Origin: a virus
Taxonomy: Duplodnaviria; Caudoviricetes
IMG/VR virus record: IMGVR_UViG_3300035502_001274
Span: 96,001 to 160,000 of that record
Length of the DNA: 64,000 bases
Strand: one strand, 5' to 3'
Shown piece by piece: positions 1 through 64,000 of this stretch (positions within the stretch are counted from its first letter, which is position 1; every line of letters begins with the position of its first letter). Under the pieces are notes generated by a model. It had not been told where the DNA came from. It was given only the letters and a program-made list of their open reading frames with translations, and did not search any database. A program made the translations under genes and the position numbers.

Positions 1-288
1 GTAGACCCGAATTTCTTTCTGAATCGGATCCGCGCCGAACTCCGCAAACATCTGCTGCGTGAACTCCAACCCGACCTCTGTCTCAATCTCGGTGCGAGTC
101 AGCGTACCCGCACTTTTATAGGTGAGATGGCACCTGGTCTCACCATTGCGAGACAGAGCACGGAGCCGAATCTCCGGCTTCACGGTGATGTAGATCGCCG
201 AACTTTGGGACGTACTGACAACCTCAGCATTGGGGAAACCGGATACGAGGAACTTCTTCTCGATCTCAACTGGCAATTTGTTATTCAT
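1..288 (-). CDS. CYTH / triphosphate tunnel metalloenzyme family protein (3' part runs off the window)
   Basis: Not in the ORF track. Manual translation from ATG at 288 gives MNNKLPVEIEKKFLVSGFP...EIRLR...LTYKSAGTLTRTEIE, matching the CYTH ExExKF, RxR and TxK...RxExE motifs. RBS aaggaagg and the ATATCATT motif lie upstream. Confidence 0.8.
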   Translation of the reverse strand, partial: MNNKLPVEIEKKFLVSGFPNAEVVSTSQSSAIYITVKPEIRLRALSRNGETRCHLTYKSAGTLTRTEIETEVGLEFTQQMFAEFGADPIQKEIRVY

Positions 289-358
289 GGTATGACTTCC
301 TTCCTTTTAGTATTTCATATAAATGATATTTGCTCAGGTTCTGGGCAAATACTGGAAG

Positions 359-898
359 TCAAGTCTGGTTCCAGAGACTGATGAGAGCATAGCCTCCGTG
401 ATTTGTCACGTCAAGACCATCACCAAAGACGCGCTTCATTTCTGCGTTGGTTGTGCTGGAGTCGCCTTCAGCGATGATCCACTTCTGGGTCGGATCCCAA
501 AACTCGCTGCCTTCATGGTCAATGGCATCCACCGTGAAGATGAGCCCTTTATACTTCAGCTTATAGCGAGAGATATGCATGGGCACGAGCTTGTACGTGC
601 CAACCAGTTCATTGATGAAAGCGCTGCCGGCTTCTGTCGTGACAAATGTTGTGTAGAAGCCATGTCGAGGCCCGATGGTGACGCGACAGGGTCCATCAGC
701 ATGCAGGACGCTGGGCGCCGTGAGCCTCCGAGGCTCCGTCAAGATGGGACGGAACTTCTCCACTTGAAGATAGCGGTCAATCATATCTAGGAATACGACA
801 GCACCCTCTTCATGCTCGTAATATTCGAGCTCGGGCACTTCCTCTGCACGCAATAGCCAACGCTTCGGTGCAGTATGCGGTTCATATTTAAGAATCAC
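359..898 (-). CDS. probable degenerate CYTH-fold protein
   Basis: C-terminal half (RYKLKYKGLIFTVDAID...IIAEG...DVT...Y..LW) follows the CYTH C-terminal pattern but the catalytic ExExK is missing. Adjacent to a clear CYTH gene. Confidence 0.45.
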   Translation of the reverse strand: MILKYEPHTAPKRWLLRAEEVPELEYYEHEEGAVVFLDMIDRYLQVEKFRPILTEPRRLTAPSVLHADGPCRVTIGPRHGFYTTFVTTEAGSAFINELVGTYKLVPMHISRYKLKYKGLIFTVDAIDHEGSEFWDPTQKWIIAEGDSSTTNAEMKRVFGDGLDVTNHGGYALISLWNQT

Positions 899-1697
899 TT
901 TTATGGTCCTCCTTCCATTTGATATCCTTAGGTTCGTAGGTCACTTCAAGTATACGGTCTCTCCGTAGGATTGCTTCAGTGATTTTAAGAGCATTCACAG
1001 GGATATCGTATTTCCGATCTTCCAGATGCATTTTCAGCATTTTATTACTGGTGCGGATGGCAACTTTATCATGCTCTTGCAACCACTTTGCCGTAGACTG
1101 GAACGTGCCGCCATCTGTAATGGCCAATCGTACATGAGCCCAATCAAAGTACTGACCAGGAACGGCAGTTCGGACATCTTTCTCAAGTACTACATCTTTG
1201 GGCGTAATGGAGTGGAAGACGCCATTCTTGATCAGAGAGTAATCAATGCAGTTGCGATCGATCCATGCGATGAGCTCTTTAATGGGCTTTCCATCAAACT
1301 CTTCAAGAGCTTGCCAATGTGTACGCAACCAGGGCCTGATGCCGCTATTGTGGCCAACGTCGCTGCAGATCTGCTGGAAAGTCTCTTCGTCGCAGTCCTC
1401 AAAGCATCCAGGAAACAGCGTATGAACCATACGAGCTTTAAAATCTGCGTCTCTGTGGTTAATTGCCCTTGTGCAGGCAATACAATTATGATCATTCAGA
1501 CACCCGTGGCACCCGAAACGACGTTTCCATTTCTTTGGATAATTTTCATTCATTGCCTGATGTTCCGTGGACATGAAAAATCGCACATTGCCGTGAGAGG
1601 ATACGTAGCAGACTTTGTATAGCTTCAGTTGGCTATCATATATCTGGATCACTGGATTTTTAATATCGACTTTTTCGGTGTAGAGTTTATAAGGCAT
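888..1697 (-). CDS. hypothetical protein with Cys cluster (CHGC..CIAC)
   Basis: 269-aa ORF, RBS aaaggagg, early motif at 1732-1739. Confidence 0.7.
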   Translation of the reverse strand: MPYKLYTEKVDIKNPVIQIYDSQLKLYKVCYVSSHGNVRFFMSTEHQAMNENYPKKWKRRFGCHGCLNDHNCIACTRAINHRDADFKARMVHTLFPGCFEDCDEETFQQICSDVGHNSGIRPWLRTHWQALEEFDGKPIKELIAWIDRNCIDYSLIKNGVFHSITPKDVVLEKDVRTAVPGQYFDWAHVRLAITDGGTFQSTAKWLQEHDKVAIRTSNKMLKMHLEDRKYDIPVNALKITEAILRRDRILEVTYEPKDIKWKEDHKSDS

Positions 1698-1808
1698 TTG
1701 AGTGTGCCTCCTTTCATGTATTTCTCTTGGGAATGATATATGGCCAGTGATTTAGGCGTTTTAACATCCCCATAATCCAAAATACCCAATGAAAGTTGGT
1801 GTGTAAGC

Positions 1809-3032
1809 ATGGCTGTGGCAAGCGCTGCCATCAAAAAAGAGCTACTGAGCAAGACTCGCCAAGAACTGACGGTGTCTTTTCTCATCTCCAAAATTGCCAA
1901 AACCACTAAAATTGAAACAGATGAAAATGGCCGACGCCTTTTCAATGTGAAACTGCCGGAGTGGGATCTCCAGGCCAAAGTCCACCTCAATCCTCATGAG
2001 TACATCAATGAAGAAGCGGTCGATACCACCATTGGTTCCATCATCGTCAATAAGTTGATGATTGAGGGCTACGTGGAGTCCGTGGTGGATAATCACTACT
2101 ACAATGAGGTCATCACCAAGAAAAGCTTTCAGAAGCTGCTGGATCGAATCACCAATGCGTTGATGGATGATAAAATTCCCCTGAATCCCAACGTGGTGAA
2201 GTTCCTGCAGGCTTTTGAGTTCTATGGCTTGATGCTGGCCTCTGCGGTATCGCCTTCGTTGACTAAGGGTGTTATGTCAGTACAGGATGAAGTCCGTGAG
2301 AAGAGAGATGAACTCTTCGCCAAGTACGATGACCACCCGACCATCAATGAAGCGGTTAAGATTGAGGACCAGCTCACCAAAGAGGCCGCCAAGCTTTTGA
2401 AAGATGATCCCGGCATGACCCTGTTTGACTCTGGTTCTCGTGGATCCTTTGATGACAACTACAAGATGATGTCTGTCATGGTTGGTCCTGTGGCCGTCCC
2501 TGGCAGTACTAAGTATGATGTCGTCAAGAATAACTACATCGATGGTGTTGAGAAGTCCGACCTTCCTGCCATTGGTAACACCATGGTCGCTGCTGCCTAC
2601 TCTCGTGCTGTGGCTACCGCTGATGGTGGCTATCTCACGAAGCAGTTTTATGCAGTTTATCAGAGCATTGCCATTGACGAGCCCGGTACTGATTGTGGTT
2701 CCAAAGGCTTCCTGCCGGTGTTTCTGACACCCAAGAATTACGCAGATTACACTTGGCAGTATATCTATGATAATGGCAAGCTGGTTCTGCTGGATGATAG
2801 CACCAAAGACAAGTATATGAATAAGACGGTCAAGTTCCGTTCCCCCATTGGATGCCTCAATCCCAAGCTCTGCAATAAGTGTATGGGAGAGCGCTTCTAT
2901 AAGTTGAACATCAAGAACGCTGGCTTGACTACGGGCCGTATGCCCAACTCTATCATGAACGCCAGCTTGAAGAACTTCCACAATACCAAGGTGAAACTGA
3001 CCACAGTGGATCCCGACAAGCTCCTCATCTGA
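1809..3032 (+). CDS. phage multisubunit RNA polymerase beta' C-terminal subunit (probably virion RNAP)
   Basis: beta' motifs SGSRGS, YSRAVATADGGYLTKQ (bridge helix), DCGS and RSPIGC...CNKCMG (Zn site). Preceded by the late motif AACA-N6-TA at 1763. Confidence 0.88.
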   Translation: MAVASAAIKKELLSKTRQELTVSFLISKIAKTTKIETDENGRRLFNVKLPEWDLQAKVHLNPHEYINEEAVDTTIGSIIVNKLMIEGYVESVVDNHYYNEVITKKSFQKLLDRITNALMDDKIPLNPNVVKFLQAFEFYGLMLASAVSPSLTKGVMSVQDEVREKRDELFAKYDDHPTINEAVKIEDQLTKEAAKLLKDDPGMTLFDSGSRGSFDDNYKMMSVMVGPVAVPGSTKYDVVKNNYIDGVEKSDLPAIGNTMVAAAYSRAVATADGGYLTKQFYAVYQSIAIDEPGTDCGSKGFLPVFLTPKNYADYTWQYIYDNGKLVLLDDSTKDKYMNKTVKFRSPIGCLNPKLCNKCMGERFYKLNIKNAGLTTGRMPNSIMNASLKNFHNTKVKLTTVDPDKLLI

Positions 3033-3035
3033 CAG

Positions 3036-3072
3036 AAAAGCACCATAGGCTTGATGGCCTATGGTGCTTTTA
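3036..3072. terminator. intrinsic terminator (bidirectional-type hairpin)
   Basis: aaaagcaccatagg...cctatggtgctttt inverted repeat with A/T flanks. Confidence 0.75.
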
Positions 3073-3083
3073 ACTTTTTCCAT

Positions 3084-3091
3084 ATATCATT
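3084..3091 (+). promoter_or_regulatory. early promoter motif ATAT(C/T)AT(T/C) (representative copy)
   Basis: Intergenic copies on + at 3084, 5889, 10742, 13076, 13875, 19075, 27421, 36691, 38983, 45143, 45657, 46643, 56098, 57393, 62038; on - at 322, 1732, 8379. Confidence 0.8.
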
Positions 3092-3124
3092 TTGGTGAAA
3101 TCTAATGTAAAGGAGCTTATCAAA

Positions 3125-3616
3125 ATGGCTAAAACAGTTTTACACCAGCACAGTTGTGATGCATGTCATGAGGTCGATACTCATCTCATGTATCAATACA
3201 CCGAAAATGGAGAGATGCATGACCGACATGTTTGCACAGATTGCCTTATTGATGATATCCGGAAAGCTTTCCTCGGATACGTTGGCCGGAAGATCAACTA
3301 CTTTGGGAGAATGACGGATACGCATCTGCGCGCTATCAGCCTCTTGGATATCCTGGAGTTGAATGAAGCCATGTCCATCAATCTGGAGTTTGCCGACGTC
3401 AAAATTCAGCGCATTGAGCCGTTTTGCACGCTGCAGATTGAGGTTTCTCCATCCGCTACGGCCATGGTCGTCATTGTGCGCTCGACCCTCAATAACCAGT
3501 ACCATGCCTATCCCTTCTACGCTAATAACCTGGCACATATGCTGGACATCGTAACAGATGTCTTCAAGAAAGAATTTGAGGGGAATACCTACGGGAAAGA
3601 CATGATACCCTTTTAA
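3125..3616 (+). CDS. hypothetical protein with N-terminal Zn ribbon (CDAC...CTDC)
   Basis: aaggag RBS, early motif at 3084. Confidence 0.7.
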   Translation: MAKTVLHQHSCDACHEVDTHLMYQYTENGEMHDRHVCTDCLIDDIRKAFLGYVGRKINYFGRMTDTHLRAISLLDILELNEAMSINLEFADVKIQRIEPFCTLQIEVSPSATAMVVIVRSTLNNQYHAYPFYANNLAHMLDIVTDVFKKEFEGNTYGKDMIPF

Positions 3617-3629
3617 GGAGAAGTACCCT

Positions 3630-4298
3630 ATGCATCATATCCTGAAGCAGTGCATCGTCAAACCAATCTTTAATTACTTTAAAGAAGGGCGGTTGTGGCG
3701 CATGACCTTCGCCGAATATTTCAAGCAGATGAGTCCCTCTAGCATTCAGAAGGCCATCGATGCTGATCAGGCTAAAACACTCACGCCTGCCAAGTACGCA
3801 GAGCGTGTCCATTTCATTCTGAAGATTGCCGCAAAGGATCCCATTCTCCCCGGCATTGATGGGATCGATACCACCTTACTCAATCAGATTCTGGTCTATT
3901 CCATGTATAAGATGGACCGGGTCAATTTCCTGCTGGTTTCTGGCAAGAAAAATATCAATTTGCACTCTGATGAAGTGCTGAGCATCGCCCTGAGTGACGA
4001 CGCGATGATGCGGTATTTCCCGTCCTTGGATATTCGCAGGGAGTATGCCACCACGGTGCTGATCACCACCATTCTATATTTGGTGGCCATGCACAAGAAA
4101 GTGGAGGCCAATACCCTGCTCAATATGTCGGCGGACCTGAATGCCAAGTCACTCAATGCGGCTGTCGACGTTGCACGGGATATGCTGCAGGATTGCAAGC
4201 GCTTTGGCAAAGGCGCCTATGACCGTTACGTGTTGCGTTTCCTCAATGAGACACGGCAGAGTGTTGGGACGGTCAAGACCCATCAGCGTGCATTCTAA
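3630..4298 (+). CDS. hypothetical protein
   Basis: 222-aa ORF with aaggag RBS. Confidence 0.7.
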   Translation: MHHILKQCIVKPIFNYFKEGRLWRMTFAEYFKQMSPSSIQKAIDADQAKTLTPAKYAERVHFILKIAAKDPILPGIDGIDTTLLNQILVYSMYKMDRVNFLLVSGKKNINLHSDEVLSIALSDDAMMRYFPSLDIRREYATTVLITTILYLVAMHKKVEANTLLNMSADLNAKSLNAAVDVARDMLQDCKRFGKGAYDRYVLRFLNETRQSVGTVKTHQRAF

Positions 4299-4455
4299 CT
4301 GCCTGGTAAACACCACGCTAATGCCGTGTTTGCCATATTCACGGCGTCTCCTTTAGCCAATTCTTTCATCATAAAGAATTCGCCAGAAAGTGCCGCCTAC
4401 TCAAATCTGGGTAGGCGGCCTTTTCAACCATAAAATACTAGGGAGGGATTATGTT

Positions 4456-5526
4456 TTGGAGTACGTAATCCGGCCCTCTGCGTTGACCTCCATCTCGCAG
4501 AGCGCTAACTTTTTTGATGCCCTCTCGGCATGTGAACAGATGGAAGCATCTCCCGCCACCGAACTCTTTGGGTTTGGCGATCATGGAAGTCCTGCTTTCA
4601 TGCCCAAAGGCGTCGATCTGCGCAATATCAGCACCGGCTCTGGTAAACTGGTAATGAGCGCCATCGATAACCTGGATCATGCCATCTCTGATTGGGAGCA
4701 TCAATTGTCCAAGGAGCTGAATAACGCCATTGGCGGGCTCTTTGGTGCCAATAAAGACAGAATTAAGCTGCTCAGCGCTGACCTGAAGAAATATCAATCC
4801 TTGGCCGCCGACGCCAATAAAAGATTGAAAACTCCCGGTTTGACTGAGCAGGTAAGAGCGGATTTGATGCAGCAAGAGCAGACTGCCCTGGACCACATGG
4901 AGCAGACAAGAGCTCGCATCAATGACCTCAATGCCAATATTCTCATTCCCAATGAGATCATGCAGGCCGTCAATGAGAGCACTGCTCTAGCCAAAGAAGG
5001 TCTCAATCTGGTTGTGACAGAGTATGCCAGTTATGAGCGTACCATTGAGTCGAAGACCAAGGTCGCCGATTTGCGGTTTGGGATCATCAAGGATGATGCT
5101 TACATCAATGAGATGAATAGGCATCGCATGAACTTGACTGATCCCTATTCCGATATCTTGCAGCGACTCAATACGATCACCAAGCAGGCTTCTCAAATCA
5201 ACGATACCCGCATCACTGGTGCCAAAGTGACTACACCTGTGGAAAATGCGGTCAAGTTTGATCTGGTAAGAGTCAGGGCTCTGACGACCATCTATGAGAA
5301 GTATAAGAAAATCACCAGCGATATTCATCAGCGTCTCAACGTCCTGCGTGCCGAGATGCGCTTGATCATGTCTGGGAAACCTACCAAATACAAGCTGACT
5401 TCGGTCATGATTGCCCAAGAAGTTGTCTTCCTGACGACCTTCTGTCTCAAGTTCAGCGATATGCTGCTGCTCTATATGAGTCCCATCATGGGTGTGATTG
5501 AGTCGGCTGGTAACGTGGCTTATTAA
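4456..5526 (+). CDS. putative virion (internal head) protein
   Basis: Helical/coiled-coil ORF with a PATE (A-x-E) site near the N-terminus. Late motif at 4309. TTG start chosen from the GGAGG spacing. Confidence 0.55.
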   Translation: MEYVIRPSALTSISQSANFFDALSACEQMEASPATELFGFGDHGSPAFMPKGVDLRNISTGSGKLVMSAIDNLDHAISDWEHQLSKELNNAIGGLFGANKDRIKLLSADLKKYQSLAADANKRLKTPGLTEQVRADLMQQEQTALDHMEQTRARINDLNANILIPNEIMQAVNESTALAKEGLNLVVTEYASYERTIESKTKVADLRFGIIKDDAYINEMNRHRMNLTDPYSDILQRLNTITKQASQINDTRITGAKVTTPVENAVKFDLVRVRALTTIYEKYKKITSDIHQRLNVLRAEMRLIMSGKPTKYKLTSVMIAQEVVFLTTFCLKFSDMLLLYMSPIMGVIESAGNVAY

Positions 5527-5576
5527 AGGCAGTGAACACCCCAGTACCTTGACGGTACTGGGGTGCTTTAAATACC

Positions 5577-5870
5577 CGGTCATAGGGAGTTGGGCTTCTC
5601 AGAGGGAGACGGGGCCAGGGACAGGCCTCGTGGATGTAAGTGCTGGAGGTACCTACATTGTGAGTCGACCCAGGGTTAGAGGTCATTGGAAAGAAGCCGT
5701 GACCAGGTAAGTGAGGTGCGCCGGCCTACGCGTATGTGGAGACGGACATCCCCTTTGAACACGCACACGATCCGGTTAGCTGATAGTTTACCGCTTATCA
5801 AAAAATAATACAGATCTGAAATTAAGAGAAAGGAGGAATGCCGTTGATGCACGACATTCCTCCGTTTTGC
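5577..5870 (+). ncRNA. candidate structured non-coding RNA
   Basis: ORF-free, G-rich spacer between two terminator hairpins, with long-range pairing ggtca/tgacc and ggcttct/agaagcc. Confidence 0.35.
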
Positions 5871-5970
5871 TGGCCGGTGTTTAACCATATATCATTTAGC
5901 TGAGTATAAAGCATTATGCTGCTATGCTCATCATCTTATAACCTCATATCCAATAGAAAGGAGGCGACAG

Positions 5971-6159
5971 GTGATGACTATCAAGTATTCGATAATCGTG
6001 ATCGAAACACTGGAAATTTCCAGTACACTTCAAGATAACCGATTTGCCGAAGCACGCGAACTCAGAGCTCGCACCAATCGAGCTTGGCATGAAGCGCGCC
6101 ATGGCAATCTGCTTGAGGCTGCAAAGATCGCACATCAATACATAGGCGCAATTTGCTAA
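5971..6159 (+). CDS. small hypothetical early protein
   Basis: gaaaggagg RBS, early motif at 5889, terminator downstream. Confidence 0.55.
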   Translation: MMTIKYSIIVIETLEISSTLQDNRFAEARELRARTNRAWHEARHGNLLEAAKIAHQYIGAIC

Positions 6160-6383
6160 TACTCACATGGAGAGAGCTGGTTCATCAGTTCTCTCCTTTT
6201 TTGGCTCAACACTGGCGTGAACCGCATAGGCCTAATAGATTAGAGTAGCGTTCTGACGAATGTTAAAACCTTAATGACGACATGCTATTTACAATTCGCG
6301 CCACCGTTATACGAGTTAATACCAAATGATAATTATCAAAAGAGACATTGCGTGACCTACGCAATGTCTCTTTAAGGATAGCT

Positions 6384-6680
6384 TTAGATGTTATTCAACG
6401 CCCAGAATGCAGCGATCTCGTCTTTAATCGGCATCATCTTCATTTCAACTCGGCCATTCATACGAGAAATGTACATATTGCGATCTGGCGCCAAATTACG
6501 AGCAAATCTTTTACCTAAATCGAGGCCATAAATACGGAACACGTTCGTTTGATCACCATCGAAATCCGCGTTCATCAGCTGGATTATTGCCGTTGGGATA
6601 GTAAGGCTCTTATCCTCAAAGTTATGCTTCACGCGTTTTACAGTTACCATCATGAAACTGCCGTAGTTAATGGAAGGATT
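6384..6680 (-). CDS. RNAP beta' N-terminal subunit, exon 2 (contains catalytic NADFDGD)
   Basis: NPSINYGS...MNADFDGDQTN joins in frame to exon 1 (...LLINR|NPSIN, equivalent to the beta' NRxP motif). Confidence 0.92.
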   Translation of the reverse strand, partial: NPSINYGSFMMVTVKRVKHNFEDKSLTIPTAIIQLMNADFDGDQTNVFRIYGLDLGKRFARNLAPDRNMYISRMNGRVEMKMMPIKDEIAAFWALNNI

Positions 6681-7081
6681 CTCGTTGGTCACGTTAGTTC
6701 GCTACGCCAACGCAGTTCTCTAGTGAACTTCTACATGTTACCATGCAGGACAGATCATATCACCAACTCGTAGATGCATGAACGTACCTACGAGTCGCTT
6801 CGCATTTCCCTTTGAAGGAATTACGACAGGCTAATGTCACCTATCAACCTACCCCAATAGCTTGGGCGGTACTCTACTCGGTTATTCACGGACTAATTAC
6901 TCATTCCGCTATCCTTTCGATGATCGTTGAACCTTTACCCACAGTACTGTGAGCACTTGGCTGCTGATTTTCCTTTGATAAAGATGGAATATCTAAACGG
7001 AATGCATTGTAGATTACCAAAGGATGTCCCAGCAGTTAACGAAGTTTTCCTTACACCTCGCGATGCAAGGCCGCGATATTC
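6681..7081 (-). mobile_element. group I intron (401 nt, no homing endonuclease ORF)
   Basis: 5' splice after U in a P1 helix CCGUGA/UCGCGG with a U.G pair, and a terminal G. Core elements P (AACTGCTGGGAC 7037-7026), Q (AATCAGCAG 6969-6961), R (GTTCAACGATCATC 6932-6919) and S (GATATGATCTG 6761-6751) are present. Confidence 0.9.
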
Positions 7082-8260
7082 ACGGTTAATGAGAAGCCAG
7101 ATATACTGGCGGTCATTTTTGATAAGCTTTTCCATGAGGGTGTAAAACGTGGGATTGTAATGGACCTTAGCGCGCTTCCACTCGTTATTGGCCTGCGCCG
7201 CCGTCACGTTCATCTCCTTGCAATACATATTACAGAGCTCATAGCGAAAGAGCTCAAGCGCTGCAATATAGGGAAGCTCAATCTCATTGGAGCGAAGTTC
7301 GCCAGAGTTGGGTGTGATGATGTTACGGCAGCACCAGTCGTAGCGACCGCCAATGACCTTAGACTGGATAACGCCTTTCTTGCCGTCCATGATCTTGAAG
7401 ATAGCGAGGAAGAGTTCCTCAATCTCTTTCTGGCAAGATGCCAGGAGCTTATCAATCTCAATCTGGACGTTTTCGTTAGCGCTGTCTTCCAGGTCAAAGG
7501 TATTCACCTTATTGGTGGTCTGAATGATAGACTGGAAGTAGGTATTCACTTTCTGCTTGAAGAGCTTTTCATCTTTAGCTCCAGGCAATTCAATGCGCAG
7601 AATAGAGCTAAAGACAGGAATGCAGGAAGTAAATACCTTATCACGGTCAGCACGGAGCTCATGGAAGATGGCGGCTTTGGCGGGCTTCTTCTTCTCATAG
7701 TAGTCCAGTACTTCCGTGAAATGCTCATAGAACCACTTCATGCCCTTTCCCACAAAGGGATGAAGCTTCATTTCGGCAATCTCGCGTTCTCTCAGTTCGT
7801 ACGTATCATCCTCAGAGCCATCTCTTTTCCGATAGGGAGATCTTAAGAGACGATCCAGAACGGGAGTTCCATCCACCTTGCCAAGAGCGTCGGAAAGCTT
7901 CATGGCGTAGATGGGAGAGATCACCTTTCTATTATAGTCGAGCATGATCCAGCCGGTCTTTGTGACATCGGCTTCCACATACTCGACAGGGGTACCGCAC
8001 TGCTCGCAAGTCATGCCGGCATACATTTTGCCAATATATTTCCGGCACTTGCAGGAGTAGCGCTCCTGGAAGGCATTTTCATCACCAAAGTCGGTTCCCC
8101 AGAACTCAGACTGGAGGCCGTTCGGTATTTTTCTTTTCTTGGAGTCGTACGCTTCAGCGCTGGAAATGCGAATGCCTTTTCCTGTTACCAGGTCAGCATA
8201 GCACTCGAAGTCCAGGTCTAACGTTTCGACGCTGACTCGCTCAATACGAGTATCGTACAT
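7082..8260 (-). CDS. RNAP beta' N-terminal subunit, exon 1 (probably non-virion RNAP)
   Basis: Zn finger CKC...CEQCG, GKKGVIQSKVIGGRYDWCCRNII (beta' GKxGxxR...GxR motif). Early motif at 8379. Spliced product is 491 aa. Confidence 0.92.
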
Positions 8261-8459
8261 AAACCTCTCACTACCTTTCTTGATTACCTTTCAGATTTTG
8301 GATTTTGCGTGTGTATAGGGTATCCAATTACTTCCTAATGTACAGAAAACATTAAATTCTCACCTCATCTTTCAGAGAGATGATATAGCAACGTTTAACT
8401 TTAAGCGGAACTGCTCTCTAACACCGCAATAATTTACGAAGAATTGGAGGCAATGTACC

Positions 8460-9263
8460 ATGGCATCGACAAATACGACTACGGTCACTACAGAAGACCT
8501 CGAGAAGATCTATAAGGTCTGCTATCTGGTGCTCTCCAAGTTGAAGGGCAAAACGGACCTAAGTAAGAAGAGCTGGCCCACTATTCTCTTCTCTGTGATC
8601 TGCGTCTTGGGTATGATTGGAACCTTGGTGTTCTACATCATCACGTCCAAGATTGCGCCGCTGATGATCTATATGGCATGCGCCATTCCTGTGTTGGCTT
8701 TCGGATTGGCACAGTTCAGCAAGAACCTGGAGACGCTCAATAAAGAGTATAGTGAATACTCTGCGGCCATGTCCAAGTTGCTGCTTGCACTGACCAACAG
8801 CTCCACCGAAAATGTGGACGAACTGACCAGGGGATTGGCTGCCTTGATCTGCGCTGCCACCACCGTGGTAGATTCCAAGGTAGACAAGGTCACCTTTGGA
8901 GATCTGACCCAGATGGACCAGTATAAAGAGGCGCATGTTCTTGCGGAGAATCTGGCCACTGTCAAAGAGACCATTGCTGGTCTCAAGAAGGAAGGTCTCG
9001 ATGTCGAAACTTTATTGGCATCGCTGGACGAAACTTCCTCTACGGAGATTGAGCAAACGTACAGCGAGCTTACCAATATGCTCGATAATATGACGGGTCA
9101 GGGTGTAGATACGGGCACCTCTTCCAAAACCGATAATTCGACCAAAGATGTGTCTCAGACGTCGGAATCTGCTGATGTCTCAGAGAGCGTTTCTGAATCT
9201 GAGTCACATATCATTGAAGTAGAAGATGACGATTCTCGCGAAGATTTGAGTATCGTCGTTTAA
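8460..9263 (+). CDS. membrane protein (2 TM segments, acidic Ser-rich tail)
   Basis: Two hydrophobic helices at about aa 40-85, late motif at 8420. Confidence 0.65.
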   Translation: MASTNTTTVTTEDLEKIYKVCYLVLSKLKGKTDLSKKSWPTILFSVICVLGMIGTLVFYIITSKIAPLMIYMACAIPVLAFGLAQFSKNLETLNKEYSEYSAAMSKLLLALTNSSTENVDELTRGLAALICAATTVVDSKVDKVTFGDLTQMDQYKEAHVLAENLATVKETIAGLKKEGLDVETLLASLDETSSTEIEQTYSELTNMLDNMTGQGVDTGTSSKTDNSTKDVSQTSESADVSESVSESESHIIEVEDDDSREDLSIVV

Positions 9264-9293
9264 TCATTTACATGCAGAAAGGACGAATCTAAA

Positions 9294-10262
9294 ATGGCAG
9301 ACATCGTAAACGGAAAGAAGATCGATCGTAAGAAAGATCTCTACAACCACGTGGCGTTCAGCGACCTGTACGCCTACAATGACCCCATCTCTAGCATCTT
9401 AGACCTTTCCAAGACCATCATTAGTAGATACATTGAGAAAGGAATCAACGCACTCAACGTGAAAGGGCCGGCCGTCTTTACCCGTGATAAGCTGGTGAAG
9501 ATCCCCGTAGATCAACTCCGCGATGAAGAGGCCGACCCTGAGAATCCGATGGAGATCTATTTCTCCGTCATGCAGATCATCGAACCCTATGATATTGGGA
9601 TGAGCGATGAAACCCGTTCCAAGATCTTTGAGCGGCTAATGAAGTTCATTACCATCGGCCTGTATCCTCTGGTGTCCGCGCCCATGAGTGAGGACAGCAT
9701 CTACGACACCTTCGAGAAATATGACGGCCTGACTCCCGAACGGGAGATCATCGGCACCATCGTGGATGCCAACATGATTGGCAAATCCATCTATGCAACC
9801 ATTATGTGGAGCATCGACTACGCCAACGATCTCAATGAGGAGACGCTCTATAATAAGGCCGGCGAACTGCGCCTGCGTGACATGACTGCGACGCCTGTGG
9901 TCTGGAAAGAGCGGGATAGCGCTGAAGTTACCAACTTTGGAATTCCCATCTACGAGTTCAGTCCCATGCGGATGACTTTGGCTGTTATCAATCACACCGA
10001 AGGCTTCAGCGATTACATCAATGAGGCCGTAGTGACCGGCAATCTGCGTCTGGACTTTGTGGACCACATGCTGCAACAGTGCAACCAGACTATGTCTGAG
10101 ATCACTAAGCGCATGATTGAACAGCCTGACCCTGAGCCAGCCGAAGTTCCCGACGTTCCGGTCATTGATGCAAGGGTGACCAACGAGTTTGGACATCGGA
10201 TGCGTCTTTATGATGACCCGGACGACTTCACTGGCGTCTATGATGACGAACCTATTATCTGA
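9294..10262 (+). CDS. hypothetical protein
   Basis: 322-aa ORF, gaaagga RBS. Confidence 0.75.
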   Translation: MADIVNGKKIDRKKDLYNHVAFSDLYAYNDPISSILDLSKTIISRYIEKGINALNVKGPAVFTRDKLVKIPVDQLRDEEADPENPMEIYFSVMQIIEPYDIGMSDETRSKIFERLMKFITIGLYPLVSAPMSEDSIYDTFEKYDGLTPEREIIGTIVDANMIGKSIYATIMWSIDYANDLNEETLYNKAGELRLRDMTATPVVWKERDSAEVTNFGIPIYEFSPMRMTLAVINHTEGFSDYINEAVVTGNLRLDFVDHMLQQCNQTMSEITKRMIEQPDPEPAEVPDVPVIDARVTNEFGHRMRLYDDPDDFTGVYDDEPII

Positions 10263-10333
10263 GCAACCAATGAAAGGACTCAACCTACCTTGGGTTGAGT
10301 CCTTTCCTAGTAAATTCACCTGGAGGAAATCCT

Positions 10334-10522
10334 ATGGATATAGATACCATTTACACATTCATACTCGTTTTTGTGGGCATGATAATCTTTGCAGGGTGCT
10401 TCATTGAAGAGTTCAAGCAAGGCCGTGATGTTGCAGCTATCTGCTATGCCATCGTCTCTATTGCACTGGCAGTTATGGCCATTGGCGTTACAGTTTTCGC
10501 GATTTGGAATGGAGCTATCTGA
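10334..10522 (+). CDS. small membrane protein
   Basis: ggagg RBS, two hydrophobic segments. Confidence 0.6.
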   Translation: MDIDTIYTFILVFVGMIIFAGCFIEEFKQGRDVAAICYAIVSIALAVMAIGVTVFAIWNGAI

Positions 10523-10523
10523 G

Positions 10524-10724
10524 ATGTACATAGAAGTGATCATAGGCTTTATCGTGATAGTGGTCCTATCCTTTATAGTGGGAGTGATTGCCTATCTCTA
10601 TAATAGGGTCAGATTCCATCGGGACTTTTATAACTCGCTCTTCTGGGGTGTTATCCTGGGAGTGGGACTTTTCACGCTCATTATGCTGGCCATGCTGATC
10701 TTAGCTTACTTTAAACCCGTCTAG
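10524..10724 (+). CDS. small membrane protein
   Basis: ggag RBS, two hydrophobic segments. Confidence 0.6.
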   Translation: MYIEVIIGFIVIVVLSFIVGVIAYLYNRVRFHRDFYNSLFWGVILGVGLFTLIMLAMLILAYFKPV

Positions 10725-10759
10725 TCGTGGATTTCATCCGCATATCATTTTAGTGTAAT

Positions 10760-11020
10760 AGATGAACCTAATAAGACGGGGATGAATCCTAGCGGGAGTT
10801 AGGGGCCGGTGATATCAGTAGTCATTACAAAGAAACTGCTGTCCTTCGCAGAATCTTGATCGGGTAAACGGATGTTGCCTCACTATGCAGAGTGAGCTGA
10901 GCAAGGTGAAATGATATATCCTGCTCCTTCCGCAATCTACCCACGAATTTCCATCCTGATCAAGATGACGCCGAGGCCGCCTTGGGCTTAACCCTTGGAC
11001 TTCAGCAGTTTCTTTTTTTT
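10760..11020 (+). ncRNA. candidate long-hairpin ncRNA
   Basis: Early motif at 10742. 13-bp closing stem 10829-10841/11003-11015 followed by a U-run, and inner stem 10853-10864/10954-10966. Confidence 0.5.
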
Positions 11021-11108
11021 TTGGCCTTATGAAGCTCTCAACCAGAATTTAAAGATTCCGTGGATTGACTTATTCAAATCCTTTGCAGAAAGGAGAATCT
11101 CACAAGAA

Positions 11109-11618
11109 ATGGACGAGAAGAAACTGAGTTTGGAAGACGTTAAGAGAGCACTGGAAGATCCTTCCGTCAAAGGAAGTTCTGCTAGCAATCTCATTCAGAA
11201 TATCTCTAATATCTTGGGTATTCAAGATCTGGAAGCTGTCGACCAGAGTGAAACCGACAGAGTTCGCCACATCTATTTCCAGGCCATTCGCCTGGAAGCA
11301 GATGACTGGACAGACATGCCGGGTACTGGTCCTCAGAAGGGCATTACGACGTACGTCCAGTTGGCTCCCTTCAAGTTGAAGTGGATCCCCGATGGCACAT
11401 CATTGGTAGCAGACGTGTTGATCGATAAGACGGACTTTGAAGCAGAATGCTTCGATAAATACATTCAGGGCATGGCCGTGAGAGGCAAGAATATCATCTT
11501 CTATGCGACTGCTGCCATTCCGGTGGATATCGTGATTGGGCTGAAATGCGTGGATGCAAATGGCAATGCTGTATTTGTGCCCGATGAATGCTACCGCAAG
11601 AAAAATACGAAAGGGTGA
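11109..11618 (+). CDS. putative tail-fibre-associated protein
   Basis: C-terminal domain (L.A..W....Y.Q...D...I.FYA...P.DI.I.L) resembles the C-terminal domain of the fibre at 32359-33534. Confidence 0.5.
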   Translation: MDEKKLSLEDVKRALEDPSVKGSSASNLIQNISNILGIQDLEAVDQSETDRVRHIYFQAIRLEADDWTDMPGTGPQKGITTYVQLAPFKLKWIPDGTSLVADVLIDKTDFEAECFDKYIQGMAVRGKNIIFYATAAIPVDIVIGLKCVDANGNAVFVPDECYRKKNTKG

Positions 11619-11667
11619 TTGCGCAGGCAATCACCCATTTTAACACCACCTTAACGTGTAAATCTCA

Positions 11668-13020
11668 ATGGAAAGCGGTGAATTCTTCACTATGGAAAGT
11701 ATTTATACATTGGGAACCAGCAGTGCATCTCATACCTACGGCAACGTAGCGTCTTGGATCAAAGAATACCTGCTGGACTATTTTCCGCAGAACTTTTTCA
11801 CCTATACTTACATCGATTCTAAGGTGGCATGGAAGAATATTGCGGAGGTTCTGGGCAATGGCGAAGATGAGATCAAGAAACGGCATTATCCCTTCATGAT
11901 CATTACGCCCCGCTTCAATCAAAATCCCTCCGATAACTTTATGGCCAATACGCCTCTGACCATCAACATGGACAACACGGTATCGGGCTTGAGACGGAAT
12001 ACGCTCTTTCCGCTCATTGAAGACCGGAAACGGCAGATCGAATTGGCCTATAAGCTCAACGTAGACCGCATCGAGTTTGAAGTGGAGCTGAGACTGCTCA
12101 GTTTGGCACAGCAGCTGGATGTCTATAAGAATCTCCAGAATCAGATCATCTGGGATAGACCGTACTTGATCAACGTTGCCCTGGAATCCATGATTCCCAA
12201 AGCTATGATTGAGTATATTGGCAAGATTGCAGGCATCGATATCACACAATCGACGCCTGAGAGCAATCAAGTGCCCCTGATCATGCACTATCTCAACGGC
12301 CATTCTCGGCTGCCTGTCACCTACAAGGTGAGAAACTCGACCTCGGTTGATGAGTTCTTCATGTATTACCGAACCAGAATGCTCTTGGATTTCTCTGAGC
12401 TGAATCTGGGCGATGGCATGAAGAAGAACTCCATCAGTGAATACTATACTCTGACCTTCAGAGTTACCACAGAATTCAAACTGCCTGGACTTTATGCGCT
12501 CATTGGTGACCATTATCGGAAATACAATGGGCTGAAGTTCGATTCGGTGGTTTCCACACCCAGCATCGGTGGCTTGGACATGATCCCACTCTATACTTAC
12601 ACCAATCTATATGATAGAGATGACATGAATTCCGCCGATGGCTTCCAATTCTATACTTCAACCATCGTCCAGACTGACAAGGACAAGGCTGGGCAAGATG
12701 AGATTATCAAGTTGAATGAGATTGTGCCCACTGACCATATGGCGGTGCTGAATAAGCTCATTCATGACAATGTAACTCCTGAGACCATCTTCCGCTTCCG
12801 ATTGATCAAGAACTCCCATGAGCTGTTGGTCAACTGCGGAAATGAAGAATACGTCACTCCCTGTGAATGGGAGATTGATTGGCATAGAAAACGCATCGTC
12901 ATTCACAATACAGATCCAACGGCAACTTATCGGATTCTGACATATGCCAACTTGGTTCAGATCAACCAGAAGTATGGCGAGATGCAGGATCATATCAAGA
13001 GAGACGTTGGCAAAATCTAA
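11668..13020 (+). CDS. putative virion structural protein
   Basis: 450-aa ORF directly behind the late motif at 11642. Confidence 0.55.
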   Translation: MESGEFFTMESIYTLGTSSASHTYGNVASWIKEYLLDYFPQNFFTYTYIDSKVAWKNIAEVLGNGEDEIKKRHYPFMIITPRFNQNPSDNFMANTPLTINMDNTVSGLRRNTLFPLIEDRKRQIELAYKLNVDRIEFEVELRLLSLAQQLDVYKNLQNQIIWDRPYLINVALESMIPKAMIEYIGKIAGIDITQSTPESNQVPLIMHYLNGHSRLPVTYKVRNSTSVDEFFMYYRTRMLLDFSELNLGDGMKKNSISEYYTLTFRVTTEFKLPGLYALIGDHYRKYNGLKFDSVVSTPSIGGLDMIPLYTYTNLYDRDDMNSADGFQFYTSTIVQTDKDKAGQDEIIKLNEIVPTDHMAVLNKLIHDNVTPETIFRFRLIKNSHELLVNCGNEEYVTPCEWEIDWHRKRIVIHNTDPTATYRILTYANLVQINQKYGEMQDHIKRDVGKI

Positions 13021-13117
13021 AATAAGCCCCCATTTCATGGACTGAAATAGTTCGTGAAATGGGGCTTTTAGGCGTATATTATTTACTTGACAATGCCAAA
13101 GAAAGGAGTATTAAAAT

Positions 13118-13870
13118 ATGGCAGTAAAAGATCTATATGTACCCTATGAGGACTTCAAAGAGTTAGTCCATCAAACAGAAAGCGGCCTGATGCGTGAGAT
13201 GATCAGACGCTTCACCACGCAGTTGGAGCAGAGATGTCGCATTGGCGACGATGACCTGCATCGCCTCGATGACATCACCAGCTGTTATCTCATGTACTAT
13301 CCCTTCACATCTCCCTTTGACCCGGAAAGATGCTGGTCTACCAGTTCTCGCTATGTGAAAGAGCGCGAGTGGTTGGAGGACCACAAAGGCGCACTTGACA
13401 CCTACACCGAGCTGCCCATCTTTGTAGAAGGCAATCGATTTGCCAATTACTACGAGAGAAGGCTCAAGTACTTCATCTCCAGCGCTATGAATCAGGAAGA
13501 GCTGGCGGCCGTTGAGGATTATCCAGTACTGCTGAATCAGGGCAGAAACTGCGCACTTGTCCTCAAGAATACCGAGCATCTCATTGAGGATCTGCAAGTC
13601 TCCAAGTATGGATATCTCTACTTCAGAGACCGTCATGAAAGCGTTATCCAGACAATCAACGGCTCTTATCTGCGGCCCAATAGCGCCGAAGATCTGTCCG
13701 ATTGTCCTGTATATTTCCTGAGCTGGATGCAGCTAGCCGAACCTAAGATCCCCAATCCCGACCGCTATATGACGGCAGTTCACTTCAAGGGCGAGATTGA
13801 GCAGCGCCTGGAAGACCAGCTCAGAATGGGATGTACGACGCTCTATCCTTATCAGTGGCTGGAGTATTAA
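13118..13870 (+). CDS. hypothetical early protein
   Basis: aaaggag RBS, ATATTATT motif at 13076. Confidence 0.7.
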   Translation: MAVKDLYVPYEDFKELVHQTESGLMREMIRRFTTQLEQRCRIGDDDLHRLDDITSCYLMYYPFTSPFDPERCWSTSSRYVKEREWLEDHKGALDTYTELPIFVEGNRFANYYERRLKYFISSAMNQEELAAVEDYPVLLNQGRNCALVLKNTEHLIEDLQVSKYGYLYFRDRHESVIQTINGSYLRPNSAEDLSDCPVYFLSWMQLAEPKIPNPDRYMTAVHFKGEIEQRLEDQLRMGCTTLYPYQWLEY

Positions 13871-13913
13871 GCAAATATCATTTCAGTAGAAAATCCTGAA
13901 AGGAGTTCATTCA

Positions 13914-15908
13914 ATGAAAAGACACGAAAGCATGCTGGAGTTCCAGAAGAGACTGATTCGCGTAGCGCTCCGGTCTCCCAGAAAGGAGGCAATGAACCTG
14001 CTCGGAATCGTCTGGAGCAATCTGGAGGAATTCATCAGAGTACGGATTCCACTGGACGACCACAAAGAAGATCTGATTCCCAAGTTCTTCGAAACGCTTG
14101 AGCTGTTTGATTCCGCCATTCAGCGCAAGTTTCCCAATCTCTACATGAGCAACGACCTTGACAAGGCGGACGATGCTCGAGAGATCATCTATGGATGCGC
14201 TCCCGATGCGAGTCCAGCGGAGCGTCATGAAGCCGCCAAAGCCGTCAGGGACGAGCTTTGCAATGCTGATAATCCGATCGGCCTCTTTAGAAATGGGATG
14301 TTCTATCACGTCAACTTTGTAGATAGACTCCTGTCAGAAGACGGCGAAGGGCTCTGCGTGGGCTGGTATCTGATCGAGGGAGACTCTGCCAAAATTGGGC
14401 CTCCTGAGAACACAGAGGACGAGCTGGAGTCCTTCATGCAAATCAGCAACTGGACCAGATCCAGAATGAGCGCGTTCCCCGATGTCAAGTTCTCGTTCGT
14501 GCCGACGGAATTTGATGACTGCCCGCAATTCGAGTATGAGAAAGGCGACCCTGATATCATGCCGTCCGGCATTCTGCGCTATACCATCAGCTACAGGAAT
14601 CCGCTCTTCCTGTGCTTTGATCAGGTTGCAAAGAAGATCCTGACAAGCGGAGAGCAGATCATTGACGATGGTATGGACTATGAGGCCGATCCGAGTGATC
14701 TCGAGAGTCTCCGGAGCTGCATCGTCGACTGCAAACGGGGCGTGAATACCAAGTTCGAGATGATCAGAACCGGATTCCGTGATGAAAACCTGTTCATCAA
14801 GCACCTGTATGCGAAGCTGTTTGGCATCGATTATGAGTCCAATAAGCTTACGGAAACCCACGAAGTTGTCAAACTTGCTCAGAAGATCCACCGGGGCAAG
14901 AAGAGCAGCGTTCTGAATGAGGCCTGGATGACCATTTACAGAACTGGCGAAGACTTCACTGATGCCAATTATGCGTTCATCATGTTGATTGCGGCGTTGC
15001 TGGGCCCCGATGCGCATTTCCTCATCGAGTGCAGAGCCAGAGGCGATGAGAAGAATAATCTGCTGCTGATGGACGCGCTGAAGTACTTCGATGCTGATGT
15101 GCATCTGATGGCCAACGGTTATGGCGGCTATAAAGTCCATGCGAAGATCTGGACGTTTGCCATGACCAAAAATCATACGGGTAAGGATGCTGAGCGTAAA
15201 GACCGCGTTTATCTGACGGCGTATTCGACCGGCAACTACGTGGAAAGTGCGCAGCATGGATTCTCCGACACGATTCTGATCGAGGAGTTTACCGCAAGAT
15301 ATCCCGCAGACCAGCCCGATTCTATGAAGTTCTGGAACGAGGTAGGCTTCCCCAAGAAGACGGTTATCGATCCAAATCCAGATCCGGATAAACCGACGTT
15401 GGACTGGAAGCCTGGTACGATCAGAAAGCGGCTTCTGGAACAGATCAAAGCCTCTACAGCTATGGCCAATCTCATCACGTTGAGCGGCGAGTCTCGTGAT
15501 CGGGATTATCCGTTCATCTTCATCAAGGTCAATCATCTGACCGATAAGAAGATCATCAAAGCACTGAAGGAAGCCGCTAAAGCTGGCGTTCTGGTCAACA
15601 TCATTGTGCGGACGACCTGCACGATCAATACCCAGGCAATACCCAATATTCACGTCAGAAGTGTCATGGGCAAATATCTGGAGCATGACCGGATGTTCCT
15701 GTTTGGCACTGGAAAGGTAGATGAATGCGTGAGAGTCAGACATGCCTACATCAGCACTGCTGATCTGATGCCGCGCAATCTGGATAACCGGATTGAGTTC
15801 ATGAAGCGTGTTGATGGAACGGCTGCAGGTTTCCTGCTTCACGTGTTCCTGACAATGTTTGAGACCAGCAGCATTCCCGAGGCTGGTTTCTTCAATTTCC
15901 CCGTCTAA
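13914..15908 (+). CDS. ppk1: polyphosphate kinase 1 (divergent)
   Basis: PPK1 motifs in the expected order: TIYR, ECRARGDEKNN, KVHAK (phospho-His), STGNY, KVNHLTD..II.AL..A..AGV.V.IIVR, VRSVMGKYLEHDR, STADLMPRNLDNRIE. Confidence 0.88.
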   Translation: MKRHESMLEFQKRLIRVALRSPRKEAMNLLGIVWSNLEEFIRVRIPLDDHKEDLIPKFFETLELFDSAIQRKFPNLYMSNDLDKADDAREIIYGCAPDASPAERHEAAKAVRDELCNADNPIGLFRNGMFYHVNFVDRLLSEDGEGLCVGWYLIEGDSAKIGPPENTEDELESFMQISNWTRSRMSAFPDVKFSFVPTEFDDCPQFEYEKGDPDIMPSGILRYTISYRNPLFLCFDQVAKKILTSGEQIIDDGMDYEADPSDLESLRSCIVDCKRGVNTKFEMIRTGFRDENLFIKHLYAKLFGIDYESNKLTETHEVVKLAQKIHRGKKSSVLNEAWMTIYRTGEDFTDANYAFIMLIAALLGPDAHFLIECRARGDEKNNLLLMDALKYFDADVHLMANGYGGYKVHAKIWTFAMTKNHTGKDAERKDRVYLTAYSTGNYVESAQHGFSDTILIEEFTARYPADQPDSMKFWNEVGFPKKTVIDPNPDPDKPTLDWKPGTIRKRLLEQIKASTAMANLITLSGESRDRDYPFIFIKVNHLTDKKIIKALKEAAKAGVLVNIIVRTTCTINTQAIPNIHVRSVMGKYLEHDRMFLFGTGKVDECVRVRHAYISTADLMPRNLDNRIEFMKRVDGTAAGFLLHVFLTMFETSSIPEAGFFNFPV

Positions 15909-16040
15909 TAAGAAAGAGAAGAGTGACTGCAAAGTCACTCTTCTTTTTTTTGCTATCTTGATGTGTTACCGGAACTTCCGATTAACCGCGTTGTAAAATC
16001 ACACGGTTTACATTTCCATAATCGAAGGAGGAAGATAGCC

Positions 16041-16451
16041 ATGGCACTCGGTCAATATCAAAGAATCGAAGTAGGATTCGATCTGGATGATTTCCATAAG
16101 CCGATATGCTACTCTGGCGTTGACGCTTGGGTGCACCAGATTCTCCAATTAGCATTGATTGAACCTGGTACCATCCCTTCGAATCCCACGATCGGCATCG
16201 GCATGAAGCACTATGACTTCTTGATGATGGACGATCGTCGGAAGTTGGCGTCTGAAATCAATCGCCAGACTCCCATTTTCTTTCCCGACATGCCTTTTGA
16301 AAGCTGCACCGTGGATGTCCCGTCCGATGCTACGGCAGATCAGGACATCATCTATCTGTATATGACCTTCATAGTCAATTCTTCTCTAGAGACTGTGGTG
16401 GTTGCAGTTAAGAAGGGCTACCAATACATTGATTTCGCAATTGCTATGTGA
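16041..16451 (+). CDS. baseplate wedge protein, gp25/GPW-like
   Basis: L..EPGTIPSNPTIGIG motif typical of the gp25 family; appropriate size. Confidence 0.6.
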   Translation: MALGQYQRIEVGFDLDDFHKPICYSGVDAWVHQILQLALIEPGTIPSNPTIGIGMKHYDFLMMDDRRKLASEINRQTPIFFPDMPFESCTVDVPSDATADQDIIYLYMTFIVNSSLETVVVAVKKGYQYIDFAIAM

Positions 16452-16478
16452 GATTGATTCCGAAATGAGGATTGTCTT

Positions 16479-18041
16479 ATGTCTGAAATGATGAATAATG
16501 ACCTGGAGCAGAAAGCTGCTGCCGCGCTGGCACGTGTGAAAACTGCTCAGGTGGAGTCTCCCAACATTGCTCCGCAACCTGACGACACCATTGCCCCGCC
16601 TCCCTCTGAAGAGGAGATGTCGAAGCTTGGTGCCGCAACTTCTACTGAAATCGATAAATCAGTCGCTGCTGATCCCGATGAAGAGACCATCTTTGCGGGT
16701 TCGTCAGCGGTCACTGCTCCCATCACCGAAGATGACGAAAGCGTGATCCTGACCTCTACGGCCAAAGCGCAGTTGGGCGATATGCCCGCTGCTGACCAAG
16801 ACGCGTTCCTCTCTAGTCTAATGCCCGAGATTGCTCAATATAAGAAGCAGCTCATTCTGGAGCAGGGTATGACCCCTGCCGAGGCAAACATCGCCGCTCA
16901 GAATCGGGCCAAGAATAAGGCAGCAGACGCCAAGAAGACCTGGGATGAAGAGCATCCCGAAGGCGTCGTCGTGACCATCGACAAGTCTCAAGAAGATAAA
17001 GTCGAGTTCACCGACGAAGAACGCCAGAAGATGGTCGTTTCCAAAGCGCTCAAACTGGTTGTCATTGAGAGCCAGGAGCTGGAGACGATCAAGGTCAAGC
17101 CCAGCTCTGATACCATCGCCATGACAGAGCTGCGGGACATCTGCGGCTCTCTGAGCCAGTATTCTGTCCCTCTGCTGGAATATGGCGAATATGCCACCTT
17201 CGCTGGTGCTCAGACTGGTGCACTGGCCAACGCCATCACCAATGAAGATGACGACATGCTCGATATTATCGAGAAGAAGGCGTCTCTGCTCTATAAGTAC
17301 TTCGTACGCGGTACTGTGAATTCCCGTACCGTTGTGGAAGGCAGCAAAACTCGGGATATGACCTACGAGGAGTTCTGCAACTGGTACAAGTACGACGACA
17401 TGGATATGGGAGTCTATGCCATCGTGACGGCCTCTGCTATGGAGGTGTCTGAGAGCACCTACAAGTGCCGCAATGAAGAGTGCCAGAAGATGTTTAACGT
17501 CACCTACAATAACAAGTCCCTGCTGGATCTCTCCGGGATTCCTGACGAGTTCAAGCATCGACTGGAAGATGTGGATGCCGCTCGGTCTTCTGCTGATAAG
17601 ATGCGGACGCTCCATGAGCGCTATTCTCATGGCACCCGTGTGAAGTCTCCCGTCTCCAAGAATATCTATGACATCTCTTCCTGCAGTATTGCGGATGCCC
17701 GCAATCGGGTCGAGAAGTGCATGGATCAGCTGGACGGCACCAATCTGATCGACTTGCTGCTGCTCCTGTACATCGAATGCATCTATGTCTATGACCCGGC
17801 CACCGATGACTACGTTCCCAAGAGCGTCCGTGAGCATCCCAGTGAGGCCTTCGATGTGATCTGCCACATTCACCAGGTGGATCTGGAGCTGCTCTACAAG
17901 TTTATCAGTGAGCACAAGTATACACCTTCGTTCAAGATCAAGGTGAAGTGCCCGCATTGCGGCCGCGAATCCGTCGATCCTATGAACGTGGATGATATGA
18001 TTTTTCTCCATGCCCGCGCTTCATTGACGGAGATTCAGTAA
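16479..18041 (+). CDS. baseplate hub / tail assembly chaperone-like protein
   Basis: Follows the gp25-like gene; CRNEEC and C-terminal CPHCG Zn motifs as in T4 gp26-like proteins. Confidence 0.45.
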   Translation: MSEMMNNDLEQKAAAALARVKTAQVESPNIAPQPDDTIAPPPSEEEMSKLGAATSTEIDKSVAADPDEETIFAGSSAVTAPITEDDESVILTSTAKAQLGDMPAADQDAFLSSLMPEIAQYKKQLILEQGMTPAEANIAAQNRAKNKAADAKKTWDEEHPEGVVVTIDKSQEDKVEFTDEERQKMVVSKALKLVVIESQELETIKVKPSSDTIAMTELRDICGSLSQYSVPLLEYGEYATFAGAQTGALANAITNEDDDMLDIIEKKASLLYKYFVRGTVNSRTVVEGSKTRDMTYEEFCNWYKYDDMDMGVYAIVTASAMEVSESTYKCRNEECQKMFNVTYNNKSLLDLSGIPDEFKHRLEDVDAARSSADKMRTLHERYSHGTRVKSPVSKNIYDISSCSIADARNRVEKCMDQLDGTNLIDLLLLLYIECIYVYDPATDDYVPKSVREHPSEAFDVICHIHQVDLELLYKFISEHKYTPSFKIKVKCPHCGRESVDPMNVDDMIFLHARASLTEIQ

Positions 18042-18223
18042 TGAAGCGATTCATGGAGTTCGTAGACGACGTACTCGATGAATTTGACGGGCAATTACGA
18101 TATGACGATATTCTCCATATGACCTACAAGGAGATTGGCTACATGAGAGAGCATCGCAAGAAGCATCATCCCAAAGAAGCCAATCAACTTGCCAAAGCGC
18201 TGATGAATGCACCTTCAGCGTAA
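18041..18223 (+). CDS. small tail-assembly-associated protein
   Basis: TAATG overlap with the upstream gene, ggag RBS, DILHMTYKEI pattern like chaperone C-terminal modules. Confidence 0.5.
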   Translation: MKRFMEFVDDVLDEFDGQLRYDDILHMTYKEIGYMREHRKKHHPKEANQLAKALMNAPSA

Positions 18224-18292
18224 CGCACGATCCATGGCGCTTCTTCCTGGCGGGAGAGTATTCGCATAAATAAGGAAGGAGCTAATCCAATT

Positions 18293-18580
18293 ATGCAATC
18301 AGCAAATACTGCCGCTCATTTTCTGAATTTATGCGATCGGCTTGTGATCGTTTCAGAATTGGTGAGCGATGAAAATCATAACCTGATGGGAGAGGTCTTT
18401 GACTCCCTGATGGATAGAGGCTATCCCTGTCTGGCACAGTTCTGCTCAGACGCTTGGGATATCAAGGACGCTGTTCATCTGTCAGTGGACGTCGGTGAAG
18501 AAGACTGCACTTTTGCCGTTACTCACGCAGATGATACGGCCACCTTGCACACTTACGCCAATCTCGATTTGGCGGTCTGA
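18293..18580 (+). CDS. hypothetical protein
   Basis: aaggag RBS, terminator at 18583-18619. Confidence 0.6.
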   Translation: MQSANTAAHFLNLCDRLVIVSELVSDENHNLMGEVFDSLMDRGYPCLAQFCSDAWDIKDAVHLSVDVGEEDCTFAVTHADDTATLHTYANLDLAV

Positions 18581-18624
18581 AAAAAGAGTCTACTAGGAAA
18601 TTCTCCTAGTAGACTCTTTAAATC

Positions 18625-19032
18625 TCAGGTGATGCTGTAAAGATACCACACGAAGGGCAGAATGATGAGCTGAACCGCATGCAGCGTCTGATCGATAATC
18701 AGATTGATGGCATGCTTATTGGCTTTGGCGTCGTCGATCTTATAATGTGTCAGCGCATAGACCAAAACGCAGCAGAGCATCCAAGCTCCATCGATGAATG
18801 CCGGTATTCCCTTCATATAGATCACGTAGACAAGGTAGGGCAGATTGATGGCAATACTCCACTGGAGAGTATGTGCCAGAAGTGCCGCCTTGTAATCATT
18901 CTCGTACATCTCGTTGTAATTGGGCTGGTTCTTCCACCATTCTTGCTGCTTCATAGAAGCCATGATGCCCTGGTGACCGAAATCGTCACGAATGTGCATG
19001 TATACCGAGAGGATAAATAAGACGAACCACAT
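18625..19032 (-). CDS. DUF3307-like membrane protein
   Basis: HIRDDF.HQ, LLAH, HYKIDDAK and DQTLH motifs; aaaggagg RBS. Confidence 0.7.
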   Translation of the reverse strand: MWFVLFILSVYMHIRDDFGHQGIMASMKQQEWWKNQPNYNEMYENDYKAALLAHTLQWSIAINLPYLVYVIYMKGIPAFIDGAWMLCCVLVYALTHYKIDDAKANKHAINLIIDQTLHAVQLIILPFVWYLYSIT

Positions 19033-19118
19033 AAGAGTTCCTCCTTTCACGTAATTAACGACTTTGCTATTCACATATTATTTAGGTGAGTCAAGTTAAA
19101 TAAAGGAGGTTTACTTTT

Positions 19119-20087
19119 ATGGCTCTATCTATCAAGCGCGGTGCTAACTTAGAGTATACCGCAGGTATCACCCACGATACCAGATTCCACAGCGACGACG
19201 TCTTTGCGACGGCACTGTTGACTATGGTGGCACGCTACCAGAACGGAATTGATGTTTTTGCGGACAACGACGCATCCTACAAGAACGACCAGCCGGAGTT
19301 CACCGTAGCCCGTCTGCCCATGAAGATCGCCGAGGCCATTAGCAGCGCCTATGATTCCGAGTACATCCCCGGCGAGTACCAGCGCCGACATCTCGTGTTT
19401 GATGTTGGCAATGGCGAGTTCGACCACCACACATCTCCTCGTTTGACCCGGGAAAATGGGATTCCTTACTGCGCATTCGGCAAGCTCTGGATGGCTTTTG
19501 GGCCATACTTTGGGCTGCGCCCTGAGTACGTCAACGCTTTCGATGTGGATTTTGTGCAGTACATCTGCGCAAATGATAACGAAGGTGTACCCAATCCCAT
19601 CAGCTCTACCATCAGCCTGATGAATACGGATGACCCAAAAGACGATGAGGCGCAGCGCGCGGCATTCGACGGCGCCGTAGAGTACGCATACAAGACTCTG
19701 TGGTTTCAGATCAAGAACCTGCTGAAGCGTCAGGAGCAGTACAGCGAAATCACTTCCGGTGGTAGGAGCGTCAAGTGTAAGATGGGTGGGAGCGTCGTCG
19801 TGTATGACAAGTACTACACCGCCTATTCGGTCGAGGAATTGCGGCCCAATGATGTCGCCATGATTTATCCGCACAATAGAGGCGGCTGGGCGCTGCAGTC
19901 TCTGTGTGACCGGAAAGGCCCTGGCCAGCGTATCAATCGCTGGAAAGCTCCTGATGACCTCTGGGGCAAGCCCGAATGGGAACTGCGCCAGAGAATCCAG
20001 GGGCTGCGGTTCTGTCATGCGTCTGGGTTCATGTGTACCTTTGACGACTACGAGGAAGCGCTCGCATTCGCGATGGACTACGTGTAA
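19119..20087 (+). CDS. MYG1 family (DHH-like) exonuclease
   Basis: THDTRFHSDDVFA, DVGNGEFDHH, PY..FG.LW and FCHASGF motifs. Confidence 0.85.
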   Translation: MALSIKRGANLEYTAGITHDTRFHSDDVFATALLTMVARYQNGIDVFADNDASYKNDQPEFTVARLPMKIAEAISSAYDSEYIPGEYQRRHLVFDVGNGEFDHHTSPRLTRENGIPYCAFGKLWMAFGPYFGLRPEYVNAFDVDFVQYICANDNEGVPNPISSTISLMNTDDPKDDEAQRAAFDGAVEYAYKTLWFQIKNLLKRQEQYSEITSGGRSVKCKMGGSVVVYDKYYTAYSVEELRPNDVAMIYPHNRGGWALQSLCDRKGPGQRINRWKAPDDLWGKPEWELRQRIQGLRFCHASGFMCTFDDYEEALAFAMDYV

Positions 20088-20190
20088 TGCTGAAAGAAAG
20101 AGCTCAAACGAGCTCTTTCTTTTTTGTGATTTGTATGAAATAAATTTCCATAATTTTCCAATTTAATAGTACATATAAGTAACAGTGATT

Positions 20191-20317
20191 GGCTGGGTGA
20201 TCGGCGACGGAGTCGCCGCTGGTTATCGAGTCCTCGCTCCGCCCAGCCTGGTAAACCCGCTTAAAAATTTACGCAGCTGCGTGCGCTTGGATCATTGTGC
20301 TCTGAAGCAGTCCTTAC
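20191..20317. repeat. structured repeat element, copy A
   Basis: Shares a GC hairpin, ATCGA, TTAAAA(A)TTTA and a 34-nt block cgcttRgatcRttgYRYtctgaaRcagtccttac with copy B. Confidence 0.8.
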
Positions 20318-20328
20318 CTTGAGAGCGA

Positions 20329-20363
20329 AAAAGTCCTTTGGGAGAAATCCCAAAGGACTTTTT
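20329..20363. terminator. terminator between cassette units
   Basis: aaaaagtcctttggga-gaaa-tcccaaaggactttt. Confidence 0.85.
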
Positions 20364-20369
20364 CAACGC

Positions 20370-20675
20370 TTATGAGAAGCTAGTAACGATAAATGCTGTA
20401 ATAGATGTGTCTTTTCCATAATGCTGCATTTTATCGCTTGACATTAAATATACAGCGTTCGATCCATTAGCATATACTATACAACCGACTGCCAACGGCA
20501 CGCCGCTGAGCTGCAAACCTGTTTGATCGCAATACCATACTATAGCTAAAACTCCATTTGGGGATAATGCAATTGCTGTTGAATTTGAACTGCAATTAGA
20601 TGAAAGCCAATAGCCTGTCCAATTCGATATATTTGATGTTACGTTTAGTGCATTACATGAAATGACTTCTGCCAT
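20370..20675 (-). CDS. AT-rich orphan ORF resembling a tail-fibre tip / receptor-binding domain
   Basis: 101 aa, beta-rich Ser/Asn/Gly/Trp composition, atypical low-GC codon usage, no obvious RBS, terminator at 20329-20363. Confidence 0.45.
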   Translation of the reverse strand: MAEVISCNALNVTSNISNWTGYWLSSNCSSNSTAIALSPNGVLAIVWYCDQTGLQLSGVPLAVGCIVYANGSNAVYLMSSDKMQHYGKDTSITAFIVTSFS

Positions 20676-20799
20676 GAGTTCAACGGCGCCGGGAGGCGCC
20701 GCGCGTCATCGACCTACATGGTGGTTCGGCCTAGAGCGCAGTTTAAAATTTATTCCGGCCAAATCCGCTTAGATCGTTGCATTCTGAAACAGTCCTTAC
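20671..20799. repeat. structured repeat element, copy B
   Basis: Direct repeat of 20191-20317 with different sequence but the same pairing in the closing stem. Confidence 0.8.
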
Positions 20800-20852
20800 A
20801 GGACTGGGATTTTATCTCTTAATCGTCAGAATGTCAGCAAATACCGACGGAA

Positions 20853-20864
20853 AACAAGGCCATA
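20853..20864 (+). promoter_or_regulatory. late promoter motif RACA-N6-TA (representative copy)
   Basis: Copies on + at 1763, 4309, 8420, 11642, 20853, 28379; on - at 27353, 35053, 35918, 45098, 56063. Confidence 0.8.
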
Positions 20865-20912
20865 ACGTCTTAGAGTATAATAACGAACCTTTTGAAAGGG
20901 CGTGAAATAAGT

Positions 20913-22352
20913 ATGGCAATTACCGAAGAGCAAGTTGGCAATGCCGTTGACACTGTCAAATTTGCAACTTTGGTCAAGCAGACATATGGCCGTTCTAGCT
21001 TGACGCGCAATGCCAAGGACACCATCGCGCAGTTCCCGGTGATTATCTCAGCGGGTATTCCCACTGATGATGCTGTCATCATTGCCAAAGCCATTGAAGC
21101 GCAGTATGCAGCTTTGATGGTTTCTGTCATCTCGGCCAACTCTGACTATGACCGCGGCAAATACAATAACCCCGCTGACTATCTGCGCACTTTCCACAAT
21201 AACGGCAATATCCCCACACTGTTCCGGACCATGGACTCCCAGCTCCCTGAGGATGTTCATGCAATCGAATGCGAACTCGCCAGTGCTCGTACGATGTACG
21301 CCCTGGAGAGTCTGGTCGACAAGGATCTGGTGATGGAGTGCTGGGATAGCGTCGATGATCGTTTCAATACCAGCTCTCTGAATCATAGCTACAGACCTGA
21401 GAAGCACACACAGGATGCGATGGAAAGCGTCGTGAAGAATCTGCGTGCGCTTCATCGTCCTGCCATGGAAGCCGCTGCTGACGATGTCCTGGCTGCTGCA
21501 GGTGTGGCTGGCAATCGTGCTGGTAAAGATGATATGGGTGCTCCTACCAAAGCTGATAAGGTGCAAACCACACAGCGTATGGTGGCTCGCATGGATCCCG
21601 TTACCAATACTCCCGTTCGGAACGCCAAGAAGGAGATCATCTACGATAAGGTGACCACCAAAGATGAAGTCGTTCGTGCTCCCTCTGCAACTGGTCGTCA
21701 GGAAATCGTGCGCAATGATAAGCTGACTACCCTGGAGCCCACGCTCATCAATCTGCAGCTGAACTCCCATCATGGCAATGCTCCTGTCATCACCCACAAC
21801 GTGGTGATGGGTGTCAAGGCCATGATTCGTCAGATTCCGCAGCAGTATATCGTCTCCAACCTGATTGAGGGTGTGAATAACTCTCGGGCCATCTTTGGGT
21901 ACGTGAAGTTCACTGAGCACCCTGTCCAGACCTTGATTGATCTGGTGACTGGCTGGAGCACTGCACGGGAGACCGCTGTCTCCGACAGAGATATGCGGAA
22001 GTGGATCCAGGCACTGAAACGCCGCAAGACCAGCGATCTGATCGGTAAGATGGCTTCTGGTGAAGGTATGCCTCCTCTGACCACTATCGTGATCACTACC
22101 TATGAGGCAGAGCAGATCGCCGAAGCGACCAATATCGATCTAAACGATCCCTATGCGGCAGCCAAGCTCATCTCCAAGTATTATCTGCTTGGCTTTATTA
22201 TCTATGATTCTGCCACGGGCAAGGTGAAGTCCATCTTTGATGGTGACTCCAACTTCTCCGTGACTACCTTAAATGGCCTGAAGAGCAAGCAGCAAAAGGA
22301 TCAGGAACTGACTCAGTTTGCTTCCTTCCTGCGAGCTTCTGGCAGAATGTGA
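20913..22352 (+). CDS. virion head protein (protease-processed)
   Basis: Late motif at 20853; clustered ALES/AMES/AMEA sites. Confidence 0.6.
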   Translation: MAITEEQVGNAVDTVKFATLVKQTYGRSSLTRNAKDTIAQFPVIISAGIPTDDAVIIAKAIEAQYAALMVSVISANSDYDRGKYNNPADYLRTFHNNGNIPTLFRTMDSQLPEDVHAIECELASARTMYALESLVDKDLVMECWDSVDDRFNTSSLNHSYRPEKHTQDAMESVVKNLRALHRPAMEAAADDVLAAAGVAGNRAGKDDMGAPTKADKVQTTQRMVARMDPVTNTPVRNAKKEIIYDKVTTKDEVVRAPSATGRQEIVRNDKLTTLEPTLINLQLNSHHGNAPVITHNVVMGVKAMIRQIPQQYIVSNLIEGVNNSRAIFGYVKFTEHPVQTLIDLVTGWSTARETAVSDRDMRKWIQALKRRKTSDLIGKMASGEGMPPLTTIVITTYEAEQIAEATNIDLNDPYAAAKLISKYYLLGFIIYDSATGKVKSIFDGDSNFSVTTLNGLKSKQQKDQELTQFASFLRASGRM

Positions 22353-22363
22353 GGTGGAGAAAG

Positions 22364-23572
22364 ATGAATCGATTCGATACGTCCATGAAGTCGTACCATA
22401 TTGCCTTGGAGTCTTTCTCCTCCATGGCATTGGACCAGCCAACCAGCGATCGTCTCACCTATAAGAGCGCTGCTATGGAGGCCGTCACTGGTGCCGACTC
22501 CGGAATGGTGCTGGATAAGCTCTATCGCAATATGACAGCCCGTTCCACCATCAACTTCGGCAAGATCCCTGAATCACAGGGCGATCTGACCAAGTTCGTG
22601 CATTACAGAACCATCAAGAGTACGCTGTCCCTGCTCAATAGACAGCTTGCTGAATACAAGATCGTCGAGCTGGAGCAATCTCAGCTGCTGCATGATAACA
22701 TCATTCGGCTGCATGAGGACTTTGCCTATGGTTTCAAGGTGGACTCTCAGTTCCTGAAGACTACCTACAACACCATGGTCTACTCTCTGGTGGAGATGCT
22801 CAATCTCTGCAATGTTGTCTATGTGGACATGCTGAAAGCCCAGGCTGAAGGTCGCCAGTTTGACTATAAGCCTTACAGCGATCTGCTGCTGACCCAGAAT
22901 GTGGCCCGCTTCAATGAGATGGTCAAGTCTGGGGAATGGTCTACCATGATGCTTTCCATCCGTAAGGATGCTAAGAATCTGATCAGCGTCGTATATGACG
23001 GCTCTTACAATGACAAGGGCAGCTTGCTGCATACTCTGGCCGGTATTACCGGTACCGTGGGCATTCCCGGTCTGGCTTTACATGGTCTGGCCAACTCCAA
23101 GGTTGCCAAGGCATCCATGGCCGCCAGAGGCGATACCAACGTCAACATCTCTGATCTGACGGCTGCTGCTAAAGCTGGTTGGACCAAGGTCACCAGCACA
23201 ACTGGTGGCAAGATTGGCATTGCCATTGTGATCATCATTGCCGTTCTCTTTATCATCAGACAGATCACATTTGCGATCTTTCGTGGTGCTTACAAGCTGG
23301 ATGACATGATCGATGACCAGAATAAGATCCTGAAAGCCCACATTGACAACTACTACGATGCAAACGATGCGTCCAAAGCTCCCGAGAAGCAGCGTGCCAT
23401 GTATGAGCGTCTTGCTGGTATTCAGGAAGGCATCCGTACCAAGATCCTCAAGGGTGATGCAGAAGGCCGTAAGGCCATGAAGGAATCCAACGCTAAGGAT
23501 TTCTCTGCGTCTGCCATGCGGAATGACCCTGTTTCCACCGAGGACGCATCTGACGAGGTTTCCCTCGGGTAA
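22364..23572 (+). CDS. virion head/ejection protein with hydrophobic segment
   Basis: ALES and AMEA sites near the N-terminus; TM-like GIAIVIIIAVLFII. Confidence 0.55.
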   Translation: MNRFDTSMKSYHIALESFSSMALDQPTSDRLTYKSAAMEAVTGADSGMVLDKLYRNMTARSTINFGKIPESQGDLTKFVHYRTIKSTLSLLNRQLAEYKIVELEQSQLLHDNIIRLHEDFAYGFKVDSQFLKTTYNTMVYSLVEMLNLCNVVYVDMLKAQAEGRQFDYKPYSDLLLTQNVARFNEMVKSGEWSTMMLSIRKDAKNLISVVYDGSYNDKGSLLHTLAGITGTVGIPGLALHGLANSKVAKASMAARGDTNVNISDLTAAAKAGWTKVTSTTGGKIGIAIVIIIAVLFIIRQITFAIFRGAYKLDDMIDDQNKILKAHIDNYYDANDASKAPEKQRAMYERLAGIQEGIRTKILKGDAEGRKAMKESNAKDFSASAMRNDPVSTEDASDEVSLG

Positions 23573-23593
23573 TTCATTAAGGAGGCACTTTCT

Positions 23594-24460
23594 ATGCCCA
23601 TTGAAACGTCTGGAGCATTGCAGCAGAGCAGCGCTTATCTCAGCGGCCTCAAAGCCGTTATTGAGGAGGCCAGCTCGGCGACTTGTGCCGCCTATGATGC
23701 AATTGCTAACGTAAAAGACTACGGCAGCTTCGACACCGCCAAACCCGCAGCCATCGCTGCTGTGGATACGGCGTTGGCGAGCTTAACCGATGAAGTCGCT
23801 ACCAATTTCAGGCTCTGCGGAGAGACACTGAATGGTGCTGCCCACGCCATCTTTGAAGGCGTTGCACCTGAAGAAGATCCCATCACCGAAGACGGCCTGA
23901 GCAAGGTGGATGAGTACCTTCCCACCAACTCTCTGCACCAGCCTGCCTATCTGGAAATCCATGATCTGGCACAGGCCATTCATGAGGCCATGCAGAATGG
24001 ACAGAATCCTGCCGATGTGGAGCCCAATGACTTTATGTATCGGGATCCTAACCAGATGCATGGCCGTACCATTCTGACTCGTACCGTCATCTTCATGAAG
24101 AGACTTCGTGAAGCTGAAGAGTCTGATTGGGTATATTCCATCTTCAACATGCTGGAAGGCATCTCTACGCAGATCGAGCAGACGATCCGTCCGACCCTCT
24201 TTGAGATCAAGGATGCTCTGGAGTCCGATCAGTTGAGAGCTGCAGCCATTGAGCTGCTGAACGACCCCACCAATGAGCAGGCCTATCTGAACACGATCGA
24301 CCTGATGCTCAAAGGTGTTGGCGTAGCTTGTGGTTATCTGGCTGAAGTCAAGAAGGCCGTTGAGTTTTATGAGAAGCTCATTGGCTGCTTGACCGAGACC
24401 GACGATACCATTGCCAAGGCCTACGTCCTCTACAAAGAGGCCAACGAGACCACTTTCTGA
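23594..24460 (+). CDS. putative virion protein
   Basis: Same late operon, aaggagg RBS. Confidence 0.55.
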   Translation: MPIETSGALQQSSAYLSGLKAVIEEASSATCAAYDAIANVKDYGSFDTAKPAAIAAVDTALASLTDEVATNFRLCGETLNGAAHAIFEGVAPEEDPITEDGLSKVDEYLPTNSLHQPAYLEIHDLAQAIHEAMQNGQNPADVEPNDFMYRDPNQMHGRTILTRTVIFMKRLREAEESDWVYSIFNMLEGISTQIEQTIRPTLFEIKDALESDQLRAAAIELLNDPTNEQAYLNTIDLMLKGVGVACGYLAEVKKAVEFYEKLIGCLTETDDTIAKAYVLYKEANETTF

Positions 24461-24463
24461 GTT

Positions 24464-24500
24464 AAAATCTCCTAGTACCGAATTGGTACTAGGAGATTTT
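24464..24500. terminator. bidirectional terminator between convergent virion genes
   Basis: aaaatctcctagtacc-gaatt-ggtactaggagatttt perfect inverted repeat. Confidence 0.85.
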
Positions 24501-24506
24501 CATGTC

Positions 24507-27323
24507 TTATAAGGTATCGTCCAGCATACTCATGACGTATTGCTTGAATCCGGGAGACTGCTGGAAGAGCTTGTCCATGAAGGACTGCTCGTTCGTGTCG
24601 TCAAAGGCAAACAGATTGGAATCACGATGCTGTCTGATGATAGAGTACATGGTATTGGGCTTGGGCGCTTTGATCCACTGATTGGTCACCGAGAAGAGAT
24701 CCTCCGTAGGAATACGAAGGCCATCTTCAAAGATCATATCATGCGCGCTGATGCCCATAACGCCGCTATATGCCAAGTTGATGAATCCATTCTCATCACT
24801 CAGCACATCAAAGCGATCGGTGGGGAAGGGTAGATAGACTGCTTCGCCCACAGAGTGCTCGGTATAGCTTCCATTAAAGGTGACCTTGAAGTCTCCATTG
24901 ACTTTCTCAGGGATTTGACCGTCAACTTCATCGCGGGTACGCAGAATGCCATTCACAAATACGATGATTCGAGTGGGATCATCTGCGCCGCAGAAAGACG
25001 GAATCACTGCTTCGGTAGACTGGGAGAGATCGGGAGCCACCGCACGACGCCAAACATTGGCATTTCGCACTTCCACGATGTCTCCGCTATCATATCCTTC
25101 AATCTTGAGAGCCAGATCACGAGATCTTACTCTCTTGGAGAACTTCTGGGTGCTGGAAGTATCCATCAGGTCGTAGCCTTCGCTGGATACAAACACGTTA
25201 CCAGCACGAACTGTCATTTCAATGCCGTCCTTGGTGGCAATGACAACGTCATCATCAGTTTTCAGCTTGGTGCTGAAAGCGGTCGTGGGCTGAATGAGAC
25301 GGAATACCACGGACCGAAATTCACCTTCAGGATGGGTATATCCAACTCGATTAGAGATTCGAGGGTCGAAGATATTGATGCCCAAAGCGTCCCAGTCCAC
25401 AAACTTCTCAGGAATCTGCACCAAGTATTCATCGGCGTAAATACCGTAAGTAATGTCTTTGGGACTGATACGGGTTCCTTCTTCATTGGACACTACCAGA
25501 TCGTTGGCTGAGATGTACTTGAGCGGATAATTATCGCCCAGCATAGATCTCATAAAGTCGCCAGTGATGGTAACTTTGCCACAGACCTGAGCCACATGCT
25601 CATAGAGGTCCACAATGATGGTGGAATCTTTTTTGAGCTGCGCAGATGGGATGGTAATATACTGGTCGAAGTCTCGCCAGTACGTTCTGGTGTTGGAGGC
25701 ATGTACGCCGTCAATATACAGGTCATAGGGCCGGAGATTGTCAGCGGAACGTGCCACGCAAAGCTCTCCATAGGAAGCTGCCGTCAGTTTATCATAGAGC
25801 TCGGTAAACTCCTCGTTGAGCCTGAAGGTCAGCGTTGTCTTTTCAGAGTTGGCAGCATCGATGGGAGTATTGATCTCATCATAGTGCATGCCGGTCTCTT
25901 TGAGCAGCTGCTGCATGATGTCGATCCGATACTCATGAGAAGAGTACATCAGGATCTGCTTCACGAAGTCATTGGCCGAGAACTCATAATGCTTGGGCTC
26001 GAAGTTGGTAATGACATCAGGCAACTGGCCTTCAGCAAACTTCTCAGAGAAGGTCGAGCCGATGTAAGATCGATACATCTCTGTGAAGTCATCGTAGTTG
26101 CTCCCAATACTCTCATCGTCACGGAACCACTCGATGTAGAGCAGATAGCAGTCAGACTGCATTGTGTAATAGTAGAAGTTGGGGAACTTAGCCTCCATAT
26201 CAGTGCAGACTAGACGCCCCAGCGTATCAGTATCCCGGTCATATTCCCAAACTCTGAAGTTGCCGGGGTAGAGCGGAGCCGTTCCGTCCTTGGTGGGGAT
26301 AGAGATCCAGCACCGATCTTTGAAGAATCCGACGGAAACCAACTGCTCTTTTTCATCGAAGTTCTTATCAACACCATCCAGTACGGCATATCCGCCGTCA
26401 GCATTCATGGCCACGACCTTGAGACGCTCTTCATTGATAGTATCGACGTATTCATCGAAGTTATCTTTCAGATACTGGGTCGGGCCGATATAGTTGGGAG
26501 ACAGCGTAAAGCCTGCTTTATGTGCCTCATTATAGATGAAGCACTTAACATTGAAGGTTGCGCTGTAAATGTGATCCTGGAACGCCTGAGAGACTTCGAT
26601 GTAGGGACGTCCATCATCTGTAAACATCAAGACGCCAGGCGTTGCCCGAAGCAGATTCAAGTCTGCGGACATCTCTGAGACACAAACTTTCCAATCGTTG
26701 ATGTCTTCAGCCTTGTAAAACTGCTGACTGGTCTCAAAGTCGTCCAGATAGATGCGGCAGCTCTGCAGCAGATTGAGCATGTTGGTCTCTTTATAGGCGT
26801 AGGATACCTTGGGACGGATCTCCAGAGCCCATCTGCTGGGCGTATAGGGGTTATCATAGTCATTCATCATGAGATCCATCTGTTTCTGAGAGATGCCATC
26901 AGTGGTTCCAATGGGAATGACCAGCCAGGTGCCGTTCTGAACGACTCTGCACTGCAGATTCATGAAGGTATAATCTGCAATGTGGAAGATGAACTGCTTG
27001 GTGAAACGATTATTCTGCAGCATCTCTCGGATGGTAAGCAGTTCCTTACCACGAATGAAATGCTCCAGAATGTACTTTTGATTTCCCGAAAGAAGTCTCC
27101 TCTTGATGAAGTGGGTATAGCTTCCCGCAGGGAAACCCATCTTCGTATTCAGAGCTTCATCACATACAAAGTCAGTCAAAGGACCGCCCATGATCTCAGT
27201 CTGGCAGGTTGCCTTCTGAGCTTCAATGCAATGGTCCCAGGTAGTCTCCAGCACTTGATTGTAAACTCGATCAATAATTTCAGGGTGGTACTGGTTGTCA
27301 AACAGGAAGATGCCTTGATCCAT
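24507..27323 (-). CDS. large virion structural (baseplate/tail) protein
   Basis: 938-aa beta-rich ORF behind the late motif at 27353-27364. Confidence 0.55.
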   Translation of the reverse strand: MDQGIFLFDNQYHPEIIDRVYNQVLETTWDHCIEAQKATCQTEIMGGPLTDFVCDEALNTKMGFPAGSYTHFIKRRLLSGNQKYILEHFIRGKELLTIREMLQNNRFTKQFIFHIADYTFMNLQCRVVQNGTWLVIPIGTTDGISQKQMDLMMNDYDNPYTPSRWALEIRPKVSYAYKETNMLNLLQSCRIYLDDFETSQQFYKAEDINDWKVCVSEMSADLNLLRATPGVLMFTDDGRPYIEVSQAFQDHIYSATFNVKCFIYNEAHKAGFTLSPNYIGPTQYLKDNFDEYVDTINEERLKVVAMNADGGYAVLDGVDKNFDEKEQLVSVGFFKDRCWISIPTKDGTAPLYPGNFRVWEYDRDTDTLGRLVCTDMEAKFPNFYYYTMQSDCYLLYIEWFRDDESIGSNYDDFTEMYRSYIGSTFSEKFAEGQLPDVITNFEPKHYEFSANDFVKQILMYSSHEYRIDIMQQLLKETGMHYDEINTPIDAANSEKTTLTFRLNEEFTELYDKLTAASYGELCVARSADNLRPYDLYIDGVHASNTRTYWRDFDQYITIPSAQLKKDSTIIVDLYEHVAQVCGKVTITGDFMRSMLGDNYPLKYISANDLVVSNEEGTRISPKDITYGIYADEYLVQIPEKFVDWDALGINIFDPRISNRVGYTHPEGEFRSVVFRLIQPTTAFSTKLKTDDDVVIATKDGIEMTVRAGNVFVSSEGYDLMDTSSTQKFSKRVRSRDLALKIEGYDSGDIVEVRNANVWRRAVAPDLSQSTEAVIPSFCGADDPTRIIVFVNGILRTRDEVDGQIPEKVNGDFKVTFNGSYTEHSVGEAVYLPFPTDRFDVLSDENGFINLAYSGVMGISAHDMIFEDGLRIPTEDLFSVTNQWIKAPKPNTMYSIIRQHRDSNLFAFDDTNEQSFMDKLFQQSPGFKQYVMSMLDDTL

Positions 27324-27467
27324 TCTTACTTCACCCTTTCGGCGATGTATTTTACGGGAGTGTTTTTGAGGGCCTTGTATCGCTGTACTTTCTTTCCGTA
27401 TTTTAGCTCACCTGGGCCAAATATCATTTTAGTAAGAAATACATAAAATGAAAGGAAGTACCTACTT

Positions 27468-27833
27468 ATGGCTACCAACATAAAAATCGACATCTATAGC
27501 ATTCAGAAGACCCAGCTCGAGCAGAAGGCAAAGACCGTAATCCAGGCGAAGAAGGACTACGCAGAGGCCGAAGCGAAACTCGCCGAGGATACCAAGTTCG
27601 TGGAGAGCCAGGCTATCATCGCGAGAGGCCTCATGTCTACGGATCCCGAGCATGCGATGCAATTGTACGACACAATTGCAAACCAGCACAAGATCCTGGC
27701 TAAGATCCGTCAGCATCAGGATAACATTCGCATCACCATTTCCATGATGGAAGAAAGCTTGGCCATGGGGTTCGAGGCTCTGGAAGCTGCCGGCCCTGAA
27801 GGATTGCTGTATGAATGCGATCCTGAGGATTGA
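27468..27833 (+). CDS. hypothetical early helical protein
   Basis: Early motif at 27421, RBS, own terminator. Confidence 0.7.
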   Translation: MATNIKIDIYSIQKTQLEQKAKTVIQAKKDYAEAEAKLAEDTKFVESQAIIARGLMSTDPEHAMQLYDTIANQHKILAKIRQHQDNIRITISMMEESLAMGFEALEAAGPEGLLYECDPED

Positions 27834-27918
27834 GAAAGAGAAAGCTGCGTTTGCAGCTTTCTTTTTTTGAGTCCACATATCATACCCATGCAATCTATAA
27901 GGAAAGGAATTCCCTGCA

Positions 27919-28236
27919 ATGATCTACTTAACCAAAGAAGCAATCCTCAACACTGTCCTGCCTATGATGGAGGACGCCCTTGACACCTACAAAGACGCCT
28001 ACCGGAAGTCTGCTCTGCATGCCAACTATGCGGGCCGGATGCTGGCAAGTGATACCGAGCGAGAGCAGTGCATCTCCTCCATGGTCTCTGCGTCCAAGAT
28101 GCGGGCTCATATCGCTCAAGTCAGTACTGCCATCGATGAGATCAAGGAGAAGCTGGTCGATGAAGCTATCGAAGGCCTGCATATCGATCCTACCAAGATC
28201 TTCGGTGAAGCTGAAGCTCAGATCCTCGTGGTCTGA
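27919..28236 (+). CDS. hypothetical early helical protein
   Basis: ATATCATA at ~27877, RBS, own terminator. Confidence 0.7.
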   Translation: MIYLTKEAILNTVLPMMEDALDTYKDAYRKSALHANYAGRMLASDTEREQCISSMVSASKMRAHIAQVSTAIDEIKEKLVDEAIEGLHIDPTKIFGEAEAQILVV

Positions 28237-28418
28237 GATAAAGATAAAAGAAAGTCGCGTTTGCGGCTTTCTTTTTTATTGGGAGGGGAGGTACAAAAGT
28301 CAGATTTGCAGCTTATTTTTTCACATTAACATACCATACTTATAGCAAACACCTTAAGTGGGAAATCACCAGTTTCCAAACACAAATCTATCACAAATTG
28401 TAAAGGAGAGCCCAAATT

Positions 28419-29339
28419 ATGGCAGACTACAATCAGAACTCCATGGGTGGCAGAGCGGCCATTACCGAGGTCAACACCAATTCGATCGCGCTCTTTGCAC
28501 CCGACAGCACCATGCTTCGCATTGCCTTCAAAGGCGATGCTATGTTCTTTACAATCATTCCCAGAGTCGCTGACCCCAACGGCGGCCGTCCCCGCTGGCC
28601 CAAAGAGATGGGCCGTACCGCATCTTTCCGTGCTCAGCAGGCAAGCGCCCTCTATCAGGGCTTCATGAAGAAGCTTCTGCCCGACATTGAGCAGAAGATC
28701 GATCATCCCGGCTACTGTGTCATTCCTCTGAACCGTGACGCATCCAACCTGTGTGGCTTCTCTTATGCTGGCGGCCAGGCTTGCTTCACCATCTTCAACG
28801 GCGTATCTGCAGATCGTACCTGCTCTGACAGCTACAGCTTCGTATGTGATACCACGCCGGCCATCGACAAGTACAATCCCAACACCGGCACCTATGAAGT
28901 GGTGGAAATCCAGTCTCAGCTGTATGTGATCATCGAAGCTCTGCACTGCTTCTCTCTGCATGCTGCCAATCCCGTAGGCCACAACGTGAAGAATGCGGCG
29001 GCCTGGAGCAATGACATGATGCAGAGCTATCTGCGTGCCATCGCTACTCGTCTGGGCGCCACACCTGGTCAGTATGGCCAGTATCGTGGAGCCGATGGAT
29101 ACAATGGTGGCTACAATGGTGGTGCCAGCTACGGCGGATTTGGCGGAGGAAGCAGCAATCCTCCCTTTGTGCCGGCTGCCTCTGATGCCTATGCGGGTCA
29201 GCCCGCTCTGAACGTGCCCACCGGTGGCAATGAGAACGTGACCTGGTCCACTGGCTTTGCTGAGCAGGCCAACGTTGGTGCCAATGCGGTGCCTCAGCAG
29301 ATTGAGCAGGTCTCTTCGCTGGACAGCCTGATGGGCTAA
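28419..29339 (+). CDS. putative single-stranded DNA-binding protein
   Basis: Folded N-terminal domain plus long Gly/Tyr/Asn-rich disordered tail; function inferred only. Confidence 0.35.
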   Translation: MADYNQNSMGGRAAITEVNTNSIALFAPDSTMLRIAFKGDAMFFTIIPRVADPNGGRPRWPKEMGRTASFRAQQASALYQGFMKKLLPDIEQKIDHPGYCVIPLNRDASNLCGFSYAGGQACFTIFNGVSADRTCSDSYSFVCDTTPAIDKYNPNTGTYEVVEIQSQLYVIIEALHCFSLHAANPVGHNVKNAAAWSNDMMQSYLRAIATRLGATPGQYGQYRGADGYNGGYNGGASYGGFGGGSSNPPFVPAASDAYAGQPALNVPTGGNENVTWSTGFAEQANVGANAVPQQIEQVSSLDSLMG

Positions 29340-29409
29340 GGCGCTGAAGCGGGTATGAGTTCATCTCATACTCGCTTCTTTTTTTTTGGTAATATAGAGA
29401 GGTGATCTC

Positions 29410-30171
29410 TTGAATTACGATATGGCAGACTTTCTCCGGCCAATCGCCGGAGGCAATCGCGATGAATACATTCTGGTGGAGTTTCATCGCACCTTAAAGA
29501 ATACCAACATGGCTCTGCTGAATAATCTCTTTGCCAGGGCCAAAGACGATCCTGAGCTGATGCAGATCTTTCCTAAGTTGATCGAGTATGCAAAGATGAC
29601 CTCCGACACTCGTTATGATGCATCGGTGGTTTTCAATAAGCCGCGGGATCTTATCTTCAATCTCTCTGGGGAGAAGCTCAGCGAAGAGTTGTGCCAGCAG
29701 TACGCTGATGCCTTCAAAGAGCCTTACAAGTTTCCCAACCTTCATACCACCAGGATGGAGGTCGTCTTGCATCATCTCTGTGAGCAGGACTTCGTGAAGA
29801 AACTATATATCTTTGCAGACAAGTTTTCAAACGAGATGAAGGCCTACGTTGCCCAAACTTTTGGGGACGTGGGTGTAGGTACACGGGTGGTCGCGTTAGA
29901 GGGTAATTTGGAAGATTGCCTCCTCTCAATGCCGGAGATTACCACGGTTTTCATGAGCAATTTTTCAGATTTGGAGCCAATTTACAAAAGTCATATGGAA
30001 GTGATCAAAGGCAAATACATCATTATTTCCCATGGCTATGGTAACATGGTGCCATCTCAAGACCATAAGCGCCTGGAATATGCCGGCATGAGAACATTTG
30101 CCAAATGGCATAAGAAAAAGATCGCCGACGTTGCCTATGGCTATCCCTATGCCATCTATCGTGCCATCTAA
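29410..30171 (+). CDS. hypothetical protein
   Basis: 253-aa ORF, gagg RBS with TTG start. Confidence 0.7.
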   Translation: MNYDMADFLRPIAGGNRDEYILVEFHRTLKNTNMALLNNLFARAKDDPELMQIFPKLIEYAKMTSDTRYDASVVFNKPRDLIFNLSGEKLSEELCQQYADAFKEPYKFPNLHTTRMEVVLHHLCEQDFVKKLYIFADKFSNEMKAYVAQTFGDVGVGTRVVALEGNLEDCLLSMPEITTVFMSNFSDLEPIYKSHMEVIKGKYIIISHGYGNMVPSQDHKRLEYAGMRTFAKWHKKKIADVAYGYPYAIYRAI

Positions 30172-30197
30172 TCTCGACAGAAAGGATGATCTAATCA

Positions 30198-32306
30198 ATG
30201 GCCTATAACTTCGATAACCTTGAGAAAGAAATCCGAATGGGAATGAACCTGATTGACCGTGATGAATACACGGCTTCCATTAAGGCCATTTCCCACATTG
30301 CTGCGCAGACGGTCTGCAAGACGCTTGGGCCCTATGCGCATACCACCATCATTGATGATGGCAACTTTACCTATCCCACCAAGGACGGCTGGTCCATCCT
30401 GCAGCGCATTCGCTTCCAGGATCCGACTCACAACTCCATCTTCAATATGCTGAAGAATATCAGCTTCCGCATCGTGGATAAGGTGGGTGACGGTACGACC
30501 ACCGCCATGGTCACCGCAGACCATTTCCTGGACTGCATGGATGAAGCTCTGAAGAAAGATCAGGTTTGGAGCAGCTATCGTCAGGCCGACATTGTGAGCG
30601 CTCTGAACGATGTGCGTGATATGGTTATCAAAGACCTGGAAGAGCATGCTGTTCAGATTGCTCCGGACCCCTCTGAGGAGAGCCCCGATTATCAGAGCAT
30701 CCATGATGTGGCATACATCTCTTCCAACGGGAACGAGAAGCTGGCCAGCATCATGCAGACCATTTACCAGAAGACCGGCAATCCCAACGTCATTGTGGAT
30801 ATGGACGGCGGCAAAGAGATCTCTTATGAGATCCAAACTGGATATCGCTTGGACTGCTCTTTCCTGATGAGTGAGCGGTACAGCAATACCAGCGAGCACT
30901 ATTACAACACCAACGGCCGGGAGCATATGCTGGTCATTTTTGATCATAATGTGACGTATCAGCGTCATGCTGAGATGATCAACTTCCTGTTGGGCATCGC
31001 ACAGCGGACCCAGCGGCCCATCATTCTAATGGCTCCCTACTTTGACGATGTGATTTCGTCTCAGTTCTCCATCATGGTTCAGCAGTCTCTGAAGGAGAAT
31101 CCCAACTCCATTCCGGGCCTGATGATCGTGCAGATTCCTGACGTGACTCGGAAGGCCCAGAAGGACGCTTTCATGGACTTTGCAGCTTTGGCCAGCGTTT
31201 CTCCTGTGACGGCTACGACGGTGAAAATCTTCACCGAGATGCGGCACAACGATACGGCCAAAGAGGAGACCGACAAGATCCATGACAAGATCATGGAAAT
31301 GCCGGAGTATTCTCAGTTCACTACTGCTCAGCAATTGCTGGACAGCTGCTACGGTACTGTGAAGGATGCCACCATTGGCAAGAACTTCTTCACGCTTACC
31401 AACATTAACTACGACTCGGTGCTCTACAAGGAGCGTCTGGCTCTGGTTCAGAAAGAGTATGACGATGCCAAGAAGGCAGCCGCCGAATCTCCCACCAATC
31501 TCAATAAGGCATTCCTGGAAGCATCTCAGCGACTCAATAAGCTGTCTGGTGCTCTGGGCGTCATTCATGTGGGTGGCGTGACCGATTTGGAGCGCCAGTG
31601 CAATCGGGACATCGTGGATGATACGTTCCTGGCGTGTCGATCTGCCTATGAAAACGGTGTCGTGGCGGGGTTGAACCTTGGTGTTCTGGCCTCTATGCAC
31701 CGAGTCGATCAGCAGAAGTTGAGCACGCTGCAGAACTTTGCGCTGAAGGTGCTCCATGATTCCTATGAGAGAACCGCCATGGACATTCTCAGCAATAAGT
31801 ACCATGACGTGGATGCCAAGTGCTGGGACTTCTTTGGTAATCATCTGACGGCATCTGAACTGATCGATACGATGGAAGATGCCATCGTACGCGGCGAACT
31901 GACCTGCTACGACATCGAGGCCGAGGCTGCTTACGACAGTGCCATTCCGAGCGTCTGCAATTCTGTCTCTACGGACATCGAGATCCTGTACGGCATCACC
32001 AGTATTCTGGGCATGGTACTGACCAGCGATCAGTACATGTCAGTGAATCGGATGTATGATAAGCAGGCTGCCATCCGTCAGCAGGAAGCTCTGAATGAGC
32101 GTACCATGACGGCCAATGTGGAGACCGTGATGAAAGCCATCGATGGCTACTTCTACACGCACCCCACCAGTATGATTGGCGCCATTGCCAAACGGCTGGA
32201 AAACACTGTCGAAACTCCTGTGTATCAAACTCCGACCACTGTAATGGGTGGCACCAACAACGGTCAGGACGTAATGATGGAATACGACCGGCGTAAATAC
32301 GACTAA
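30198..32306 (+). CDS. groEL: phage chaperonin (GroEL/Cpn60-like)
   Basis: KTLGP, PTKDG, VGDGTTTA, I.VGG.T..E and GVVAG motifs. Confidence 0.9.
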   Translation: MAYNFDNLEKEIRMGMNLIDRDEYTASIKAISHIAAQTVCKTLGPYAHTTIIDDGNFTYPTKDGWSILQRIRFQDPTHNSIFNMLKNISFRIVDKVGDGTTTAMVTADHFLDCMDEALKKDQVWSSYRQADIVSALNDVRDMVIKDLEEHAVQIAPDPSEESPDYQSIHDVAYISSNGNEKLASIMQTIYQKTGNPNVIVDMDGGKEISYEIQTGYRLDCSFLMSERYSNTSEHYYNTNGREHMLVIFDHNVTYQRHAEMINFLLGIAQRTQRPIILMAPYFDDVISSQFSIMVQQSLKENPNSIPGLMIVQIPDVTRKAQKDAFMDFAALASVSPVTATTVKIFTEMRHNDTAKEETDKIHDKIMEMPEYSQFTTAQQLLDSCYGTVKDATIGKNFFTLTNINYDSVLYKERLALVQKEYDDAKKAAAESPTNLNKAFLEASQRLNKLSGALGVIHVGGVTDLERQCNRDIVDDTFLACRSAYENGVVAGLNLGVLASMHRVDQQKLSTLQNFALKVLHDSYERTAMDILSNKYHDVDAKCWDFFGNHLTASELIDTMEDAIVRGELTCYDIEAEAAYDSAIPSVCNSVSTDIEILYGITSILGMVLTSDQYMSVNRMYDKQAAIRQQEALNERTMTANVETVMKAIDGYFYTHPTSMIGAIAKRLENTVETPVYQTPTTVMGGTNNGQDVMMEYDRRKYD

Positions 32307-32315
32307 AGACGAGTG

Positions 32316-32349
32316 AAAGCTTCCTAACCTACTAGGTTAGGAAGCTTTT
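32316..32349. terminator. bidirectional terminator between the chaperonin and tail fibre genes
   Basis: aaagcttcctaaccta-c-taggttaggaagcttt. Confidence 0.85.
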
Positions 32350-32358
32350 ATGTCAACT

Positions 32359-33534
32359 TTAGGCGCTCCGCACGACCAACAGTTGCAGCGTGAAAGCTGT
32401 GGTGGGAGCCGTGCTGTACGCATAAAGGGTGATGGAATTGGCAGCTGTCGTGATGCGATTTACGTTTGCAAAGGCTTTGCCCTGCAACGTAGCAGCACTC
32501 ACATCGTCCGACATAACGATACCCACAACGGGGACATCGGTTGCAAGAATTCCAGATACGGTGACGGTTTTATAGTAACCGCCAGAGGAGTTGGTAGTCC
32601 ATGAGGTGTTGATGGACGCTGAATACAACGCCATCTTGGCGCCGCCCAGCGCTGACAGCGCAGCGGCAGCCGTGGTGGAGCCGGTACCGCCTTTGGCGAT
32701 CGACAGAGTACCTGTGCAATCGGTCAAGGCGTGAGAATGGCTCGATGCTGCAGCACCCAGATTGGCAAGCGTGATGCCCAGATTGCTTCGGGCCGTGGCA
32801 GCATCGGTAGCGCCAGTGCCGCCCTTAGCAACCGTCAGGGTGCCAGTGCAGTCAGTCAATGCATGACTGTGAGAAGAAGCAGCTGCGCCCAGATTATCCA
32901 GGGTAATACCTAAGTTGGTCCGAGCTGTTGCTGCGTCGGTTGCGCCCGTGCCTCCCTTGGCAACTGTCAAGGTGCCAGTGCAATCGGTTAATGCATGAGA
33001 ATGGGAAGAAGCAGCTGCACCAAGGTTATCCAGAGTAATCCCCAGATTAGTGCGTGCCGTAGCTGCGTCAGTGGCACCAGTACCGCCTTTGGAGACGGGG
33101 TTGGCACCAGTGAAGCCGGTCCAGGACGTGATGCCCTTCCCTTTATTGACGAGATTCCAGTTGGTCCCGTCATATTCAAAGATACAGACTTCGGACGCGA
33201 CCCATGCATTGGTTACATCAGAGGAGCCAAGCCAATAAATGGACTTGGCCCCTGTGCTGTTGACATTCAGGGTCGCGGTTCCTGCCGTATTGGCATAAGT
33301 GAATTTCACAGCTACGCGCACGCCGGTCTCCAATGACTTGAAGTTCGTGCATTCCACGACCTTTGCATTGGTCTCGGCGGCGGTTGCGCATGTGCCGTGC
33401 AACTTTGCCTCAGTGGACGCTGTCTGTGCAGCGCTTAATGCACTTTCGGCAGTCCCCTTGACAGCATCCACTAGGCTTTTGGTTTTGGTTACAAGCTCTT
33501 GCAATGCCGCAACAGCGACGTACTTGATTGCCAT
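32359..33534 (-). CDS. tail fibre protein
   Basis: GGTGAT..A.AR.NLG fibre repeats, HSH metal-binding motifs, C-terminal tip domain. Confidence 0.85.
   Translation of the reverse strand: MAIKYVAVAALQELVTKTKSLVDAVKGTAESALSAAQTASTEAKLHGTCATAAETNAKVVECTNFKSLETGVRVAVKFTYANTAGTATLNVNSTGAKSIYWLGSSDVTNAWVASEVCIFEYDGTNWNLVNKGKGITSWTGFTGANPVSKGGTGATDAATARTNLGITLDNLGAAASSHSHALTDCTGTLTVAKGGTGATDAATARTNLGITLDNLGAAASSHSHALTDCTGTLTVAKGGTGATDAATARSNLGITLANLGAAASSHSHALTDCTGTLSIAKGGTGSTTAAAALSALGGAKMALYSASINTSWTTNSSGGYYKTVTVSGILATDVPVVGIVMSDDVSAATLQGKAFANVNRITTAANSITLYAYSTAPTTAFTLQLLVVRSA
32680..33095 (-). repeat. ~3 tandem 132-nt (44-aa) repeats within the tail fibre
   Basis: VAKGGTGATDAATARTNLGITLDNLGAAASSHSHALTDCTGTLT repeated. 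Confidence 0.9.
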
Positions 33535-33646
33535 ATGCGTGAAACCCGCCTTCCTAGTGGACGTCACTCAATGAGTAATTGGCCTCAGCTTAATGGGGTC
33601 CAGAAGCTAGAGACCTATTGAGTGCATGAGACTGAAGCAAAGAGAA

Positions 33647-34354
33647 TTACGCAAACAGCGCGTCGACCTCGCTGACCGTGATCTCGGTCAGATCGCTGGA
33701 CTTGACATAGTCAGCCAGAGCGGTGGAGATGGCGGAGTCAGCCTCGGTCTTGGTGTAGTAGTTGGTCATATCGACGAAGGTGTCGCCGATGGCCTCCCAC
33801 GCGCCGTTCAGGTACATGTACTCGGTGTAGGCGTTCTTGGCATCACTGTCGGCAGTCGCCTTGGCCACCATGTAGATGGTGGTGGTGGAGATATCGGCAG
33901 TGGGCAGAGCGGACACGATCTCATACTTCAGGTGGGCAGCGTTGGACACCGCAGAAGCGATGGCAGTATCGGCCTCGGTCTTGGTGTAGTAGCTACCCAG
34001 AGCGGTGGAGATGGCGGTGCCAACCTGGGTGGCGTTCTGGAACTCGGAATCGTTGGTCAGATCACTGGTCTTGGTGGCCGTAGTGATGGCAGCGATCCGG
34101 GTATCGGAATTCACGGTGACGGCGGTGCCGTTCACGGTCAGACCGATGATCACGTTCTTCTCTGCGTCGGAGGGAGCGTGGGCAGCCTGGCTGTGGGTAT
34201 AGGCGGCGTCGTAGTTGTTCTTCAGAGCGTCGGTCAGGTCGTTGGTGGACAGACCCTTGCCGGTCTCGGTATCAACCTTGCCGGCCAGCAGGCCCTTAAC
34301 TTTGACAACCAGTTCTTGCAGAGCAGCAGAACTTGCATACTTAATAGTAGCCAT
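33647..34354 (-). CDS. fibre/collar-type structural protein
   Basis: GKGLSTND and twin YYTKTEAD repeats; N-terminus paralogous to the tail fibre (IKY...AALQELV). Confidence 0.7.
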   Translation of the reverse strand: MATIKYASSAALQELVVKVKGLLAGKVDTETGKGLSTNDLTDALKNNYDAAYTHSQAAHAPSDAEKNVIIGLTVNGTAVTVNSDTRIAAITTATKTSDLTNDSEFQNATQVGTAISTALGSYYTKTEADTAIASAVSNAAHLKYEIVSALPTADISTTTIYMVAKATADSDAKNAYTEYMYLNGAWEAIGDTFVDMTNYYTKTEADSAISTALADYVKSSDLTEITVSEVDALFA

Positions 34355-34481
34355 AAATTTATCTCACCTTTCAAAAACTTTATGAGAAGGATTGAAATCT
34401 GATATATCACACATAAATGGCAATTCTCTGTCATAGAGGCAGAAAATCGCCCTTTATGATATGATCCGCACGAGTAGTAGG

Positions 34482-35018
34482 TTAGAAAGCTACGGATTTG
34501 GTGGTAACGCTTGTAGTTGTGGTGGCTTTCGTAGCTGCGCGACTAGAGGCCGAAACCAGCGTATAGGCGATCTCGGATTCATCGGAATCTGCGCCGAAAA
34601 TCTCGGCAAAGATCGCATCGACTTCTTCCGAAGTGATCTCCGTAGCGCTGCTGAGCCCGTCAGCCGTTTCCCAGATCTCCCAAGTCATACCACGGTCAGT
34701 CGAGATCCGCGTGTACGTCGCAGTGCCAGCGTACAAGCTCTGAATCAACTGAGGTTGACCATTGCTGTCCACTGACGATACGTAGATGTACACTGGAGAC
34801 ACGGCCGCAGCTGCACTAGGCGCAGTCACGTCATACACAAATGCTGCTTTGTATAATCCAGGACTGCGCAAGAAATCCAGGTTGTAGGGGGTGGCGCTAG
34901 TCGACTCGAGCTCGATGATGCCGCCACTCAAGCTAGTGATATCCAGATTCTGAATTTTCTCGATGGCTTCATCGACTTCAGGACCTGTATATCCCAGAGT
35001 GTAGATCTTAGAACTCAT
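34482..35018 (-). CDS. tail-fibre-related protein (knob-like domain)
   Basis: NLD.L.SPGLY...YTR...W..W pattern; late motif at 35053; paralog of 44410-45048. Confidence 0.55.
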   Translation of the reverse strand: MSSKIYTLGYTGPEVDEAIEKIQNLDITSLSGGIIELESTSATPYNLDFLRSPGLYKAAFVYDVTAPSAAAAVSPVYIYVSSVDSNGQPQLIQSLYAGTATYTRISTDRGMTWEIWETADGLSSATEITSEEVDAIFAEIFGADSDESEIAYTLVSASSRAATKATTTTSVTTKSVAF

Positions 35019-35129
35019 TGAATCGCGACCTCCCTCGTGTGTAGGATATCGTTAACAAGCTGTTTCATCATACCAGTGAGGGCTTTTAGAGAGACTATGG
35101 CAGAAAATGCCATAGTCTCTCGAGGGTCT

Positions 35130-35894
35130 TTACCAATACATGATGTGCTCATAATCGAGCGCACAGCTCTCATCTAACTCGTCCAGCAGCTCTTTCTTCT
35201 TACTAGCAGCATCAGACCAGTCATCGATCTTGAGCTCAATGGAACCAACGCCCAAATCCAAGTTCTGGACACGGCGCAGCTTCATGTAGAGATACTCTTC
35301 CAAATCGTACAGACACAGCTGTACAAAGGTGGAGAAAGATGACGGATTGAGCGTCGATAGAGAAGGATCATGGTCCATCGCCAGCTCGATCTCATAAGTA
35401 CCGCCAGACCATCCATTATACAAGATGAGAATGTCAGGTGCTCTGAAGTCCCAGGTCAGTGAATGGGTCATCTGACGAGCCATTGCACCAACAGCCTGGA
35501 TAGATGCCAAGCCCACCATAATGGAAGCGGGATCTCCAATCATTCCCTGCGGGACATACAGGTCATTGTAGCCGTTGGGCTTCTGGATCTGTACATCGGG
35601 AACACCGAAGATGGTGTGCTCCTGATAATAGTGCTTGGGAATCTGATACACCGCCTGATAGGAGTTGGTGTGGTTCATCGGCACTCCCACATAAGGTTTG
35701 CACATCCGGTTGTCATTGCCAATCAGGAAGCGCGCCAGATAGGGAGAGCGCTGTGAGAACTCCTTCAGGGCCGAATGCTGTAATCTCCAAAGCATGTCAT
35801 TATCGGTAACAGGTTTGGGAAGATCTCTCAAGCCCATATTCTGCTTACAAATCGTCAAAATTTCAGATAAGCTCTGATACATAAAATCACCCAA
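35130..35894 (-). CDS. putative neck / head-tail adaptor protein
   Basis: Late GACA-N6-TA motif at 35918; C-terminal pattern resembles myophage neck proteins. Confidence 0.4.
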   Translation of the reverse strand: MGDFMYQSLSEILTICKQNMGLRDLPKPVTDNDMLWRLQHSALKEFSQRSPYLARFLIGNDNRMCKPYVGVPMNHTNSYQAVYQIPKHYYQEHTIFGVPDVQIQKPNGYNDLYVPQGMIGDPASIMVGLASIQAVGAMARQMTHSLTWDFRAPDILILYNGWSGGTYEIELAMDHDPSLSTLNPSSFSTFVQLCLYDLEEYLYMKLRRVQNLDLGVGSIELKIDDWSDAASKKKELLDELDESCALDYEHIMYW

Positions 35895-35986
35895 CTTTCA
35901 GATTAGGCCTTCTAGATTAAGGGGTTGTCTGAAAGTTGGGTGAATGCCGGCCTTAGAGGACTGAAGAAAGCGACTAGATGTGATGC

Positions 35987-36526
35987 CTAATCGTTTTCTT
36001 CAGTGTTGGGAAACTGCTGATCGAGTGCGTCCAAGTTGGTGACCATCGTGGCGTAGAAATCGCGCAGATTCACTGCCATGTCACGCATTGGGACGACATA
36101 GGGTGTCAATGTATTGATATCGCCGCTATCCAATACTCTCTGTAAGTCAGCATAGATCTTCTGGAACGTCTCGCGATCTAAATCAGCAGGATGAACGTTC
36201 TTATGAATGCTGTGCTCCGCTACAGCTAAGCCAACGGTCTGGAAGACCGTGTTAATGGTCGTGTCTGTCTCCTCGCTGAACTCTTCTTCGGGCCCAATAT
36301 AGCAGACGAAAATCAGCTGAGGACGAGGCGTTTTCTCGGTACTGATCACATAAGCATGCAGATAACCCTCGTAATATACCACATAGCCGAAGGTGAACCC
36401 ATCCATCGTCTCCATGGCATGGATGCGTTCCTGGATGGCAAATACGTTATGGCAAATCTCCGAGACATGAAAACTGATCGTCTTTTCTTGTACGGTGACT
36501 GTGATGGTAGATGGATAATGAAGCAT
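35987..36526 (-). CDS. hypothetical protein
   Basis: aggagg RBS before ATG at 36526. Confidence 0.65.
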   Translation of the reverse strand: MLHYPSTITVTVQEKTISFHVSEICHNVFAIQERIHAMETMDGFTFGYVVYYEGYLHAYVISTEKTPRPQLIFVCYIGPEEEFSEETDTTINTVFQTVGLAVAEHSIHKNVHPADLDRETFQKIYADLQRVLDSGDINTLTPYVVPMRDMAVNLRDFYATMVTNLDALDQQFPNTEEND

Positions 36527-36735
36527 TAAAAGCCCTCCTATCCATGAACAAAAGCAGGCAGCGGGACTGTCCCCGTGCCCTGCACTGCCTGCTGCTGTGA
36601 TATTAGCTCGTTGTTTCGGATGAGCACCTAGTTTTCCAAGAAATGGCAAGCTGGATAGTACAAATTTGCAGCACATCAGATCTTTACCATATATCATCCT
36701 CATGACAGGAACTTATGAAGAAAGGAGGTCATTCT

Positions 36736-38208
36736 ATGGAAGCAATATTTACATCTACGGGCATGATGTTGAAGCCCTATTCGGCAAGCAAAGCTGGGAT
36801 GATCTATAAAGCCCGATCTGTTTGGCTGCCTGCCGCGCACGCTCCACAACCTGTCACAGCCTATATTGAGACGGAGCCCACCACTGGCGGGAAGCGCTTA
36901 CTGACGTATAAATGCCATCCCAAATGGCTTCAGGAACAGATCCCTGAAATCGTGATTACCCATATGAAAGCCAATCACGTGGACCATTTGGGAGAGCCTT
37001 TTGCGTTGAACCCTGACATTATCCCCAATGACGTACAGCAAGCAGCCACCCAAGCAGTGATTGATAATGGCTTCAAGACGGCATTCTTCAATATTCCCAC
37101 GGCTATGGGCAAAACCTTGTTGGCTGTTTATCTGACCAGCATCCTCAATGTGAAGAGCTGGGCGATGTGCTATCGAACCATCGTGCTAAATCAGTGGCAG
37201 AGCACCATCGCCAAGATGACAACTGCATCGGAGACCAGATTGCGTGAGATTCACAGCACCAAAGAGCTTCTTGAGATGGCTGAAGGCGATTACCCCTTTG
37301 ATGACTATGACATGTACTTCAGCACAGAGACAGTTCTCACCAAGTTTGCCAAAACCTATGGCTTGGAGATGCTCAATGACGTCTTTAATAACGCCGGCAT
37401 TGGTGTGAAGTTCTTCGATGAAGCGCATCGCAACGTGGGAAACATCGTTAAGATCAATGCGCTGACCAATGTCCCTAGAACCTACTACCTGTCAGCGGAC
37501 TTTGGACAAGCAGACCCTGAACGAGAACGTCTCTACTTGAAGATGTTTGGCAGTACACCCATCATCAGGCCCACACAAGAGTATGCCAAGAGCATGCAGT
37601 ACACCGTGGCAGTGTTGGTGAAGTACAACACGCATCCTAGCTTCAACGATGTAGGGACGGCATTCACCAAGTACGGGTTCAATCACAATAAGTTCATGGA
37701 ATATGAGTTGGACCAGGATAACTTCTACCACGCCTTTGCCAACGTGGTAGATTCCATTGAGCGAAGCAATCCAGATCACAAGTATAAAGTGCTGTTTCTC
37801 TGCACCCTCATTGAACACGTCAACTTCTTGAGGGAATGGATTGCAGCATACTACGAGAAGTTCTACCCAGAGGCTCATCTGAACATCGTACGGTATCACA
37901 GTGAGATGTCCAATGAAGAGAAGGAAGAGGCCTTGGCACAGGGCCAGATCATCGTGTCAACCTATCAGTCGATGGGAGTCGGCGTGGATTTGAAGATGAT
38001 CAGGCATGTGGTCGGCCTCACGCCCATCAATAGCATCGAAGATAACCAGGCAGCTGGACGAGCGAGACCCTTGCCCGACGGGAGCGATTGCTTCTACTAC
38101 ATCTTCGTGGATGAGGGATTTGAATACGTTCGCAAGAAACTTCCCAATCGCTTGGACTATCTTCAGAAGCAAAAGATCAAGAAAATCGTTTCGATCAAGT
38201 ACAGCTGA
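36736..38208 (+). CDS. superfamily 2 DEAH helicase (UvsW-like)
   Basis: PTAMGKT, FFDEAH, YLSA, GVGVD and QAAGRAR motifs. Confidence 0.88.
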   Translation: MEAIFTSTGMMLKPYSASKAGMIYKARSVWLPAAHAPQPVTAYIETEPTTGGKRLLTYKCHPKWLQEQIPEIVITHMKANHVDHLGEPFALNPDIIPNDVQQAATQAVIDNGFKTAFFNIPTAMGKTLLAVYLTSILNVKSWAMCYRTIVLNQWQSTIAKMTTASETRLREIHSTKELLEMAEGDYPFDDYDMYFSTETVLTKFAKTYGLEMLNDVFNNAGIGVKFFDEAHRNVGNIVKINALTNVPRTYYLSADFGQADPERERLYLKMFGSTPIIRPTQEYAKSMQYTVAVLVKYNTHPSFNDVGTAFTKYGFNHNKFMEYELDQDNFYHAFANVVDSIERSNPDHKYKVLFLCTLIEHVNFLREWIAAYYEKFYPEAHLNIVRYHSEMSNEEKEEALAQGQIIVSTYQSMGVGVDLKMIRHVVGLTPINSIEDNQAAGRARPLPDGSDCFYYIFVDEGFEYVRKKLPNRLDYLQKQKIKKIVSIKYS

Positions 38209-38294
38209 GAAGCTAGGAGACTTATTCGTCTCCTAGCTTTTTAAGCTGGCTTTAACGATGGCTTAATCTTTAAGCAAGGTGGGTGAGGAAACCT

Positions 38295-38930
38295 ATGGCA
38301 AATGATGTGGCCTATATGAGAACGCTATTCTCAGGCCATAGCATCAAAATTCAGACCTACATGAGACTGCCCAGCATCTACTTTGGCAATGGGAGCAATG
38401 TAGGCAACATTTCTAGTTATCCGGTGGTCATGATCAAGTATGAACCACCTCGGTCGGTGCTGGCGCAGGGCACCTTTAAAAGTAAAGATGCGCAGTTCAA
38501 AATGAATCCGAGAAACCAGTTGCAGGTGAAGAATTTCTTCAGAGCAATTTATCGCTGGTTCTCTGCGGATTCATTCAAGGATCTCTTTATCCTTGATGAG
38601 CATACCGGCAAACTGATGGTCAACATGGAGTATCGCGATCTCCAAGCTAAGATTGGAAGTACGCGCTATGAGGCGCAAGCGATGTTGGCTATCCCTGCCG
38701 TGACGGAGTTTGACTCCGTGCAATCTGAAGGATGTGCATTGGCGATCAATAACACCAGTTACACCTGTCCTCTGACTGATGTGGAGATCGAGTCCATCCT
38801 TGGCATTCTCGAGGCATTCTCCTTCCAGGAGGAAGCGCAGTTCATCACACTGCTAGCTATGTCCGGGAATCGATTCCTTAGTGACAGACCGCCGTCCTAT
38901 GGCGGCAGCTCTACCAAGATTACCTGGTGA
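38295..38930 (+). CDS. hypothetical protein
   Basis: ~210-aa ORF; start uncertain. Confidence 0.7.
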   Translation: MANDVAYMRTLFSGHSIKIQTYMRLPSIYFGNGSNVGNISSYPVVMIKYEPPRSVLAQGTFKSKDAQFKMNPRNQLQVKNFFRAIYRWFSADSFKDLFILDEHTGKLMVNMEYRDLQAKIGSTRYEAQAMLAIPAVTEFDSVQSEGCALAINNTSYTCPLTDVEIESILGILEAFSFQEEAQFITLLAMSGNRFLSDRPPSYGGSSTKITW

Positions 38931-39051
38931 TGGAGAGGGATACGACTTTATGAAGTTTACAGGCTTGGTAGGCTTGAAACGTATATCATCATTTGGCTGA
39001 ACATCTCTAGGTTCGGCTTTACATACTATAGGAGAGGTTGAGGTTTAAACC

Positions 39052-39849
39052 ATGAAAAAGACCACAAATACTGACGTTGAGGCATTGGCATCCGAAATCA
39101 TGGAGGCTGAGGGAGACAGTTCTAAGGCTCCCGAGCCCAACGAGACCACTGAAGAAGTGGTGGATGCAACGCCAACCGTTGTGAAAATGCCGGTGCATAA
39201 GTCGGCAGACCTGATTGTGACCAACGAAGATGTCCTCAAAGCTGTCAAGCTCAATGTGGATAACATCAACGATGGGACACTGTATGACTACGGCATTGCG
39301 TACATCGCTTATCCCTATTACTACATCTATAGAGGGACGACCCTGACCACAGAGTTTGAGCACCGTCTGCCGGGTATCTATCTGACACCCGACGACCGCT
39401 ATCTTTGGATTCCCGTGACTCCTGGCAATGAAGATGACCAGTGGATGGTGGATGACAAGTTCGCCACCGCCGACATGAAGTCCATTGTGGATGTGCTGAT
39501 TGATCGGGAAGACATCAGCTTAAACATCCCTGATTCCGGTAAGGTGTTCCGGCCTGAAGAGACCGAGACTGACGATATCTTGAAGAGACTCATTAAGCGT
39601 GTCTTGAAGAGCAAGGATATCGACATCGATGCTTATAAGGCACGTTTTGCAGATAAGAATGCGCTGTTTAACTTCAAGCAGGTCATCAAGGGCGATGGCA
39701 AGTTGTCCATGCTCCTCTTTGAGAGAGGCTGTAACGCGCTCAATCTGAAGTATACCATTACCCTGGAAGAAATCGATCCTCGTGGAAGCGTGGGAACGCC
39801 TCTGGTGAATCCCGTGAAGATCTCCTCCGAGGATTCCTATAACGTGTAA
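39052..39849 (+). CDS. hypothetical protein
   Basis: Early motif at 38983, RBS. Confidence 0.75.
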   Translation: MKKTTNTDVEALASEIMEAEGDSSKAPEPNETTEEVVDATPTVVKMPVHKSADLIVTNEDVLKAVKLNVDNINDGTLYDYGIAYIAYPYYYIYRGTTLTTEFEHRLPGIYLTPDDRYLWIPVTPGNEDDQWMVDDKFATADMKSIVDVLIDREDISLNIPDSGKVFRPEETETDDILKRLIKRVLKSKDIDIDAYKARFADKNALFNFKQVIKGDGKLSMLLFERGCNALNLKYTITLEEIDPRGSVGTPLVNPVKISSEDSYNV

Positions 39850-39867
39850 GAAAGGCAGGCAAGAATT

Positions 39868-40533
39868 ATGGCAGAACCCTTTGGCATCGCTCAACTTAGC
39901 GATGAACTTCGCACCGAGCTGAAGAATCATACGCAACAGGAAGTGGAATCTTCTGAATCCCGCATGAACGATGCAATGCAGAGGATGCGCCAGAGTATTC
40001 TTGACCATGACAGGGTGAGCAAAGCGCTCACCCTGTTAAGCCGTCAAGAAGAACTGAATCGCAAACGTAACTCGGTATATGCTGATATTCGCAAGACTGA
40101 AGATCGGATGACGGACATTCAGATTTATAAGGTCATTCCCGATATCTCCCGGCCGACATTCGCCACTCTCATCATCGTTTTTCTTTTGGAATTTTGCTTC
40201 CAAACTGGCTTTGATCTATGGCTGTCCATGGGTATTGGCGCTGCTTGTGCCATCGCAGTTGGCCTAATTACCTGCATCGCCATCGATGTCGAACATCAGA
40301 TTGAAATGCGGAAGCTGAAGAAAGAAGATCGGCGACTGCATAAAGAACTGAATGACCTTGATAACGAATACAGCAAGAATCATGCAGACCCGGATTTCCA
40401 ATACATCTATCAACATGGCTGCGAAGACATCATGCGCGAGCGGCCCATTCGTGACATTTTGGAGATCATGGATGGCGGCGAACACATCACACTGGAGGAG
40501 GCATTAGCCGAATATGGACAAGAAACTGAATGA
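39868..40533 (+). CDS. coiled-coil 2-TM membrane protein
   Basis: Coiled coil - TM hairpin - coiled coil architecture. Confidence 0.65.
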   Translation: MAEPFGIAQLSDELRTELKNHTQQEVESSESRMNDAMQRMRQSILDHDRVSKALTLLSRQEELNRKRNSVYADIRKTEDRMTDIQIYKVIPDISRPTFATLIIVFLLEFCFQTGFDLWLSMGIGAACAIAVGLITCIAIDVEHQIEMRKLKKEDRRLHKELNDLDNEYSKNHADPDFQYIYQHGCEDIMRERPIRDILEIMDGGEHITLEEALAEYGQETE

Positions 40534-41134
40534 TAGAAACGACGTTCTGACCGTTGATGAAGCGATGGAGTTTGCAAAGCTGATGACGCTACTTCATCAC
40601 GATTATGAATGCGCTATGATTACGGAGCGTATGAATGAGAAGCTCAATCAAAATAACACACTCCGTCGCATGCGGATTGAAGAGCGTGATGAAGTCACTA
40701 AGATGCCCAAGTGGCCTTTCGCTCTTACGGCAGCCACCGCCATCATTATAGCGACAATCGTCAATCTGGCAACTGGCGACATTTTCACGATGTCACTCTC
40801 AAGGTGGCTCTGTCAATCCGCCGGATGTGGTATTGCTTCATGTATCTGTGAGTATTTCCAACTCAAGCACAAGCTCAGAGCTATTGAACTCAACTATGAG
40901 ATGGAGCTCAGAGCTCTCGATCATTCCAGTAGTGAAGCTGACCATCTCTATACGCTGGCCATTACCGATACCAACTACGCACTGTTTAGTGGCACTGCAG
41001 TAAAGTATGGTCTTAGAGCATCATCTTACACTATCAATGAGGTCATTAAATTGGCATATAAGTATCCGAAGTTGAGCGTGGATGACCTCGTTAAAAAGTA
41101 CAGTGAAGACGTGGGAAAGACCTTCCTTGTCTGA
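40514..41134 (+). CDS. coiled-coil 2-TM membrane protein (probable paralog of the upstream gene)
   Basis: Same architecture as 39868-40533. Confidence 0.65.
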   Translation: MDKKLNDRNDVLTVDEAMEFAKLMTLLHHDYECAMITERMNEKLNQNNTLRRMRIEERDEVTKMPKWPFALTAATAIIIATIVNLATGDIFTMSLSRWLCQSAGCGIASCICEYFQLKHKLRAIELNYEMELRALDHSSSEADHLYTLAITDTNYALFSGTAVKYGLRASSYTINEVIKLAYKYPKLSVDDLVKKYSEDVGKTFLV

Positions 41135-41192
41135 TCCTACTTCTTCCCAGACAAGCTACGTAATTTCCAATAAGAAATGAGGTCATTCTATC

Positions 41193-43847
41193 ATGCGTAT
41201 CGAGAAATTACACATGAAGAATTTTGCCCCCATTTTCGTAGCTCTTGATAAGTCCGAAGTGACTCTGGATTACTCTGACCGAAAAGACAAGATCATCAAC
41301 ATCTTCATCGGCCAGATGGGCAGTTGCAAGACCTTTCTGTTAGGTCACCATCAGCCATTTGCCACTTTAGGCAATTTGGACGTACGCAACGCTGAAGACC
41401 TGGTGCTTGAAGGCAAGCAGGGAATCAAAGAGATCGTCTACACTCGTGGAGACGATCTCTTTGAAATCACCCATGTCTATACACCGGCAAAGAATACCCA
41501 CACCATCAAGAGCTATATCAAGAAAAATGGGGTTGAATTAAACGAGAATGGAAACTCCTCGTCCTTCAAGGTCATCATAGAGACTGAATTTGGACTGGAC
41601 CAGAGTTTCCTCAAACTCTTCCGTATCGGCTCCAACGTCACCAATCTTCCTGATATGACGGCGTCCGAACGGAAGACCTTCATCAGCTCTATGCTCTCCG
41701 ATACCGAAGTCTATCTCCACCTTTATAAGAAGATTGGAGAGGAGAGCAGAGCCATCAACGCACAGACCACCATTCTCATCAATAAGCTCCATATGATTTC
41801 CAATCAGCCTCTGAGCCAATTGGAGCATGAAGCAGAAGTTGAAGAAGAGCTGTGTAAAGAGACGCAGGGCCAGATTGAAGAGGCTACCAAAGAGCGCTAT
41901 AAGCTAGAAGGTACGATCAATGCCCTGCGCAATGACATGAGCGAAGAAGCTTATGCCAGCTACCATCAGAACCTGATTACCCAGACAGCCCTGATCGACA
42001 AGGAGATTGCCGATAAGACCGCTGAGCTGGATTCCATCAAGGATTACCCAGACCCTAAGCAAGTGAGCGATTCCATTGCGGCTTGCAATGCTCGTATCAG
42101 TCTTCGAATGTCTCAGAAGATCGAATACCAGAAGAAGATCAATGAAGATACCTCTGAACGAGATCGTCTCAGAGACCAACTGGCGGTGATTGGCTCCCAA
42201 GATCACATCGAGACCTTGAGAGCTACCTATCAAAACCTGCTGGGAACCCTCAATAGTTACACCGAAAAGCTGAAGCACTTTGCATATCAAGGTTCTATGG
42301 GTTCCATTATTAGCATGACATCTGAGTTGTCCAATCTGGATTCTCTCATCAATGACGTTGGACAGTATAACGCAGATGCCATCAAAGCCATTCTCCGGAA
42401 TAAGAGAGGCGCTCTGCATCGAGCTGAACGAGAAGTGGCCGCTGCACAGAAAGCACGGGATAAGGTCCAGCAGGAAATGACCAATATCCGTCAAGTAACG
42501 CTGTATAAGTCCACCCATGTGATGGTTCGACCTTTCAATTGTCCAACGCCTGATTGTCCCTATTACAAGTATCATCCTCTGACAGAGCAAAAGGCCCAAC
42601 TTCATACCAATGTGGACAAGGTCTTCCTGGAGAAGCAGAATGAGCTGCGTCATTTGGAAGCTCACATCTATCTCTATGAGGAGTTTCCCAATATCGCTCG
42701 AAAGCTGGATACCATCAAGGCGATCTGGAATGCTATCCATGAAGAGGCCAAAGACCTGGGTGTCTTGAAAGAGGACGATCTGGAAGAGATCATTACCAAT
42801 CTCATGCATCGGCAATGGTATGATCCTTCTAGGCTGCAGCGCATCAAAGAGCTCTGCGGTATTCGAGAGCAATGCTATGAGCTCACCGAGAAAGTGGCTT
42901 CTATGCGGAAGAGCTTGACCGATTATGAGTCTTCCAATGTTGAGCAGCTTAAGCAGAATCTCGAGCAGGCCATGCAACGTCTCCAAGAGAACATGAAAGC
43001 GTATGAAGCTCTCGAAGAAGCGAACCGCCAAGACAATGAAGAACTCGAGAAACTCAACGACGCTTATCTCAAAATCTCCTCGATGGAGAAGACCAAAAGA
43101 GAGTTGGAAGCCCTTGAAAATCAGTCCAAGGGTAACCACACGGACCTTGCTAAAATAGAGGCAAATTTGGAGAATATAGCCTCTCAGACCTCAGCAGTTG
43201 CCGACATAAAAATGACCCTTCATCAGCTAAATGATGCTTATAGAGTTCACGCAAGTAGCCTCGAAAAGCTCAAAAGAAAGATTGCGGACATCAAGTTGAC
43301 TACTGATCAATATGAAGATACCCTGAAGAGGAAGCAACTCATTCAGGATATCTTGGATGCAGTATCTTCCAAGAAGGGCATTCCTCTGGCATATGTCAAG
43401 CTTTTCCTCGTGGATTGCAAAGATGACCTCAATGACCTGATCAGTGACGTCTTTGATGACTCCATCGAGATTCAGGACTTTGATATCCCAGAGGACGGTA
43501 CCGAGTTCAATATCCCCTATACCCGCAATGGCACCCTGATTGACGATATCAACAAAAGTTCTCAGGGAGAGCGTGCCATTATCTCGCTGGCGTTGTCCTT
43601 TGCACTCATAAGACAGCGTGCTTTCACCTATAACATCATTCTGCTCGATGAGGTGGATGGCCCCTTACATAAGTCTGCCAGACACAAATTCCTAATGATA
43701 CTTTTCAAGCAACTTCAGGCAATCAATGCCGAACAGGTTTTCATTGTGTCGCACAATAACACCTTTGACGGTTACAATGTCAACGTGATCAAAACCACCG
43801 ATGAGCTGGTGGATGAAAATCCATTGACCACTGTCATGCGTGTTTGA
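41193..43847 (+). CDS. sbcC: SbcC/Rad50-like SMC ATPase
   Basis: Walker A GQMGSCKT, long coiled coils, central CPTPDC hook, signature SSQGE, Walker B LLDE, VSH. Confidence 0.9.
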   Translation: MRIEKLHMKNFAPIFVALDKSEVTLDYSDRKDKIINIFIGQMGSCKTFLLGHHQPFATLGNLDVRNAEDLVLEGKQGIKEIVYTRGDDLFEITHVYTPAKNTHTIKSYIKKNGVELNENGNSSSFKVIIETEFGLDQSFLKLFRIGSNVTNLPDMTASERKTFISSMLSDTEVYLHLYKKIGEESRAINAQTTILINKLHMISNQPLSQLEHEAEVEEELCKETQGQIEEATKERYKLEGTINALRNDMSEEAYASYHQNLITQTALIDKEIADKTAELDSIKDYPDPKQVSDSIAACNARISLRMSQKIEYQKKINEDTSERDRLRDQLAVIGSQDHIETLRATYQNLLGTLNSYTEKLKHFAYQGSMGSIISMTSELSNLDSLINDVGQYNADAIKAILRNKRGALHRAEREVAAAQKARDKVQQEMTNIRQVTLYKSTHVMVRPFNCPTPDCPYYKYHPLTEQKAQLHTNVDKVFLEKQNELRHLEAHIYLYEEFPNIARKLDTIKAIWNAIHEEAKDLGVLKEDDLEEIITNLMHRQWYDPSRLQRIKELCGIREQCYELTEKVASMRKSLTDYESSNVEQLKQNLEQAMQRLQENMKAYEALEEANRQDNEELEKLNDAYLKISSMEKTKRELEALENQSKGNHTDLAKIEANLENIASQTSAVADIKMTLHQLNDAYRVHASSLEKLKRKIADIKLTTDQYEDTLKRKQLIQDILDAVSSKKGIPLAYVKLFLVDCKDDLNDLISDVFDDSIEIQDFDIPEDGTEFNIPYTRNGTLIDDINKSSQGERAIISLALSFALIRQRAFTYNIILLDEVDGPLHKSARHKFLMILFKQLQAINAEQVFIVSHNNTFDGYNVNVIKTTDELVDENPLTTVMRV

Positions 43848-44368
43848 AGAAGGGACTGATCATCATCGTCGAATCTGTCATTATGACGCAGGCAGGCGAG
43901 ATGAATCAACCGTGGTATGGGCTGATCATGAAGTATGATCAGCCCTCCGCCATGGTCATCATTGTAAAGATTGAGCGTCATATTCTTTTTCTTGATCCTG
44001 CCGCACTATCCAGAGGCTCGATTCATATCCGCAATTACATGTCATTTGCCACCAAGTACAACGACGAGACGGAAGCTTGCCAAATGTTTGATAGGATGCT
44101 GGGTGAGACTTCTAGAAAGCCTTCTAGCGCATCCATCTTCCGCAATACAGGAGAAAAGATCGTATATCCTGCTGGACTTGTCAAGATTGTACGAGAGTTT
44201 CCCATCGATGATGGACAATTCTTTGCGACGGCTGCCACGCGGAATGCGCTGGCTCAGGTCTATGGCACCGAGAGACAGATCACCTCTCGTGAGAAACATC
44301 TCCAGCGGGAGCTCGACGCAGCCCATCACAAGAGAAAGAAGAAAAAGCGCATCCTGCCTGATTACTAA
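43844..44368 (+). CDS. hypothetical protein
   Basis: 174-aa ORF overlapping the sbcC stop. Confidence 0.55.
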   Translation: MKKGLIIIVESVIMTQAGEMNQPWYGLIMKYDQPSAMVIIVKIERHILFLDPAALSRGSIHIRNYMSFATKYNDETEACQMFDRMLGETSRKPSSASIFRNTGEKIVYPAGLVKIVREFPIDDGQFFATAATRNALAQVYGTERQITSREKHLQRELDAAHHKRKKKKRILPDY

Positions 44369-44409
44369 AGAAAGATCCATATCCAATTTGGATATGGATC
44401 TTTCAGTTG

Positions 44410-45048
44410 TCAGCTTTCGGCAGCAGCCGTTGCAGAGTAGTCATAGGTGCCATCCAACATCGCAGCACCCACCTCAGCAGTTCCCCAAGTGGCAATATCG
44501 CCCTCAATTTGACTGACGCTATTGCTCAGGCCTTCGACCTTCTTCTTGAGCGTTTCGAACTCATCGGGTTGAACGACCTCGGGGTCTTCAGTATTGATGC
44601 CGCCAGACTGCATGGGCTTGGGAGACCAGGCAGACCAGGTATCGCCCTCATCAGAGGAGAATCGAACCCAAACGTCGCCCAGGCCTTCCACCACTTGATA
44701 CAGAACGCCATCTTTGGTGTAAACTGTGATCTTGGTGGGAGTAACGCCTTGCAGGTCTTCGGGTAGATCAGTGGCGCTAATGTAATTCGATGTGTATTCG
44801 CCGGGGTCAACCAGGCCATCGATATTGGCAGGCTTGCTCTCGGTGGACTGTACCACCTTGACGCCACCCACTTCGTCAACGTTCAGATCGATGGCCTTTT
44901 TGAGGGCTTGCTCCACGACCTCGCCAGACCATGGCAGATGATAATCGGGAGTTTTGGCAATGCTACCAGTGCTTTCAGCAGAGGAAGCCATAGCCGTACG
45001 TTCAGCTGTGGTGGAGAGCGTAACGGCAGAAGAGCTTGTAACAGCCAT
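44410..45048 (-). CDS. tail-fibre-related protein (knob-like domain)
   Basis: Paralog of 34482-35018; late GACA-N6-TA motif at 45098. Confidence 0.55.
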   Translation of the reverse strand: MAVTSSSAVTLSTTAERTAMASSAESTGSIAKTPDYHLPWSGEVVEQALKKAIDLNVDEVGGVKVVQSTESKPANIDGLVDPGEYTSNYISATDLPEDLQGVTPTKITVYTKDGVLYQVVEGLGDVWVRFSSDEGDTWSAWSPKPMQSGGINTEDPEVVQPDEFETLKKKVEGLSNSVSQIEGDIATWGTAEVGAAMLDGTYDYSATAAAES

Positions 45049-45245
45049 AGTATTTTAACCTCCTATGAAAGGATTCAATGCTAAGCAGGGATAACGTTAA
45101 GGCGTTGTCGCAATTTACCGTATTTCGCTGGATTTCTCCTGTATATCATTATTATGAAGAAGGACGAAAGAATCGAGGGCAACTCGAGAGCTTTCGATTC
45201 TCCTCTTCAAAAATTTACATTGGCTAAAAGCCAGGAGGAATCATC

Positions 45246-45578
45246 ATGAACACCAATAAGAAGAACGCGAGCATCAAGGCTATCCGTGGAACCCTGTCCT
45301 ACGTGTGCGGAATCACGACCCTGATTCTGGGAACCAGTTCGGCCATCGCATCCGGCGCCCGTATTAAGACCCATGAGAAAGGCTCCATCAAGGGAACCAT
45401 CAATGGCCTGTTTCTCAGCGCCGTTGGCATGGGCGCCATGATCCTGGGGCAGGATGACATGTGCGACGGGCTCGTCGAGTACTCCGAAGCGCGCACCGCC
45501 GAGAAGGAAGCTGCGGACTTCGCCGATGATGTCGCAGCTGAGCAGCAGAAAACCATCGCCGTTGAGTTCGGCAAGTAA
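45246..45578 (+). CDS. small early membrane-associated protein
   Basis: Early motif at 45143, aggagg RBS. Confidence 0.65.
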   Translation: MNTNKKNASIKAIRGTLSYVCGITTLILGTSSAIASGARIKTHEKGSIKGTINGLFLSAVGMGAMILGQDDMCDGLVEYSEARTAEKEAADFADDVAAEQQKTIAVEFGK

Positions 45579-45744
45579 TACCCAGCATCCAGCGGGTTCC
45601 ATTTTATTGGGATCCGCTGGGCAAAACCTCCGCAAAACACACATTCCCTGAATCGCATATTATTTCTGTGAGAAGGAGAGCGAAAATTCTTTACAATCGC
45701 CCTCTAAAATTTGTGAAGGCTATTAAGCCAGAAAGGAAAACATC

Positions 45745-46548
45745 ATGTTTACTTCTAAGAAATTTGCCAAGTCCGCCGCTCGTACCAGCATCCAGCATAC
45801 GTTTAACCAGACCGCAAACGTCCCCGGCTACACCGAGACCGCCAACGCGTTCAAGATCTTCATCCAGTCCACAAAGGATGTCTCCAACATCGGTGGCATT
45901 CGCCAGTCGATCTTGCTGCTCGGCAGCAAGAATCCGGCGTTCACCGCTCTCTACGGCGCCAAGTTCTTCATCGTCGGCAAGAGCTTCATGGCCGCGTCCC
46001 ACAAGGAGCAGCTGTGCATGATCGCCAATGAGCTGATGCGGAACGGGGAGTGCGATCAGGCCAACGCCATTTTGACCGCGGTCAGCACTCACAACTACAG
46101 CACCATTCTGGCTCGTGCGGATATGGCCGATGTCGACCTGGCCGACGGTGTTGCGACTCCCAATGACCTGGCTGATCGCCGGGTTGCGCTGTCTGGTGCC
46201 TTTGGAGCTCGCACGGCTAAGAAGGTCGTCTCGACTGAGGTGCGCAAAGCCATGCATGACAGCACCATCGACGCCACTGTTGTCGCCAAGGCCGGCAAGG
46301 TGGAGAAGACCTTGTACAACAAGAAGACCTGGAAGCCCGCCGTCAAGTCTGCCAAGGTTTTCAACGATGCTGCGATGAAGGGCGTCAAGACCGAGGCTAA
46401 GACTGCGAAGGCTCAGGCTAAGGCCGACGCGAGAGTTGCCAAGCAGGCTGCCAAGGCCGCTCCCGTCGACCTGGAGCAGGAAGCTGCCGACATCGATGTC
46501 GAGATTGTCAACGACATGGGTGCCGAGGCTGCGGCCGCTGCTTGCTAA
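45745..46548 (+). CDS. Ala/Lys-rich early protein
   Basis: ATATTATT at 45657, strong codon bias, basic AK-rich region. Confidence 0.7.
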   Translation: MFTSKKFAKSAARTSIQHTFNQTANVPGYTETANAFKIFIQSTKDVSNIGGIRQSILLLGSKNPAFTALYGAKFFIVGKSFMAASHKEQLCMIANELMRNGECDQANAILTAVSTHNYSTILARADMADVDLADGVATPNDLADRRVALSGAFGARTAKKVVSTEVRKAMHDSTIDATVVAKAGKVEKTLYNKKTWKPAVKSAKVFNDAAMKGVKTEAKTAKAQAKADARVAKQAAKAAPVDLEQEAADIDVEIVNDMGAEAAAAAC

Positions 46549-46685
46549 AGCACATAAGAGTGCCTACCTAGGAAACTAGGTAGGCACTCTTCAAGTTAAA
46601 TTCAAAATAATAATTTCTTTTTTAACGGGATCGGTAAACCAAATATCATCACTATGAGAACGCATAGGAAAGGAGGAATTATTTT

Positions 46686-47780
46686 ATGCTCTCATTTAAA
46701 CCTGTAAGCCGTATTCTGTGTATTGATGGAGTGGACGGATGCGGCAAAGGCACTATCACCCAACTCATTCTGAAGCGTCTGACTGAGGAGGGGCACTCCG
46801 TCGCCGTCATTGAACCGCCCTTCTACAACACCAATACTGGAAAGGCAGTCAGTGAGTACCTCACCAAAGGTTATGGCTGTATCAAGGATCGCCGCGTCGC
46901 GTCCATGCTCTACAGCAATGACCGCAACATGTACTACCGGGAGCACTTCGATGAAATCTTCACGAGCGGTAAGTACGACATCGTGCTCTACAACAGAAAC
47001 TGGCTGAGCAACATCTTCTTCCAGACGACCGTTGTCTGCCAGTCTCCCGAAGACACATCGGTCATCCTTGGCGAGCCCTATAAAATCCAGACCCATGCCT
47101 TGGGTAACTTTATATCTGCATCTCTCCCCATCCTTCACACATTCTGCAGTGACGTCTATCGTGACCTGGTGGATAGCAAGACGCTCGAGTTGCTGGGAAC
47201 CGACGCTGAAGGCGTCCAAAAGCTTTATGAAGATCATCGTGAGCAGTATACCAGACTGGTCGATATCTACAACGATCTGCGAAGCCAGATGGTTCGCCAG
47301 ATGGTAAAGCTCATGTACGATACGGAGATTGCGCCCTGGGGTATTGTCGAGGATAACGTCACGTACCCCTTCGTGGATTTCAGTATTTGCCGCAATGTGG
47401 TTCTGACACCTGCTGCGAATGAGCGCTGCCTGAAATATGTCCATGATAATCTCATGAAGCGCTATGAAGGCGACGCCACCAAGATGGATCGTAATGAGCA
47501 GAGTGCCAACTATCTGCTGGCAGTCATTGAGAATATCCACTGGATCCAGAAGCACTTCAAAGAGATCTTCTTCCAGAGACGCTACTCAAGCACTGAACTC
47601 GGGCAGTACGTCATTACACCCGAGCATAACGGCATTCGCTGGTCTCTCGAGAGCTGGGTCAAAGACGAGTTCCAATATAGGATCATTCATACCAATAAGG
47701 AGCCCATCGAAGATCAAGTCGAACAGCGCCTCATCGACGAGATCGCCGATGAGGTCTATCATAAACTCATGGAGGAATAA
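46686..47780 (+). CDS. tmk: thymidylate kinase-like deoxynucleotide monophosphate kinase with large insertion
   Basis: IDGVDGCGKGT P-loop, EPP..Y...TG, ASMLY..DR, NRNWLSN, E...YL..V. Confidence 0.75.
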   Translation: MLSFKPVSRILCIDGVDGCGKGTITQLILKRLTEEGHSVAVIEPPFYNTNTGKAVSEYLTKGYGCIKDRRVASMLYSNDRNMYYREHFDEIFTSGKYDIVLYNRNWLSNIFFQTTVVCQSPEDTSVILGEPYKIQTHALGNFISASLPILHTFCSDVYRDLVDSKTLELLGTDAEGVQKLYEDHREQYTRLVDIYNDLRSQMVRQMVKLMYDTEIAPWGIVEDNVTYPFVDFSICRNVVLTPAANERCLKYVHDNLMKRYEGDATKMDRNEQSANYLLAVIENIHWIQKHFKEIFFQRRYSSTELGQYVITPEHNGIRWSLESWVKDEFQYRIIHTNKEPIEDQVEQRLIDEIADEVYHKLMEE

Positions 47781-47785
47781 CTGCA

Positions 47786-48778
47786 ATGATTAAATACTGG
47801 ATCAACGTTCATGACGTATTCACTGACACAGTCTTCAAGTATTGCAATGAAGGCTATGGAGACTGGAATAAAGTGACGTGCTGCAACGAACTGGTGCAGC
47901 ATATGATTGAGGTCCTTAAGAGCCATGGGAAATCGATCAGAGTTCTGGAGGGCCGTCCTATCAGTGACCCTGAGTTGATCGAATATGCAACTGATAACAG
48001 TACGGAGAAGTTGACGCTGCGTCTGGAGAATCAGGCCATTGTCGAAGATGCTCTGCAGCAGGGCATCGAAGAAGATGCCGTTATTTCCTTCTGCGGCAAC
48101 TTCATTCCGTTCGTGCTGGACATTGATAAGATCAACAGTTCGATGATGCGTGAATATACCACCAAAATCGATACGACTGGTGACGACCCCGCTGCCAAGG
48201 CTTGGCGTATGCGCAACGATAAGCACAGTGAACCCTTCTGGCGGGATCATATCATGTTTGACAGTAAGTGGAACTACAAGAAGTCACTGTTGCAGCGACG
48301 AGCCCTCATGCATGCGGTCAATTTCTTCAAGCATTCCTGGATGTTCGGAATGCCCGAGCTGGGAAAGGTGTATAGAGATGCCAACGGCGAGCCGATCGAG
48401 TGGCGAACTGTCAATCTGATCATCGGAAACCGGCTGGATATCTATGGCGGCGAAGTGCTCGCTGGCCGTATCGATGCCGATGCTCGAGCAGCCATGAAAG
48501 CTGACGGCATTGATGATAGTGCGATGGTCGAAGCTGCCGAAAACGTCAGGCACGGCCTGAATATCCTGGAGAAACAGTATTGGAATATCCGCGATTATTA
48601 TGATAACACGGATAAGTCCTATCTTTCCGAAGCCATGGGCTATTACCTGACATACTGCGCTATCCAGATTCTGCACTGTGATGACGATGGATATCTTGAG
48701 TCGCAGTGCATTGAAGACATTCATAGCGATATCTTCAACATGCTGGATACTATGATGGGTCTTACGCATCCGGCGTGA
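47786..48778 (+). CDS. hypothetical protein
   Basis: 330-aa ORF, ggagg RBS. Confidence 0.75.
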   Translation: MIKYWINVHDVFTDTVFKYCNEGYGDWNKVTCCNELVQHMIEVLKSHGKSIRVLEGRPISDPELIEYATDNSTEKLTLRLENQAIVEDALQQGIEEDAVISFCGNFIPFVLDIDKINSSMMREYTTKIDTTGDDPAAKAWRMRNDKHSEPFWRDHIMFDSKWNYKKSLLQRRALMHAVNFFKHSWMFGMPELGKVYRDANGEPIEWRTVNLIIGNRLDIYGGEVLAGRIDADARAAMKADGIDDSAMVEAAENVRHGLNILEKQYWNIRDYYDNTDKSYLSEAMGYYLTYCAIQILHCDDDGYLESQCIEDIHSDIFNMLDTMMGLTHPA

Positions 48779-48819
48779 CATAAAAAGAGAATTACCATTT
48801 CTGGTAATTCTCTTTTTTG

Positions 48820-49140
48820 GCCCAAGGGTAGTTCGGAAAGCCAGATATCTTGTGCGATGGGCTTAAGCGGTGCCCTACTACGAGACCCTTCTCCTCTCTG
48901 AAGACGGTTTCAAGTAGCCTACGCCTTGTCGATCCGGGCATACAGTAATGGTCACGCCCATTATATCACAGAATTCAGGAGTTGAACCGGCTCCCTCTGG
49001 ATGTTACTCACATACGACTCTTCCTGATGGAAGTCCCTATGCTTTCACAACACGTTCCATGATAACGGCACTGTACGTTGGTCCCACTGTCTAGCGGGGC
49101 ATTTATCCCTGCTGACCGCTAACTTGGCTCGGTAGAGCCT
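48820..49140 (-). ncRNA. candidate large structured ncRNA (~320 nt)
   Basis: No ORF, many consecutive hairpins; late-like TACA-N6-TA at 49141-49152 upstream and a terminator at 48785-48818 downstream. Confidence 0.45.
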
Positions 49141-49295
49141 TAAGACGTTGTAAAGTGCCCAAGAAATGACGTTAAAGCGCCCTCTGCACTCAAGAACGTG
49201 CAGAGGGCTTGTAGGATAGAGAGTTGTGTGTTGAGATTTGAGGTGGGCTTTATCGATTTTCAAGCTTACACCTTCGTACCCAGCTAAATATATTT

Positions 49296-49772
49296 TTATG
49301 AGAAGAGATCGATATTGATGTCGTCATTGCAAGTCTGCTTATTGACCACAATATCGGAGATATCCTGCTCATTGTCATCCAGTCGACTTTGCTCCAGAAG
49401 ACGGATCTCATTGATGACCGTCGTGACGCCCTTACTATAGAAGCGCACTTTGGAAGTCGGATGAAATTCCAGAGCTGATCTCATCTCGTTGGCATATAGC
49501 ACAAGATACCAATATTCAGGCTGACCATAAAGGTCATATGAAAATAGCCGTGGATTATATGCGTAGTAATCCTGCTCCCGCTGCGTTAATGCCACCGAGA
49601 CCAGATAAGCATTGAGCTCATTCTGGTACTTACTCAAAACCGTTTCATCGGTTAGAATCACAGCCAGGCTTCCATCAGAGATGGCCAACTTGGTAGTGAA
49701 TGCATCAACGGTATTGGCTTCATTGCGAAACTGGGAAATCCACTGCTCGAGGGTATAGGCACTGGTAGTCAT
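49296..49772 (-). CDS. baseplate wedge protein (gp53/LysM-like)
   Basis: P.LFSYDLYG.PEYWYLVLYAN motif. Confidence 0.7.
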   Translation of the reverse strand: MTTSAYTLEQWISQFRNEANTVDAFTTKLAISDGSLAVILTDETVLSKYQNELNAYLVSVALTQREQDYYAYNPRLFSYDLYGQPEYWYLVLYANEMRSALEFHPTSKVRFYSKGVTTVINEIRLLEQSRLDDNEQDISDIVVNKQTCNDDINIDLFS

Positions 49773-49780
49773 CTACAAAT

Positions 49781-50197
49781 TCATCCTTTCTTCGAGGCAT
49801 TGGAGGACGATGTAGAATTGTCAATGGTATTGGTGATGCGTAGATTATCCAAATTCTCATGGAGTACTTCCACTTCTAGCTTCATATCATGCGTCTTGTA
49901 AGCATGAGCGAAGCTGCAGTTATCGGGCCGAGTTGCCACGATATAGTTGCGCTCCTTGATGGACTTCTGCACGACAGGTTTGCAGCTCTTCTCGTTCGCA
50001 AACATCGCCGAACTGAGAACCACTGTCGTTTCTTTGGGATAATCCTTGGTGATGAGAGGCATGATCTTGGGAACGTAAAGTTTCCACTCCGAGGCTTCCG
50101 TGCTACTGGTGGTCTTTGCATCCTTCTCCAGGTTATAGGCAATCTCGGTGTCATTGAGTGACCATGACTTTAGATTACCGATGGATTGACCAGCCAT
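49781..50197 (-). CDS. putative baseplate/tail protein
   Basis: Co-oriented with the gp53-like gene; KLYVPKIMP OB-like motif. Confidence 0.45.
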   Translation of the reverse strand: MAGQSIGNLKSWSLNDTEIAYNLEKDAKTTSSTEASEWKLYVPKIMPLITKDYPKETTVVLSSAMFANEKSCKPVVQKSIKERNYIVATRPDNCSFAHAYKTHDMKLEVEVLHENLDNLRITNTIDNSTSSSNASKKG

Positions 50198-53100
50198 AAT
50201 TCAGCACCTCCACTTCATGTAACTCTTGTGTGGCAGAGTGATACTCCGTATGAATGATCTTGCCCTCTTCCAGCACACGACGTACGATGTCATCAACCTT
50301 CATCTGCTTGATAAAGTCAGGATTCATCATGCTGTTGGGAACCATGAAAGCGCCCACTTCGACATTGCGCTTGGCTCTCATCAGGTCTTGATCGGTTGTA
50401 TTGACGTCTTTCAGCATCCAGTACGTACAGGCAGATACCGCATCGTTGATATCCAGGACGTAGTAGAGGTTATTGCACTCATACTGCAGTCCAAACTCGG
50501 GATACAGGGCGCCATCTCTGAAGGGAATGAACACCATCGGATGGCATCCATTCACATAAGTATCGCCATTCAGACAAAGCATGACTGTGAAGGGCTCATA
50601 TTGTCGGGCTGCCTGCATGATGTACGCGGCTCTATCCCAGTCACGAGTATCGGCTCCATGACGGTCACACCTAGCACAAGCCAGCTGGATCGAGAGCTGG
50701 TAGATGTGATTCAGCTCGTCCATCTCTCTGACGTCCTCGATGAGCTCGTACTGATGCGAGTCGACGTTCATATTGAAGGACTCCAGAGCATCTTCTTCCG
50801 TGTAGATCTGGTTGAGTGTCCTCACGTTGGGGTCAAACTTGATCTTGGTGAGACTGCCCTGCTTGTAGATCCGAGTGAAGAAGTCATAGGCGTTCTCATC
50901 ATATCTGCCGTAGTAAGACTGGGCTCTAATGAGCTCAATTTTCGTAACGGGCTTATTCCCACGGAGTTGATTGACGATGAAACTCACAATCTCGTCCAGG
51001 GACTTGGCGGTATAGACACCAGCCACCTTCTTCATGAAGGATTCGGGATAGATATAGCGGTCGCCATCTTCCACGATGACAAATCCATGGCTGGTATTGA
51101 TCTCAGGTAGTCTTAACACGAAGGGCTCCGGCAGAATGGCGTGAGATCTCAGATAGAGATCTTCAAAGGCCATGTAGTCGAAGCAAATGCCGCCCTTGTA
51201 CTTGCCAAACTTACCAGGAGAGATGGAGGTGTAGTATTTGCTAACCTCTTCATCGGTGGGATTGACCGTGTACTTACCTTCCTTCACGATGCCATATCCG
51301 TAATCATTGAGACGCTTATTCATCTCAAGGATTGTATGATACAGCTCATCGACGGCAACACTCTCAGTGGCAGGTGCTGCTTCAGCGTCTTCACCAAATT
51401 CAGCAGCAGTGATGGCGGTATCAAACATCTTGCCAGACCACTCCAGAATCTTCTGCATACGGTCGGACAAATTCGCTTTCTTGCTCTTCATCTTGACCGT
51501 CCAGATATCCACTGCGTCAGTCTGGCCAATACGATGAATACGGTCAGATGCCTGCTCAAAGTCGGTACTGCGCCAAGGCGTTCCAAAGAAGAACATCTGA
51601 GATGCCTCTGTCAAAGTCACGCCAACGCCCATGCACCAGGAAGTTGCTACCAAGACCAGAACGTTGGGATCTTCTCTGAAACGAGTCAGCGTTTCCAGAC
51701 GGTTCTTGGTATCACCACTGATGGTAACAGCGCCAATGCCAAAATCGTTCAGGTCTTTGGAGATATATTTCACCACGGGAACCATCGTCGAGAAGATGAT
51801 GGTCTTTTTACCCCGATTACGGATCCGCTCGTAGATGTCCTGCTTATTCTCCTCATAGAGCTTGATGAACATCTCAGTTCTTCTCTTGGGGAGAATGGAG
51901 CCAGCTGCCTTACCCATATCCCGTTTAGCAGCCGTGATGAACTCGTTCTGCAGTTTCAGCAAGCTATCGGCAGTGGTTGCCGGGCAGTTCGAGTTGGGCC
52001 TGATGTAGGTATCAATGAACTCTTTATATTCCTGGATTGCGACCTCATGGAAGTCGTTGTTATCACCACCGCGCAGAGAATCTGCGCTGGTCGTGACCCA
52101 GGAGATATATCCATTGCACATCCGCTTATCGCAGAGTGCATATTGATGAATCAAGTTAGAGAATCCCTGGATCGCCGGCTGAGATGACTTCATCCACTGC
52201 GCATGACGCTGTTTGAAGTCGTCCACGATCTCTTGATGAACCACGTCGAGGTAGTATCTGTCTTCATTGGAGATTGCATACTCTAGCGTATCAGAGTGCT
52301 TGGGAGGCAGATCCACATTGACATCGGCCGGTCTGTAAATCACCATGCCAAATCTCTTGGATACCAGACTCATAGCCATGGTATTGGAGAGGTCGAAGCA
52401 ATGGGCATACATATTGGCTGCTTCATCGGTGAAGGTAGGATCGATGATGCGCAAGACCGGTGTAATCTCAGCGGGAGCCGCCTTGATGGGCGTAGCGGAG
52501 ACACACAGGACATTGCGAGAGCCAATCTTGTCACAAAGATCAAAAAGCTCTTTGGATCTTCCGCCATTGAAGTTGCGGAAGTTATGGCACTCATCCAGGA
52601 TAAAGACAGAGTCGGAATCTTTGCTGACGATTGGAAGCATTAGTTTGATATTCTCGTTATTGGTGATGATGAAACGAGCTGTATCAGGATTGCCATACTT
52701 GGTGCCCAGAATACAGACGTCCCTCATCCAGGTCGCCTCGTTATCATACTTGGCGTAATACTTCTTGATCTCCAGTGCCCAGTTATCCTTCAGGTTATTG
52801 GGGCACACGATGTAGACCTTACGGGCACTCAGACACTCTGCCAGGCCAATGGCCGTCAGAGTCTTACCTTTACCCGGCTTGAATGCCAGCACATAACCAT
52901 TGGTATTCAGCTGGTTCTTCAGCTGCGGCCACGCCTTGATGAACTTGACCTGATGCTCCATAAGCTCGATCCGCAGGTTCTTCAGAGGAGTAGTATCCAA
53001 TTCAGGCACAGTCACGGCATCGGCCTTGCTCAGCCAGGATGCATCATAGATCAGACCAGCAATGCGCTTATATGACGCATCATGGTAATGATCGCCCAGC

Positions 53101-54683
53101 TCGTTGAAGAGGTCAACCAGCTCCAGGCAGAAGAAGACAGGTGCATACACGTAATCGATCTTCATGTCACCCTTGCCAATCCGTTTCTTCTGGTAGAGCT
53201 TATAAGACCGATCGTTGTATTTATACTCGAAGATGTACTTGAGCTTGGCTTCGCTATACTTCTCCTTGATACGATAGAGGAGCAGATTGCAGTTGATGCC
53301 CTTGATGACGATATTGCCATTCTCCACAGTGACCTTGGTGAAGGTCTTGGCAACCTTATCACCGAAGATCTTGGTATTGAAGAGGCGGTCTCTCCACTTG
53401 CCATACTGGAGGGCAGCTCTACCGTCAATCTTATCGGTATCGATGTTATCCGAAAAATCAAAGAAGCCCTCCATGGCAGGAAGCTTCTCATTATCCAGGT
53501 TAAAGATGCTGAAACACTCTTCAGCAGATGCGGTCGTTGCGGGTTCAGCGTAAGGTCCCAATTTGTAAAAGAGCATCGGATTTACCCCAACGATCTCCGA
53601 CTCCTGATCGTCCTCATCATCGGAATTATCGTCTGACGGAGCAGGGTCTGGGTCATCATACACGTCCTCAATACGGAACGTGCCGTCTGCCTCTTCCTTG
53701 ATGTTATCCCGCTCGATGATCTCTTGCAGAATGGGAAAGAGTTCCGGATCTTTCAGGTCTTCAGCAGACTCGGTGGCCTTTACGGGCTTCCTTTTTACCA
53801 CAGATTTCTCGGAATACTTGTAAATGTATTGATCGAGAATCTTCAGGCAGTCATCAGGGATATAGTCCCGATACAGAGAGGTCAGTAAGGACCGAGAGAT
53901 ATACTTGATGGGCCGTTTCTCGCCGGTCTGATGCTGCTCTGCAATGTCGGAGAAGATCTGAAAGAAGACATAGTAGTCCTGCTCGTAGATCTTGCAGAAG
54001 TTCACCGCAGGATTGCGAATCATGGCGATGTCTTTGCAGGCATCTTTCACGACGTCAATCATCAGATTGGCAGCCCGCTGGTTATTGGAGGCCTTCAGCT
54101 CAACCTCCAGATTACAGGACGGAATCCAGAAGTCCGGTACGTATGAATGAATGCCTTCATGCTCCTTATCGTTCTCATTGGTATAGTAGTATTCGTAACG
54201 ATTGGGAGAGGGAGACATGATATCAGCGCTGGGAAATCTGAAGAACTGATCGAGCATTACCAAGAATGCTTTCTCCAGAGCGCCCATAAACTGGACTTTG
54301 CCACCATCCTGGAACGTATATTCTCCAGAGATGCGTCTGCCAGTCAGCATCCGCTCTCTGTATTTAGGATCCTCCAACAGATTGGCCTTTCCGTAACGAG
54401 CACGCATTGCCGCCATAAACCGATTACGGAATTTATCGGCGCATTCTTTGGATCCACACATCTTGGAATATGCACCGGTGGTTTCATTCCAAGGTGTTTC
54501 TCCGCCGCATTCTCTGCACCTTCCTCTGGATTTGCCAGTATGCACAAAGTAGGCATAGCGAAGATCGGACCAGTCTTCGGGGATGGTCCCAGGGTGTTCT
54601 TTTCTCATATGGTTTCCAAAAGTGCCCACCTCTTTATAGGTTTTGCCACAGATGGGGCACTTCAATGAAGGGAACTTCTTCAA
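50175..54683 (-). CDS. multidomain protein: C2H2 ZnF + PD-(D/E)xK nuclease + SNF2 helicase + two transglutaminase-like domains
   Basis: CPICGK..H...H; YVPDF...LEVELK; PGKGKT, LDECH, SATP, QASDRIHRIGQ; GGICFDY...H...YPE. TTG start behind aaaggagg. Confidence 0.8.
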   Translation of the reverse strand: MKKFPSLKCPICGKTYKEVGTFGNHMRKEHPGTIPEDWSDLRYAYFVHTGKSRGRCRECGGETPWNETTGAYSKMCGSKECADKFRNRFMAAMRARYGKANLLEDPKYRERMLTGRRISGEYTFQDGGKVQFMGALEKAFLVMLDQFFRFPSADIMSPSPNRYEYYYTNENDKEHEGIHSYVPDFWIPSCNLEVELKASNNQRAANLMIDVVKDACKDIAMIRNPAVNFCKIYEQDYYVFFQIFSDIAEQHQTGEKRPIKYISRSLLTSLYRDYIPDDCLKILDQYIYKYSEKSVVKRKPVKATESAEDLKDPELFPILQEIIERDNIKEEADGTFRIEDVYDDPDPAPSDDNSDDEDDQESEIVGVNPMLFYKLGPYAEPATTASAEECFSIFNLDNEKLPAMEGFFDFSDNIDTDKIDGRAALQYGKWRDRLFNTKIFGDKVAKTFTKVTVENGNIVIKGINCNLLLYRIKEKYSEAKLKYIFEYKYNDRSYKLYQKKRIGKGDMKIDYVYAPVFFCLELVDLFNELGDHYHDASYKRIAGLIYDASWLSKADAVTVPELDTTPLKNLRIELMEHQVKFIKAWPQLKNQLNTNGYVLAFKPGKGKTLTAIGLAECLSARKVYIVCPNNLKDNWALEIKKYYAKYDNEATWMRDVCILGTKYGNPDTARFIITNNENIKLMLPIVSKDSDSVFILDECHNFRNFNGGRSKELFDLCDKIGSRNVLCVSATPIKAAPAEITPVLRIIDPTFTDEAANMYAHCFDLSNTMAMSLVSKRFGMVIYRPADVNVDLPPKHSDTLEYAISNEDRYYLDVVHQEIVDDFKQRHAQWMKSSQPAIQGFSNLIHQYALCDKRMCNGYISWVTTSADSLRGGDNNDFHEVAIQEYKEFIDTYIRPNSNCPATTADSLLKLQNEFITAAKRDMGKAAGSILPKRRTEMFIKLYEENKQDIYERIRNRGKKTIIFSTMVPVVKYISKDLNDFGIGAVTISGDTKNRLETLTRFREDPNVLVLVATSWCMGVGVTLTEASQMFFFGTPWRSTDFEQASDRIHRIGQTDAVDIWTVKMKSKKANLSDRMQKILEWSGKMFDTAITAAEFGEDAEAAPATESVAVDELYHTILEMNKRLNDYGYGIVKEGKYTVNPTDEEVSKYYTSISPGKFGKYKGGICFDYMAFEDLYLRSHAILPEPFVLRLPEINTSHGFVIVEDGDRYIYPESFMKKVAGVYTAKSLDEIVSFIVNQLRGNKPVTKIELIRAQSYYGRYDENAYDFFTRIYKQGSLTKIKFDPNVRTLNQIYTEEDALESFNMNVDSHQYELIEDVREMDELNHIYQLSIQLACARCDRHGADTRDWDRAAYIMQAARQYEPFTVMLCLNGDTYVNGCHPMVFIPFRDGALYPEFGLQYECNNLYYVLDINDAVSACTYWMLKDVNTTDQDLMRAKRNVEVGAFMVPNSMMNPDFIKQMKVDDIVRRVLEEGKIIHTEYHSATQELHEVEVLNYGWSIHR

Positions 54684-54799
54684 CGGAAGCCCTCCTTTCA
54701 ATGAAAGATTATGTTGTTTTAGATTATGGAAAGGTTCGGGGCCTAAAAGCAGTGGTATGGCGAACATACGTCGTTCTACCATACCACTGCTCACGCACA

Positions 54800-55117
54800 T
54801 CATTTTCCGGATCCGTAAACATCAACGACTCCACAACGGTGAGGAGGATACACGCAATAGCATATACGAACTTCTGATGTTGGACCTACAGCGACCCAGT
54901 CGATCGTCCCCGAGGTAAGCATCAGGCCTCCGTTGTAAAATGCCTCTAAGGTGGCACCGCCTGCCGATCGGGTCTTGATCGATACATTAGCGCCATTCTT
55001 ATTGCTGCCAACCACCGTTGCCGTTACTGAGGGCGTTCCAGAAAAAGGGCCAAATGTGATCTTGGCGGTATTGCTACCGTTCAAGGTGATCTTTCCATAA
55101 CAGACCCTTGTAGCCAT
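54800..55117 (-). CDS. small tail-fibre C-terminal-type (H-lectin-like) domain protein
   Basis: ITF.PFS.TP.V.AT...IDWVAVG motif. Confidence 0.6.
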   Translation of the reverse strand: MATRVCYGKITLNGSNTAKITFGPFSGTPSVTATVVGSNKNGANVSIKTRSAGGATLEAFYNGGLMLTSGTIDWVAVGPTSEVRICYCVYPPHRCGVVDVYGSGK

Positions 55118-55128
55118 ACAAAATCACC

Positions 55129-56049
55129 TCACTTTTCAAAGAGCTTGGTAACCAAGACCCTTCTATTGAGGATGTATTCTGTGGCCAATCTGTACACGAA
55201 GTAGATCATGTTCACATATAGTGCCAACATTCTGTTGAGATTCCTCTGATATTTTAAGATCGTTGCTTTATCCTGATCAGAGAAGTTATTGCTTCGCATC
55301 AGATTCTGCGCACTGCTCTGAACGGATTTGGCCAATCTTTCAGCCGAATTGATATTCTGGCTATAGGAGGTCTTCGTTTTCGTAAAGCTGCGAATCTCGT
55401 TGACGTATTGATTGACCATGTCTCCTCTATAAGTCTTCTGGCTCTTCTTGCCTCTAAATTGAGTCCTCAAGTGACCCATAAACTCATGAGGAGTTTCAAT
55501 GCTGGAAGGAGCACCCATCGCAGAGATCAATGCTTTATCTAATGCTTTGCCGCTTTGGGTGATAAGTGCATCACTGGGGATATTCTGCCAGTTATTCAGA
55601 TAACCAGCATTGCGGGTAATGACTGCTCTCAGCTGGGTCAGTTTATTGATCAGATATTGGTCGGCATTGTGGCCGTAACTCCAGTTGATCAATGTCACCT
55701 GATCGAGCTGTTTGTATTGATTCTGGTAGTTCCCAAACTCCTCCAGGAACTTTTCATTGCTAGTCCAGGTGTTATTGAGCACCTTCAGGGTAGAAGCATG
55801 ACGATTCTGAATCATCTTCAGGATCTTCTCCCCTTCATTGGTGGCTTTCTCAACGTTATCCTGGGTTTCATTAACGGCGCTCGTAGTCATTGTATTATTG
55901 GCCTGGTCTGTCTTCTCCGACTGCGCTGCTGACTGCGTCATAGAGACTTCCATCGCACGTTCAACCGGATCGTCAAACTGATTCAGGTCATAATCTTGCG
56001 CCTCTAAGGCTTCACGGAAGCTAAGTCCGTAATTCATAAGGCTTTTCAC
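55129..56049 (-). CDS. virion head protein (protease-processed)
   Basis: ALEA and AME sites near the N-terminus; late motif at 56063. Confidence 0.55.
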   Translation of the reverse strand: MKSLMNYGLSFREALEAQDYDLNQFDDPVERAMEVSMTQSAAQSEKTDQANNTMTTSAVNETQDNVEKATNEGEKILKMIQNRHASTLKVLNNTWTSNEKFLEEFGNYQNQYKQLDQVTLINWSYGHNADQYLINKLTQLRAVITRNAGYLNNWQNIPSDALITQSGKALDKALISAMGAPSSIETPHEFMGHLRTQFRGKKSQKTYRGDMVNQYVNEIRSFTKTKTSYSQNINSAERLAKSVQSSAQNLMRSNNFSDQDKATILKYQRNLNRMLALYVNMIYFVYRLATEYILNRRVLVTKLFEK

Positions 56050-56201
56050 CGCCTTTCAAGGTTACAGGGATGTTAAAATGACCCAATTTTCACAGAGATA
56101 TCATTCTTGTGAGATGTGAGAGGGTAAACTAACCGTTAACTGCTTTCACATTGCACCTCGATATCACTCGAGGTATCAAACGTAAAGTGAGGTATAAATC
56201 A

Positions 56202-57380
56202 ATGAGCGAAGAACACATCAACGCGGCATTGTCTGCCACTGGACTCAAAGTGTCCGTCATTGGCATTGGCAATGCAGGTGGCCAGGTAGCGTTGGCCGCC
56301 GCCAAGAAGAGCATCCCGGTATTCGTCATGAATACCAGCGTCAAAGACCTTGACGACAAGGTCCTCTCTGGTCCCATCAAGTGCTACCAGATTGGTGATG
56401 GTCGTGGATCCGGGAAGAACCGCGACAATGCCATGGAGCTGCTGAAGACCAACGGGAATTCCAGCATCAAGGATATCTTTGTAAACCCGTACTTCAAGCA
56501 GACGGTGGAGCCTGCTGACATCGTCTTCGTGACGTTCAGCACCGCTGGCGGCACTGGGTCTGGTATTGGGCCTACCATGGCTCGTATGATTCACCAGGCC
56601 TACAAGAATAAGGTGGTCATTCCCTACGGTATTCTGCCCAAGAATGTGGAGAGCGTCATGGGCCAGTCCAACACCATCGCCTGTGTGGATGACATGACCG
56701 CCTGTGGCACGCCCTATATGCTCTCTGACCTGTCCTTCTATGAGAACGAGTCCCAGGAGGTCTCCTTCAAGAAGATTGGCGAGTATATGGCAGAAACCAT
56801 GTGTGTCATTCGGGGTGATTACCTGAAGATGTCTGCCAGCGGCATGGCCGATGAGCGTGACATGCTCACGATCATCTCTGAACCGGGCTATATGACGGTC
56901 CACATGAAGGATGGCATCACCGAGCAGATGCTCTCTGGGAAGACCTTGCAGGGCTATCTGGTGGACGAAGTGAAGTCATCTCCCGCCTGCCGCATTCAGC
57001 GCGATGGCCTGCTCCAGTACAGCCTGCTGATCAGCAACGTCAATTCATCTGTCTCCGATCCCATGAAGATTGGTGACTATCAGGAGTTGTACGACTTCAT
57101 TGGCGAGCCTAAGGCTACCTACGCCAACTACGCTGTGGACGATAGCCAGACCGAGTTCCAGGTCATCTCCATCACATCCGGGCTTACCATCCCCATGGAT
57201 CGGTTCACCACTGCCCGGGCCAAGATCAAGCAGCATAAGGACAAGTTCGAGAGCAAGAGTGCCCTCAATCTGAGCGACGATCGTGAGAAGTTCGGCGTCA
57301 AAGGCAATGACGACACCAAGAACATCATCATGGGCTCTCAGAAGAAGTCCGAAGCGGATCTGAGCTTCCTGGATGACTGA
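56202..57380 (+). CDS. tubulin/FtsZ-family GTPase (PhuZ/TubZ-like)
   Basis: GIGNAGG, DGRGSGKNR and STAGGTGSG tubulin signature; early motif at 56098. Confidence 0.9.
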   Translation: MSEEHINAALSATGLKVSVIGIGNAGGQVALAAAKKSIPVFVMNTSVKDLDDKVLSGPIKCYQIGDGRGSGKNRDNAMELLKTNGNSSIKDIFVNPYFKQTVEPADIVFVTFSTAGGTGSGIGPTMARMIHQAYKNKVVIPYGILPKNVESVMGQSNTIACVDDMTACGTPYMLSDLSFYENESQEVSFKKIGEYMAETMCVIRGDYLKMSASGMADERDMLTIISEPGYMTVHMKDGITEQMLSGKTLQGYLVDEVKSSPACRIQRDGLLQYSLLISNVNSSVSDPMKIGDYQELYDFIGEPKATYANYAVDDSQTEFQVISITSGLTIPMDRFTTARAKIKQHKDKFESKSALNLSDDREKFGVKGNDDTKNIIMGSQKKSEADLSFLDD

Positions 57381-57525
57381 TTCCAGGACCAGATATCATT
57401 TTCATAGCAATATCCCACTCTGGAAGAAAAGTTACATGCGCCCTAACTGGCTTGTAACTGGTCGGACAGAGTGGGCTTTTGTCCCCCCCCCTTATGTAAC
57501 GATTAGAAAGGAAGTGTAACGTACT

Positions 57526-57747
57526 ATGTTGAACTTTGGCAAGGTGGGTGCTAAGAATCTGGCACGCATCAGCGAGCTGTGGGATCTCGCAAAAGACAAT
57601 CCCACTCTGCGGGCTCTTTTCAAGAAGCTCGACGGCACCAATGCAAAAGAAGCATACATTATCCTGAAGAATATGGATGATAATGAGCTCCGTTTGCTGG
57701 CCGCCTTGATTGGCCAAGCCAATAGTAAATTTGAGAGGAAGGGCTAA
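57526..57747 (+). CDS. small hypothetical protein
   Basis: gaaaggaa RBS, early motif at 57393. Confidence 0.65.
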   Translation: MLNFGKVGAKNLARISELWDLAKDNPTLRALFKKLDGTNAKEAYIILKNMDDNELRLLAALIGQANSKFERKG

Positions 57748-57748
57748 T

Positions 57749-58798
57749 ATGCGAAACGACATGAAAACTCTGTCCAAGGCATGCAACCTGCTGGATGGAG
57801 GAAACGGGTGGTCTGGAGACCGGTATCGTAAGAAACTGGTCGAAACGATCGCCGATGAAGACTTCCTGGCGGCAGTCTTCAAACCCGTAGCCGGCGAAGG
57901 CTACACCAAAGCCGATATTTCGGCAAAGCTGACCCAGCTGTATGACAGCGCCACCAAGAGAAGCTCCATTCGCTTCATTGCCGAGGCTATCGACGATTAT
58001 GGCTATGGCAATATGAATCGGGCATCGGCGGCATTTCTGGCAACGCTGGTCAATCTGGGCATGGCTACCATCGACACGAAAGCCATGGACCTCGGCAGAG
58101 CCAGAGATCACGATGAGATCTCCAGCCGGGAGTTCGACCGGAACATGGAGAAGCTGAACGAGTATCAGGAGAATCTGCAGCAGCTCCTCAAGTATGCCAA
58201 GCGCATCATCAAGGGTAAGGCAAAGTCCCTGGCTTCCAAGACTGGACTGCCCAAGGACGTGTGCAGCTCTGCGTTGTTCACGGTGCCTGGCTATGAGTAT
58301 GTGGACCAGTATAAGCTGGGCTTCTATCTGAAGACCGTACTGGGCAATCTCTATGGGTTCGTGAACTACAACCCGGAAGAGTTCGAGTATGAATTTGAGG
58401 ACGTCGACTGGAAGACGTTCTTCGGCGTGGTCTTCGGCAAGGAACGGATTCCCGATATCGCATCCCTGATTCTGCTGGAAGGCGTGGAGTCCATCAACAA
58501 GTACAAGAACCAGCGGGATGTGAGAGCGTGCTGGGATGCGCTGACGACGTTCGCGCTCAAGTCCCTGAACCAGGCTCCGGAGAGCATCCGCGATCAGATG
58601 CTGGAGCTGTATCTGAAGCGTCTCAATAAGATGCTGGCAGATCACAACATTGACCTGCGTATCGATCTGCGCATGGTTGATGATTTTCGCTTCGAGAATC
58701 TGGCCAACACGGTCTCGAAGTATAAGGCCAAGATCGATGCGGTGATGGGCAAAGCCAGAACGCTGGCCAATGCCCGTCCTGAAACTTCTCCGGTGTAA
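57749..58798 (+). CDS. hypothetical protein
   Basis: ~350-aa helical ORF. Confidence 0.75.
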   Translation: MRNDMKTLSKACNLLDGGNGWSGDRYRKKLVETIADEDFLAAVFKPVAGEGYTKADISAKLTQLYDSATKRSSIRFIAEAIDDYGYGNMNRASAAFLATLVNLGMATIDTKAMDLGRARDHDEISSREFDRNMEKLNEYQENLQQLLKYAKRIIKGKAKSLASKTGLPKDVCSSALFTVPGYEYVDQYKLGFYLKTVLGNLYGFVNYNPEEFEYEFEDVDWKTFFGVVFGKERIPDIASLILLEGVESINKYKNQRDVRACWDALTTFALKSLNQAPESIRDQMLELYLKRLNKMLADHNIDLRIDLRMVDDFRFENLANTVSKYKAKIDAVMGKARTLANARPETSPV

Positions 58799-58847
58799 AG
58801 CCACCGGAGAAGTTAACTCTTAAATATCAGAAAGGAATTGAATAATC

Positions 58848-59786
58848 ATGGCTAAGAAGAAAACGGAAGATACGATGGACGATATCATCACCAAGGCAAC
58901 CACCAAGACCAGCATCAAGGGTGACGATACCCTGCACCGCGAGGCCATCTTCGGCGAGACTCCCGAAGAGAAGGCCGCTCGCAAGGCTGCCAAGAAAGAG
59001 AAGAAAGAGCGCAAGGCCGCTGCCAAGGCTGCCGAGAAGCAGGCTGAGATGGGCGACACCGAAGGCTGTGCTCATCATGAGCACGGCGAGGGCGGTTGTC
59101 CCTCTACCATGAACCGGCTGTTGTTGGATACGCTGCAGGACAGCGTGGTGAACATCAATGCCAAGCTGGACGCCATTCAGGATATGATCCAGTGCATGGT
59201 CAGCAAGACCCAGGCCGAAGAGGTGCACCGTGACATCATCCAGCACATCAACAACGCCACCGTGAACCTCTCCGATGTCATCGAGGATATCACTATGGAT
59301 AACATCCCCGGCACCACTATGCTGGCGTCGTCTGATGGAACTCCTGATTTCAACAACTGCAGCATCGGTACTCTCGTGATTAAGCCCGGCAAGAAGAGCG
59401 TCATCAAGGGTGCCGAGCAGACTATCTTGCATGGCGATGCTGATGACGACTTCGACGATGATGATGACGATGAGTACGACGGCTGGCCCTATGACGATGA
59501 GGGCGAGGACGAAGATCCGTTCACATGCGGCGCATCTAGCGACAGCGCGATCGACATCGATATGCCGAAGCCCTGCCCGCCCAGCGAACTGTGCCACGAT
59601 CTGGCCTTTGAATATCTGCGGGACATCTTCCCGAATATTGCTCCCGACGGCATTGCGGTGAAGTATAACGCCGCATATATCTCCAACACGCTGCATATGC
59701 TCAGATGGACCGACCATGATCTTGAGCGGGCCATCCAGTTCATCCAGGACAATCCGGAGGATGCACCGGAGAAATCCGAGGAATAA
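58848..59786 (+). CDS. hypothetical protein with basic and highly acidic tracts
   Basis: KAARKAAKKEKK and DDDFDDDDDDEY segments. Confidence 0.75.
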   Translation: MAKKKTEDTMDDIITKATTKTSIKGDDTLHREAIFGETPEEKAARKAAKKEKKERKAAAKAAEKQAEMGDTEGCAHHEHGEGGCPSTMNRLLLDTLQDSVVNINAKLDAIQDMIQCMVSKTQAEEVHRDIIQHINNATVNLSDVIEDITMDNIPGTTMLASSDGTPDFNNCSIGTLVIKPGKKSVIKGAEQTILHGDADDDFDDDDDDEYDGWPYDDEGEDEDPFTCGASSDSAIDIDMPKPCPPSELCHDLAFEYLRDIFPNIAPDGIAVKYNAAYISNTLHMLRWTDHDLERAIQFIQDNPEDAPEKSEE

Positions 59787-59801
59787 GGAGGTGACTATGG
59801 A

Positions 59802-60935
59802 ATGATCTACGTAGAATCGTTCCGGCACCTGGTCCAAGAATGGATAGAGATTCAGCATCCTCGTGATGTTGCGGAGTGGCCTTGGGATCCTGATTCCAGA
59901 CTGTTCATGATCAATCTCTATCCTGTCAGTTCTGGGGAAACTCTCATGAAGCGGCCGACGCCTTTCATCTCCATTCTCATCAATCAGCTGGAGAAGGTGC
60001 AGCCCTGGCTTATCCATGAGGGTCAGTATCTCTACAGAAGCTACTTTGAGAGGCCCAGCTTCAAGCTGCCTCGCAAGTATGTATACGATCCTCTGGTCAA
60101 TGGGGATAAGAGCCTGAAGACCAGCCGCTATACCTTCGAATCCGACAGTTATGGCAACCTTGCCTCTGACTGGAGTGGAGAAGATCTGCGGCTGGCTCGC
60201 ATTCTGGCGCATCGTCCCCATGTTCGCTACTCCGTCTATGACTCCCATGAGTATCATTCCATCCGTGCAAGGTTGGATGCTCTGGAAGCCAAGGCCGATC
60301 ATGGAGTGACTGTGCCCATGGCGGAGAACCTCTTCGATCTGACAGAGTATGCAGAGAACCAACCTGCTCATGACATGGCGCTGATGCTGATTCAAGCTCC
60401 GGTCGTTGGCATTGTGAAACCGATGCGGAAATCCAAGGAGTATAAGATCATCAATGGAGCTCTCATTATGGTGGATGACGTCCAGTTGTCCATCAATGAA
60501 GAGCCCTGCCATGAAGCTTATCAGAAGGAGCGGATTCCTTTCGAGCAGCTCGTAGGAGCAGAAGGCCATAAAGCGATGGGCGTGGAGAACAGCGCCAGAG
60601 CCATCGTGTATGTGGCCGCTGAAGTTCCCTGCGGGATCTTTACCTTCCAGGAGGTCACGCCAAGTGATACCGTGGAGACTGGAATGAAGGACACCTATGT
60701 ACGGGTGATCAATCACCAGTTCATCATCGCTCCTGAGGCCAGTAATAAGAAAGGCCGCAAGATTGAAGTTCGACTCCATCATACCATTACCGAAGGCCTC
60801 ATGCCCAAGGTGAAAGAGTGCAATGCATTCTTCGCCAGACGCAATGAGAAGCTCTTCTATCGAAGCGACATGCCCAATGGCTTTATCAAACAGCAGGGCG
60901 GTAATGCTGTTTCGATGTCCATGCCAATGGAGTAA
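59802..60935 (+). CDS. hypothetical protein
   Basis: aaggagg RBS, 377 aa. Confidence 0.75.
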   Translation: MIYVESFRHLVQEWIEIQHPRDVAEWPWDPDSRLFMINLYPVSSGETLMKRPTPFISILINQLEKVQPWLIHEGQYLYRSYFERPSFKLPRKYVYDPLVNGDKSLKTSRYTFESDSYGNLASDWSGEDLRLARILAHRPHVRYSVYDSHEYHSIRARLDALEAKADHGVTVPMAENLFDLTEYAENQPAHDMALMLIQAPVVGIVKPMRKSKEYKIINGALIMVDDVQLSINEEPCHEAYQKERIPFEQLVGAEGHKAMGVENSARAIVYVAAEVPCGIFTFQEVTPSDTVETGMKDTYVRVINHQFIIAPEASNKKGRKIEVRLHHTITEGLMPKVKECNAFFARRNEKLFYRSDMPNGFIKQQGGNAVSMSMPME

Positions 60936-61147
60936 ATCATCTCCAAGAGAGGTCCCCGTGTCTACATACGGGGACCTCTCCCAGAACGGCAAATTAGCAC
61001 ACTTGTGTCTCTTTTTTGCCGGGATTTGCCGTCATAAAATTAAACATATCGTAACACATCTGGTAATGCACCAATTTCTAGAAATTGGTACGGGACCACA
61101 ATTGCTCTACCAGTTGTGCTATCTTTATACTGAAAGGAAACTGCTCT

Positions 61148-61978
61148 ATGTCAATTCATTACGTTAATGAGCACCTTATCACCGAAGAGGTTACCGGCGA
61201 AGGGACTTGGCCTCAGAATAACGATGAGGCTTACAAGAGAATTATGATCAAGACGACTGAAGATGCGGTCCGCAAGCTGGAGGACGGCTCCTTTGAGCCC
61301 AACATCCGGACGATCTGCGCCCACAACTGCAGCCTGGTTCCCACGGCCTACACCCGGATCTCTTCTACCATTCGTGACGGCGCTTTTGCGCCCAAGATCA
61401 CCATCCGCACTTCCACCGATACCCGCTACAACAGCGATATCTTTGTGGTCGCCCTGCCCTACGACGGCATGATCAAGCCCTTCACGCACAACACCAATGC
61501 GCTGAACATCTTCAAGAGCCTGATCGTGAAATCCGACAAGTTCAGCATCAAGCATGAGGACCACACCTATCGCCGCTGCGCCTACTTCATCGTCCGTCCC
61601 CATCATGACTGGCTGGGCAACGATGGCTGGTACGGCCCCGACTGCGACCTGGTTCTGACCTTTGCGCAGTCCAACCGCAACAAGGCTACCCAGTCCGACG
61701 AGGAGCTGCAGTGGACCTTCAAGACGGTTCGCGTTCGGTTCGGCGAAAACGGCAAGTACGAGATCACCTCCACCGAGGAGACCGCCCCCTATGACACCTT
61801 CAATCCCGAGGACATCAAGTCCGCTCCCATTTGCGAGCTGGTGGCTCCCACTCAGCTGCATGATGACGGCACCGGCACTTTCCGTCGGGAAGAGCGTCAC
61901 AATGACGGCGGCCGGGATCGCGATGACCGCGGCGGCAACCGTAATAACGGTTTCAAGAAGGGCGGCAAGCGCCGCTAA
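61148..61978 (+). CDS. hypothetical protein with RG-rich tail (possible nucleic-acid binding)
   Basis: Strong codon bias; C-terminal DRDDRGGNRNNGFKKGGKRR. Confidence 0.7.
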   Translation: MSIHYVNEHLITEEVTGEGTWPQNNDEAYKRIMIKTTEDAVRKLEDGSFEPNIRTICAHNCSLVPTAYTRISSTIRDGAFAPKITIRTSTDTRYNSDIFVVALPYDGMIKPFTHNTNALNIFKSLIVKSDKFSIKHEDHTYRRCAYFIVRPHHDWLGNDGWYGPDCDLVLTFAQSNRNKATQSDEELQWTFKTVRVRFGENGKYEITSTEETAPYDTFNPEDIKSAPICELVAPTQLHDDGTGTFRREERHNDGGRDRDDRGGNRNNGFKKGGKRR

Positions 61979-62098
61979 GTAACGGCTTAAATGCACCTCT
62001 AGGCACTGCCTAGAGGTGCTTAAATCCCTATATTGCCATATTATTTCATCGGCAAAAGTACATTAACTCTCGACTTTACGTAGAAAGGAATTTTGAGA

Positions 62099-63313
62099 AT
62101 GGGACTTATCGACGATTTGCATGCATCGGACAAGAAAGGACTGTTTAAGTCCAACGATGACTTTGTGAACTACTCCACCGGTCTCCTGCCTTTGGATTAT
62201 GCCAACGGCTTTTGGATGACCCAGGTGGATCCTGACACGGGAGAGACTTTCCGTGAACCTATCCCCGGTGTCCTGGGTGGCAAGTTGATACTCATGTTTG
62301 GCACCACAGGCTCTGGTAAGACGACCCTGGCGACCCAGATCGCCTATTCCATCATCAAGCCCTTTGAAGATGGCCTGCTGATGCTGGTGGATTGCGAGCA
62401 GACCGCATTGAAAGAGCGGATGTGCTCCATCACCAATAATGATCAGGACGATCCCCGCATTATCCTTAATGTGGACAACACCAGCATCGAAGATGTGCTG
62501 GAGATCATCAACGAACTGTGCCAGCTGAAAGAAGATGGCGGCACGACCTACATGTACGAAGCGAAGAATCGCACATACCATCGGAAGACTGTCAAGAGGT
62601 ATGTGCCGTCTGTCATCATCATCGACTCTTTGCGGCAGTTCAATCCCAAGAATAAGGACGTTGTCACGTTGGGCAATAACATGGACAATGCGCGTGAAGC
62701 GCAGGCCATTGCCCGGTTCCTGGATAACGTCATCAATCGCATCAATAAGTACAACATCACCATCATCTACACCAACCACATCCAGCCCAAGATTGATGCC
62801 AACCCCTACTCTCAGCCGCCTCGTGGCTTGATGCTGTCTCCTCAGACGGAGACGCTGCCTCGCGGCACTCGTCCGCTCTTCTTGGCGCATACGGCCATTC
62901 GTGCCAACTCCATCAAGAGCAATATGTACACCAAAGAGGACGTTGGATTTGATGGATTCATGGTCAACCTGATGCTGGCTAAGTCCAAGACCAACTTCAT
63001 CGGCGCGACGCTGAACGTGGCATTCAACGCCAGTAAGGGATTTGATCCCATCTACACGATGTTTGAATTCGCCAAGCAGTGCGGCATCGTCCAGGGCAAG
63101 AATCCCAATCTCTATCTGGAGGGATTGCCCGATATGAAGTTCTCTCGGAAGAACTTCTCTGAGAAGATGATCAATAATCCGGAGTTCAATACCAAGGTCA
63201 TGCGGACGCTCCAGCCTTATCTGGAAGCGCTGCTGGGCGCCAAGGAAGTCACAGAGGACGACAGAGTCCAGTATGGTGACTATGCATCTCTGGATGTTGA
63301 AGACTCCAAGTAA
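62099..63313 (+). CDS. RecA/UvsX-like recombinase
   Basis: STG...LD, GTTGSGKTT, VDCEQ, IIIDSL and YTNH motifs. Confidence 0.88.
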   Translation: MGLIDDLHASDKKGLFKSNDDFVNYSTGLLPLDYANGFWMTQVDPDTGETFREPIPGVLGGKLILMFGTTGSGKTTLATQIAYSIIKPFEDGLLMLVDCEQTALKERMCSITNNDQDDPRIILNVDNTSIEDVLEIINELCQLKEDGGTTYMYEAKNRTYHRKTVKRYVPSVIIIDSLRQFNPKNKDVVTLGNNMDNAREAQAIARFLDNVINRINKYNITIIYTNHIQPKIDANPYSQPPRGLMLSPQTETLPRGTRPLFLAHTAIRANSIKSNMYTKEDVGFDGFMVNLMLAKSKTNFIGATLNVAFNASKGFDPIYTMFEFAKQCGIVQGKNPNLYLEGLPDMKFSRKNFSEKMINNPEFNTKVMRTLQPYLEALLGAKEVTEDDRVQYGDYASLDVEDSK

Positions 63314-63371
63314 CCGAATGAGAGGGTCGATGCCCTAACCAGGCATCGACCCTCAAGAAAGGAGAGTTTAC

Positions 63372-63770
63372 ATGAATGCTTTACCAGAAGAATTGGCATC
63401 TCGTATTGAAGAGATACGTCAGGAGAAGAAATACCAGTATAGAAAGCCCATCGAAGTACGTGAGGTAACGCGAAATCTCGCATGGGACTTTGATGGTGAC
63501 GTGCTGGATCCTATAAAGGCTGACTTGCATCGCAAAGTTATGGATACCTTGGCCACTTTGGCAACTATTCGAGGAGACGCTGAGATTCTTGAAAGCACAA
63601 CTCCTGCGTATAAAGTGCACGATGAAACACCTAAGTCTCCGCTGGCAAAAATGCTCGAGAATTGGATCGCAGGAATTCGAGATCCTTTTGCAACGGCGTA
63701 TTATCGTCCATATGAATACAACTCTGAAAGTGTCAGAGAACTGATTTCAAATCTATCGAAAGGATGGTAA
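63372..63770 (+). CDS. hypothetical protein
   Basis: aaaggag RBS. Confidence 0.6.
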   Translation: MNALPEELASRIEEIRQEKKYQYRKPIEVREVTRNLAWDFDGDVLDPIKADLHRKVMDTLATLATIRGDAEILESTTPAYKVHDETPKSPLAKMLENWIAGIRDPFATAYYRPYEYNSESVRELISNLSKGW

Positions 63771-63773
63771 ACG

Positions 63774-64000
63774 ATGCCAAATATGAAAGTTATTAAGCCT
63801 ATCCAGAAGTATCTGCTCCAGTTATTTCCGTTGAGATCGGGCCAATTGGCAGTGAATTGCCTTCTGGAGTACATCAACTCCAAGACCAATGATGAACTTG
63901 CCGAAAATGATGGCTTGATCATTTCGTGCGATTGCTCTCATTTGTATGCAGTGGGCACAGATGAATCTGCATTCGAGCTCGAGTTCTATTTCGATCGACT
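63774..64000 (+). CDS. hypothetical protein (partial)
   Basis: Open from ATG 63774 (MPNMKVIKPIQKY...) to the window end. Confidence 0.5.
   Translation, partial: MPNMKVIKPIQKYLLQLFPLRSGQLAVNCLLEYINSKTNDELAENDGLIISCDCSHLYAVGTDESAFELEFYFDR

Follow-up and report, generated by a model that had tools for sequence, protein, structure and literature searches.

The morons of temperate phages are autonomous promoter-ORF-terminator insertions, while the attC sites of integrons lie 3' of promoterless ORFs and need the IntI tyrosine recombinase. The phage locus described here resembles the former in consisting of self-contained units set among core genes, often against the direction of local transcription and with a deviant GC content (38-44% against 49% for the genome), and resembles the latter in forming arrays of small ORFs that each carry a structured imperfect palindrome. 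It differs from morons in that its units make up one family with a shared structured leader in a single lytic-type jumbo phage, with no identified promoter, and from integron cassettes in that each element precedes its ORF on the 5' side, terminators accompany most units, and the phage encodes no recombinase.

Two phage T4 genes, one for a baseplate protein and one associated with the tail fibre, provide examples of split translation start sites. In these helix-bridged sites, documented for genes 25 and 38, one small hairpin turns a spacing of 22-27 nt into 5-11 nt (PMC3014915). The leaders considered here share the arrangement of a sequence resembling a Shine-Dalgarno (SD) motif far from the AUG, with intervening RNA structure predicted to shorten the effective spacing; they differ in that 95-201 nt, arranged in one to three helical domains, would be reduced to 8-24 nt, and in that the SD-like motif is itself partly paired.

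The promoter-early stem-loop (PeSL) cassettes of T4-type phages join a sigma-70 early promoter to a terminator within approximately 50-70 nt (PMC2839356, PMC4122927). Our units are likewise short repeated intergenic modules placed by terminators and flanking ORFans among core genes, and their mosaic sharing of sequence suggests recombination. The adjoining terminator and the flanking ORFans are found in both systems, whereas the sigma-70 early promoter is absent from the repeat described here; in its place is a leader of 110-230 nt with covarying helices and an SD-less start, which lacks any recognisable promoter of the phage's two classes. PeSL cassettes recombine to give mini-circles and between-strain indels; here, modules are shared in a mosaic among copies, and the only other assemblies of the locus are identical. 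In kind, the element belongs, as a variant, with the regulatory cassettes and leaders already known from phages; what is unusual about it is that the SD is uniformly lost and that neither canonical promoter is present.

The locus and its host genome

The window analysed in this study is a stretch of 64,000 nucleotides, comprising bases 96001-160000 of a 188,841-bp IMG/VR virus record that is rated 76% complete. The record encodes split RNA polymerase beta subunits, a PhuZ-like tubulin, a chaperonin and SbcC-like proteins, and its closest relatives, at approximately 25% identity, are AR9/PBS1 and jumbo phages of Erwinia and Staphylococcus; the host genome of the leader family is that of an uncultured AR9/phiKZ-type jumbo phage. 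A sister contig in IMG/VR, IMGVR_UViG_3300035502_001271 (L048-L051; 69,138 bp, rated 28% complete), has identical terminators and the leader family in common with the record, and the two share no core genes and only one payload type. Read on its reverse strand, the sister contig ends inside a leader, copy G, at exactly the point where the record opens with the start codon of a payload. The matching ends and complementary completeness values suggest that the sister contig is probably the missing part of the genome; the two are probably parts of one genome of approximately 258 kb, with the assembly broken at the leader repeat.

Read on the minus strand, the locus in the window runs from element B through a 101-aa ORF, a terminator with a 17-bp stem, element A and approximately 65 nt of AT-rich sequence to a terminator with a 13-bp stem, the same order that was given in a preliminary description of this DNA. 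Element B (20671-20808; this and the following features lie on the minus strand unless stated otherwise) is a complete leader, made up of a hairpin P1, a P2/P3 arm containing a degenerate AT box, a hairpin P4, an 8-nt linker and the start codon. P1 (20790-20806) is a perfect 7-bp hairpin with a 3-nt loop and holds an invariant AAGG(A) in its loop and 3' arm; P2/P3 (20710-20776) is a long-range helix around the AT-rich box and includes U-G pairs; P4 (20684-20701) is a perfect 7-bp GC hairpin 8 nt 5' of the ATG, where an SD would sit. The ATG, which had been placed within the stem of element B, does overlap a weak 5-bp closing stem, but it sits 8 nt past the GC hairpin. The payload ORF (20370-20675; 101 aa) is an orphan of 38% GC, rich in Ser, Thr and Asn and without an SD, and its unit is closed by a terminator with a perfect 17-bp stem and a T run (20327-20364), which abuts element A.

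Element A (20191-20317) is the leader of a decayed unit. Its AT box (20248-20276) and P4 (20202-20218), which like that of B is a perfect GC hairpin, are intact, while the 5' arm of P1 is missing. An AT-rich remnant (20123-20190) with ORFs of only 3 and 15 codons follows, and then a terminator with a perfect 13-bp stem (20093-20122); the terminators of both units are perfect inverted repeats, and these hairpins and terminators agree with the preliminary description. That account went on to propose a two-unit array: two leaders are indeed present, but element A has lost the P1 5' arm and its ORF and is not a second cassette. We considered whether the AT-rich remnant derives from the beginning of the B ORF and rejected this, as 82 of 500 shuffles score as high and the likeness is not significant. 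An sRNA family of Salmonella, STnc320, gives a sub-threshold Rfam match at 20087-20139 of the window (35.9 bits against a gathering score of 50); the match extends no further than the terminator hairpin and the A-rich stretch that leads into it, and most likely reflects a resemblance of shape.

The 34-nt block and TTAAAA(A)TTTA box originally reported as common to A and B were recovered as the core of a 57-nt direct repeat with 70% identity. A covariance model seeded with A, B and one copy from another contig scores the known copies at E-values of 1e-10 to 1e-30; this, together with nine further copies, indicates that the likeness of A and B exceeds chance. Upstream of element B, sigma-70-like hexamers (20809-20837; 10 of 12 positions matching) end 2 nt before P1, and an AR9-type late promoter, AACA-N6-TA, on the plus strand (20853-20864) serves the divergent virion-protein gene at 20892-22352; this promoter is outside the element and marks its boundary. 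The locus is base-for-base identical in three samples, IMG 3300035502, 3300036769 and 3300043105, which apparently contain the same strain.

A dispersed family of covarying leaders

At least eleven copies of the leader (A to K) are present in the record and the sister contig, along with one payload that has a leader truncated where a contig stops. Copy C is at genome position 169610, beyond the window, a diverged copy is at genome position 89755, and one further copy lies at the start of the record; on the sister contig, five copies were found in an exact-motif scan of IMG/VR and a sixth in a hairpin scan. The preliminary description had recommended looking for additional copies, especially in or next to fibre genes. 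The nine beyond A and B supply them, yet the cassette units are not beside fibre genes: they are scattered, in both orientations, between core genes that include those for a DnaB helicase, an RNA polymerase beta subunit, a head protease, a polymerase and virion proteins, and some are grouped in tandem (B-A and F-G-D). Identity between copies is mosaic, in that blocks of 20-34 nt, exact or with one mismatch, are differently combined among otherwise unalignable leaders; a 28-nt stretch of the AT box, for example, is identical in A, H and I.

The family appears confined to this genome. A blastn search of phage and E. coli collections with the locus gave no match, an exact-motif scan of viral contigs found the sister contig only, and a search for a syntenic locus with the neighbouring 486-aa protein returned nothing. 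Pattern scans gave one match in metagenomes and 12, in coding DNA, in prokaryote genomes, all of which we judged to be chance. The covariance model detected no leader copy in 79 loci of other phages that encode the N-terminal domain of payloads D and E described below. Rfam 15 gave no match in the window at gathering thresholds; at E-values up to 10, the region around the locus gave only terminator-shaped and microRNA-like chance matches, and no ribozyme or intron-like family. The leader is a genuine, multi-copy, structured element with no counterpart in Rfam or in any other phage searched.

All leaders follow the layout seen in B, with P1, a variable central arm, P4, and 6-17 nt without an SD before the ATG. 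In ten of the eleven copies P1 forms a perfectly paired 6-9-bp hairpin with a loop of 3 nt, and it occurs in five stem sequences. Its motif is AAG in all eleven copies and AAGG in ten, and the AAGG shifts by 2 nt relative to the centre of the hairpin between stem versions; this combination implies that what is retained is the pairing of the stem and the sequence of the motif. P1 is followed by a short T run and then by the long-range helix P2/P3, whose arm ranges from approximately 60 to approximately 160 nt. The arm often contains the 29-nt AT box, identical or near-identical in four copies and degenerate in two. A structured hairpin in the AT box was rejected, given a consensus folding term of only -3 kcal/mol and no covariation; what is conserved in the box is therefore its sequence. 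All eleven copies have P4 as a perfect GC hairpin, with nine different stem sequences. A closing stem that sequesters the start codon was also considered as a general feature and discarded, as it is present in some copies only, judged by eye.

In the alignment of seven copies fitted to the model, from which our pair counts are taken, 94% of cells are paired compared with 80% in shuffles, and eleven base pairs are altered on both sides. The helices covary, as the preliminary description had proposed to examine with a covariance model, with a score of 0.303 against 0.113 for shuffled alignments and at most 0.086 for slid-partner controls; since the family is known from one phage lineage, all of this covariation comes from paralogues, which may exchange sequence. 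Several P2/P3 positions have U-G as their most frequent pair, pointing to the sense-strand RNA as the strand that folds. P1 and P4 contain no G-U pairs at all and are equally compatible with palindromes at the DNA level. The sense folds of B, G and D are more stable than those of shuffled sequences (z = -2.3, -4.4 and -2.8, respectively), with a z of -1.4 for the antisense fold of B; the sense folds of A (z = -1.4) and J are no better than shuffles.

Payload genes and their expression signals

Each intact leader heads a complete, ATG-initiated ORF of 101-265 aa with its own stop codon, in the same orientation as the leader. The low-GC payload genes encode proteins in which Ser, Thr, Asn, Gly, Ala and Tyr make up more than half of the residues and charged residues are few, as in surface or fibre proteins. 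Searches with four of the payloads, including an exhaustive search of 1.84 billion cluster representatives, found no homologues, and the structural models of the 101-aa payload are unusable (AF2 pLDDT of 35, ESM Atlas 0.34), so that neither lends support to the tail-tip-like character ascribed to this ORF in the preliminary description. Payloads D, E and F have a common N-terminal domain of 105 aa followed by differing C-termini. The D/E domain (ILSGK...GKITGTM type; PHROGs 13589 and 38337, function not assigned) occurs in 317 viral loci, among them other phages of 210-290 kb, usually inside larger proteins; there it is preceded by ordinary SDs and by no such leader. Within the two contigs, none of the payloads matches a segment of a larger gene. 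Payload F (L048:181-1019, minus strand), which is closely paralogous to E, lacks one base at codon 7 and is thereby split into frames of 41 and 221 aa; a pseudogene, an error of assembly or a shifted start could each account for this.

The late promoter of the phage is of the AR9 type, AACA-N6-TAA, with the consensus reported in PMC5312081. It occurs at 30 intergenic sites in the two contigs, usually with a C-rich N6 (in the window, for example, at 20853-20864 on the plus strand and at 8364 and 27364 on the minus strand), and its genes are mostly structural, with SD-bearing leaders of approximately 31 nt. The early motif, ATATCATT-N3-RTG, is often accompanied by CGTATTT approximately 17 nt upstream and is found at 26 intergenic sites, including plus-strand examples at 3083, 5888, 10741, 13874 and 27420 of the window; the ATATCATT-type motif is unlike the AR9 early motif in sequence. 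Exact and one-mismatch scans detected neither promoter at the leaders, and early and late matrix scores at every leader fall below the training range, with the exception of an early-like site beside J (18.8 bits). The 3' end of this site is 2-3 nt before P1, so that P1 would be the 5' end of the J mRNA. P1 itself was rejected as a degenerate late promoter, with matrix scores of -1.6 to -21 bits against a training minimum of 6.3. The sigma-70-like hexamers immediately before P1 are restricted to two of the eleven copies, B and D, and are therefore probably not the promoter of the family. The AT box was likewise dismissed as a T7-type promoter; a hairpin-reading single-subunit polymerase of this type was not found, in a search with an uninformative control.

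The gene upstream of B, H and J is in each case divergent, so that these copies need a promoter of their own. Seven copies come directly after a strong terminator and an eighth after a weak one, in each case with the terminator sequence outside the conserved repeat, and most units also carry a terminator of their own. We note that one terminator of 34-37 nt occurs, with at most one mismatch, at four places: genome positions 95760-95796, approximately 200 nt before the window, L048:8528-8564, and two more on the sister contig. One of these copies is directly upstream of leader E.

Genes of this phage normally have strong SDs of the AAAGGAGG type, with a median anti-SD duplex energy of -5.6 kcal/mol. 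The 101-aa ORF, described from the outset as lacking an SD, has an energy of -1.7 kcal/mol, and at eight of the nine payload starts the energy is above -3.1 kcal/mol, so that no SD is present at the normal distance in these eight. The SD-like motif is instead the AAGG(A) of P1, upstream. Between the AAGGA and the AUG lie 95-201 nt, of which the predicted folds leave 8-24 exterior nucleotides and one to three helix junctions; the motif is largely paired within P1. In five copies an ATG occurs 10-15 nt after the AAGGA and opens an upstream ORF of 2-15 codons, in four further copies an ATG comes directly after the motif, and in two there is none. These ORFs were considered as a conserved leader peptide, which was rejected: among the nine copies that have them neither length nor sequence is conserved, and the other two copies have none.

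An ordinary gene offers a comparison. A P-loop (kinase-like) gene at genome position 41857 on the minus strand, beyond the window, has a start region consisting of AAGGA, an 11-nt spacer and ATG, which repeats a 20-nt stretch of the leader, the P1 3' arm and the run to the ATG, with one inserted base; the corresponding spacer in the leader is 10 nt. To judge from this resemblance in sequence, a portion of the leader may be derived from a conventional ribosome-binding site or may work as one.

A proposed role for the leader and its alternatives

The payloads do not have the strong SD typical of the phage's other genes, and the leader therefore probably governs their translation. We infer that the leader is transcribed, and give an even chance to the full reading: that A and B are lineage-specific structured 5' leaders that head moron-like units in a jumbo phage of approximately 258 kb, and that the leader governs SD-independent translation. 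As the likeliest mechanism, we propose that 30S subunits would be recruited at the AAGG(A), acting as a long-range, split or standby ribosome-binding site; that the folded P2/P3 and P4 would shorten the path from there to the AUG; and that the closure of P1 and the AT box could be points of control for a trans-acting factor. Duplication is the probable route by which the family spread, and would account for the tandem groups B-A and F-G-D; recombination among the blocks common to the copies may have played a part too, and would account for their mosaic modules. Three observations count against ribosome recruitment of this kind. The AAGG(A) is mostly paired in P1; the folded path, at 8-24 nt plus one to three helix junctions, exceeds the optimum; and an ATG after the AAGGA would in some copies capture ribosomes into upstream ORFs, so that no single ribosome route fits all copies. 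A stronger version, which we consider rather unlikely, is that the leader represents a new class of RNA device for SD-independent, factor-gated translation, through which a jumbo phage of the nucleus-forming type would express a rapidly diversifying family of small proteins, of the virion-surface or adhesin kind, as a private class. Such a device may take the form of a very long structure-bridged ribosome-binding site, or of a translational operator.

Several features of the family would also be expected of a PeSL-like regulatory or recombination cassette, in which the conserved blocks, P1 with its adjoining run and the AT box, would mainly be a phage-specific promoter or insulator beside terminators, with homology that serves chiefly to shuffle ORFans, and the RNA fold would be secondary. 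Eight copies abut an upstream terminator, seven of them a strong one, and one terminator recurs at four places; the ORFan payloads are scattered between core genes in both orientations; the blocks are mosaic, down to the AT-box stretch common to A, H and I; and the AT box is kept as sequence without covariation, as a site for a protein or polymerase would be. We nevertheless regard this as a somewhat improbable account of the whole. The leaders have neither early nor late promoter scores except beside J, and sigma-70-like hexamers in only two copies; P2/P3 and P4 covary, with U-G pairs of the sense strand; the uniform absence of SDs needs an explanation at the RNA level; and there is no presence/absence variation across the three samples, although these are apparently of the same strain. 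The two readings are not mutually exclusive, and we prefer the leader reading; the conserved blocks of a 5' leader could also supply the homology for PeSL-like shuffling. The need of B, H and J for their own promoter could alternatively point to a signal in the DNA itself, with P1 and P4 extruded as hairpins that form a third promoter class for one of the phage's multisubunit RNA polymerases or a site for a structure-specific protein, and with the 5' arm of P1 untranscribed. In nearly all copies the P1 and P4 palindromes show perfect Watson-Crick pairing, with loops of 3 nt and no G-U pairs, P1 is the first conserved feature past the upstream terminator, where a promoter would be expected, and the invariant AAG could be the initiating sequence. 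This explanation is distinctly unlikely, however: P1 scores far below the late-promoter minimum, the AAGG moves by 2 nt against the hairpin centre between versions, the early-type promoter of J would start transcription upstream of P1, and no hairpin-reading single-subunit polymerase was found, albeit with an uninformative search control.

The preliminary description also raised, as a fallback, the idea of an unknown RNA or ribozyme family. This holds insofar as the leader is a structured RNA with at least eleven copies, covariation, G-U pairs and no Rfam counterpart, while a ribozyme is unsupported. A free-standing non-coding RNA or self-cleaving ribozyme, only incidentally adjacent to ORFs and with unit A as its minimal form, would agree with the retention of the AT box, P4 and terminator in a unit without a payload, and with folds more stable than shuffles in several copies (z of -2.3 to -4.4). 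It is made quite improbable by the ten other copies, all of which stop 6-17 nt short of an ATG-initiated ORF that shares their orientation, by the loss of half of P1 from A and a fold there no better than shuffles, by the variation of the central arm from approximately 60 to 160 nt, and by the lack of any match to an Rfam ribozyme or RNA family even at E = 10. The main proposal of that description, a store of promoterless, interchangeable receptor-binding tips that would reach a fibre gene through site-specific recombination, transfer from an RNA template or trans-splicing, is largely refuted and in our view very improbable. The payload composition, the number of copies and the shared N-terminal domain with different C-termini in D, E and F do suit it, but the payloads are all complete ORFs with their own ATG, and the units are dispersed and not beside fibre genes. 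Reverse transcriptase (PF00078) and tyrosine recombinase (PF00589) are absent from both contigs (approximately 258 kb), in searches that detected their controls, and no serine recombinase was found there either. With PF00078 absent and no payload repeating part of another gene, a diversity-generating retroelement or other RNA-templated transfer does not fit; neither does an attC site, with the element 5' of the ORF and PF00589 absent, or an intron, with no intron-like Rfam match. The identity of the locus in three samples also speaks against a tip store, a weak point given that the strain is apparently the same.

Were the leader only a PeSL-like module, that mode of genome shuffling would extend from T4-type to jumbo phages. 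If the leader replaces the SD for a whole family of genes, it would be a compact natural case of long-range, structure-dependent initiation, and would add a third expression class, beyond those of the early and late promoters, to phages of the AR9/phiKZ type. The payloads are the fastest-evolving genes of this phage and are orphans among approximately 1.8 billion cluster representatives; the leader thus marks where the lineage invents or acquires small surface-type proteins, and as such a marker it is useful for annotation and for studies of host range.
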